Both the position numbers and the translations under genes were made by a program. This document shows positions 1 to 44,857 of a DNA stretch of 44,857 bases, one piece after another. Every line of letters starts with the position of its first letter. The stretch's first letter is position 1. The notes below the pieces were generated by a model. It ran no database searches. It was not told where the DNA came from and saw only the letters and a list, made by a program, of their open reading frames with translations. The stretch lies in the NCBI GenBank assembly GCA_947465215.1, contig CANHZX010000003.1:1-44857 (forward strand). Direction: 5' to 3'. The stretch comes from Betaproteobacteria bacterium. GTDB taxonomy: Bacteria > Pseudomonadota > Gammaproteobacteria > Burkholderiales > SG8-41.

Positions 1-37
1 AATACTTATATTGATGCGCGGCGGTTTGACGTCGGGC

Positions 38-1204
38 TCAGTAGGATTTGGGTAGTCCCAGCACCCGCTCGGCAATATGGCAGAGGATCAGTTGTGAACT
101 GACCGGTGCGATGCGTGGAATCATCGCTTCGCGGAAGTAACGCTCAACATGGAATTCTTTGGCATAGCCCATGCCGCCATGCGTCAGCACCGCGGTTTCG
201 CAGGCTTTGAATCCCGCTTCACCGGCAAAGTATTTCGCCGCATTGGCTTCTGCGCCGCAGGATTGTCCGGCGTCATACAGAGCTGCGGCGCGATAGGTCA
301 GCAGTGAGGCGGCCTCAAGTTCGATCCAGCGCTGTGCCAGCGGATGCTGGATCGACTGATTCTGTCCGATCGGCCGGTCAAACACGATGCGTTCCCCGGC
401 GTAGCGGGCGGCGCTTTGGAGCGCGACGCGTCCCAGGCCGACGGCTTCCGCCGCGACCAGGATGCGTTCGGGATTTAGCCCGTCGAGGATATAGCGGAAT
501 CCTTTGCCTTCTTCTCCGATGCGATCTGCGGCGGGTATTCTCATGCCGTCGATGAACACCTGGTTGGAATCAACGGCCTTGCGCCCCATTTTTTCGATGG
601 CACGTGCTTCAAAAGTCTTGCGGTCAATATCGGCATAAAACAGGGAGAGACCGTCGACCGGATTTCTTGTTTCTTCAATGGGCGTGGTCCGTGCCAGCAA
701 CAGAATCTTGTTGGCGACCTGGGCGGTTGAGATCCACACTTTCTGTCCAGAAATGACATAGTCATTGCCGTCGCGCACCGCTTTGGTGGTCAGCCTGGTG
801 GTGTTGAGTCCGGAGCCAGGTTCGGTGACACCGAAACAGGCTTTGTCCTTGCCTGCGATCAACGGCGGCAGCCAGCGCGCTTTTTGAGCGTCGGAGGCAT
901 AAACCACGACCGGATGCAGGCCAAAGATGTTCATGTGCACGGCGGATGCGCCGGAAAATCCGGCGCCGGAAGCGGCGATGGTTTCCATCATCAATGCTGC
1001 TTCGGTGATGCCGAGGCCGCTGCCGCCATGGGCTTCGGGCATCGCGATGCCCAGCCAGCCATCAGCAGCGATGGCGGCATGAAACTCGTGGGGGAATCCG
1101 CCGTCGCGGTCGTGATGGAGCCAGTAGTCGCCGCCAAAGCGGGCGCAGATGCGAGCAACGGCATCTCGTATCGCACGCTGCTCTTCGGAGAATTCGAAAT
1201 TCAT
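38..1204 (-). CDS. Acyl-CoA dehydrogenase family protein
   Basis: 388 aa; motifs FGVTEPGSG, GQKVWIS, GEEGKGF, THGGMGYAKEFHVERYFRE. Confidence 0.92.
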   Translation of the reverse strand: MNFEFSEEQRAIRDAVARICARFGGDYWLHHDRDGGFPHEFHAAIAADGWLGIAMPEAHGGSGLGITEAALMMETIAASGAGFSGASAVHMNIFGLHPVVVYASDAQKARWLPPLIAGKDKACFGVTEPGSGLNTTRLTTKAVRDGNDYVISGQKVWISTAQVANKILLLARTTPIEETRNPVDGLSLFYADIDRKTFEARAIEKMGRKAVDSNQVFIDGMRIPAADRIGEEGKGFRYILDGLNPERILVAAEAVGLGRVALQSAARYAGERIVFDRPIGQNQSIQHPLAQRWIELEAASLLTYRAAALYDAGQSCGAEANAAKYFAGEAGFKACETAVLTHGGMGYAKEFHVERYFREAMIPRIAPVSSQLILCHIAERVLGLPKSY

Positions 1205-1279
1205 GGAGAGAACGGATCTGACCGGATTGCCAGAACAGGCGGCACGCCGGGTTTCGATGAACCCGGCGTTACCGGTCTT

Positions 1280-1975
1280 TTAGCTGCGCATCTTAGGCGG
1301 AATGACGCAGCCTTTTTCGCGCAGGGTTTCGTCAACCCAGCTGCGATCCAGTTTTCCCTTGCCGCGGATGGTTTTGAGCATCGCGGCTTCTTTTTTGGCC
1401 TGGATCTGGGCCAGTTCAATGGTTTCGTTAGCCAAGGCCTGGGGCAGGGCAAGAAGTCCGTCGTCGTCACCGATGATGATGTCGCCGGGGTTGATCACGG
1501 CATCGCCGATGACTACAGGGACATTGATTTCGCCGGGGCCGTTTTTGTAGGGGCCACGGTGGGTGACGCCGCGTGCATAGACTGGAAAGGGCGATATCGC
1601 CAGCGCATCGGCGTCGCGGATGGCGCCGTCGATGACCATCCCGGCGGCGCCGCGGCGTTCGGCGATGGCCGACATGATTTCTCCGATGATGGCCTGAGTG
1701 CAAATGCCGCCGGCATCAACGACGATGACATCGCCGGGCCTGGCGATGTCGATGGCTTTGTGCACCATCAGGTTGTCGCCGGGGCTGACTTTCACGGTCA
1801 GGGCTGTGCCGACCATGCGGCCGCCGCTATGGCAGGGCCACAGATCCGGGCCGATGGCATGTAGCCGGTTCATGTTGTCGCTGAGGTGCGCCGTGGCAAT
1901 CTTGCGCAGAGTAGCGATGGTTTTGGCCGAGGGTTGCGGGGCAAAGGGAAGGATGCGAAAGCCGATGGGCGCCAT
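1280..1975 (-). CDS. RraA family / 4-hydroxy-4-methyl-2-oxoglutarate aldolase-like protein
   Basis: 231 aa; GTALTVKV-PGDNL, PGDVIVVDAGG, GMVIDGAIRD, PGDIIIGDDDG. Confidence 0.88.
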   Translation of the reverse strand: MAPIGFRILPFAPQPSAKTIATLRKIATAHLSDNMNRLHAIGPDLWPCHSGGRMVGTALTVKVSPGDNLMVHKAIDIARPGDVIVVDAGGICTQAIIGEIMSAIAERRGAAGMVIDGAIRDADALAISPFPVYARGVTHRGPYKNGPGEINVPVVIGDAVINPGDIIIGDDDGLLALPQALANETIELAQIQAKKEAAMLKTIRGKGKLDRSWVDETLREKGCVIPPKMRS

Positions 1976-2042
1976 GATCAGGTCACTGGGTGAATTAAGG
2001 AGGCGCTATCGTAGCATTGGCGCCGGGTATTGCAGGAGCGCG

Positions 2043-2051
2043 TGCTAAAAT
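2043..2051 (+). promoter_or_regulatory. Putative extended -10 promoter (TGcTAAAAT) for surE-pcm-nlpD
   Basis: TGnTAAAAT about 85 nt upstream of the surE GTG; no good -35. Confidence 0.4.
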
Positions 2052-2135
2052 CGGCAGGCATATCTAGGGACATGATTGACAAGACTCCGCCAGACAGGCG
2101 GGGCGCAGTAAACATCCGAAACGGCATAAATCAGC

Positions 2136-2891
2136 GTGCGCATTCTGCTCAGTAACGACGACGGTTATTTTGCACCGGGCCTCGCCGCCTTGGAGCGGGC
2201 GCTCTCGCCGCTGGGCCAGGTGACCGTCGTGGCGCCGGAGCGCGACCGCAGCGGCGCGAGCAACTCCCTGACCCTGGACCGGCCGCTGTCGGTGCGTCAG
2301 GCACCCAGCGGCTTCTACTATGTGAACGGCACACCAACGGACTGCGTGCATCTGGCCGTAACTGGTCTGCTGCCGGAACTGCCGGATGTCGTGGTATCCG
2401 GCGTCAATGCCGGCGCGAACATGGGGGATGACACGATTTACTCCGGTACGGTTGCTGCTGCGACCGAGGGCTTTCTGCTGGGTATTCCGTCTATTGCCGT
2501 TTCCCTGGTGTCTGGAGATCATGAACATTTCGAGACGGCGGCGCGTGTTGCCGCCGAGCTGGTGCTGCGTTTCAGCCAGCATCGCATCGATCAACCGATG
2601 CTGCTGAATGTCAATGTGCCAGATGTGGCCTATGATGCATTGCGCGGCAGCAAGGTTACCCGTCTGGGCAAGCGTCACAAGGCCGAGCCTGTCGTCAAGG
2701 CGACGAATCCGCGTGGGGATACGGTGTACTGGGTCGGTGCTGCCGGCCGCGCGCAGGACGCCGGTGAAGGTACTGATTTCCACGCGACAGCAGCGCAGAT
2801 GGTTTCGATCACCCCGCTGCAGATGGATCTGACCCGATTTGGCCAGATGGAAGTCGTCGGCAACTGGCTGCAACGCCCGGTCTCGGCATGA
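2136..2891 (+). CDS. surE: 5'/3'-nucleotidase SurE
   Basis: [40 protein letters not shown]; GTG start; synteny with pcm and nlpD. Confidence 0.97.
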
Positions 2892-3550
2892 ACGCAGCAC
2901 ACTCAGGCATCGGCATGACCTCCCAGCGCACGCGCATGCGCATGGTGGAGCGTTTGCGCAAAGAAGGCATTACCGACGAAGTGATTCTGGCGGCTATGGG
3001 TGAAGTGCCTCGGCATATTTTTGTCGATGAGGCGCTGGCGAGCAGGGCCTATGAAGATATGGCTCTGCCACTGGGTTTTGGACAGACGATTTCCAGCCCC
3101 TACACCGTGGCGCGCATGCTGGAGCTTCTGCGTAGCGGCGGCGGTGCGCTCGACAAGGTGCTCGAGATCGGCACCGGTTGCGGCTACCAGGCCGCGGTGC
3201 TGTCGCGGCTGGCTCGCGAAGTGTATTCACTGGAGCGTCTCGCACCACTGCTGACCAAGGCGCGCCGGCATCTGCGCGATGCCCGGGCGCACAACGTACG
3301 CGTGCGCACAGCCGACGGACAACTGGGCTGGCCTGAGAATTCGCCTTTCGACGGTATTGTGGTGGCGGCGGCGGCAACCCATGTGCCGCAGGCCTTGCTC
3401 GATCAACTGGCGGTGGGTGGTAAAATCATCATTCCTTTGACCCACCAGGGCAAACAGTCTTTGCATGTCATCGAACGCACAGCGCAGAGCTATGTCGACC
3501 GCAAAGTCGAAGATGCTCTTTTTGTCCCCTTGCTGCCCGGCCTCGGCTGA
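2888..3550 (+). CDS. pcm: Protein-L-isoaspartate O-methyltransferase
   Basis: [30 protein letters not shown]; ATGA overlap with surE. Confidence 0.96.
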
Positions 3551-3557
3551 ACGCGCA

Positions 3558-4502
3558 GTGACTCCGATTGTCGCCGCTGTCGGCGTGCGGTGGGCAGTTT
3601 CAATGGCGATGGTGGCCGCGGTTTCGTTGCTGGCCGGCTGTGCTACGCCCCGGCCGGCGCCGGTCGTTGACCGCCTGCCCCAAAGCAGTGCGAGCAAACC
3701 GCAACCCAAACCGGCACCCGTTGTACGTGCAGTGCAACCGGTCGATCAGCCGCGTCCCGAGAGTTATACCGTGAAAGCGGGCGATACCCTCTACGCCATC
3801 GCGCTGGAATTTGGTCTTGATTACCGTGAACTCGCCGGGTGGAACAATATTGACCCTTCGCGCATCCGCGTCGGTCAGCAATTACGGTTGTCGCCGCCGA
3901 AAGGCGCCGTGGCGACGCCATTGCGTACGCCGGGCGGCGCGGTGGAGTCGCAGCCGCTGGAAGGTTCAGGAAAAGCTACAGCCGGCGGCGCCCGCACTGA
4001 GCCGCGCGGCGTACGTGTGCCGTATTCGGATCAGGCCTACACGCAGATGTCCGGCGTCAAGCCCGAACCTGCGGCTGCCGTCAAACCCGAACCGCAGCCG
4101 CAGCCTGAGAGCAAACCTGCCGTAGCAGTCAGTGACGATGTGGAGTGGATCTGGCCGGTCAGTGGCAAGGTGGTCACACCGTTCAATGAAACTTCCAGCA
4201 AGGGCATCGGCATCGCCGGCAAGGCGGGGCAGCCGGTGGTGGCTGCAGGACCGGGGCGCGTCATTTTCAGCGGTACCGGTATTCGCGGTCTCGGCAAGCT
4301 GATCGTGATCAAACACAATGAGAAATTCCTCAGCGTGTATGCGCACAACCGCGAGCTGCTGGTGAAGGAAGGTCAGACGGTGACGCGCGGTCAGCGCATT
4401 GCGGAGATGGGCGATACCGACACCGACCAAGTCAAACTGCATTTCGAGATCCGCCGTCTCGGCAAGCCGATCGATCCAGCAACCCTGCTACCACCCACAT
4501 AA
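3558..4502 (+). CDS. nlpD: LysM/M23 peptidase-domain lipoprotein NlpD (start uncertain: GTG 3558 or ATG 3603)
   Basis: Lipobox LLAGC, LysM (YTVKAGDTLYAIA), M23 domain (WIWP...YAHN...LHFEIR); follows surE-pcm. Confidence 0.9.
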   Translation: MTPIVAAVGVRWAVSMAMVAAVSLLAGCATPRPAPVVDRLPQSSASKPQPKPAPVVRAVQPVDQPRPESYTVKAGDTLYAIALEFGLDYRELAGWNNIDPSRIRVGQQLRLSPPKGAVATPLRTPGGAVESQPLEGSGKATAGGARTEPRGVRVPYSDQAYTQMSGVKPEPAAAVKPEPQPQPESKPAVAVSDDVEWIWPVSGKVVTPFNETSSKGIGIAGKAGQPVVAAGPGRVIFSGTGIRGLGKLIVIKHNEKFLSVYAHNRELLVKEGQTVTRGQRIAEMGDTDTDQVKLHFEIRRLGKPIDPATLLPPT

Positions 4503-4507
4503 CTATT

Positions 4508-4533
4508 CAAGTATTTGTTTTTATTGATTATTT
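4508..4533. promoter_or_regulatory. AT-rich IHF-like element filling the convergent nlpD/transglutaminase junction
   Basis: CAAGTATTTGTTTTTATTGATTATTT; reverse complement resembles the IHF consensus WATCAANNNNTTR (AACAA variant). Confidence 0.55.
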
Positions 4534-6503
4534 TATACCGCGAAGCGACTGACGCTGCGTTCCAACTCACGCGCATCCTGCTCTGACGCCCCGGTGCCGT
4601 AACGTAGTGTCACGTAACGCTGCGTGATGGTTTCAATTGCCGGTGCTGCTTCCGGTTTCCACTGCGATGCACGTCGCGCATAAACCAGCGGCCCCTCTGA
4701 CGGATGGCGGGGCAGACCGCCACGCGCCAGCTTGCGGCAGAAACGATCGTAGGCGGCCCTGACGATATCGTTACGGGCGCCGCGCAGGTCACGGAAAGCG
4801 AACAGCGCACCGGTCAGCACAGCCAATCCGGCAAATACAAACAGCAGGACCGCGAGTTTCTGCCAGGTGGCATCGCTGAAGCCGAGGTTAGCGAGGAACT
4901 GTCGTTGACGTTCGGGGTTGTATCCCAGTACCCACTGGTTCCAAGTGTAGGTTACCGAATCCCATGTAAGGCGCATGCGCTGCAGCAACTCAAAATCGCC
5001 GCGCACAAACATCGGCAGCTCATCGCTGCGCGGCAGTGCTGAAGCGATGCCGCGTTCCACACGCGCCGGTGATACTGCGGCCGTCGGGTCGACGCGGATC
5101 CAGCCTGTTCCTGCAATCCAGACTTCAGTCCAGGCGTGGGCATCGGCCTGACGGATCAGGATGTAGTCGCTGACGGGATTGACCTGGCCGCCCTGGTAAC
5201 CGGTGACTACCCTTGCCGGTATGCCCGCAGCGCGCATCAGTACCGTGAAGGCGGATGCATAGTGTTCGCAGAAGCCACGCCGGGTATCAAACAGGAACTC
5301 ATCGACAGCATGTTCGCCGAGCAGCGGCGGCGACAGCGTATAGACGAAGTTTTCATTGCGGAAGTCATTGAGCACGGCATCGATCAGTTGCCGGTTGTCG
5401 CGGTATTTCTGCCTCAGCTGCTGTGCATGTTTCAGAGCGCGCGGATTGAAGCCTTGCGGCAACTGCAGGGCCCTGTTCAGCACGTTTTCGCTGTCGTCGG
5501 CGCCATAAGTTGCCTGCAGCTGTGAAGTCATGTTGTAACGCATGCGGCTGCGCACCGGTGTTGTGCTCAGCAGCTGCATGTCGCGGGTGGCCACGGCACG
5601 CGGCGGCCGCTGCATCGGCATTTCCAGCGCAAAAAGCCAGCGCTTGTTGTGCGGTTCCACGGTCACGGTATATTCGACGACCGGTTCGCCCGCAGGCAGA
5701 TCAGTGGCGTTAAACACGAATCGCGGTGCTGTCCATGTTCTGCCGTCGTAATCCCACAGTACCGGTCCGCGCCAGTACAGGGCCGAAGCTTCGGGGATGC
5801 GGCCGCGGAATTCGGCGCGGAAGGCTACGGCGTCCGACAGGATCAGACTGTTGAGGCTGCCGGGACTCATGTTGTCGGACAGGCCGCTCAAGCCGGCATG
5901 CGAATCCTGCGGGAGTCCCCACAACGGGCCTTGGATGCGCGGAAAGAGCAGGAACAACACCAGCATCAGCGGCAGGGCCTGAACCAGCAGCAGCGCCGCT
6001 CGGCGCGCCGGCTGACGCCATCCCGGCCATGTGCCGGTGAACTGCATGCCGATCAGTACCACGATCAGCAGCCAGGCGCAGCCGAGCATATACAGAGCAG
6101 TGGTGATGGTCTGTGAAAACAGGAAGTTGGTGACGAGCAGGAAAAAACCGAGAAAACCGAGCAGGATGCCATCGCGCAGGGTTCTGGTTTCAAGCAGTTT
6201 GAGCGCCAACATGACCACGAGCAGGGCGACGCCGGCATCTCGTCCGAGCAGTGTGCGGTATTCGATCAGGATGCCGCCGGCGGCGGCAAAAGCCACCAGG
6301 CCCAGCAGCCATTTGCCTGGGGAAGTCAGGTTGCGGTGGGCCAGATATAGCCGCCAGAACACAACGACAGAGATCAGTGCACCCAGCCAAAGGGGCAGTC
6401 GCAGCAGATGCGCCGCCGAAGCCAGCATGAACCCTGCAGCAAGACCGTAGGCCTCGCGCGCAACGATGGGGCGCTCATTAAGCGTGATCGGTCGCTGTGC
6501 CAT
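4533..6503 (-). CDS. Membrane transglutaminase-like protein (DUF3488 + transglutaminase core, TgpA-like)
   Basis: Multi-TM N-terminus; catalytic triad motifs GFCEHYA, AHAWTEV, RVDPT. Confidence 0.92.
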   Translation of the reverse strand: MAQRPITLNERPIVAREAYGLAAGFMLASAAHLLRLPLWLGALISVVVFWRLYLAHRNLTSPGKWLLGLVAFAAAGGILIEYRTLLGRDAGVALLVVMLALKLLETRTLRDGILLGFLGFFLLVTNFLFSQTITTALYMLGCAWLLIVVLIGMQFTGTWPGWRQPARRAALLLVQALPLMLVLFLLFPRIQGPLWGLPQDSHAGLSGLSDNMSPGSLNSLILSDAVAFRAEFRGRIPEASALYWRGPVLWDYDGRTWTAPRFVFNATDLPAGEPVVEYTVTVEPHNKRWLFALEMPMQRPPRAVATRDMQLLSTTPVRSRMRYNMTSQLQATYGADDSENVLNRALQLPQGFNPRALKHAQQLRQKYRDNRQLIDAVLNDFRNENFVYTLSPPLLGEHAVDEFLFDTRRGFCEHYASAFTVLMRAAGIPARVVTGYQGGQVNPVSDYILIRQADAHAWTEVWIAGTGWIRVDPTAAVSPARVERGIASALPRSDELPMFVRGDFELLQRMRLTWDSVTYTWNQWVLGYNPERQRQFLANLGFSDATWQKLAVLLFVFAGLAVLTGALFAFRDLRGARNDIVRAAYDRFCRKLARGGLPRHPSEGPLVYARRASQWKPEAAPAIETITQRYVTLRYGTGASEQDARELERSVSRFAV

Positions 6504-7446
6504 GGAGTGCCAGTGCGCGCAGACATTCGGCGCGATGCGAAGGGCCGCCAGCCAGAGGCAGCGTGGCGCTGGGTAGACGCAATCCGTAAGTCATGCCACA
6601 GGCGTCCGCTTCAAGAACCCAGCGGGTCAGATGGGAAAGACGCTGTTCAATAGTCATTTGTAAAGGCAAGGTATCCCAGGACAGCCAAAGTTCGGCATCC
6701 GCACGACCAGCAAACTGTTTGGTCAGCAGAGTGTCATCGCGGGCAACGGCTTTCCAAGCGATGTGGCGGGGCGAATCACCGGGGCGATAGCTGCGCAATC
6801 CGGAGAATTCGTCCTGCCCTTGGCCGGCCAGACCGCCTTCTCCTTCTCCGGCGATCAGTGCCGGCAGTGGCAGGCCGGGGTTTGCCGGTGCGGGGTAAAC
6901 CAGGCAGGACACATCGGGTTCGGCGTAGGACCAGGCCCGGAAAAGTCCGACCGGGAATCGGGTAAACAAGGTCATCCGCCCCGGCCGTAACCAGCCGCGT
7001 TGCAAGGCCGGAACCGGCACTTGTGCGACAACTGTGCTGTCGGCCGGCACATCGATGTAATCCGCGGTGACTTTGTTGCCGGTCACGCCGATGCTGTAGC
7101 GGTCGGCGCGGGTGGTGTTCTGGATATTCAATTGAAATTGCGCGGGTTCGCCAACAAACACCGGTTGCACCCGACCTGCGGTAATCCGCAGATGTGCCAG
7201 ATTGCGGAAGGTGTGCAGCATGGTTTGGATGCCGGCAGCACCCAGCAAAAAGGCAAGGATGAAGCCCAGCGACAGGTCATAGTTGACCGAGCCGGTAAGC
7301 ATCAGCAGGATGACGCCCGCAAACAGCAGCCCCTGTCGCGTCGGCAGGATGAACACCCGTCGTTGAACCAGTACGATGGTTCCGCGTTCAGGGCCACGCC
7401 ACTGAAACAGCCAGCGGGATGCGCTGTTTTTGAGCGGTTGATACAT
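6478..7446 (-). CDS. DUF58 domain-containing protein
   Basis: EFSGLRSYRPGDSPRHIAWK; lies between moxR and the transglutaminase gene. Confidence 0.92.
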   Translation of the reverse strand: MYQPLKNSASRWLFQWRGPERGTIVLVQRRVFILPTRQGLLFAGVILLMLTGSVNYDLSLGFILAFLLGAAGIQTMLHTFRNLAHLRITAGRVQPVFVGEPAQFQLNIQNTTRADRYSIGVTGNKVTADYIDVPADSTVVAQVPVPALQRGWLRPGRMTLFTRFPVGLFRAWSYAEPDVSCLVYPAPANPGLPLPALIAGEGEGGLAGQGQDEFSGLRSYRPGDSPRHIAWKAVARDDTLLTKQFAGRADAELWLSWDTLPLQMTIEQRLSHLTRWVLEADACGMTYGLRLPSATLPLAGGPSHRAECLRALALHGTATDHA

Positions 7447-7478
7447 GAGACGGCGCGCCGGAGTTTAGCGAATCGCGA

Positions 7479-8399
7479 TCAGGGAATTGCAACCTGCTGC
7501 AGCAGCTGTTCCGCCAGTTGTGCACCCGAAGCGTTGCTGCTGTTGCTGCCCGCAGCGGCCAGCCGATGAGCGACAACTGCAGGCATCACTGCCTGCAGGT
7601 CTTCAGGCAAGACCATCTTCCTTCCGTCCATATAGGCCCAGGCACGGGCGCCTTGCAGTAGTGCCAGACCTGCGCGCGGTGAAAGTCCGTGGGCAAACTC
7701 GGGAGACTGGCGGGTGTGATTGAGAAGGGCCTGCAGGTAATCCAGCAGGGCGGGGGAGGCATGTACTTCCTGCACTTCGCGTTGCATCTGCGCGAGGTCA
7801 TCGGGACCGATATGCGGCTTCAAGCCGGCGAGCAGTGCGCGACGGTCACTGCCATTTAGCAGCGCACGTTCTGCCTGCGCATCGGGATAACCGAGCTCCA
7901 GGCGCATCAGAAAGCGATCGAGCTGAGATTCGGGTAGAGGAAAGGTGCCGATCTGATGCGAGGGATTCTGCGTGGCAATGACAAAAAACGGTTGCGGCAG
8001 GGGGCGGGTCTCGCCTTCGGTGGTCACCTGATTTTCTTCCATGGCTTCCAGCAGTGCGCTCTGGGCGCGCGGCGTCGCGCGGTTGACTTCATCCGCGAGC
8101 ACAACATTGGTGAACACCGGTCCGGGATGGAATTCGAACCGACCGCTGTCGCGGTTGTAGACCGACACACCGAGGATGTCGGCGGGCAGCAGGTCGCTGG
8201 TGAACTGGATGCGCTGGAATTTCAGGCCGAGACAGGTGGCAATGGCGTGCGCGAGAGTTGTTTTGCCGACGCCAGGGACGTCTTCAATCAGCAAGTGGCC
8301 GCGTGCCAGCAGGCAGGCGACGGCCAGACGTATCTGCCGGTTTTTCCCGAGGATGATGCTGTTAATTTGATCCGTAATGGCGTTTATTGATGTGTGCAT
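7479..8399 (-). CDS. moxR: MoxR family AAA+ ATPase
   Basis: HLLIEDVPGVGKT, RIQFTSDLLPAD, LADEVNRA, ATQNP, PESQLDRF; start set at MHTSINAI (8432 is the longest alternative). Confidence 0.93.
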   Translation of the reverse strand: MHTSINAITDQINSIILGKNRQIRLAVACLLARGHLLIEDVPGVGKTTLAHAIATCLGLKFQRIQFTSDLLPADILGVSVYNRDSGRFEFHPGPVFTNVVLADEVNRATPRAQSALLEAMEENQVTTEGETRPLPQPFFVIATQNPSHQIGTFPLPESQLDRFLMRLELGYPDAQAERALLNGSDRRALLAGLKPHIGPDDLAQMQREVQEVHASPALLDYLQALLNHTRQSPEFAHGLSPRAGLALLQGARAWAYMDGRKMVLPEDLQAVMPAVVAHRLAAAGSNSSNASGAQLAEQLLQQVAIP

Positions 8400-8506
8400 G
8401 AGTTTGTTCACTTTATTGATGATGCGAGTCATGCGATAAACGTTGTATCAAGGGATGAGGCCTGACACTGCTAACGCCTTGCAATACAATTTTATTCAAG
8501 GTTTTT

Positions 8507-8878
8507 TTAGGCAAGGATCAAGGCAGCCAGAACGTTTCGACCTTCCCCAACAAGAATATTGAAAGTCCTGCAGGCTGCCGGCGTATTCATGATTTCGAGG
8601 CCGACACCGGCTTCGATCAAAGGCCGCAGCTGTTCCGGTCGGGGAAAAATCTGCGAATTTCCGGTGCCGATGATGACGATGTCCGGCGATCCTGCCAGCA
8701 GCATGCCGGCGGCAACCGCACCTAAGTCGGGAACAGCAGTAACAGCCCAGGGCAGCGGCGGGGCGTCGGGGGTGACAATGAGGGGGTGTTCGTAACGGGT
8801 GCCGTTGACGGACAGGTAACCAAGCCCGTATCCGGTCAGTGTGTAGCCGTTCCTGGGGTTCGCCAGATGCAGTTTCAT
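8507..8878 (-). CDS. Mth938-like (DUF498) protein
   Basis: IIGTG...[20 protein letters not shown]; divergent from alaC. Confidence 0.88.
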
Positions 8879-8888
8879 GGCCTAATCT

Positions 8889-8917
8889 TTGCCGGGAGTG
8901 GCCCGCTTCGTTACAAT
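8889..8917 (+). promoter_or_regulatory. Putative sigma70 promoter of alaC-hom-thrC
   Basis: TTGCCG (8889-8894), 17 nt, TACAAT (8912-8917). Confidence 0.6.
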
Positions 8918-9046
8918 TATACGTTTTCCGCCCTGAATTCGTATTCCCGCTCGTCATTCCGCCGTGTCCGGAAGACAGCCGGAACAGCCAGGCGGCAGTT
9001 GAAAACGTTTTTTTCGCCACCCATTGCATCGCACCGAGACCGGCTC

Positions 9047-10231
9047 ATGGAAGAGTTTTCGCGCATCAAACGCCTGCCCCCTTACGTTTTTAACGTGACC
9101 GGGGAGCTGAAGCTGGCAGCCCGCCGGCGGGGTGAAGACATTATCGATTTCAGCATGGGCAACCCCGACCAGCCGACGCCGCGCCATATCGTCGACAAGC
9201 TGATCGAGTCGGTGCAGCGCACCGATACCCATGGTTATTCGGTATCAAAGGGCATTACCCGGCTGCGCAAGGCGATCTGCAACTGGTACAAAACCCGTTA
9301 CGACGTTGATCTCGATCCAGAATCCGAAGCCATTGTTACCATCGGCTCGAAAGAGGGCATTGCGCACTTGGCGCTGGCGACTTTGGACCGCGGCGACATC
9401 GTGCTGGTTCCGAATCCGAGTTATCCGATCCACATTTACGGGCCGGTCATTGCCGGTGCTGACATCCGCCATGTACCGATGCATGCCGGCGTGGATTTTT
9501 TCGCGGAGCTGGAGCAGTCGATCCGCGATAGCTATCCCAAGCCCAAGATGCTGATCGTCAATTTCCCGAGCAATCCGACGACGCAGTGCGTGGATCTGGC
9601 ATTTTTCGAGCGCCTGATCGCGATCGCCAAGGAACATGACATTTATGTTGTGCACGATCTGGCTTACGCCGACATCGTGTTCGACGGCTACAAGGCACCG
9701 TCCATCCTGCAGGTGCCGGGTGCGCGGGACGTTGCCGTTGAGTTTTTTACGATGTCGAAGAGCTACAACATGGCGGGCTGGCGCGTCGGTTTCATGGTCG
9801 GCAACCGTGATCTGGTCACTGCGCTGGCGCGGATGAAGAGCTATCACGATTACGGCACGTTCACGCCAATCCAGGTGGCTTCGATCATCGCGCTTGAAGG
9901 GCCGCAGGATTGCGTTGAGAACGTACGTCAGATCTATCAGGGGCGCCGTGATGTGCTGTGGTCCGGCATGAATGCGATGGGTTGGGAGGTCGACAAACCG
10001 CAGGCCACTATGTATATCTGGGCACCGATTCCGGAGCCGTACAAGGCGATGGGTTCGCTGGAGTTTTCGAAAAAACTGCTGCTCGACGGCAAGGTGGCTG
10101 TTGCACCGGGCACCGGCTTCGGCCATTACGGTGATGGCCATGTGCGTTTCGCGCTGATCGAGAACGAAGCGCGGACCCGTCAGGCAATCCGCACCATCAA
10201 GGAAATGTTCCGCAAGGACGGGCTGCTGTAA
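9047..10231 (+). CDS. alaC: PLP-dependent alanine transaminase (class I aminotransferase)
   Basis: True start [15 protein letters not shown]; [25 protein letters not shown]; the upstream ORF extension overlaps the divergent gene and is unlikely. Confidence 0.9.
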
Positions 10232-10265
10232 GCAGCCGCAAGAACCAGGAAAGAAACGCAAAACA

Positions 10266-11576
10266 ATGAAACCGATCAATGTAGGCCTGCTCGGTATCGG
10301 TACCGTCGGCAGCGGCACGTTCAAGGTGCTTCAGCGCAACAGCGAGGAAATTTCGCGCCGGGCCGGATGTGCGATCCGCATGACAGTTGTTGCGGACAAG
10401 GATACAGCCCGCGCCAAATCCATCGTCGGCGACACGGCGCGCGTCACGGCCGATGCCAATGAGGTAGTGAGCAGCCCGGATGTCGATATCGTTGTCGAGC
10501 TGATTGGCGGCTACGGCATTGCCAAGGAACTGATCCTCAAGGCCATCGCCAACGGCAAACACGTCGTGACAGCGAACAAGGCTTTGCTCGCACTTCATGG
10601 CAACGAGATTTTTTCGGCGGCGCGGGCTAAGGGCGTGATGGTGGCTTTTGAGGCGGCTGTCGGCGGCGGCATTCCGATCATCAAATCGCTGCGCGAAGGT
10701 CTGACGGCCAACCGCATTGAATGGATCGCCGGCATCATCAATGGCACCAGCAATTTCATCCTGTCGGAAATGCGTTCCAAGGGCGCAGCTTTTGCCGATG
10801 TGCTGAAGGAAGCGCAGCGCATGGGCTATGCCGAGGCGGATCCGACTTTCGACATCGAGGGCGTGGACGCGGCACACAAGCTGTCGATCATGGCTGCCAT
10901 CGGTTTCGGCATTCCGGTTCAGTTTGAAAAAGCCCATGTTGAGGGAATTTCAAAACTGACGCAGGAAGACATCCGTTACGCCGAGGAACTCGGTTACCGC
11001 ATCAAGCTGCTGGGCATTGCCAAGCGCAAAGCATCGGGCTTCGAACTGCGGGTGCATCCGACGCTGATTCCTTCGCACCAACTCATCGCCAATGTCGAAG
11101 GTGTCATGAACGCCATCCTGGTCAAAGGCGATGCGGTGGGGCAGACCATGTATTACGGCGCCGGTGCCGGTTCTGAGCCGACGGCTTCTGCCGTGGTGGC
11201 GGATCTGGTGGACGTGGCGCGCATGCTGACAGCTGATCCTGAAAACCGTGTGCCGCATCTGGCCTTTCAGCACGACCAGCTGTCGGCGGTGCCGATCCTG
11301 CCGATGGGGGAGGTCGAAACCTCTTATTACCTGCGGCTGCGTGTAGCCGACAAGGCTGGCGTGCTGGCGGACATCACCCGCATCCTGGCTGACCAGTCGA
11401 TTTCGATCGAGGCGCTGGTGCAGAAAGAGCCCCGTGCAGGCGAACAGCAGGTCGATATCATCATGCTGACCCATCTGACGCAGGAAAAGAAAATCGATGT
11501 CGCGATCCAGCGCATTGAGGCCCTGCCGGTGGTGTCCGGCAAGATCACCCGTATCCGCATGGAAGCGCTGCAATGA
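10266..11576 (+). CDS. hom: Homoserine dehydrogenase with C-terminal ACT domain
   Basis: GIGTVGSG, VVTANKA, EAAVGGGIP, GYAEADPTFD, DKAGVLA. Confidence 0.97.
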   Translation: MKPINVGLLGIGTVGSGTFKVLQRNSEEISRRAGCAIRMTVVADKDTARAKSIVGDTARVTADANEVVSSPDVDIVVELIGGYGIAKELILKAIANGKHVVTANKALLALHGNEIFSAARAKGVMVAFEAAVGGGIPIIKSLREGLTANRIEWIAGIINGTSNFILSEMRSKGAAFADVLKEAQRMGYAEADPTFDIEGVDAAHKLSIMAAIGFGIPVQFEKAHVEGISKLTQEDIRYAEELGYRIKLLGIAKRKASGFELRVHPTLIPSHQLIANVEGVMNAILVKGDAVGQTMYYGAGAGSEPTASAVVADLVDVARMLTADPENRVPHLAFQHDQLSAVPILPMGEVETSYYLRLRVADKAGVLADITRILADQSISIEALVQKEPRAGEQQVDIIMLTHLTQEKKIDVAIQRIEALPVVSGKITRIRMEALQ

Positions 11577-13024
11577 GCGTTCCTGCTTCACGACTGGCAA
11601 CGGCCTCGCCGGCGCGTTACGTCAGCACGCGCGGCCGCATGCCGGTGGCGCGTTTCTGTGACGTGCTACTCGGTGGTTTGGCGCCCGACGGCGGTTTGGT
11701 CGTGCCGCAGGCCTATCCGCGACTGACTGCTGAAGAACTGGCGGTGATGCGCAAGCTGTCGTATCCGGATCTGGCTTTTGCCGTGATCAGCCGTTTTGTC
11801 GACGATATTCCCGAAGCTGATCTGCGCTCGCTGGTGCACCGCGCCTACCGCAGCGAAGTTTTCGGATCGCCGGATATTACACCGCTGAAAACGCTGGAGC
11901 CCGGCCTGCATCTGCTGCAGTTGTCCAATGGACCGACGCTGGCCTTCAAGGACGTCGCCATGCAGTTGCTCGGCGAAATGTTCGAATACGTGCTGCAGCG
12001 GGAAGGGCGTACGCTGAACATCCTTGGTGCGACTTCCGGCGATACCGGTTCTGCGGCGGAATATGCGATGCGCGGCCGCAAGGGCATCCGCGTGTTCATG
12101 CTGTCGCCGCACGGCAAGATGAGCCCGTTCCAGCGTGCGCAAATGTATTCGCTGCAGGACGCGAACATTTTCAACATCGCCATCCGCGGCGTGTTCGATG
12201 ACTGCCAGGACATCGTCAAGGCGGTCAGCGGTGATGCCGCGTTCAAGAATGCGCACCGCATCGGCGCGGTCAATTCGATCAACTGGGCACGGGTAATTGC
12301 CCAGGTGGTGTATTACTTCAAGGGTTATTTTGCCGCGACCCGCGGCAACGATGAGCAGGTTTCGTTTTCCGTGCCATCCGGCAATTTCGGCAACATCTTC
12401 GCCGGCCATATCGCGCGCATGATGGGCCTGCCGATTCGCAATCTGATTCTCGCGTCGAACGAGAACGATGTTCTCGACGAGTTTTTCCGTAGTGGCCGTT
12501 ACCGCGTGCGTTCGAGTCGCGAGACGCTGCAGACCTCCAGTCCGTCGATGGACATTTCCAAGGCTTCGAACTTCGAGCGCTTTGTTTTTGATCTGGTCGG
12601 ACGCGATCCGGCGATGGTCGCCCGGTTGTGGCGAGAAGTGGAAGACGCCGGCGGATTTAATCTCGGTGAAGCGCCATGCTGGCGTAATGTCGAGCAGTAT
12701 GGCGTTGTCTCCGGTCGCAGTTCGCATGCGGCTCGTCTTTCGGCCATTCGCAAGATCAGCAGCCAGTACGGCGTGATCATCGATCCGCATACCGCCGACG
12801 GTATCAATGTCGGATTGCAGCATCGCGAATCCGGCGTGCCGCTGATCTGCATGGAAACGGCCTTGCCGGCCAAATTCGCTGAAACCATCCGCGAAGCTCT
12901 GGGGCGTGATCCGGAAGTGCCGGCCGGTTATGAAGGGCTGGAGAGCCGTCTGCAGCGCGTCGCCATCATGGATCCCGACGTCGAGGCGGTGAAGACCTAC
13001 ATCGCTGGTCGCACCGGCTCATAA
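11573..13024 (+). CDS. thrC: Threonine synthase
   Basis: YVSTRG, GLAPDGGL, GPTLAFKD, ATSGDTG, VNSINWAR, PSGNFG. Confidence 0.97.
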   Translation: MSVPASRLATASPARYVSTRGRMPVARFCDVLLGGLAPDGGLVVPQAYPRLTAEELAVMRKLSYPDLAFAVISRFVDDIPEADLRSLVHRAYRSEVFGSPDITPLKTLEPGLHLLQLSNGPTLAFKDVAMQLLGEMFEYVLQREGRTLNILGATSGDTGSAAEYAMRGRKGIRVFMLSPHGKMSPFQRAQMYSLQDANIFNIAIRGVFDDCQDIVKAVSGDAAFKNAHRIGAVNSINWARVIAQVVYYFKGYFAATRGNDEQVSFSVPSGNFGNIFAGHIARMMGLPIRNLILASNENDVLDEFFRSGRYRVRSSRETLQTSSPSMDISKASNFERFVFDLVGRDPAMVARLWREVEDAGGFNLGEAPCWRNVEQYGVVSGRSSHAARLSAIRKISSQYGVIIDPHTADGINVGLQHRESGVPLICMETALPAKFAETIREALGRDPEVPAGYEGLESRLQRVAIMDPDVEAVKTYIAGRTGS

Positions 13025-13048
13025 AAAGTATTTAAAAACAAATACTTA
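13022..13048. promoter_or_regulatory. AT-rich IHF-like element at the convergent thrC/nadC junction
   Basis: TAAAAACAAATACTTA (13033-13048); reverse complement TAAGTATTTGTTTTTA is 15/16 identical to the 4508 copy. Confidence 0.55.
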
Positions 13049-13065
13049 AAATGTCCTGATAAAAA

Positions 13066-13902
13066 TCAGGGCGTTGCGGCAAACCGCATCGACAGATCGA
13101 CCGCACGGATATCCTTGGTCAGGGCACCGATTGATATCCGGTCAACGCCAGTTTCAGCGATCGCGCGTACGTTCTCCAGCGTGATGCCGCCAGAAGCTTC
13201 AAGTTTCGCCCGTCCTGCGGTCCATTGAACCGCTTCGCGCATCTGATCCAGTGACATGTTGTCGAGCAGCACCATCTTTACGCCGGCGCCAACGGCCTCG
13301 CGCAACTGCTCCAGCGTTTCCACTTCAATCTGTATCCACTGCGCTTTGGAGACAAGTTTTGCCGCTGCGGCCAGCGCAGGCTGGATGCCGCCGGCTGCGG
13401 CGATATGGTTTTCCTTGATCAGGATGGCATCCCACAGTCCCATGCGGTGGTTCATGCCACCGCCTACGGGCACCGCATGTTTCTGCGCCAAGCGCAGGCC
13501 GGGCAGCGTCTTGCGGGTGTCGAGAATCGCCGCGCGAGTGCCGGCAACAGCGTCAACATAGCTTTTAGTTATGGTGGCAACTGCGGACAGCAGCTGCAGG
13601 AAATTCAATGCGCTACGTTCTGCCGTCAACAGCGCACGCGAGGAACCAGAAAGCTCGCAAAGACGTGTGTCGGGGGAAATCCGGTCGCCGTCTTTCAAAT
13701 GCCAATTAACACGTGCAGCAGGATCAAGGCGGCGGACGCAAGCGTCAAACCACTGTGTGCCGCAAAGCACTGCCTGCTGGCGGCAGACGACATGTGCTTG
13801 AGTCTGGCGGTCTGGTGTGAGTTGCGCAGTCAGGTCGCCGCTACCGACGTCTTCGGAGAGGGCGGCGCTGATATTGCGTTCAATTTCAGTTTGGAGATCC
13901 AT
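13066..13902 (-). CDS. nadC: Nicotinate-nucleotide pyrophosphorylase (carboxylating)
   Basis: ALSEDVGSGDLT, DTRKTLPGLR, LIKENHI, LLDNM, EASGGI; start at MDLQTEI. Confidence 0.96.
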   Translation of the reverse strand: MDLQTEIERNISAALSEDVGSGDLTAQLTPDRQTQAHVVCRQQAVLCGTQWFDACVRRLDPAARVNWHLKDGDRISPDTRLCELSGSSRALLTAERSALNFLQLLSAVATITKSYVDAVAGTRAAILDTRKTLPGLRLAQKHAVPVGGGMNHRMGLWDAILIKENHIAAAGGIQPALAAAAKLVSKAQWIQIEVETLEQLREAVGAGVKMVLLDNMSLDQMREAVQWTAGRAKLEASGGITLENVRAIAETGVDRISIGALTKDIRAVDLSMRFAATP

Positions 13903-14052
13903 GCTGGGGCTGTCGGTGGCGGTCGGGCCGCGCTTTATGTTTGGATGGCAGTCCGGTGATGCCGGGTTTGTTGTTGCAGCGATGCATTTGGCCGGCACGA
14001 CAAACTGCTATAGTTCACCGACAATTTTAACCGACTGTCCGGGAGAGTGCGT

Positions 14053-15579
14053 ATGAACGACGTGGTCAGCGTAGTGTCTTACGGCTTGGGAACAGTACTC
14101 GGTTTTCTGCTGATTGGCGGACTGATCTTTCTGATCATTCACGACGTCACCCAGAAAAAACACACCGTCCTGCGAAATTTTCCGGTAGTCGGCAGGTTGC
14201 GTTTCTTTTTCGAAGACCTCGGCGAATATTTCCGCCAGTATTTCTTTGCCAACGACCGCGAGGAAATGCCGTTCAATCGCGCGACCCGCGGCTGGGTCTA
14301 TAAAAGCGCAAAAAACGAAGGCGGCATCATCGGATTTGGTTCGACCAATGACCTGAGCCTGCCGGGCTCGATCATTTTCGTTAATCATCCCTATCCGGTA
14401 CTGGAAGAAGATAAGTTGCCGACCCCTTCGATACTGATCGGCGACGGGTATTGCGATCAGCCCTTCGAAGCCAAATCCATTGTCAATATCAGCGGAATGA
14501 GCTTCGGCGCGATATCGCAGCCTGCTGTTGAGGCGCTGTCACGTGGTGCGGCCAAGGCCGGCTGCTGGATGGATACCGGCGAGGGCGGCCTGTCTCCTTA
14601 CCACCAGACGGGCGGTTGCGATGTGATCATGCAGATCGGTACCGCCAAATACGGCATTCGTGAAGTCGACGGCAGTTTCTCGGCAAAAAAAGCCAAGGAG
14701 CTGGCGAAGCATGTCAAAGCTTTCGAGATCAAACTATCGCAGGGTGCGAAACCCGGCAAGGGTGGTGTGTTGCCTGGAGAAAAGGTCACCGAAGAAATCG
14801 CGCGCATACGCGGTATACCGGCTGGGATGGATTCGATCAGCCCGAACCGCCATTACGATATTGCCAACGTTGAGGATCTGCTCGACAAGATCGCCTACAT
14901 CCGCAATCTGACCGGCCGGCCGGTTGGCGTAAAAACTGCTGTTGGCGGCTGGGCTTTCATGAATGATCTGTGCGACGGCATTCTGCGCCGCGGCCCGGAA
15001 TTCGCGCCCGACTTCATTGCCATTGACGGTGGTGAGGGTGGCAGCGGTGCGGCACCGCAGACGCTGATGGATCACATGTCACTGCCGATTGCTGAAGCGC
15101 TGCCGCGTGTGGTGGATGCGCTAATCCAGTCGGATCTGCGCGGCCGGGTGAGGGTAATTGCGGCGGGGAAACTGGTGACTTCAGCGAAGGCGGCATGGGC
15201 CTTGTGCATGGGCGCGGATTTCATCAATTCCGCACGCGGCTTCATGTTTGCACTGGGCTGCATCCAGGCGCTGCGCTGTCACCAGAATACCTGTCCGACC
15301 GGTGTGACTACGCACAACAAACGCCTACAACGCGGTCTGGTCGTCGAAGAAAAATTTTTGCGTGTTGCCAACTACTGCAACAGCATGAACAAGGAAATCG
15401 ACATGATTGCCCATGCCTGCGGCTGCCGGCATGCCCGCGAACTCAAGCGCGAGCATGTGCGCATCGTGCAGACCGCGAACCAGAGCATTGCCTTGAACAT
15501 GCTCTATCCCTATCCGGAGGTTGGGTACCGGCGCAGCGGGCCTGTTGACCGTCAGGCGCCCGGTTCGGTTGCGTTGTAG
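14053..15579 (+). CDS. FMN-binding glutamate synthase family protein (YerD-like) with N-terminal TM helix
   Basis: SGMSFGA, TGEGG, EIKLSQGAKPG, DGGEGGSGAAP, CIQALRCHQNTCPTGV ([3Fe-4S] motif); GGAG RBS. Confidence 0.9.
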   Translation: MNDVVSVVSYGLGTVLGFLLIGGLIFLIIHDVTQKKHTVLRNFPVVGRLRFFFEDLGEYFRQYFFANDREEMPFNRATRGWVYKSAKNEGGIIGFGSTNDLSLPGSIIFVNHPYPVLEEDKLPTPSILIGDGYCDQPFEAKSIVNISGMSFGAISQPAVEALSRGAAKAGCWMDTGEGGLSPYHQTGGCDVIMQIGTAKYGIREVDGSFSAKKAKELAKHVKAFEIKLSQGAKPGKGGVLPGEKVTEEIARIRGIPAGMDSISPNRHYDIANVEDLLDKIAYIRNLTGRPVGVKTAVGGWAFMNDLCDGILRRGPEFAPDFIAIDGGEGGSGAAPQTLMDHMSLPIAEALPRVVDALIQSDLRGRVRVIAAGKLVTSAKAAWALCMGADFINSARGFMFALGCIQALRCHQNTCPTGVTTHNKRLQRGLVVEEKFLRVANYCNSMNKEIDMIAHACGCRHARELKREHVRIVQTANQSIALNMLYPYPEVGYRRSGPVDRQAPGSVAL

Positions 15580-15595
15580 CTGGCGGAATTAAATA

Positions 15596-15618
15596 TAAGT
15601 AATTGTTTTTATTGATTA
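15596..15618. promoter_or_regulatory. AT-rich IHF-like element upstream of the clpB promoter
   Basis: TAAGTAATTGTTTTTATTGATTA; near-identical to the 4508 copy. Confidence 0.55.
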
Positions 15619-15653
15619 ATTATTTGTATTTTGCAGTAACCCTGCATGTAGCA

Positions 15654-15681
15654 TTGAAATCCGCCGGCGGGCGCCCCATCT
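15654..15681 (+). promoter_or_regulatory. sigma32 (RpoH) heat-shock promoter of clpB
   Basis: TTGAAA (15654-15659), 14 nt, CCCCATCT (15674-15681); matches the RpoH consensus upstream of a heat-shock gene. Confidence 0.8.
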
Positions 15682-15714
15682 GTTGTGTATCGCAACTTTT
15701 AGCACGGGGCAGCC

Positions 15715-18315
15715 ATGCGCTTCGACAAATTCACCACCAAGTTCCAGCAGGCCTTCGCTGACGCACAAAGCGCGGCGGTTGGCGGCGACCATGCCTATAT
15801 TGAACCCCAGCACCTGTTGCTGGCGCTGATCAATCAGGACGATGGCGGCACAGCGTCGCTGCTGCAGCGTGCCGGCGTCAATGTTGCCGGGCTGCGTGGC
15901 GCGCTGAAGAGCGCACTGGAACGTCTGCCCAAGGTCGAAGGCACCGGCGGGGAAGTTACGATCTCGCGTGATCTGGGCAATCTGCTCAATCTCACCGACA
16001 AGGAAGCGCAGAAGCGCGGGGATCAGTATGTCGCCTCCGAACTGTTTCTGCTGGCGCTGACCCAGGACAAGGGTGAGACCGGTCGTCTGCTCAAGCAGTT
16101 CGGCGGTGACCGTTCGCCTATCGAAAAAGCGGTGGAAGGACTGCGCGGTGGCGAAACCGTCGGCAGCGCAGATGCAGAAGGCAGTCGCGAAGCACTGAAA
16201 AAATACACCATGGATCTGACCGAGCGAGCGCGCGCGGGCAAGCTCGATCCGGTGATCGGCCGCGATGATGAAATCCGCCGCGTGATCCAGATCCTGCAGC
16301 GCCGTACCAAGAACAATCCGGTGCTGATCGGCGAACCCGGCGTCGGCAAGACCGCCATTGTCGAAGGCCTGGCCCAGCGCATCATCAACGGCGAAGTGCC
16401 GGAGACGCTGAAGAACAAACGGGTGCTGTCTCTGGACATGGCGGCACTGCTCGCCGGCGCCAAATACCGGGGTGAGTTTGAAGAGCGTCTGAAATCAGTT
16501 CTCAAGGAAATCTCCCAGGATGCCGGCCAGACCATCGTCTTCATCGACGAGTTGCACACCATGGTCGGTGCGGGCAAAGCCGAAGGCGCAATGGATGCGG
16601 GCAATATGCTGAAGCCGGCGCTGGCGCGTGGAGAGTTGCACTGCGTCGGCGCGACAACGCTCGACGAATACCGCAAATACATCGAAAAGGATGCAGCTCT
16701 GGAGCGCCGTTTCCAGAAGGTGCTGGTCGACGAACCGTCAGTAGAGTCTACGATCGCCATCCTGCGCGGCCTGCAGGAAAAATATGAATTGCATCACGGC
16801 GTGGAGATCACCGATCCGGCGATTGTGGCGGCCGCAGAACTGTCGCATCGCTATATCACCGATCGTTTCCTGCCGGACAAGGCCATCGACCTGATCGACG
16901 AAGCGGCATCACGCATCAAGATGGAAATCGACTCCAAACCGGAATCGATGGACAAACTCGATCGTCGTCTGATCCAGCTCAAGATCGAGCGTGAAGCGAT
17001 CAAGAAGGAAAAGGACGAAGCTTCCAAGAAGCGTCTGGCGCTGCTGGAAGACGAGATCAAATCGCTTTCGCGTGAATATGCCGACCTCGAAGAAATTTGG
17101 AAGGCTGAGAAGGCGCAGGTGCAGGGCAGTGCGCATATCAAGGAGGAAATCGACCGCATCCGCGTCGAGATCGTCAAATTGCAGCGCGCCGGTAAGCTCG
17201 ATAAGGTTGCTGAACTGCAATACGGTAAATTACCGCAGCTCGAGGCCCAGCTGAAGCATGCTGAGACGGCAAACGCTGCTCCAACCAAACACCGTTTGCT
17301 GCGCACTCATGTCGGCACTGAAGAAATTGCTGAGGTGGTGTCGCGGGCAACCGGTATCCCGGTTTCGAAAATGATGCAGGGCGAACGCGAAAAGCTGCTG
17401 AAAATGGAAGAGCGGCTGCATGGGCGTGTGGTTGGCCAAGACGAAGCCGTGCGCTTGGTATCCGATGCGATCCGCCGTTCACGAGCAGGTCTGGGCGACC
17501 CAAAGCGGCCATACGGCTCTTTCCTGTTCCTCGGGCCGACGGGTGTCGGCAAGACGGAGCTGTGCAAGGCCTTGGCCGAGTTCATGTTCGATTCCGAGGA
17601 TCACCTGATCCGCATCGACATGTCGGAATTCATGGAAAAACACTCGGTTGCACGCCTGATCGGCGCGCCGCCCGGATACGTTGGCTACGAAGAGGGCGGT
17701 TACCTGACGGAGGCCGTGCGTCGCAAGCCGTACTCGGTGATTCTGCTCGATGAGGTCGAGAAGGCGCATCCGGATGTATTCAATGTACTGCTGCAGGTGC
17801 TCGATGACGGTCGCATGACCGACGGGCAGGGCCGCACCGTTGATTTCAAGAACACCGTGATTGTGATGACGTCCAACCTCGGCTCCCAGATGATCCAGGC
17901 GATGCAAGGGGACGACTATCAGGTCATCAAGCTGGCAGTGCTGGGAGAGGTGAAGACGCAGTTCCGTCCGGAATTCATCAACCGTATCGATGAGATTGTG
18001 GTGTTCCATGCACTCGACGAGAAAAACATCAAGTCGATTGCACGCATCCAGTTGGCCTATCTGGAAAAACGTCTGGCTCAGATGGAAATAAAGCTGGAGG
18101 TTAGTGATGCAGCGCTGGGTGAAATCGCTGCGGCCGGATTCGATCCGATCTACGGCGCACGGCCACTGAAACGAGCGATCCAGTCGCAACTGGAAAACCC
18201 GCTGGCGAAGCAGATCCTGGAGGGGCGCTTCGGTCCGAAGGATGGCATCCGCGTTGATGCCAAAAAAGGTGTGATGACCTTCGAAAAGTTGCAGGCTGCA
18301 ACTGTGGCCGCTTGA
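15715..18315 (+). CDS. clpB: ATP-dependent chaperone ClpB
   Basis: 866 aa; two AAA modules ([16 protein letters not shown]), coiled-coil middle domain, GARPLKR. Confidence 0.98.
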
Positions 18316-18358
18316 GCAGTTTCGCAGCACTTTGCGTTAACTGCTTGTTTTTGGCCGA

Positions 18359-18373
18359 TGGCATAAAGCATGC
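18359..18373 (+). promoter_or_regulatory. Putative sigma54 -24/-12 promoter with an upstream IHF-like site (18338-18352)
   Basis: TGGCAT-AAAGC-ATGC gives GG(18360-61)-N10-GC(18372-73); TAACTGCTTGTTTTT lies just upstream. Confidence 0.5.
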
Positions 18374-18384
18374 CACGCTTTGAC

Positions 18385-18644
18385 AAAAAAACATTTGCCA
18401 ATGCATGGTTGCAGGCGTAAAAATGTTTCCAGAGTTACGCAGCACTGGAGTGCCGGTACCGATTCTCCAGCGTGCGAAATTCCGGGCGATCGTCCGGATA
18501 TCGCCTGTCAGGTTGCAGGTGCAAACTGCAACTGGCGCAGCTCCCGAATGGTGTGATGCCATTCACCCAAGGACGTCGCTCTGGCGGCGCCGCGCCGGGT
18601 AACCGGTCGCACCCAAGCCCCGCTTCGGCGGGGCTTTTCATTTT
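18385..18644 (+). ncRNA. Candidate structured non-coding RNA (~255 nt, about 7 hairpins plus terminator); family not recognised
   Basis: Consecutive stems, several with GNRA-type loops, ending in a UUCG-capped terminator; no convincing RBS-led ORF; 5' end inferred from the sigma54-like element. Confidence 0.55.
18615..18644 (+). terminator. Rho-independent terminator
   Basis: AAGCCCCGC-TTCG-GCGGGGCTT-TTCATTTT. Confidence 0.85.
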
Positions 18645-18908
18645 GACCCCTGTTTCTGGAAACCCCACGCGTCGTCAAAGATTTGCCTTCGCTAAGCTGC
18701 TGATTTGGCGTGTATATAAGAGCGAAACCTATCATTTTGGTAGATTTGGATTTCGCCTGGGCATCAATGATTATGTATTTGTTTTTCAAATAATTATGGA
18801 TGCTGACGTGTCCGCAAACAGGGGATGTGCGATGACCGATTACGGCGTTGCGCTTGCGCAGCCATGTTTTCTGCATGACTGCCGCTTCTCTGGCGGCATT
18901 CGCTGATC

Positions 18909-20258
18909 ATGGCCAATGATGAAGAAACACTGTTGCACTGGCTCTCTATAGAGAATGCCAACGACGGTATTTATGTCGTGGATCTGCAAGGCAAGGTGTT
19001 GCATGTCAATCGCGCGTTCTGTGCGATGCTGGGTTATACCCGTGATGAAATGGAGCGCAGCAATGTGCGGGACTGGGATGCGTCTTTTGATCCTGTGCAG
19101 TTGCACAATGAGCTGACCGACCTAACCGATCAGCGCAAGGTGATTCATGCTGCCTACCGCCGCAAGGACGGTTCATTGCAGGATGTCGAAGTGGCCGTTG
19201 CGGTTTCCTACGTGGGTGGCAATGCGGTGGTGCACTGTGCATGCCGTGATGTTTCCGATCATCATCGTGCCAGAGCTGAACTCGCTGAATCCGAGCGGCG
19301 GTTCTCTTCGCTGATGCAGCATTCCAGTGCCGGTGTTTACATCATTCAGGACGGAGCGCTGGTATACGTCAATCCGCGGCTGGCCAGCATGTTCGGTTAT
19401 GCAAAGGAGTCCGACGTTATGGGCCATAAAGTTGAGGACTTCGTAGCACAATCCTGGCGTCAGCAGGTCGTGGAGAACATGAACCGGCGGCTTTCCGGAG
19501 ATTGCCATCGCACACGCTTGGAGTTTGTTGCCATCCGCCGCGACGGCTCCGAATTCGAGGTTTCGGTGGACGGCGCGGTATCGTCTTATCAGGGACGACC
19601 GGCACTGGTCGGGCTGATTGAAGATCAGTCAGACCGTCAGAAAGCCGCTGATGTACTGAAGGCCTATGTATCGAAGCTTGAACTGGCGGTTCTCGGTACG
19701 GTGCAAGTAGCGTCATCCATGGTCGAGATGCGTGATCCCTATACAGCAGGTCATGAGCGCCGCGTCGGCGAGATTGCAGCGGCCATCGGTCGCAAGATGC
19801 ACCTCGAAAGTCATTGCATCGACGGCCTGCGCATCATCGGCCAGGTGCATGACATCGGAAAAATCGGCATACCTGCCGAAATTCTTTCCAAGCCCGGCCG
19901 GCTCTCTCGCAGCGAAATGGATCTGATCCGCGAGCATTCGCAGAAGGGGTATGAAATTCTGAAATCCGTCGAGTACCCCTGGCCGATCGCTGATGCCGTG
20001 CTTCAGCACCATGAACGCATGGACGGTACCGGCTACCCTCAGGGATTGTCAGGCGATCAGATCGGTATCGAGGCCCGAATCATGGCGGTTGCAGATACGA
20101 TCGAGGCGATGTCGGCGCACCGGCCGTATCGCGCCGGCCTCGGCCTGGATGCGGCATTGAACGAAATCGAACGCGGCAACGGCATTCAATACGACACCGT
20201 AACGGCGGAAGCCTGTCTGACGCTGTTCCGCGAAGACCGCTACGAACTGCCGGCCTGA
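18909..20258 (+). CDS. PAS-PAS-HD-GYP cyclic di-nucleotide phosphodiesterase
   Basis: Two PAS/PAC domains (VNRAFCAMLGY...RKDGS; VNPRLASMFGY...RRDGS); RDPYTAGH, HDIGK, HHERMDGTGYP, ADTIEAMSAHRPYR. Confidence 0.92.
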   Translation: MANDEETLLHWLSIENANDGIYVVDLQGKVLHVNRAFCAMLGYTRDEMERSNVRDWDASFDPVQLHNELTDLTDQRKVIHAAYRRKDGSLQDVEVAVAVSYVGGNAVVHCACRDVSDHHRARAELAESERRFSSLMQHSSAGVYIIQDGALVYVNPRLASMFGYAKESDVMGHKVEDFVAQSWRQQVVENMNRRLSGDCHRTRLEFVAIRRDGSEFEVSVDGAVSSYQGRPALVGLIEDQSDRQKAADVLKAYVSKLELAVLGTVQVASSMVEMRDPYTAGHERRVGEIAAAIGRKMHLESHCIDGLRIIGQVHDIGKIGIPAEILSKPGRLSRSEMDLIREHSQKGYEILKSVEYPWPIADAVLQHHERMDGTGYPQGLSGDQIGIEARIMAVADTIEAMSAHRPYRAGLGLDAALNEIERGNGIQYDTVTAEACLTLFREDRYELPA

Positions 20259-21356
20259 TCAAAGTTCCAGCGGCCGGCCGTATCCCGTCAGTTCCAGATA
20301 GCCGCTGCCGATGCGTTTCCCTTTACTGAAAGCCCGCACGGCACCTTCCCAGTAAACAGCGCCGGTCGTCTGCCGGGTGTCGTTCTCCTGGTCATCCATC
20401 AGTGCTTGTAATTCGATTTCCAGGGAACCGATGTTGACGCGGAAGGCCACCGGGTATCGCGTCCCCGTGCGCGGCGATTGCCACAGGCGCAGTGCGGTGA
20501 AACGGATGGCGTCGGCGGTATAAACACGGATGTTGCCGGAGGCCTCGCGCAGCTTGGCAGCCGCCCACAGTGGCTGCTGCGTATTTACCTGACGCATTTG
20601 AAATACCATTAGCGCACCGCCATCATCCAGATTGATGCCGATCCAGTCCCAGCCTGCTGCGGTTTCGGGCAGATAGGCCGAAGACCATTCATGATCCAGC
20701 CAGGCTTTGCCGCTGACTTCGCGAAATACGCCGCTTGTACGCAGAGCTCCGCTGACCTGCAGATGCGGAACGCTGTAGTAATGGCTGGCTGCATCAGCTC
20801 CCGGACCTTTTCGGCTGTAGCCATTGGCACCTTGCAGCAGCAAGGGTTGTGTTGTGTTCATCTGGAGATTGAGCGCCAGTTCCGGCGTTTCGATACGCGA
20901 CTCATAACCGCTGCCGCGCCGGTTCAGTTGCCAGTTGTCGAGCCATACCTTCGTATCGTTTTCGCTTGCGCCGGCCAATCCGAATACGGCACGCGCCGCT
21001 TTCTGGCTATGAATCAGCCTGCTCTGTGCCGGATCGGCGATTGCGGCGTGGGCAATGATGATCTGCTCCGGATTAAAAGCGCTGGGGTTGCCGGCGGGTA
21101 ACTGCGGTCGGGCGCGGAAAAACGTGATCTGGAAGCCGAGTTCGCGCGCATCCTGATCCTGCAGCCAGCCGGTGATGTACCACCACTCGATGCGGAATGC
21201 GGGGTGACTGCCGTGATCCCGGGGAAAATGCAGCAGGTGTCCGGGCTCGGCCTTGGCGGACCTGTTTTGTGTAGCGTTCGCAGAAGCAAGGCCGCCGCTG
21301 CTGCAGTAGGCGGCCATGACGGCCAGCAGCAGGCGTCTTCTTGAGGGACGGTGCAT
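20259..21356 (-). CDS. Secreted lipocalin-like / AttH (CrtC-like) protein with Tat-type signal peptide
   Basis: Start MHRPSRRRLLL (TGATG overlap with the permease stop); FPRDHGSHP, EWWYITG, WLDHEWSS, GWDW, YWEGAV, GYLELTGY. Confidence 0.85.
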   Translation of the reverse strand: MHRPSRRRLLLAVMAAYCSSGGLASANATQNRSAKAEPGHLLHFPRDHGSHPAFRIEWWYITGWLQDQDARELGFQITFFRARPQLPAGNPSAFNPEQIIIAHAAIADPAQSRLIHSQKAARAVFGLAGASENDTKVWLDNWQLNRRGSGYESRIETPELALNLQMNTTQPLLLQGANGYSRKGPGADAASHYYSVPHLQVSGALRTSGVFREVSGKAWLDHEWSSAYLPETAAGWDWIGINLDDGGALMVFQMRQVNTQQPLWAAAKLREASGNIRVYTADAIRFTALRLWQSPRTGTRYPVAFRVNIGSLEIELQALMDDQENDTRQTTGAVYWEGAVRAFSKGKRIGSGYLELTGYGRPLEL

Positions 21357-23866
21357 CACCAGTCCTCGCGCACGGCAGCGACCGTATCGCTGCGCATCAC
21401 GCTGCGCGCACTGACGACTGCGGTAGCAGATGCACAGGCTGCGGTAATGGTGAACAGCACCAGCAGCTGCAGCCAGGGCATGTGCAGTTCCATGCTCCAA
21501 TGAAATGACTGGCGGTTGATGACATGGATCAGCACGATGCCGATGACAGTGCCGACCGCAAGACCGCTCAGTGCGCCCACGCTGGCAGTCAGGGCACCTT
21601 CACCGGCAAGCATTGCGGAAATTTGACCCCGCGTCATGCCGAGATGACGCAGTACGCCAAACTCACGCCGTCGCGCCAGTGCCTGCACGCTGAAAGCCAC
21701 GCTGACGCCAAACAGCCCGACGATCAACGCCGCCAGTTCCAGGGCCCAGGTGATGGCAAAGGTGCGGTCGAAAATGCCAAGGGAAATTTTACGGATGGTG
21801 CTGGCGCTGACGATTTCAATGGCGGCATTGGCTGGCAGGGCCGCGCGCAAAGCCTGCTCAGCAGCGGCTGCTGTCGTATCAGGTGACAGCCGGATGGCGG
21901 CATCGTTGGCGGAATGATCGCGTGTCCAGCTACGGTAAAGATCGCGGCTGACGATTGCAGCGCCGTTCTGCCTCGAATAATCGCGCCAGATGCCGGCAAC
22001 GGTGAATGTGCGAGCAGTTCCGCCAACGGGAAGGGTGACGGTCTGTCCGGTTTTCCAGTCCATGAGGGCGGCGGCGATTTCACTGATCCATAACGCCGGC
22101 GGCGAGTCAGGCAGCAGTGTTGCCGGCGGACTGATCAGGGGGAGTGTGCGGGACACGTCCTCTCCCGGCAGATCGCGAGCGATCAGCGTCAGCGCAGGCT
22201 GATCGGCATGGATCAGCAGGCTCTGGAAGCGCGTAAATGCAACTGATGCCACTCCAGCAGTGGCTGCAATGTGTTGTTGCTCAGCCGGTGAAAGCACCGC
22301 GGTTTCTCCCGCGACGGCAGCCCTCAGATACAAATCCGCCGGCAGAACCTGATCCAGCCAGCTGTCCAGTGACTGACGGAATGAAAGCACCATGATCAGC
22401 ATTGCGACCACCAGGCTGAAGCTGACCAGGATGGCGGCCACGCTGATGGCGACATGTCGTGGCGTTGCTTTCAGCTGGGCCAGCCCCAGTTCAAGCGCCG
22501 GAACTGACGTCAGCTTTGCCGGGGACAGCAGAATGCCGGTCAGTGCCGGCATTAAAAGCACTGCGCCGATCAGCAGCAGCGCGATCGCGCCATAGCCTGC
22601 CAGAGGCAGGCCGCCAAGCGGCGGAAGCAGGGACAGCAGTGCGCCGGTAAGCATGGTGGCCAGACCGGCCGCAATCCACTTCGGACGATGCAGCGTGTCA
22701 TCGTCATCGTGGGCATGCAGTTCGCTGGCGGGTTGGCGTCGCGCCGCATCCCAAGCAGGAACTGTGGCACCGATGATGGCGAAAGCCATACCCAGTCCGA
22801 GAAAGGCGAGCAGCGTCAACGGCTCGACAATCAGCTCGGCATTGAGGTTGCGGAAATAGTCGGCGCCCAGATCGGCGCCGGCCAAGGCCATGGCCTGCAC
22901 GGCCAGAAGATAGCCGCCGCCGAGGCCGATCAATCCGCCGATCAATCCGAGCAGCGCGCCTTCTGCTACCAGCCAGCCCAGCACGGTGCCACGCGTAACG
23001 CCGAGTGCGCGCAGCAATGCGATCTGCGTGCGCCGGCGCAGCAGCGCCAGAACCTGCGAGGAGAACACCATGAACGTGCCGGTGAACAGGGCGATCAACG
23101 CCAGCATGTCGAGGTTGAGGCGGTAGGCGCGGGTGATTGCGAGACCGCGCTCGCTGTCGGTCTGCGGCGTGACAGCATGAACACCCGGTGGCAATTGCGT
23201 TTGCAATTGCCTGCGGAAGGTCTCGGCATCAATGCCTGAAGCGAGCCGCAGATCGATACGGCTGATGAGGCCGGTACGTTCGAATCGCCATTGCATGCCT
23301 GCAATGTCCATCAGCCCGAGGTGCTGGCGATAGCTGGCGTCGGGAATAATCTCGACGACGCGCAAAGGTAAAGGCTTCATGCCGACCTTGAAGGTGACCG
23401 TGCTGCCGACGGCTGCATCCAGTGCTCGGGCTGCACTCGTGGACAGGCGTATGGCATCCGTATCAAACAGCGCGTTGCGTGCGCCATTGTCTGCGCCGGC
23501 CAGTTGCGGTTGCAGTGCATAGGCCCTGAGGGCATCGATGCCGATGATTTTCAGCGTATCGCGGCGGCCGTGGAGTGCGGCCTCCATTTCAAGAACGGGG
23601 CTGGCTGCGACCACACCGGCCATTTTTGCGATCGTCGGATAGAGCTGTTCATCAAAGCCGGTGCGGCCACCCTGCACAACAAGATCGGCTTCGCCGGCCA
23701 ACTGGCGTGCAGCGCGGCCGAACTCTCCGGCAGCACTGGCATTAATCAGGTGAACGGCAAGACCGAGCGCCACGCCGATGGCAATGGCGACGACTGCCAG
23801 CAGCGAGCGTCCCGGCGCAGCGCGCAGGGGGCCGCTGACCAGAGCATGCCAGACGGCGGCGTTCAT
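21356..23866 (-). CDS. ABC transporter permease, duplicated FtsX/MacB-like
   Basis: 836 aa; two MacB-type halves (RRTQIALLRALG; RRREFGVLRHLG) with large periplasmic loops. Confidence 0.9.
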   Translation of the reverse strand: MNAAVWHALVSGPLRAAPGRSLLAVVAIAIGVALGLAVHLINASAAGEFGRAARQLAGEADLVVQGGRTGFDEQLYPTIAKMAGVVAASPVLEMEAALHGRRDTLKIIGIDALRAYALQPQLAGADNGARNALFDTDAIRLSTSAARALDAAVGSTVTFKVGMKPLPLRVVEIIPDASYRQHLGLMDIAGMQWRFERTGLISRIDLRLASGIDAETFRRQLQTQLPPGVHAVTPQTDSERGLAITRAYRLNLDMLALIALFTGTFMVFSSQVLALLRRRTQIALLRALGVTRGTVLGWLVAEGALLGLIGGLIGLGGGYLLAVQAMALAGADLGADYFRNLNAELIVEPLTLLAFLGLGMAFAIIGATVPAWDAARRQPASELHAHDDDDTLHRPKWIAAGLATMLTGALLSLLPPLGGLPLAGYGAIALLLIGAVLLMPALTGILLSPAKLTSVPALELGLAQLKATPRHVAISVAAILVSFSLVVAMLIMVLSFRQSLDSWLDQVLPADLYLRAAVAGETAVLSPAEQQHIAATAGVASVAFTRFQSLLIHADQPALTLIARDLPGEDVSRTLPLISPPATLLPDSPPALWISEIAAALMDWKTGQTVTLPVGGTARTFTVAGIWRDYSRQNGAAIVSRDLYRSWTRDHSANDAAIRLSPDTTAAAAEQALRAALPANAAIEIVSASTIRKISLGIFDRTFAITWALELAALIVGLFGVSVAFSVQALARRREFGVLRHLGMTRGQISAMLAGEGALTASVGALSGLAVGTVIGIVLIHVINRQSFHWSMELHMPWLQLLVLFTITAACASATAVVSARSVMRSDTVAAVREDW

Positions 23867-24549
23867 GCCGCGTGCAATGCGCCGTGATGCAGCCGGTAGA
23901 TGCGGTCGGCGGTTGCTGCTGCGGCACTGGAGTGGGTAACGAGAATGCCGATGCTGCGCTGTGCCTTAACGCGTTCTCGCAGCAAGCGCAGCACGACATC
24001 GGCGCTGTCAGCATCGAGATTTCCGGTGGGCTCATCCGCCAGCACCAGCTTGGGTTCGTGGGCCAGCGCTCTGGCCACGGCTACCCTCTGCGATTCACCG
24101 CCGGATAGGGTGCCGGGGAAACGGTGAATGGCTTCGGTGAGTCCAACGGCCGACAGTTCTGCATAGGCTTTACTCTGGGCCTCGCGATGGGTGACGCCAT
24201 TGAGTTTCAGAGTCAGTGCTGCGTTATCGAGAACCGTGAGGTAAGGCAGCAGCAGGAAGGCCTGGAAAACAAAGCCGATGTCACGTCGGCGCATGCGTGT
24301 CCGGGTGTTGTCATCCAGACCGGTAATTTCACGGTTGTGCAGTTTGACGCTACCGCTGTCGGGCAGGTCCAGTCCGGCGATGAGGTTCAACAGTGTCGAT
24401 TTACCGCAGCCGGAATCACCAACGATCGCTATATAGTCGCCCGGTGACAGCTCGAGATTGATGTCCTGAAGAATGGAGCGTGGCGCGGGGCCGGGATAGG
24501 TTTTGTGGAGATGGGACAGGCTCAGCATGGCAGACGCATTATGGGGCAC
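23863..24549 (-). CDS. ABC transporter ATP-binding protein (LolD/MacB-like); alternative start 24528
   Basis: GDSGCGKST, LSGGESQR, LADEPTGNLD, VTH. Confidence 0.93.
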   Translation of the reverse strand: MPHNASAMLSLSHLHKTYPGPAPRSILQDINLELSPGDYIAIVGDSGCGKSTLLNLIAGLDLPDSGSVKLHNREITGLDDNTRTRMRRRDIGFVFQAFLLLPYLTVLDNAALTLKLNGVTHREAQSKAYAELSAVGLTEAIHRFPGTLSGGESQRVAVARALAHEPKLVLADEPTGNLDADSADVVLRLLRERVKAQRSIGILVTHSSAAAATADRIYRLHHGALHAA

Positions 24550-24696
24550 GGCGTCGTCCGATCCGTGCGGGCCCGAAGGCTTGTCATGGACGCCGCTTTA
24601 ATCGTTTGAAACCAATTGATACCATCCGGACTCTCAACACGCAGTGGTATGATTGCTCGAGTTTTTGAAATAGACCGCAACAAAGGATAAATTTCA

Positions 24697-25677
24697 ATGA
24701 AAACAAATGCTTATAATATTCCGAGAACAGTGCTTGGGATTTTTGTGGCAGCTCTCTCGTTGCCGCTGGCTGCTCAGTCCTACCCGTCGAAGCCAATCCG
24801 CATGATCATCCCGTTTTCCGCTGGCGGTGCCGCTGATGTGCCGGGCCGGATTGTGACGCAGCGGCTTACCGAATCGCTGAAACAGCAGGTACTGGTGGAT
24901 AACCGGCCAGGCGCCGGATCGACCATCGGCGCGGATGCGGCTGCCAAAGCGGCACCCGACGGCTACACGGTATTCATGATCAGCAATACGCATTTCGTCA
25001 GCGCAGCCCTTTACAAAAAACTCGGCTATGACTCGCTGAATGATTTCACCCCGGTGACACAGATCACCAGTGCACCCAATGTGATGGTTGTACATCCCTC
25101 ACTTCCGGCAAAATCGGTGAAAGAACTGATCGCGCTGGCCAAAGCCAAGCCGGGCCAGATTGACTACGCGTCTTCGGGTAACGGCAGCACGCAGCATCTG
25201 TCCGGCGCTTTGTTTGCCAATATGGCCGGCATCAAGATCACGCATATTCCCTACCGCGGCAGCGGTCCGGTGACGGCCGATCTTCTTGGCGGTCAGGTGC
25301 AACTGGCATTTCCCGGCATTGCTGGCATGCTGCCTCATATCAAGACCGGCAAACTGCGTCCGCTGGGTGTGACCGGTAGCAAACGCTCTCCCGAGCTGCC
25401 GGATGTACCGACCATCGCTGAAGCCGGGGTCAAGGGTTATGAAATGGTGGCTTGGTTCGGCGTGTCAGGTCCCAAGGGGTTGCCGCGCGACATCCAGATG
25501 AAGCTCCATGGCGAATTGCTCAAAGTGCTGAAGACGCCGGAAATGAGCAAGAGCCTGCAGGCCGCCGGTCAGGAACCGGCCTGGCAGGATACGCCGGAGA
25601 AATTCTTCGACTTCCTCAAGGTTGAGGCCGACAAGTGGGCCAAGATCGTCAAGGCCAGCGGCGCCGAGATCAACTGA
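24697..25677 (+). CDS. Tripartite tricarboxylate transporter substrate-binding protein (Bug/TctC)
   Basis: Signal peptide; YPSKPIRMIIPFSAGG, NRPGAG, PDGYT, HIPYRGS, PDVPTIAE. Confidence 0.93.
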   Translation: MKTNAYNIPRTVLGIFVAALSLPLAAQSYPSKPIRMIIPFSAGGAADVPGRIVTQRLTESLKQQVLVDNRPGAGSTIGADAAAKAAPDGYTVFMISNTHFVSAALYKKLGYDSLNDFTPVTQITSAPNVMVVHPSLPAKSVKELIALAKAKPGQIDYASSGNGSTQHLSGALFANMAGIKITHIPYRGSGPVTADLLGGQVQLAFPGIAGMLPHIKTGKLRPLGVTGSKRSPELPDVPTIAEAGVKGYEMVAWFGVSGPKGLPRDIQMKLHGELLKVLKTPEMSKSLQAAGQEPAWQDTPEKFFDFLKVEADKWAKIVKASGAEIN

Positions 25678-25695
25678 TCGCGTTGCCGTTGGATT

Positions 25696-25728
25696 AAAAA
25701 AAACGCCGCCTCTCGGGCGGCGTTTTTT
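25696..25728. terminator. Bidirectional Rho-independent terminator
   Basis: AAAAAAAACGCCGCC-TCTCG-GGCGGCGTTTTTT between convergent genes. Confidence 0.88.
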
Positions 25729-25741
25729 ATGGGGCTTCGGG

Positions 25742-26623
25742 TCAGGCGGCGCTGCGCTGCGGCCACATGGCCGCAAGACCGTCTGCATCGGTTGCCGAAA
25801 TCGTCGTGCGCATCATGTTGCGTGGCTGGTCGTCCGGCCAGGGCCGTCCACGATGCATGGTGGCGCGGTTATCCCACATCACTACGTCACCCGGGCGCCA
25901 GCGGTGCTGGAAAATGCGTTCAGGCCGCGTCGCCATGGCCGCCAGTTCATCAATCAGTTTCAGTGCATCTTCATGTGTCATGCCGTCGATGCCGCAGGTG
26001 TGCGACGCGATATACAAGGCGTCCCGGCCGTTGACCGGATTGCGCCAGCGGATACGCCAGGATACCGGCGGCATCGTCGAACGTTCGCGTTCCGAGGCGA
26101 GATGCTCAGCGATTTTTCCGCGGGAATGGGCATAGTCATGGCTGGCGAACGCGTTGTCGAGTTTTGCACGCAGACTGTCATCGAGACTGTCCCATGCCTG
26201 GCGCATGGACACGAATTCGGTTTCACCGCCGGTGGTGGCCACCACGCGTGCAGACAGTACGGAGGCCAGTGCAGGCGGTATCTTGAAGCAGCTGTCGGTA
26301 TGCCAAAGCTGGTTGGCACGGGCGCGCAGGGCTTCCTTGTGATCCGGCGGCACCAGCGTGCCGTCGGGTTCGATATTGGTCAGGATGCTGAACGGCGTAC
26401 CTTCGCCGCGAGAAGCCGCTTTGGCGGTTTCCAGCGGACCGAAGCGGCGTGAGAAGGCAACCTGCAATTCATCAGTGATCGGCTGGTTGCGGAATACCAG
26501 CACAGAGTGTTCTTCGAATGCCGCACGCACAGCGGCATAAACACCATTGTCGGCAGCGACTTCGGCCATGCCGGCGCCACGAATTTCTGCGGCGAATCCC
26601 GGCCCCAGAGGTATCACGTCCAT
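25742..26623 (-). CDS. TauD/TfdA family Fe(II)/2-oxoglutarate dioxygenase
   Basis: Start MDVIPLGPGF with GAGGAG RBS; ANQLWHTDS (HxD), GGETEF, WDNRATMHRG. Confidence 0.9.
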   Translation of the reverse strand: MDVIPLGPGFAAEIRGAGMAEVAADNGVYAAVRAAFEEHSVLVFRNQPITDELQVAFSRRFGPLETAKAASRGEGTPFSILTNIEPDGTLVPPDHKEALRARANQLWHTDSCFKIPPALASVLSARVVATTGGETEFVSMRQAWDSLDDSLRAKLDNAFASHDYAHSRGKIAEHLASERERSTMPPVSWRIRWRNPVNGRDALYIASHTCGIDGMTHEDALKLIDELAAMATRPERIFQHRWRPGDVVMWDNRATMHRGRPWPDDQPRNMMRTTISATDADGLAAMWPQRSAA

Positions 26624-26655
26624 TGGTCTGCTCCTCAACTGACGCTGGTTGCGTC

Positions 26656-27099
26656 TTATGTCTTGAATTCTACGCTTTGCAGCGTGGGGAAATTCGCGGG
26701 GGTCACGATATGGAACGGCAGGCGATAACGCGCCTTGGCGAGCTTGAGTAGTGCGCGATCCTTGGTGAGCAGGCACCAGGCATTGGCACCAGCGGCAAGC
26801 GCGAGAAATTTCTGATCATCGGGGTCGCGGCACTGCGGCAGGGCTCCGACTGACGGTGTGCTGACAAGTCGGGCGATCCTGCGAAAGCGCTGGATGCAGG
26901 CGGCCTGTGCTGCAGCGTCCAGCGTCCATTTCTGTAGCGGGTAATCCAGAACGCGAACCAGTTCGGCATCGCAGTCCGCATCAATGATGATTTCGGCTTT
27001 GCCGTCATTCACCAGCGACTGCACCGGCGCCAGTCCGGCATCATTGAACACCAGCCAGTCGAGCCAGACGTTGGTATCCAGCACCAGCTGTAGCGGCAT
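26656..27099 (-). CDS. PIN-domain protein (putative TA toxin-type family)
   Basis: LVLDTNVW, CRDPDDQKFL, LLTKDRALL. Confidence 0.85.
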   Translation of the reverse strand: MPLQLVLDTNVWLDWLVFNDAGLAPVQSLVNDGKAEIIIDADCDAELVRVLDYPLQKWTLDAAAQAACIQRFRRIARLVSTPSVGALPQCRDPDDQKFLALAAGANAWCLLTKDRALLKLAKARYRLPFHIVTPANFPTLQSVEFKT

Positions 27100-27103
27100 G
27101 GAA

Positions 27104-27571
27104 TCAGGCGGGTTTTGCGACAGGGTGGGGGTGCTGCTTCAGCGATTTCCAGGTTGAAGTGGCATAAGCAATCATTTCGCCATTTTCATCGACCAGCTCG
27201 GAGCGCAGGAAGGAAATGCTGCCGCCATGGCGGATGAACCGTGCCGTGCAGGTCAGCCGTCCGGAACGAGCGGCTTTCAGATATTGCACTTTCATTTCGA
27301 TGGTGGCACCAGGGCCGCTGGTTTGGCGCAACAGGTGTCCCATGGAGATGTCGAGCACGAAGGCCGAAATGCCTCCGTGCAGGCCGCCTTGCGGATTGAA
27401 CATGAAGTCCTTCAGGTCGAAGGTAATCACGCATTCATCGGCGGTATAGGCCAGTTCGAGTCCGAACAGCCGGGCCAGAAAAAATTTACCGAAATCCTGT
27501 TCGTAGGTGGCAAGTGCATTTTCAAACGCGGCGCGGGCAGCGTTTTCGTCGATATGTGTTTTTCGGGTCAT
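27104..27571 (-). CDS. PaaI family (hotdog) thioesterase
   Basis: NPQGGLHGGISAFVLDISMG; start at MTRKTHID. Confidence 0.85.
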   Translation of the reverse strand: MTRKTHIDENAARAAFENALATYEQDFGKFFLARLFGLELAYTADECVITFDLKDFMFNPQGGLHGGISAFVLDISMGHLLRQTSGPGATIEMKVQYLKAARSGRLTCTARFIRHGGSISFLRSELVDENGEMIAYATSTWKSLKQHPHPVAKPA

Positions 27572-27685
27572 GGCCGTCTGCAAAAGGCGCAATCCTAACA
27601 TCGGTCCATGCAGGGCGCGATGCCCTGATCTTGCGATAGACTGCGTAAAAGCGGATTGCAGCTCAACATTGCCGGAGGAGGCAGG

Positions 27686-28681
27686 ATGTACAAATTGAAA
27701 CTGGTGCAACGGGTGTTCTTGCTGCTGGGTTTAATTTGCCCTTTGCTCGCGGCGGGTCAGCAGGGCGCATGGAAACCGGAGCGCAATGTTGAAATCATTG
27801 TCGGCACGGCTCCGGGTGCGGCACCGGACAAAACGGCACGGCTGATCCAGCGGCTGTGGCAGTCCCAGCGCATTTACGAAGGCCCGGTGACGATCATGAA
27901 CAAGCCGGGTGGGGGTAATGTCATTGCATGGACCTATCTGAATCAACAGGCCGGCAACGCGCATTACCAGATGATCGGCAATCTTAATGTGCTGATCAGC
28001 CGTTCCCTGGGGTTGAGCCCCTACGCGCACACCGATTACACCTGGATTGCCACGCTGTTTGATGAATATTTTGCATTATCGGTACGTGCCGATTCGAATA
28101 TGGCGACAGGGCGGGATCTGATAGCCCGTCTGCAGAAGGATCCGACGTCTGCGGTCATCGGCGTGTCGACGTCCATCGGCGGCGCCAATCATCTGTCGGC
28201 GGCGCTGATGTTGCAGCGGGCAGGCATTGATCCGCGTCGCGTACGTTTTGTCGCGTTCAAAGGCAGCGGTGAATCGGTGACGGCGCTTCTCGGTGGTCAC
28301 GTTGAAGCGATTTCAACAGCGGTGTCGACCACAGTGCCTTATATCCGCAACGGTCAGTTGCGGACTATCGCCGTGTCATCGCCCAAACGCCTGGGCGGCG
28401 TGCTGGCGACGGTGCCGACCTGGAGCGAGCAGGGGATCCGCGGCACGATGACCAACTTCCGCGCAGTCATGGCGCCGAAAGGAACCGATGCTGCCGCTGT
28501 CAAATTCTGGGAAAGCCGTTACGCGCAGCTGGCGGCACAGGAAGAATGGAAAAAAGACCTCGAAGAAAATCTGTGGGCGTGGAATTTTCTCGATGCCGCA
28601 AAGACGGTTGCGGCAGTGAATGAATATGCGAGCGATGTTGAGGGCTTGGTCAGCACCTTGGGCTTGCGCAAGGCACAGTAG
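27686..28681 (+). CDS. Tripartite tricarboxylate transporter substrate-binding protein (Bug/TctC)
   Basis: GGAGG RBS; WKPERNVEIIVGTAPG, NKPGGG, ALLGGHV, VPTWSEQG. Confidence 0.88.
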   Translation: MYKLKLVQRVFLLLGLICPLLAAGQQGAWKPERNVEIIVGTAPGAAPDKTARLIQRLWQSQRIYEGPVTIMNKPGGGNVIAWTYLNQQAGNAHYQMIGNLNVLISRSLGLSPYAHTDYTWIATLFDEYFALSVRADSNMATGRDLIARLQKDPTSAVIGVSTSIGGANHLSAALMLQRAGIDPRRVRFVAFKGSGESVTALLGGHVEAISTAVSTTVPYIRNGQLRTIAVSSPKRLGGVLATVPTWSEQGIRGTMTNFRAVMAPKGTDAAAVKFWESRYAQLAAQEEWKKDLEENLWAWNFLDAAKTVAAVNEYASDVEGLVSTLGLRKAQ

Positions 28682-28701
28682 GGTGGAGCAGAAAATTACT
28701 G

Positions 28702-28725
28702 TAAATATTTGATTTAAATAAATTA
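28702..28725. promoter_or_regulatory. IHF consensus site at the convergent Bug/yaiI junction
   Basis: TAAATATTTGATT; reverse complement AATCAA-ATAT-TTA matches WATCAANNNNTTR exactly, within an AT-rich tract. Confidence 0.55.
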
Positions 28726-29181
28726 ATTATCAGGCTTTGGCTGGCGGGCAATCCAGCGGTCCAGTTGCGCAGCAAAACTCTGGCGGTCGCTGTTGCTCAA
28801 GGACGGCGGACCGCCGGTCTCGACACCGCTGCTGCGCAGTGTATCCATGAAGTTGCGCATGTCGAGCAGGCCCTGAACATTGTCCTTGGTGTAGAGCTCG
28901 CCGCGGGGATTCAGTGCGCTGGCGCCTTTGGCGACGGCGGCAGCCGCAAGAGGGATATCTGCAGTAATCACCAGATCCCCGGCAACTGCCATTTCAACGA
29001 TGTGGTTGTCGGCGACATCAAAACCGCTGGGCACCTGAATCATGCGGATCCATGGTGATCGAGGTACTTGCAGGCCACGGTTCGCCACCAGCGTCAGCTG
29101 AATCGATGTGCGCTGTGCCGCCCGGAAAAGAATGTCCTTGATGACGCTTGGGCAGGCGTCGGCATCCACCCATATCGTCAT
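28723..29181 (-). CDS. yaiI: YaiI/YqxD family protein (DUF188)
   Basis: [33 protein letters not shown]. Confidence 0.92.
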
Positions 29182-29196
29182 CAGGAAAAGTTGCGC

Positions 29197-30783
29197 TCAG
29201 TGTGCGGGGAAGCGGAATACCGATTTGTCCTGCTCGCCGAGCTGCGCCATCAGTCCGGTTTCCCAGGCCAGATACTGCTTCATGGCTTCGCGATTGCCGG
29301 CGTGACGGTCGTGTACGAAGAACAGGTAATCGATGCATTCGCGATCAGCCGGGATGTCCGCGGAGGACGCTGCTGAATGTCCGGCCTTGGTCCAGGCCGC
29401 AACGCCGCCGTCCAGCAGACGAACGTCCTTGATGCCTGCTTCGTTCAGTTCGCTCGCCGCCAGCCGAGCAACATCGGACTCTGCGGCGACGAGAACGACC
29501 GGTAGTTTCGCTTCTTTGGCGTCTTTTAGTATTCGCGAGCGGATGGTCCAGCGGCTGCCGGGCACATGCGCCTTGCGGTAAGCCATGCTCGGGCCGACAT
29601 CAAAAACCGTGCAGGCTTTGTGCTCGAGCAGTTTTTTCAATTCATCGGCAGTGATAGCCGGGAGAGAAGGCAGAGAAGGCGTTGCAGGCTTGATGCCTTC
29701 AAATCCGGACTGGGTACCGCCATCCAGCACGCAGGCATCGCAGCCCAGTTGCAGCAGCCAGCTGGCTACCACCGGCGCGCGCACCATGTCGCCGCCGTCG
29801 ATCAGCACGATACGGGCATTGCGCACACCCACCCACTGGTCGGTCGCCTGAATCAGCTGGCCACCGGGAGTGTGCTGTGCACCGGTGATGCTGCCTTTGG
29901 CGAATTCCTCCGGGGTTCGTACGTCACAGAGATAGGTTGTGCGTCCCGGTTCCTTGAGCCATGCAGCCACTTCAGATGCGCCGGCAATACGTACATTGAA
30001 TCGCTTCATCAGCGCGCGTGCGGCTTCCTGCTGTGCGGGTAGCTGGGCGGCGTCGATGGTTTCCGGGTACTGGCGCGCCGATCCGTATTCCAGTTGCAGA
30101 TCGGACAGATACCAGCCTTGCGTGCCGTTCTCCAGAGCGTAGACGGGATTCTGCACGCCGAAATTGATCAGGGTCTGCGCACCAAGGATGGAGCGCGTGC
30201 GGCCTGCACAATTAACGATGATTTTGGTTTTGGAATTTTTCACCATGCTGGCGACACGGTACGGCAGTTCCGCGTTCGGGCAGCAGGTGCTGCCGGGGAT
30301 GGTCATCTTGTGATGTTCGTGCACCGGCCTGCCGTCAAACAGCACGAAGTCTTCTCCGGATTCACGCAGGTTCACCAGATCTTTTGCGGTGATGCGCGGC
30401 GTGTTGTAGGCATGTTCGACCATCTCACCGAAGAGCTTGCTGGGCACGTTGACACCTTTGAACAGCACATAACCTGCGGCTTTCCAGCCCTCGGTGCCGC
30501 CTTCAAGGACGGCGAGATCGGTGTAGCCGAGAGCTGCAAGGCGGGCGGCCGCACGCTTTGCGATGCCGGAGCGACCGTCGTCGCAAAATACGATACGAAC
30601 GTCCTTGCGCGGTACCAGTGTCACGATACCCAGCTCCAGCCTGCTGTACGGCAGCGGGGTCGCGAACAGCAGATGATCCTCACCGAATTCGCCGTCTTCG
30701 CGCACATCCAGCAGCGCGATTTCAGCGCCGTCGTGCAAGGCCGCCTGCAGTGCGGCGGGTGTAATCATCTTGGAGTTGGCCAT
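29197..30783 (-). CDS. Multi-domain rhodanese-like sulfurtransferase (four rhodanese repeats)
   Basis: Repeated LLDVRE / FDGRP / CDVRT / FDVGP units with LEGG / LENG / LDGG motifs; NCAGRTRS loop. Confidence 0.88.
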   Translation of the reverse strand: MANSKMITPAALQAALHDGAEIALLDVREDGEFGEDHLLFATPLPYSRLELGIVTLVPRKDVRIVFCDDGRSGIAKRAAARLAALGYTDLAVLEGGTEGWKAAGYVLFKGVNVPSKLFGEMVEHAYNTPRITAKDLVNLRESGEDFVLFDGRPVHEHHKMTIPGSTCCPNAELPYRVASMVKNSKTKIIVNCAGRTRSILGAQTLINFGVQNPVYALENGTQGWYLSDLQLEYGSARQYPETIDAAQLPAQQEAARALMKRFNVRIAGASEVAAWLKEPGRTTYLCDVRTPEEFAKGSITGAQHTPGGQLIQATDQWVGVRNARIVLIDGGDMVRAPVVASWLLQLGCDACVLDGGTQSGFEGIKPATPSLPSLPAITADELKKLLEHKACTVFDVGPSMAYRKAHVPGSRWTIRSRILKDAKEAKLPVVLVAAESDVARLAASELNEAGIKDVRLLDGGVAAWTKAGHSAASSADIPADRECIDYLFFVHDRHAGNREAMKQYLAWETGLMAQLGEQDKSVFRFPAH

Positions 30784-30894
30784 AAAGGCTCCGTGAGCGG
30801 AAAAGAGCGCTGATTATAGCTGCGCGCAAGTGTCGCGAAGATGCAGTGGCTGCGATGGCCGGCGCCGGGAAGTGGCGCCGGATCCCTTCCGGGT

Positions 30895-32322
30895 TTACTT
30901 CTTGTCTCGGGAGACAAATCCGCCGAGCAGGGCAGCCTGGGGACGGTTTACCCGGGAGCGCTGAGGCGGAGATGATGTGGTTGTCGCGCTCGTGGTGCCC
31001 GATGCAGGCTCGTAAGGCTTGCTGAAGTCAAATCCATCTGCGGCCACTTGCGGGCGGGGTTTGGTTGCCGGAATAGCAGCGGCCGTTGCCGGCGCTGTTG
31101 AGCGGCGGGGTTCTTTTTCGCGATCCTCGCGGCGTGGTCGGCTTTCACGACTACGCTCATATTCACGTTCGGCCTCAAGATCAGCAGCGCCTTCCTCGAC
31201 GGATTGGCGCGGAATGGCGCGCTTGAGCAGCTTTTCAATGTCAGCGAGAAGACGCATTTCATCTGGACAGACCAGTGAAATGGCTTCGCCCGGCATTCCG
31301 GCTCGACCGGTGCGGCCGATGCGGTGCACATAATCTTCAGGCGTGTAAGGCAGTTCGTAGTTGATAACGAACGGCAGTTCTTCAATGTCGATGCCGCGTG
31401 CCGCGATGTCAGTAGCTACCAGCACGGTGGAGCGGCCTTCCTTGAAATCGGTGAGTGCCTGTTCGCGTTCGGCCTGAGTGCGGTCGCTGTGGATTGCGGT
31501 GGCATTGATGCCATCTCGCATTAGGTCACGCGCCAGCTTGTTGCAGTCGCGTTTCATGCGCAGGAACACCAGCACCTGCTTCATTTCCCGGCTGCGGATC
31601 AGGTTGGCCAGTACAGCGTGTTTACGCGATGCCGGCGTTTCGAAAACCTGATGCTTGACCAGATCCGCAGGTGCGTTGCGACGTGCGACCTCGATCAGCG
31701 TCGGACTGCGCAGCATCTGGTTGGCGAGTTTCTTGATCTCTTCGGAAAACGTGGCCGAAAACAGCAGGCTTTGGCGCTGGGTTGGCAGCAGCGCCAGAAT
31801 GCGCCTGATGTCGGGCAGGAATCCCATGTCGAGCATGCGGTCGGCTTCATCCATGACCACGATTTCGACCTGGCCAAGCGACACGCTTTTCTGCTGGACG
31901 TGATCAAGCAGGCGGCCCGGCGTGGCGACAAGGATATCCACGCCTTCCCGCAGGATCTTGGTCTGCGGCGGCATGTCGACGCCACCATAAACCACGGTTG
32001 AGCGCAGCTTGAGGAATTTACCGTAGGCCTTGACGCTGTCGCTGACCTGCGCGGCGAGTTCACGCGTTGGCGTGAGTACCAGGGCACGCACCGGATGGCG
32101 TGCCGGTGATGGGCTGCTGTTCGCGTAAGGAGCGAGCAACTGCAGCATCGGCAGCGTAAATCCAGCGGTCTTGCCGGTTCCGGTCTGGGCGCAGCCCATG
32201 ATGTCACGGCGCTCCAGAACAGCCGGTATGGCTTTGGCTTGGATGGGTGTGGGTTCGCTGTAGCCTTCGTCGGCGACGGCTCGCTGCAGCTCGGGTATCA
32301 GGTTCAGATCGGCAAACGACAT
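30895..32322 (-). CDS. rhlE: DEAD-box ATP-dependent RNA helicase (RhlE-like)
   Basis: [40 protein letters not shown]. Confidence 0.88.
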
Positions 32323-32459
32323 GGGGCTAACTGGAGTGGCGCAGAGGTAACGCGGACGTCACACTCGCGTAGCACGGCGCAGAGGCGCGGCGCAGAAGAG
32401 AGGGATCGGCAGTGATGCCGGATTCATTGAATGGCTTTGGGGGTAAATCACGCCGCATT

Positions 32460-32488
32460 AGTATAGCCTGACCGCGGCCCCACGGCCA
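32460..32488 (-). promoter_or_regulatory. Putative sigma70 promoter of rhlE (implies ~130-nt leader)
   Basis: Minus strand TGGCCG (32488-32483), 17 nt, TATACT (32465-32460). Confidence 0.45.
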
Positions 32489-32612
32489 GCTACAAGGGTA
32501 AATTGTTCCAAATATTCAAAAATCTGGTAAATTGAAATCGTAATTGCAGCGCTGACGAATTTTTGACTTATCTTTGACCCTAATCTCGCTTTTTGGATGA
32601 AAACTGCCCTCA

Positions 32613-33230
32613 ATGGATGGCGATCTTCCGATTCTGAGTGAGCCGGCAACAGTTAACCTGTTTCCGCTGATCCTGACGTTGGATACCCACGGTATCCCGC
32701 ACCGCTGGATTACCTGGCAGCATGCCTGCTACTACTATTCTAAGAATCAGGTGGCCTGGAGCCTCGGTGAGCGCGCTTTTACCGTTCATGGCGGCCTGAA
32801 CCGAATCACCGGGGAACGATCCACGATCAGCGGTTCCAGCATCATCGCCATCAAGGGCAAGGCGATGGCGATGAAGTCGTTCAACCAGGTACCGCCGCTG
32901 AACAACCGCGAGCTGTTTCACCGTGACCGTCAGATCTGCGCCTACTGCGCGACCAGTTTCTCCGGTGTGAAACTGACCCGCGATCACATCGTGCCGTTTT
33001 CCAAAGGCGGCCGTGATACCTGGATGAATGTGGTCACGGCCTGCCGATCCTGCAATGAGCGCAAGAGCGATCGCACGCCCGAGGGCGCCGGCATGGAGCT
33101 GGTGTATTTGCCCTATGTGCCGAACCGCGCGGAGTATCTCATCCTGACCAACCGGCGCATCCTCGCCGACCAGATGGAATTTCTTGCTCAGCATGTGCCG
33201 GCCCAAAGCCGGCTGCATCAGCCGAGGTAA
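32613..33230 (+). CDS. HNH endonuclease (McrA-like, zinc-binding)
   Basis: RDRQICAYC...LTRDHIVPFSKGGRDTWMNVVTACRSCNERK. Confidence 0.9.
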   Translation: MDGDLPILSEPATVNLFPLILTLDTHGIPHRWITWQHACYYYSKNQVAWSLGERAFTVHGGLNRITGERSTISGSSIIAIKGKAMAMKSFNQVPPLNNRELFHRDRQICAYCATSFSGVKLTRDHIVPFSKGGRDTWMNVVTACRSCNERKSDRTPEGAGMELVYLPYVPNRAEYLILTNRRILADQMEFLAQHVPAQSRLHQPR

Positions 33231-33239
33231 GTTATCCGG

Positions 33240-33791
33240 CTATTTCCGGTTTATTTCCAGCATGGCGGCACGGATTTCTTCCGCGGTCGGGGGCTTGCGT
33301 TCCCTGAAGATCAGCCAAAGAAATGCGCCGTTCACCAGAATGAACGAGATTTCCAGGTAGAGCAGGGTTTCCACGATCACATGCGCGGGCTTTTGCGCGA
33401 AGATAAAAAAGAAACCCTCGAAAGTGGGGATCGTGGCTTTGGTCAGCGCAAATACGGATTCCATTGGCGGAAACAGCAGCATCAACACCAGATTCACGCC
33501 GGTGAACAGCAGTGAAGCATTCTGCAGTCCCAGTCCGCGTTTTTTACTATCGGGTTTGTCAGCCAGCAGCAGCCAGGCAATGGCCAGATTAACCAGCACG
33601 ACAACAATTTCGAGAGCCAGAAGCGGGCCGTTGATTTCGCTCAGCGGCGGTTTGGACAGGATGAAGTAGAACCCGGCGAATACCGGGATGCTGGAAGAGG
33701 CCACCGAATACTGGTCGATGGGCGGAAAGAGGGTGATCAGCAGCAGGTTGGCGACTGCGATGGCGAGCGCAATGCTTTGGGTGCGATTCAT
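33240..33791 (-). CDS. Hypothetical membrane protein with an internal tandem duplication
   Basis: Start MNRTQSIA (183 aa); two similar hydrophobic halves, each NLxLxxLFPP...IPxFxGFxFI...LLxLEI...LVNxA..WL. Confidence 0.75.
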   Translation of the reverse strand: MNRTQSIALAIAVANLLLITLFPPIDQYSVASSSIPVFAGFYFILSKPPLSEINGPLLALEIVVVLVNLAIAWLLLADKPDSKKRGLGLQNASLLFTGVNLVLMLLFPPMESVFALTKATIPTFEGFFFIFAQKPAHVIVETLLYLEISFILVNGAFLWLIFRERKPPTAEEIRAAMLEINRK

Positions 33792-33960
33792 ACCCGCTCG
33801 ATTCCTGTTCTGTTTTGAAGTGTAAGTATAGCCGAATGGTTTCTTCGTTCCTTTGTATCGCAGCCGCAATTCTCGATCTTGTAAAAGATGGTGTGTCCTG
33901 ACACTGCAACAATACCGGCCGCGTCAGCCGATTTTGGTATCATGCTCGGCTTGATTGAGT

Positions 33961-33986
33961 TAATACTTTGATTTTATTAAAATTTT
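33961..33986. promoter_or_regulatory. IHF consensus site immediately upstream of the PHP gene
   Basis: TAATACTTTGATT; reverse complement AATCAA-AGTA-TTA is an exact consensus match. Confidence 0.5.
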
Positions 33987-33987
33987 A

Positions 33988-34815
33988 ATGCGTTTTGATC
34001 TGCACAGTCATTCGACCTGCTCCGACGGATTATTGAGCCCCGCCGAGTTGGTAGAGCGCGCCGTTCAGCGCGGCGTGAATGTTCTTGCACTGACTGACCA
34101 TGATGAAATCAAGGGGCTCGCTGACGCACGTGTAGCGGCAGAGCACTGGGGTCTGCGACTCATCGATGGCGTGGAGATTTCGGTGCTGTGGGAAGAGGTA
34201 ACCCTGCATATCGTCGGATTGAATATCGATACCGGTCACGCCCCGCTGGTGGAAGGACTGGCATCCATACGCAACGGGCGGGAGCAGCGCGCCCGGCGCA
34301 TGGCTGAAAGTCTGGCCGCTGCAGGTATTGACGGTTCGCTGGAAGGCGCACGGCGTTACGCCAAAAATCCCGAATTGGTGAGCCGTTCGCATTTTGCGCG
34401 TTACCTCGTTGAAGCCGGTCATGCGCGGGATACCAATGCGGTGTTCCGCCATTTCCTGACTCCTGGCAAGCCCGGTTATGTGCCGCATCAGTGGGCCACG
34501 CTGGCCGATGCCCTGCAATGGATCAACGGCGGCGGCGGAACGGCCGTGCTGGCGCATCCGGGCCGTTATGATCTTGGCGAGGCCAAGTGCGAGCGTCTGC
34601 TCGGAGAATTCATTTCGCTGGGCGGCACCGCGGTTGAAGTGGTGACCGGTTCGCATGCGCCTTCAGAGTTTGTGACCTGGGCGCGGCATGCGAAAAATTT
34701 CAAATTGCTGGCGTCTGCGGGTTCGGATTTTCACGGCCCGGGAGAGGGCTATCGCGATATCGGCAATGTGCCGGCCTTGCCTTCCGGCTGCGATCCAGTT
34801 TGGGAACGTTTCTGA
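33988..34815 (+). CDS. yciV: PHP-domain protein (YciV/TrpH, RNase AM-like)
   Basis: DLHSHSTCSDG, LTDHD, GVEIS, LAHPGRY, GSDFH; upstream of yciO. Confidence 0.88.
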   Translation: MRFDLHSHSTCSDGLLSPAELVERAVQRGVNVLALTDHDEIKGLADARVAAEHWGLRLIDGVEISVLWEEVTLHIVGLNIDTGHAPLVEGLASIRNGREQRARRMAESLAAAGIDGSLEGARRYAKNPELVSRSHFARYLVEAGHARDTNAVFRHFLTPGKPGYVPHQWATLADALQWINGGGGTAVLAHPGRYDLGEAKCERLLGEFISLGGTAVEVVTGSHAPSEFVTWARHAKNFKLLASAGSDFHGPGEGYRDIGNVPALPSGCDPVWERF

Positions 34816-34842
34816 GCGCATTTTTTAGCGCATCACCTCCGC

Positions 34843-35466
34843 ATGTCGCAGTTCTTTTCCATCCATCCCGAGAATCCGCAGCTTCGGCTGATCAAGCAGG
34901 CTGCGGAGATCATTCGCGCCGGCGGCATCGTCGTCTACCCGACGGATTCCTGCTATGCCCTTGGCTGTCATATCGGCGACAAGGCGGCGATGGAGCGCAT
35001 CCGGCGGATCCGCGGCATTGATGACCGCCACCATCTGACGCTGGTTTGCCGCGATCTCTCGGAACTCGCCTCTTATGCAAGGGTTGATAACCAGCAGTTT
35101 CGTTTGCTGAAGGCTGCTACACCGGGCAGCTATGTGTTCATTCTTGAGGCGACAAGGGAGTTGCCGAAGCGGCTGCAGCATCCGAAGCGGCGAACCATCG
35201 GACTGCGTATCCCCGATCATCCCGTGGTGAATTCGCTGCTTGCTGAGCTTGGCGAACCGATTTTGTCTTCAACCTTGTTGCTACCTGACGATGAACTGCC
35301 ATTGACTGATGCTCACGAAATCCGCGAACGGCTGGAGCATATGGTCGATTTGATACTGGACGGCGGTTCCTGTGGCATTGAGCCCAGCACGGTAGTTGAT
35401 CTGACCGGGCCAACGCCGGTGGTGACCCGAGAAGGCAAGGGCAGTCTGACTCCGTTTGGCCTTTGA
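34843..35466 (+). CDS. yciO: YciO / Sua5-YrdC family protein
   Basis: IHPENPQLRLI, YPTDSCYALGC, TIGLRIPD, PSTVVDL. Confidence 0.9.
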   Translation: MSQFFSIHPENPQLRLIKQAAEIIRAGGIVVYPTDSCYALGCHIGDKAAMERIRRIRGIDDRHHLTLVCRDLSELASYARVDNQQFRLLKAATPGSYVFILEATRELPKRLQHPKRRTIGLRIPDHPVVNSLLAELGEPILSSTLLLPDDELPLTDAHEIRERLEHMVDLILDGGSCGIEPSTVVDLTGPTPVVTREGKGSLTPFGL

Positions 35467-35624
35467 TCGCGTTCAGCATCAGCTCGCAGACGGGCTGCGT
35501 TAAAATCAGTCATCATGCGTATTAGTCTTGAGCGCAAATAACAGCCATATCTTATTGTTTTTATTGAATTTTATGAATCGCGACTCCATGCGTGATTCGA
35601 CTCTTACCCCGGAACCCTTCCTCA

Positions 35625-36830
35625 ATGTTTGATAACCGTGTTCTCTCCGGCATGCGACCGACCGGCGCATTGCATTTTGGCCATTACCACGGCGTGCTGA
35701 AAAACTGGGTCAAGCTGCAGCACGAGCACCAATGTTTGTTTTTCGTCGCCGACTGGCATGCGCTGACAACGCATTACGATGATCCAGCCACCATCGAGAA
35801 TCACGCCTGGGACATGGTAGTGGACTGGCTGGCTGCCGGCGTTGATCCGGCCCAGGCCACGCTGTTCATCCAGTCCAAGGTTCCGGAACACGCCGAACTG
35901 CATCTGCTGCTGTCGATGATCACGCCGCTGTCCTGGCTGGAACGCGTCCCGACCTACAAGGATCAGCAGGAAAAACTCTCAGAGAAGGATCTCGCGACTT
36001 ACGGTTTTCTAGGCTATCCACTGCTGCAAAGTGCCGACATCCTGATTTACCGCGCCAATCTGGTTCCGGTTGGCGAGGATCAGGTGCCGCATGTCGAAAT
36101 CACCCGCGAAATCGCGCGGCGCTTTAACCATGTCTTCGGTCGTGAACCGGGTTTTGAGGAAAAGGCCGAGATCGCGATCAAGAAGCTGGGAGCCAAGCGC
36201 GGCAAGCTGTATCGCAAGCTGCGCACGGATTATCTTGAAAAGGGTGATGGCGAAGCGCTGGCTTCAGCCCGGGCACTGCTGGAAGAAACGCAGAACCTGC
36301 CGCTGGGCGACCGCGAACGCCTGTTCGGATATATCGAAGGTGGCGGCAAGGTCATTCTGACCGAGCCCAAGGCGCTGCTGACCGAAGCCTCGAAAATGCC
36401 CGGTCTCGACGGGCAGAAAATGTCCAAGTCCTACAACAACACCATCGGGCTTCGCGAGACGCCGGAGAACGTTGCCAAAAAAGTCAAAACCATGCCGACT
36501 GATCCGGCGCGCATCAAACGCACCGATCCAGGCGATCCCGCAAAATGCCCGGTCTGGCAGTTGCACCAGATTTACTCCGGTGACGACACCAAAAAATGGG
36601 TGCAGGAGGGCTGTCGCAGCGCCGGTATCGGTTGCATCGAGTGCAAACAACCCGTTATTGACGCGATCGTTGCCGAGCAGAAACCAATGCGTGAGCGCGC
36701 GGAGCGTTATCTGGATGATCCGACACTGGTTCGCAACATCATTGCGGATGGCTGCGAAAAAGCGCGCAAAATGGCACAGGAAACCCTGCGCGATGTTCGC
36801 GAGGTCATGGGGCTGGATTACTCGCTGTAA
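35625..36830 (+). CDS. trpS: Tryptophan--tRNA ligase
   Basis: SGMRPTGALHFGH, YPLLQSADI, VPVGEDQ, KMSKS; start at MFDNRVL. Confidence 0.96.
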   Translation: MFDNRVLSGMRPTGALHFGHYHGVLKNWVKLQHEHQCLFFVADWHALTTHYDDPATIENHAWDMVVDWLAAGVDPAQATLFIQSKVPEHAELHLLLSMITPLSWLERVPTYKDQQEKLSEKDLATYGFLGYPLLQSADILIYRANLVPVGEDQVPHVEITREIARRFNHVFGREPGFEEKAEIAIKKLGAKRGKLYRKLRTDYLEKGDGEALASARALLEETQNLPLGDRERLFGYIEGGGKVILTEPKALLTEASKMPGLDGQKMSKSYNNTIGLRETPENVAKKVKTMPTDPARIKRTDPGDPAKCPVWQLHQIYSGDDTKKWVQEGCRSAGIGCIECKQPVIDAIVAEQKPMRERAERYLDDPTLVRNIIADGCEKARKMAQETLRDVREVMGLDYSL

Positions 36831-36836
36831 GTCGGG

Positions 36837-36857
36837 TGCGCCCGCTCAGCGGGCGCA
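36837..36857. terminator. GC-rich hairpin between convergent trpS and lexA (no U-tract)
   Basis: TGCGCCCGC-TCA-GCGGGCGCA. Confidence 0.45.
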
Positions 36858-36859
36858 GT

Positions 36860-37486
36860 TCAGGACCACTTGCCGTTGCGGATGACGCCGACGGCGATCC
36901 CTTCGATTTCCAACGGATCCCGTTTGAGGTCAATGACGATCGGTTCGAAATCGGGATTCTCTGGGAGGAGTTCCACGACGTTGCGGTTGCGCTGAATGCG
37001 TTTGACGGTCACTTCGTCATGCAGCCTGGCCACCACGATCTGGCCGGAACGGAACTCTGACGTGCGGTGCACGGCCAGCAAATCGCCTTCGAGAATGCCA
37101 ACATCGCGCATGCTCATGCCGCGAACCCGCAGCAGATAATCCGCCGGTGGGTCAAACAGCGCCGGATCGACGCGGCATTGCTGCTCAACATTTTCTTCAG
37201 CCAGCATGGGGCTGCCGGCAGCGACGCGACCGATGACGGGCAGGGTGGAAGGTGCTTCCTGCTGGGTCAGCCGGATGCCGCGCGAAGCGCCTGAGGTCAT
37301 TTCGATAGCACCTTTGCGTTCCAGTGCACGCAAATGGGTTTCTGCAGCATTCGGGGAACTGAAGCCCATGGCGGTGCAGATCTCGGCGCGGGTCGGCGGA
37401 AAACCGGATTCCTCGACGTGGGTTTCAATCATCCGCAGGATTTCGACCTGGCGGGCGGTTAGCGGCTTGTGGTTGTCATCGCTCAT
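36860..37486 (-). CDS. lexA: SOS repressor LexA
   Basis: LTARQ...PPTRAEI, SRGIRL, GRVAAG cleavage site, GMSM (Ser), VTVKR (Lys). Confidence 0.97.
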
Positions 37487-37506
37487 GACTGTAATTATAT
37501 ACAGTC
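37487..37506. promoter_or_regulatory. LexA box (SOS box) overlapping the lexA -10 element
   Basis: GA-CTGT-AATTATAT-ACAG-TC palindrome (CTGT-N8-ACAG); minus-strand TATAAT at 37499-37494 and TTGCAG at 37521-37516. Confidence 0.9.
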
Positions 37507-37566
37507 TTTGAGGCGCTGCAAGTCGGTATTGCAGTGTTGGTGCGGGGCAAGCGCTTGTTGTTTTAT

Positions 37567-37590
37567 TAAATTGTTGATTTTTAATATTAT
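37567..37590. promoter_or_regulatory. IHF consensus site in the lexA/rimP divergent region
   Basis: TAAATTGTTGATT; reverse complement AATCAA-CAAT-TTA is an exact consensus match. Confidence 0.5.
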
Positions 37591-37628
37591 TTCGTATTGC
37601 CTAGGCAAGTAGTCATCACGTAACTACA

Positions 37629-37657
37629 TTGATTGAAAGGCAAAATTTTGTTATAGT
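37629..37657 (+). promoter_or_regulatory. Putative sigma70 promoter of the rimP-nusA-infB operon
   Basis: TTGATT, 17 nt, TATAGT with extended -10 TG at 37649-37650. Confidence 0.6.
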
Positions 37658-37693
37658 TCAAAGTTCTGTAAAACAGTTGGGTGTCACACAGGT

Positions 37694-37715
37694 ATGGGCG
37701 GATCGCCCATTTTTT
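37694..37715 (+). promoter_or_regulatory. rimP leader hairpin (terminator-like attenuator)
   Basis: ATGGGCG-GAT-CGCCCAT-TTTTT about 20 nt before rimP; resembles the widely conserved rimP-leader terminator. Confidence 0.75.
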
Positions 37716-37735
37716 GTTTGTGGCGCCGTTTTGGC

Positions 37736-38164
37736 ATGGATTTGCAAGGTTTACTCGAGAACACGCTGGCAGGACTGGGCTACGAACTGGTGGATCTGGA
37801 ACGATCCCCCAAAGGCGCCCTATTACGTATTTTTATCGACAAACCCGGTGGCATCATGGTTGAAGACTGCGCTTTGGTCAGCAATCACCTGAGCCGCGTG
37901 TTTACGGTAGAAAACGTGGCCTACGACCGCCTGGAAGTGTCATCTCCGGGTCTGGACCGGCCGCTGCGCAAGGCGGAGGATTTTGTGCGTTTCTCCGGTC
38001 AGAAGGCGAAGCTGAAGTTGCGCGTGGCGCTGGAAGGCCAGCGTAATTTTGTCGGCGTGATACTCGGGTGCGAAGCAGGCAAGGTAGGTATCGAGGTTGA
38101 CGGACGTGTGTTGTCGGTCGACTTGGGCAATCTGGATAAAGCGCGGCTGATGCCGGCGTTTTAA
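37736..38164 (+). CDS. rimP: Ribosome maturation factor RimP
   Basis: [33 protein letters not shown]. Confidence 0.96.
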
Positions 38165-38178
38165 GCGGGAGACGGATC

Positions 38179-39663
38179 ATGGGTCGTGAAATTCTGTTGT
38201 TGGTTGATGCGCTGGCGCGCGAAAAGAACGTCGACAAGGAAATTGTGTTCGGCGCGCTCGAACTCGCTCTTGCTTCTGCAGCCAAAAAGAAGTTCACCGA
38301 GGACGTCGAAGTTCGCGCCTCGGTGGATCGTGCGACCGGCGAATTCTCCTTCTTCCGCCGCTGGGAAGTGGTGAAGAACGAGGAAATCGAAGTGCCTTCG
38401 CGTCAGTACAAACTGCACGAAGCGCAGGAAGAAGACCCCGAAGCCCAGGTCGGCGAATTCATCGAAGAACCGCTGGAAGGCATGGAAGTCGGCCGTATCG
38501 GCGCCCAGACCGCTAAGCAGGTCATCGTGCAAAAGATCCGCGACGCCGAGCGCGAGCAGATCCTTAATGACTTCCTGGCCCGCAAGGAACACCTGGTCAC
38601 CGGTGTCATCAAGCGCATGGAGCGCGGGAATGCCATCGTCGAATCCGGTCGCCTTGAAGCCATGCTGCCTCGCGACCAGATGATCCCGAAAGAGAATCTG
38701 CGTCTCGGCGACCGCGTGCGTGCTTATGTCTGGAAAGTCGATCGCATGGCTCGCGGCCCGCACCTGATGCTGTCGCGCACCGCGCCCGAATTCATCGCCA
38801 AGCTGTTCGAACTCGAAGTTCCCGAGATCGAGGAAGGCCTGCTCGAGATCAAGGGTGCCGCCCGTGATCCGGGTTCGCGCGCCAAAATCGCCGTGCATTC
38901 CAAGGATGCGCGCATCGATCCGATCGGAACCTGCGTCGGCATGCGCGGCTCTCGCGTGCAGGCCGTAACTGCCGAGTTGGCCCAGGAACGTGTCGACATC
39001 GTGCTGTGGAATACGGACCCCGCGCAGTTTGTCATTAATGCACTGGCGCCCGCTGAAGTCAGCAGCATCGTTGTTGACGAAGAAAAACACAGCATGGACA
39101 TCGTCGTTGACGAGGAAAATCTCGCCCAGGCGATCGGCCGCAACGGCCAAAACGTGCGACTGGCTGCGGAGCTGACCGGCTGGGAACTCAACCTGATGAC
39201 CGAAACCGACGCGCAGAAGAAGAGCGAGGAAGAAACCTCGAAGACGCGCGCCGAGTTCATGGAAAAACTGGACGTCGATGAAGAGGTTGCGGACATCCTC
39301 GTTCAGGAAGGTTTTGCCACGCTTGAGGAAGTGGCCTATGTGCCGTTGACTGAAATGCTGGAAATCGAATCGTTCGATGAGGCAACTGTCAACGAACTGC
39401 GCAGCCGCGCGCGTAATGCGCTGCTGACCCAAGCCATTGCCAGCGAAGAAAAAGTCGAGCACGACATCGAGGACCTGATGAAGGTCGAAGGCATGGATCA
39501 CGATACCGCACGCCTGCTGGCATCGAAGGGCATCGCGACCCAGGAAGATCTCGCCGATTTTGCAACTGACGATCTCATCGAGCTGACCGAAATCGAAGCG
39601 GAGCGCGCCAAAGCCCTGATCATGGCCGCCCGTGCGCCGTGGTTCGCCGAAACCAACGCCTGA
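38179..39663 (+). CDS. nusA: Transcription termination/antitermination factor NusA
   Basis: [35 protein letters not shown]; C-terminal acidic repeats. Confidence 0.98.
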
Positions 39664-39690
39664 TATCGCAGAAAAGAAAAGTAACCGGCT

Positions 39691-42246
39691 ATGGCCCAGA
39701 TCAAAGTCAAAGAATTTGCCAAGGAACTTGGCGTACAGCCTGAACTGCTCCTCGAGCAGTTGCAGGCCGCCGGCGTGAAAAAAGCGCTGACCGAAGATGC
39801 AGGCCTTACCGAAATGGACAAGACCCAGCTGCTCGATCACCTGCGTGAAGCGCATGGCGGCAAGGAAGCCAAGCAGAAAATCACGCTGACCCGCCGTCAG
39901 ACCACCGAAATTAAGAAGGCGGATGCGACGACCGGTAAGGCGCGCACGATTCAGGTTGAGGTGCGCAAGAAGCGCGTGTTGATCAAGCGTGATACGCCCG
40001 AACCGGAAAAGGTCGAGGAAGCACCGAAGCCTATTATCGATGCAGCTGAACTGGCGATTCGCGAAGAAGAAGCCCGCAAGCAGGCTGAACTGGCTGCCCG
40101 TCAGGCTGAAGACGTCGCCAAAAAACGCAAAAAAGAGGCGGATGCCGAAGTGGCCGCCAAGGCCGCTGGTGCTGTTGCTGCGGAACCGCCTGCTGCAGCA
40201 GCGGCAGCGACAGCGGCAGCAGCTGCAGTAGTTGATCCGTCAATCGTTGTTGAAGGAACGATTCATAAACCCGCGGCGCCCACAGGCGACGCTGGGGATA
40301 AGGCCAAAAAAGGCGCCAAGAAACCGGCAAAGCAGGTGGTCTGGCAGGATCCGACGGCCCGCAAGCGCACGATCAAGACTCGTGGCGATGCGACCGGCGG
40401 GCTGGGCTGGCGCGACCGCAAGGTTCACCGCACGTCGCACAAGCAGGATGGCGATCAGCAGCACGGCTTCACTGCGCCGACCGAACCTCTGGTGAAAGAT
40501 GTTCTGATCCCTGAAACGATCACCGTTGCCGATCTGGCGCACAAGATGTCGGTCAAGGCAGCTGAAGTCATCAAGACCCTGATGAAGCTGGGCACGATGG
40601 CTACGATCAACCAGGTTCTGGATCAGGACACGGCGATCATCCTCGTCGAGGAAATGGGACACGTCGGTAAGCGTGCCAAGCTCGATGAGCCGGACGCCTA
40701 CCTTGAGGAATCCAGCGCAAAGGTTGAAGTCATAGCCGAGCCGCGTGCTCCGGTAGTGACGGTCATGGGGCACGTCGACCATGGCAAAACCTCGCTACTC
40801 GATTACATCCGCCGCACCAAAGTGGCGAGCGGGGAAGCTGGCGGCATTACCCAGCATATCGGCGCTTATCACGTCGAAACGCCGCGCGGCATGATCACGT
40901 TCCTCGACACCCCCGGCCACGAAGCTTTTACGGCAATGCGTGCCCGCGGTGCAAAAGTCACCGATCTGGTGATTCTGGTGGTGGCTGCCGATGACGGCGT
41001 GATGCCGCAGACGGCTGAAGCGATTCACCATGCCAAGGCAGCCAAAGTGCCGCTGATCGTGGCGCTGAACAAAATCGACAAGCCGGAAGCCAATTCCGAG
41101 CGCGTCAAGCAGGATCTGGCCGCGCAGGAAGTCGTGCCTGAAGAGTGGGGCGGCGACACCATGTTCGTCGAGGTTTCCGCACGCACCGGGCAGGGCATCG
41201 ACAGCCTGCTCGAGCGCATTCTGCTGCAGGCCGAAGTTCTGGAATTGCGTGCACCGAAAGATGCACCCGCTAAAGGCATCGTTGTTGAGTCGCGGCTCGA
41301 TAAGGGACGCGGTCCGGTGGCGACGATTCTGGTTCAATCCGGCACGCTGAAGCGCGGCGATATCGTTCTTGCCGGCGCCGTGTTCGGTCGTGTTCGCGCC
41401 ATGCTCAACGAAGCAGGCGATGCCATTGATTCCGCAGGCCCCTCGATACCTGTTGAAATTCTCGGTCTGTCCGATGTGCCGGCCGCCGGTGCTGAAGTGA
41501 TGGTGCTGGGTGACGAACGCAAAGCGCGCGAAATCGCGCTGTTCCGTCAGGGCAAATACCGCGATGTGAAGCTGGCCAAGCAGCAGGCTGCAAAACTCGA
41601 GAACATGTTCGAGCAGATGGGCGAAGGCGAAGTCAAAACGCTGTCGCTGATCATCAAGGCCGACGTGCAGGGCTCTTACGAGGGCCTGACCCACGCGCTG
41701 GGCAAGCTGTCGACGGCAGAGGTTAAAGTCAACATCGTGCATGCGGCCATCGGCGGCATTACCGAGTCCGATATCAATCTGGCGCTGGCCTCCAAAGCCG
41801 TTGTTATCGGCTTTAATGCCCGCGCCGATGCGGCTGCACGCAAGCTCGCAGAGAGCAGTGGCGTCGACATCCGTTACTACAACATCATTTACGACGCAGT
41901 CGATGAGATCAAAGCCGCGCTAACAGGCATGCTGTCGCCGGAACGCAAGGAAAGCACGTTGGGTCTGGTGGAAATCCGCCAGGTCTTCCGCATCTCCAAG
42001 GTTGGTGCCGTTGCCGGTTGTTATGTGCTTGAGGGCCTTATCCGCCGCAGTTCGAAGCTTCGTCTGTTGCGCGACAACGTCGTCATCCACGAAGGCGAGC
42101 TGGATTCGCTGAAGCGTTTCAAGGACGACGTGCGCGAGGTCAAGGCCGGCTTTGAATGCGGCCTGTCGCTGAAGAACTACAATGACATCAAGGAAGGCGA
42201 CCAGCTGGAGATATACGAAGTTGTTGAAGTGGCGAGGTCTCTGTAA
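39691..42246 (+). CDS. infB: Translation initiation factor IF-2
   Basis: [35 protein letters not shown]. Confidence 0.98.
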
Positions 42247-42308
42247 CCGTCGCGTTTTGCGGGTGCGCCTTCCGGCGTGCCCGGCTGGTTTTCCGGAGCA
42301 GTTGCCGC

Positions 42309-42683
42309 ATGCCTAAAGATTATCCCCGCGGTCGGCGGATTGCCGACCAGATCCAGCGTGAACTCTCCGAGATCATTCGCATGGAGCTCAAGGATCCGCG
42401 CGTCGGCCTGATTACGATCACTGATGTCGAGGTGACGCAGGATAATGAACACGCGAAAGTGTTTTTTACCGCGTTGGGGGAGCCGGTTCAGCAGGAAGCC
42501 GCTGAACGCGCGCTGAACCACGCTTCGGGTTTTCTGCGCAGTTCGCTGGCCAAGGTGATGAAGCTGCGGACGGTGCCGCAGCTGCGCTTCAATTACGATG
42601 TTTCCGTCGAACGCGGCGTGCGTCTGTCAAATCTCATCGACGAAGCCGTGGCCAGCAAGCCAGGCAATAAATCCCCGCAGTGA
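42309..42683 (+). CDS. rbfA: Ribosome-binding factor A
   Basis: RIADQIQREL, KDPRV, LRTVPQLRF; operon position. Confidence 0.96.
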   Translation: MPKDYPRGRRIADQIQRELSEIIRMELKDPRVGLITITDVEVTQDNEHAKVFFTALGEPVQQEAAERALNHASGFLRSSLAKVMKLRTVPQLRFNYDVSVERGVRLSNLIDEAVASKPGNKSPQ

Positions 42684-43630
42684 ACAAGCCTCGCGCCGTG
42701 CGCAGAGACGTCAACGGCGTTCTGCTGCTGGACAAGCCCTTGGGCCTGACTTCGCAGCAGGCGGTATCGAAGGTGAAATGGCTGTTTTCGGCGCGAAAAG
42801 CAGGCCACACCGGTACCCTTGATCCGATGGCCAGCGGTTTGCTCCCGATCGGCCTGGGTGAGGCAACCAAATTTTCCCAGTTTCTGCTCGATGCCGAAAA
42901 AGGCTATCGGGCCTCGTTGCGTCTGGGTGCGACAACCAATACCGGTGACTCCGAAGGCGAAATTCTCGAGCGGCGACCTGTAACGGTGACGGCTGAAGAT
43001 ATCGCCAGAGTTTTGCCGAGTTTTTTCGGCGCCCAGACCCAGATTCCGCCGATGCATTCCGCACTCAAGGTTGCTGGCAAGCCCTTGTATAGCTACGCAC
43101 GGGAAGGTGTCACTATTGAGCGTCAGGCCAGATCCATTGTCATCGAAGATATACAAGTAATTGATTTTAATGAAAATATATTGGACATCCGGGTGCGATG
43201 CAGCAAGGGCACCTATATCCGGGTCCTGGCGGAAGATATTGGCGCCGCACTGGGTTGCGGTGCCCATTTGGCGGCGTTGAGCCGGGAAAGCGCCGGGGGA
43301 TTTACGCTTTCCGAAGCGGTGTCCTTCGACACTCTGGAAACACTCTCCCTGGAGGATCGCATGGCTGCGCTGCTGCCGATTGATGCCTTTGCGACCAGCC
43401 TCGACCGCATGGTGCTGGATCCGGCGCAGGCGCGCCGGATTGTTACCGGGCTAACGGTGCCTCTGCCGGAGGTTCAGGACGGGTTATACCGGGTATATGC
43501 CGCCCTGGAGGGGTTTCTGGGCGTCGGGGAAGTGGAGGAGGGGCTATTGAAGGCTCGCCGTCTGACCACCCAGTTGCAGGGAAAGGAACAAATGGAAAAC
43601 TGCTTGAGTAATCCGGCAGTTACGGGGTAA
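42680..43630 (+). CDS. truB: tRNA pseudouridine(55) synthase
   Basis: LLDKPLG, GHTGTLDPMASG, PPMHSALK, CSKGTYIR; GTGA overlap with rbfA. Confidence 0.96.
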   Translation: MNKPRAVRRDVNGVLLLDKPLGLTSQQAVSKVKWLFSARKAGHTGTLDPMASGLLPIGLGEATKFSQFLLDAEKGYRASLRLGATTNTGDSEGEILERRPVTVTAEDIARVLPSFFGAQTQIPPMHSALKVAGKPLYSYAREGVTIERQARSIVIEDIQVIDFNENILDIRVRCSKGTYIRVLAEDIGAALGCGAHLAALSRESAGGFTLSEAVSFDTLETLSLEDRMAALLPIDAFATSLDRMVLDPAQARRIVTGLTVPLPEVQDGLYRVYAALEGFLGVGEVEEGLLKARRLTTQLQGKEQMENCLSNPAVTG

Positions 43631-43633
43631 AAT
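43604..43633 (+). promoter_or_regulatory. Putative sigma70 promoter of rpsO (inside the end of truB)
   Basis: TTGAGT, 18 nt, TAAAAT. Confidence 0.45.
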
Positions 43634-43661
43634 TGCGTGATTTTTCGTCGGAGACAGAATA

Positions 43662-43931
43662 ATGGCTGTTAGCACCGCCCAAAAGGCGCAAGTATTGCAG
43701 GATTTCCAGCGTATGAAAGGCGACACTGGGTCGCCCGAAGTGCAGGTCGCATTGCTGACCGCGCGCATCACGGACCTTACCGAGCATTTCAAGGCCCACT
43801 CCAAAGATCACCACTCCCGTCGCGGCCTGCTGCGCATGGTGAGCACGCGCCGCAAACTGCTGGATTATCTGAAAAGAACCAAAGTTGAGCAGTACAAGAC
43901 GCTGATCGAGCGTCTGGGCCTGCGCAAGTAA
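43662..43931 (+). CDS. rpsO: 30S ribosomal protein S15
   Basis: [28 protein letters not shown]. Confidence 0.98.
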
Positions 43932-44043
43932 TCTGCAGCGCATGCAAGTACGGTTCGCCCGTTTTTTTGACCGGTCCGCTGGGCGGTCCGGTCGGCTGCC
44001 GACGCTGGAGGGCGTCGGTTTCTAGTCTGCATTGATCCTCCCG

Positions 44044-44073
44044 AAGACCGCGTGTGCGGTCTTTTTTGTTTTT
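44044..44073 (+). terminator. Rho-independent terminator between rpsO and pnp
   Basis: AAGACCGC-GTGT-GCGGTCTT-TTTTGTTTTT. Confidence 0.75.
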
Positions 44074-44091
44074 GAGAAAAGGAAAAACATT

Positions 44092-44857
44092 TTGAACCCG
44101 GTAAAGAAAACATTGATGTGGGGCCGCCACCAGCTGACGCTGGAAACCGGCGAAATCGCGCGCCAGGCTTCTGGCGCAGTCATGGTGACGATGGAAGATA
44201 CGGTGGTCCTGGTGACCGTCGTTGGTGCCCGTAATGCCAAACCGGGACAGGATTTCTTCCCGCTGACCGTCGACTATCAGGAACGTACTTACGCTGCAGG
44301 CAAGATCCCCGGTGGTTTCTTCCGCCGCGAAGGCCGTCCGTCAGAAAAGGAAATCCTGACGTCGCGCCTGATCGACCGTCCGATTCGCCCGCTGTTCCCC
44401 GAGGGTTACAACAGCGAAGTGCAGATCGTCGCCACGGTGATGTCGTCCAACAATGAAATCGACTCCGATATTCCCGCAATGGTCGGCGCGTCTGCCGCAC
44501 TGGCGCTGTCCGGCATGCCCTTCGGCGGCCCGATCGGCGCGGCCCGCGTGGGTTACGCCAATGGCCAGTACATCCTCAACCCGACTCAGACCGAGCTGAA
44601 AACTTCACAGCTCGACCTGGTTGTTGCCGGCACGCAGCAGGCCGTGCTGATGGTCGAATCCGAAGCGCAACAACTGCCCGAAGACGTAATGCTCGGCGCC
44701 GTGGTATTCGGCCATGACCAGATGCAGACTGTGATCAACGCGATCAATGAAATGGTCGACGAGATCGGTGTTCCGGAATGGAACTGGACCGCACCTCAGA
44801 AGGACGAAGCGCAGATCGCGCGTATCGCCCAGGCTGCGGAAGCCAATCTGCGCGAGG
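44092..44857 (+). CDS. pnp: Polyribonucleotide nucleotidyltransferase (partial, runs off the window)
   Basis: TTG start after AAGGA; translated by hand [30 protein letters not shown]...[12 protein letters not shown]...[10 protein letters not shown]; absent from the ORF track because no stop is in the window. Confidence 0.96.

Follow-up and report, generated by a model that had tools for sequence, protein, structure and literature searches.

A probable structured non-coding RNA gene downstream of clpB in a family of uncultured Burkholderiales

What is encoded in the long gap that follows clpB? The window, by which we mean the whole analysed stretch of 44,857 nucleotides of a betaproteobacterial contig, carries on its plus strand a clpB gene of 866 amino acids (15715–18315; Pfam Clp_N, AAA, AAA_lid_9, AAA_2 and ClpB_D2-small) and, on the same strand, a PAS-PAS-HD_5 gene assigned by Pfam and of the HD-GYP type (18909–20258), which is a neighbour lying outside the unit described here. 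The two open reading frames are separated by 593 nt. The original prediction placed in this gap an undescribed, structured and self-contained non-coding RNA gene ending in a UUCG-capped terminator, and the sequence strings that it quoted are all found where it put them. The gene itself has held up, and no Rfam family matches at gathering score over the entire window; its promoter, start and length have had to be redrawn.

The gap folds at −112 kcal/mol, and none of 200 shuffles was equally good (z = −3.88), as had been anticipated, though the opposite strand gives z = −4.05; because the two strands score alike, folding energy alone specifies neither an RNA nor its strand. The evidence from related genomes is more specific. 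A BLAST search found the block 18411–18643 at 76–92% identity in 18 of 24 genomes of the same genus, with flanks that could not be aligned, and matches to covariance models of the RNA cover the full length of the model, with one copy per genome.

Ahead of the RNA lies a predicted promoter (18385–18423, plus strand), made up of an A-tract (18385–18391), a −35 element TTGCCA (18395–18400), a 17-nt spacer and a −10 element TAAAAA (18418–18423) with a conserved GGCG just before it; a consensus promoter scan reports TTGCCA-18-AAAAAT at 18395–18424. The conserved form of the promoter is of the sigma70 type, TTGAC[G/T] followed by a 17-nt spacer and GCGTA[A/G]AA. TTGNNN, a 16–17-nt spacer and G[N]GTA[AG]A occur in 41 of 47 homologous loci from several genera, and the spacer is 17 nt in 36 of these 41. 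The −10 lacks the usual final T, and we can therefore only infer the sigma factor. This motif would place the +1 at about 18430/18431 (C18430 or A18431 of CAGAG) rather than near 18385 as first proposed, and the A-tract and near-consensus −35 suggest, as far as sequence can tell, high expression. Elsewhere in the genome the same promoter has one loose match (C28:16102).

The promoter first put forward was a different one: a sigma54 box and an IHF site driving a ~255-nt RNA from near 18385, perhaps tied to the HD-GYP gene. There is indeed a TGGCAT-N5-ATGC upstream of the RNA with the GG-N10-GC spacing of a sigma54 box (18359–73), but it is the clade-specific palindrome GGCAT-AAAGC-ATGCC (18359–18374), present in the window, in genome G017 and in one more close relative. 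Its GG is lost to GT in G018 and G012, which are 77–85% identical and beyond which the region cannot be aligned, and the remaining members of the genus have no counterpart. The IHF-like site (18338–52) is unconserved and turns out to be the 3′ arm and U-run of a probable intrinsic terminator of clpB (18314–18352, plus strand; hairpin 18314–18346, then GUUUUU). The stretch 18300–18352 folds at −15.3 kcal/mol, and the TGTTTTT run after clpB is conserved through the genus alignment; a simple terminator scan did not call this hairpin. The extra 46 nt that a start at 18385 would add hold the sigma70-type promoter and show no covariation as RNA. In particular, the hairpin proposed at 18389–18428 overlaps the −35 and −10 elements, its constant bases are the promoter bases, 15 of 19 sequences of the genus cannot form its outer pairs, and 120 of 209 cells pair, a cell being one base-pair position in one of the sequences scored for pairing. 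Finally, of 19 genus loci all have a ClpB match upstream, on the same strand, but just 3 are followed by a gene of the HD-GYP (phosphodiesterase) type, whose adjacency here is incidental. We consider the sigma54 model extremely unlikely.

At the other end lies an intrinsic terminator (18615–18644, plus strand), a hairpin at 18615–18636 of the form AAGCCCCGC-UUCG-GCGGGGCUU followed by UUCAUUUU. The terminator scan gives it nine pairs, seven of them G-C, and conservation and covariation bear it out. The arms CCCCGC...GCGGGG plus a T-run are found in 41 of the 47 loci, and in 36 of 47 the T-run is followed by (Y)CA, the U-run extending only 3–4 nt before the C. From the predicted +1 to this U-run the RNA body would span 18431–18640 (plus strand), and the predicted length has a median of 211 nt (46 of 47 loci) in place of the ~255 nt first estimated.

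The RNAalifold consensus divides the RNA into two domains on the plus strand. The 5′ domain (18432–18543) is a four-way junction of helices P1–P4, with changes on both sides in all four; the 3′ domain (18546–18607) is a row of hairpins, P5–P7, supported by conservation and covariation. P1 (18432–40/18535–43), which the original prediction overlooked, closes the junction. Within it are P2 (18442–53/18462–73), with GGUACC in its loop at 18455–60; P3 (18474–77/18501–04 plus 18481–87/18492–98), tested separately and capped by GAUC; and P4 (18511–20/18525–33), with the loop GCAA. P5 (18546–52/18558–64) is joined by a single-stranded linker (18565–70) to P6 (18571–91), and P7 (18594–98/18603–07) has the loop GUAA. 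Five of the hairpins originally drawn are conserved and covarying: those at 18445–70 (P2), 18512–32 (P4), 18546–64 (P5), 18571–91 (P6) and 18595–18606 (P7). Besides the one lost to the promoter, GGCGAT/ATCGCC (18485–18505) did not stand, showing no covariation and 22 of 114 cells broken; the nested pairing of P3 fits instead, with 99% of cells paired and three covarying pairs.

The covariation asked of the homologues is present. Compensatory changes occur at 17 of the 66 predicted pairs among 19 sequences. In 43 genomes 93.8% of cells are paired as against 30–46% with slid partners, 41 of 57 pairs show changes on both sides, and none of 500 shuffles reached any of the measures, although these pairing counts are inflated by the 43-sequence alignment having been fitted to the model and the related genomes are not independent observations. 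P6 is near-invariant within the genus, and its base C-G becomes U-A in other genera (14 of 43 sequences). A scan of all column pairs of alignment A5 gave no covarying tertiary pairs above phylogenetic noise.

Could the region instead encode a small protein? Open reading frames of 58–77 aa do overlap it in the window, among them one of 65 aa (18405–18602), and an opposite-strand frame could be considered as well. However, the longest frames over the 47 homologues differ in frame, strand and position, and three homologues are without any of at least 20 aa. The 65-aa frame is not conserved; apart from the window, the closest relative, at 92% identity, is alone in having it. The RNA alignment holds 1- and 2-nt indels, and the substitutions in stems are compensatory. 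The probability of a protein product is thus negligible, and the RNA is, from its sequence, non-coding.

The RNA is also present in contigs assembled from RNA libraries. These were mapped from 4 of 14 libraries and, being assembled contigs, do not allow starts, strand or level to be read, and DNA can occur in RNA libraries. In run X4 12 contigs were placed; eight among the matches listed span 18475–18616, with word depths of 44–1036 and terminal adapter letters. From X3 a single contig spans 18440–18637, beyond which it continues as an A-rich loose end. The X3 and X4 contigs give no cover over clpB or over 18645–18900, such missing cover carrying no evidential weight, and X1 and X2 yield low-depth pieces only, on clpB, the gap and the promoter. 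One low-depth X2 contig (18315–18571) begins at the clpB stop codon, crosses the promoter region and reaches into the RNA, and may therefore reflect clpB read-through or carry-over of DNA.

That X2 contig bears on a further possibility, that the RNA is a cis element, either a clpB 3′-UTR with a part in processing or stability, or a riboswitch or other leader of the downstream gene. Such a reading would also be in keeping with the tight same-strand linkage to the 3′ end of clpB at nearly all loci and across genera. In the wider set the upstream frame belongs to the ClpB cluster at 36 of 47 loci, and at six more it falls in a minus-strand cluster that is putatively an antisense frame of clpB. 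Against this, a hairpin with a U-run and the conserved promoter both lie between clpB and the RNA, and in four loci of genus g29 (L060, L061, L063 and L064) a 176-aa frame intervenes with the promoter retained. This frame matches no Pfam family and was not found in the genome of the window. On the downstream side the genes fall into at least eight unrelated clusters on either strand, no fewer than 21 of the 47 loci having a convergent gene there, and no Rfam riboswitch family matches the region. Genomes of the family that have no RNA possess an ordinary clpB followed by a short gap. We regard a cis element as very unlikely. The linkage across genera may point to a part played in the stress response; no functional link between the RNA and clpB was found.

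Thus, we conclude that the window very probably contains, at ~18431–18640 on the plus strand, a genuine, independent, structured non-coding RNA gene: the features generally expected of one, namely promoter and terminator motifs, covarying fold, absence of a conserved frame and cover in RNA-library contigs, are all found. This ~210-nt RNA downstream of clpB belongs to no described family and is previously undescribed. The best sub-threshold match in Rfam is to rsmX, at 25.0 bits (E = 0.015, 18541–18638), where the cut-off is 56; when the gap was scanned at permissive settings RsmY scored 16 bits, with 57 required, and 12 diverse homologue loci gave at best 25.8 and 24.5 bits. These weak matches of the gap and the 12 loci, to rsmX, RsmY and istR, overlap the terminator, fall below gathering score and were rejected. 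Full-text literature searches listed no account of an RNA that follows clpB in Betaproteobacteria.

All carriers of the RNA are metagenome-assembled genomes (MAGs) from certain genera of a single Burkholderiales family, itself known only from MAGs; the carrier lineage consists of uncultured Burkholderiales of freshwater, soil and groundwater. Covariance model R1 found full-length single matches in 43 of 151 genomes of the family, and model R2, built on the 5′ domain, found 48 of 151 positive: 28 of 32 in the genus of the window (g1), 9 of 21 in g29, 7 of 32 in g20 and the single genome sampled of each of g18, g22 and g25. Among 151 genomes sampled from the order, R1 recovered the genome of the window and G011, of the same genus, together with a single weak match outside the family (24.9 bits); R2 recovered the same two and two marginal matches outside (E = 0.005–0.009). 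Apart from these, the RNA was not found in other families of that sample. BLAST found no match on plasmids, and a P3 pattern had no match in viral contigs. Three of 38 matches of this pattern in genome contigs (Desulfospira, Rhodobacterales and Desulfocapsa) are without a model match and were set aside as chance.

How might such an RNA act? Conservation is highest not in single strands but in P3 and P6, helices taken together with their loops. With the RNA as query, a blastn-short search of the genome that carries it gave no convincing antisense site; the best match (21 nt, contig C53) is same-sense and inside a coding gene, and was discarded. In 31 genomes of the genus the 3′ strand of P3, searched as its reverse complement, matched exactly at the RNA gene and at two places elsewhere, and with one mismatch no second site recurred. 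Since conservation peaks in helices and no conserved antisense site is seen, recognition of the fold is favoured over a linear seed. The best explanation, which we put forward tentatively, is that of a trans-acting folded RNA recognised by a macromolecular partner, most likely a protein. The RNA would be transcribed independently from about 18431 and act in trans as a stably folded molecule; the recognition surfaces would be the near-invariant hairpins P3 and P6 and, in P2, the GGUACC loop, and the partner, if a protein, would make of it a ribonucleoprotein or a decoy RNA. The logic would be that of 6S or CsrB without homology to either, and the RNA would be neither a cis element nor a classical seed-pairing sRNA.

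The protein-titrating scaffold suggested in the original prediction is in this sense possible. CsrA titration, the best-known form of such a scaffold, is excluded, since a search of 101 family genomes found no CsrA (PF02599); it was likewise not found in the genome of the window, which is 94% complete, and control genomes gave matches. A ProQ/FinO protein was found in 1 of 151 family genomes and TROVE/Ro not at all in the genome of the window. Hfq is encoded there and is the sole known sRNA chaperone found. With carriers lacking CsrA, ProQ and Ro, any protein partner would probably be new, or else the RNA would be an unusual client of Hfq.

The presence of Hfq is also one of the points that speak for a trans-acting base-pairing sRNA, possibly assisted by Hfq, in which the P2 loop CCGGUACC, the P5–P6 linker or the P6 loop would pair or 'kiss' with mRNAs and the remainder of the fold would be a scaffold. 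Like most proteobacterial sRNAs it has its own promoter and terminator, and the 8–9-nt sequence of the P2 loop is kept across genera in which the stems have diverged, GGTACC being present at 39 of the 47 loci from genomes and at 31 of the 35 from metagenomes. On the other hand, Hfq binding wants a longer terminator U-run than the 3–4 nt seen here, and the AAAG ahead of the terminator pairs with CUUU, so that there is no free A-rich site. A linear seed is not conserved across genera: the linker sequence varies between them, and its GGA is kept only in g1. The simple searches described above gave no target, and base-pairing sRNAs rarely have invariant helices arranged in a four-way junction. We therefore rate this reading as possible but rather unlikely.

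The same P2 loop is self-complementary and could lend itself to self-assembly, which raises the possibility of a complex-folded RNA with its own biochemical role, be it ligand sensing, catalysis or association through GGUACC, comparable to raiA, OLE and ROOL. The multi-helix junction carries GNRA-type loops on P4 (GCAA) and P7 (GUAA, GCAA or GAAA), and the strictly conserved 3 × 2 internal loop of P3 could be a tetraloop receptor. The variants GGCGCC, GGGCCC and GGUACU of the P2 loop stay self-complementary, and word depth is very high in one RNA library. Yet GGCACC, GCUACC and AGUACC break the palindrome, as do the g29 loops GUAG and AAUAAC; the P4 and P7 loops are not of the GNRA type in some genera; and no covarying tertiary pair rose above noise. 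An independent role of this kind is doubtful. Equally improbable is the more ambitious proposal that the RNA founds a new class of highly expressed, complex-folded RNAs with a function new for any RNA, in which the junction would dock on itself through the GNRA loops and the invariant P3 internal loop and would self-associate by the GGUACC loop or bind a small ligand.

We return, with the partner-bound folded RNA as the preferred reading, to how the RNA compares with known systems. With covariation, a defined promoter and terminator, a single copy and contigs in RNA libraries, it is well suited to entry in Rfam and to biochemical study. The narrow distribution and uncultured hosts limit the practical impact, and since the lineage is known only from MAGs, culture-based RNA-seq could not have found it.

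RsmX, RsmY and RsmZ (CL00106) are, like the present RNA, free-standing sRNAs of several hairpins that end in a strong terminator, and an AAGGA lies in a single-stranded linker of the RNA of the window. However, in the rsmX match most aligned columns are terminator; the RNA has a median of only three GGA over the 47 homologues, two of the three in the window being inside stems and the exposed one conserved only in g1; and the 101 family genomes searched yielded no CsrA. 6S RNA (RF00013) is likewise a stand-alone RNA of ~200 nt, probably abundant, as this one may be, and the present RNA too would act by being bound; but a bona fide 6S is found elsewhere in the genome (contig C202, 70.9 bits), 6S has no match in the region at E values up to 10, and the long rod with a central bubble of 6S differs from the four-way junction, hairpins and intrinsic terminator seen here. 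The sigma54-dependent CrcZ, GlmY and Qrr are also stand-alone regulatory sRNAs, and the window has a GG-N10-GC upstream, whereas the conserved promoter is of the sigma70 type, the RNA is without A-rich CA motifs and no Rfam match to GlmY/GlmZ or Qrr was obtained. With the Hfq-dependent GcvB and OxyS it shares size, its own promoter and terminator, loops capable of kissing and the presence of Hfq, but it differs in its short 3′ U-run, its four-way-junction core, and in showing neither a conserved linear seed nor a target. In Y RNAs the 5′ and 3′ ends are paired in a long stem, and Rsr (TROVE) is usually encoded alongside; here there is no TROVE match, the neighbours are clpB and variable genes, and the 3′ end is a terminator hairpin. 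From riboswitches and leaders it differs in having no conserved class of downstream gene on the same strand.

This leaves the raiA motif RNA, an independently transcribed, structured RNA of ~200 nt beside a stress gene. The RNA described here resembles it in size, in its multi-stem junction, in the invariant nucleotides of an internal loop and in adjoining a stress gene. It differs from raiA, OLE and ROOL alike in having no match in Rfam 15, in a different host lineage and in being limited to part of one family, and it is smaller than OLE and ROOL. Alongside these it would add a well-supported new family to the few structured bacterial RNAs of ~200 nt without an assigned function.

The 593-nt gap (18316–18908) between the ClpB gene (15715–18315, + strand) and a gene for a PAS-PAS-HD_5 protein, an HD-GYP-type phosphodiesterase (18909–20258, + strand; both from ORF and Pfam analysis), holds all of the strings quoted in the original prediction where they had been placed. 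Of 24 genomes from the same genus (g1), 18 gave a BLAST match to the gap, with conservation limited to window ~18411–18643 at 76–92% identity; the stretch carrying the proposed sigma54 box can be aligned in the three closest genomes only. The RNA region is single-copy in the window's genome, and the homologous loci give a predicted length with a median of 211 nt (range 205–265) rather than the ~255 nt first suggested.

Alignment of the homologues gave a promoter consensus of TTGAC[G/T], a 17-nt spacer, GCGTA[A/G]AA and, after another 5–6 bases, an invariant CAGAG with which the conserved RNA begins. Of 47 loci in several genera, 41 carry the motif, the spacer being 17 nt in 36 of the 41. In the window its −35 element is TTGCCA (18395–18400, + strand), with an A-tract upstream, and its −10 element TAAAAA (18418–18423), a site that a generic promoter scan also picks. 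The conserved motif and the CAGAG start together predict +1 at C18430/A18431, not near 18385 as originally proposed. The supposed sigma54 box is a palindrome, GGCAT-AAAGC-ATGCC, restricted to the window's subclade, the conserved promoter motif standing in its place, and the "IHF site" is a hairpin followed by GUUUUU, immediately 3′ of the clpB stop codon. The U-run after this hairpin is complementary to the A-tract before the −35 element (window 18343–18392; homologous locus L028, 1700–1790, − strand), and in another genome, G003, the inverted repeat that they form is long and stable (−39.4 kcal/mol, z −3.96); it may be a terminator, either extended or working in both directions, or else a T-run may simply happen to face an A-run. 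The sole other loose match to the promoter motif in the window's genome lies on contig C28 at 16102 (+ strand), TTGCC-N-GGCGTAAAA.

The terminator of the RNA, AAGCCCCGC-loop-GCGGGGCUUU, is also found in 41 of the 47 loci. Its U-run is short, 3–4 U (window 18635–18644 and homologues), and a conserved (Y)CA comes next in 36 of the 47, often as CUUUCCAUU, which at the RNA 3′ end reads as a helix followed by N-CCA.

Folding of window 18385–18644, proposed as a check, gave z −3.88 against dinucleotide shuffles (0 of 200 as good) on the expected strand, but the reverse complement folds equally well (z −4.05), so that thermodynamics alone decides nothing. A consensus fold was calculated with RNAalifold from 19 genus sequences in a MAFFT alignment that was not fitted to structure. 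On the + strand, P1 (18432–40/18535–43) closes a four-way junction; the further helices are P2 (18442–53/18462–73, loop GGUACC), P3 (18474–77/18501–04 plus 18481–87/18492–98), P4 (18511–20/18525–33, loop GCAA), P5 (18546–64), P6 (18571–91) and P7 (18594–18607, loop GUAA), after which comes the terminator. Compensatory pairs number 17 of 66. A covariance model of 18430–18614 (R1) found full-length single hits in further genera, bearing out the expectation of homologues with covariation: over 43 genomes, 93.8% of pairing cells are paired, against 30–46% with slid partners, and 41 of 57 pairs are changed on both sides, values reached by 0 of 500 shuffles. Because the model shaped this alignment, and because the genomes share ancestry, these counts are biased towards structure; the unfitted 19-sequence alignment agrees in direction. 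Two of the hairpins first drawn did not survive the comparison. The outer pairs of the one at 18389–18428, which overlaps the promoter, no longer form in 15 of the 19 sequences, and GGCGAT/ATCGCC shows no covariation, with 22 of 114 cells broken, whereas the nested P3 alternative is paired in 99% of cells with three covarying pairs.

The strongest sequence conservation is in helices with loops, namely P3 (3 × 2 internal loop, RANN loop), P6 and the P2 loop GGUACC (in 39 of the 47 loci from genomes and 31 of the 35 from metagenomes); no peak in a linear single strand was found in the homologue comparison. The RNA would act in trans, and pairing with mRNAs through a seed or a kissing loop is rather unlikely, since conservation peaks in helices with their loops and simple antisense searches returned no target. 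The same two observations lead us to favour, tentatively, a protein partner that would recognise the RNA in its folded form. That the complex fold has a function of its own seems improbable: the P2 loop variants GGCGCC, GGGCCC and GGUACU stay self-complementary and would fit loop–loop dimerisation, but GGCACC, GCUACC, AGUACC and several loops of genus g29 are not self-complementary, leaving dimerisation only a hint.

A coding role was considered for a 65-residue ORF; only the window and its nearest relative have this ORF, in keeping with the non-coding RNA originally proposed; the ORFs of other homologues lie in different frames or strands, and three homologues have none of at least 20 residues. 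What the comparisons show is a non-coding unit that stands on its own, is conserved and folded, and has motifs for a promoter and a terminator.

On its upstream side, clpB precedes the RNA on the same strand in all 19 genus loci. Over the wider set of 47 loci, a ClpB ORF cluster lies upstream in 36 and a minus-strand cluster, assumed to be the antisense frame of the ClpB ORF, in 6 more. At four loci of g29 (L060, L061, L063 and L064) a 176-residue ORF intervenes between clpB and the RNA, with the promoter still kept. This ORF (L064, 1311–1841, + strand) is conserved in g29 and begins MNIHQIQM; it has no Pfam family, and used as a query it found no match in the window's genome. Downstream, just 3 of the 19 genus loci have the HD-GYP gene next after the RNA, so the suggested link to it fails; elsewhere the RNA is followed by convergent CrtC-lipocalin, convergent hydrolase-OsmC, TctC or PAS-GGDEF-EAL genes. 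A leader of the downstream gene was rejected on these varying, often convergent, neighbours. Eight of the 47 loci have a gene of c-di-GMP turnover (PAS-HD-GYP or PAS-GGDEF-EAL) after the RNA (window 18909–20258; L085, 2321–4027; L107). In G042, a genome without the RNA, a similar PAS protein follows clpB, and from this gene order the clpB-then-PAS arrangement looks ancestral, with the RNA sitting inside it. The CrtC-lipocalin gene of the window (20259–21497, − strand) converges on the locus, and in 12 further genomes its homologue sits right next to the RNA terminator, so that the HD-GYP gene looks inserted in the window's subclade.

A sample of 151 family genomes gave 43 carriers with R1 and 48 with R2, a 5′-domain model from 41 sequences. 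By genus, R2 hits were present in g1 (28/32), g29 (9/21), g20 (7/32) and g18, g22 and g25 (1/1 each), and absent from g19 (0/29), g28 (0/13), g21 (0/9) and g26 (0/7). Five family genomes lacking a hit have clpB and then a short gap or another gene, which makes the absence of the RNA there a real one. Outside the family, samples of the order (151 genomes) yielded marginal hits at most. An exact degenerate P3 pattern, scanned over one genome per species in 185,579 species, matched 38 loci, of which the model confirmed 35, the other 3 being chance matches; all 35 are MAGs, with Burkholderiales or Betaproteobacteria in the title except where evidently mislabelled. Several carriers (L071, L077, L079, L081, L082, L086 and L091) bear the titles "uncultured Bordetella", "Bordetella parapertussis" or "Streptomycetaceae", which look like binning or labelling errors, as the RNA locus and clpB group with the Burkholderiales family. 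In metagenomes the pattern occurs on 43 contigs, 36 of them confirmed; viral contigs had no match to the pattern and plasmids no BLAST match to the RNA.

Fourteen RNA-library rows contain part of the stretch. Four were mapped, each from a different study and all as assembled contigs, which indicate presence in an RNA library only, not starts, strand or level, with DNA carry-over possible. X1 and X2 gave low-depth pieces, one running from the clpB stop codon to 18571. X3 gave one 226-nt contig over 18440–18637 with an A-rich loose end; this single contig reaches the (Y)CA end of the RNA before the A-rich letters. X4, a small biofilm metatranscriptome of 37 million letters, gave 12 contigs, of which the eight listed span 18475–18616 at word depths of 44–1036, with adapter letters at their ends. 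If these fragments, at depths up to ~1000, are RNA, the RNA described here would rank with the abundant small RNAs in that biofilm community.

The whole window had no match in Rfam 15 at gathering score; the best sub-threshold match (E up to 10) was rsmX, whose 25 bits fall far short of the cut-off of 56 and whose matched columns, in the alignment as printed, belong mostly to the terminator. The motifs of large RNA-discovery papers are generally deposited in Rfam. A full-text literature search, which an undeposited motif in supplementary lists could escape, yielded no account of an RNA that follows clpB in Betaproteobacteria. A 6S RNA was rejected, the genome's 6S lying elsewhere (70.9 bits), as was an Rsm/Csr RNA, none of 101 family genomes having yielded CsrA, the median number of GGA motifs being only 3 and exposed GGA not conserved outside g1. 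A Y RNA (no TROVE protein found) and a ProQ client (ProQ in 1 of 151 genomes) were likewise rejected; Hfq is encoded in the window's genome. The original prediction is thus borne out in part: the idea of a new structured sRNA holds, with no Rfam 15 match, a covarying fold and no conserved ORF, whereas the sigma54/IHF promoter, the ~255-nt length, the hairpin at 18389–18428 and the connection with the HD-GYP gene fall away. As a new RNA family it is clean and strongly supported by comparison, of narrow host range and without a cultured host, and we classify it as new within the known kind of stand-alone structured bacterial non-coding RNAs. The nearest to it in logic are 6S and CsrB, as examples of decoys, and the raiA motif RNA, as an example of the orphan structured RNAs, but it belongs to none of these.
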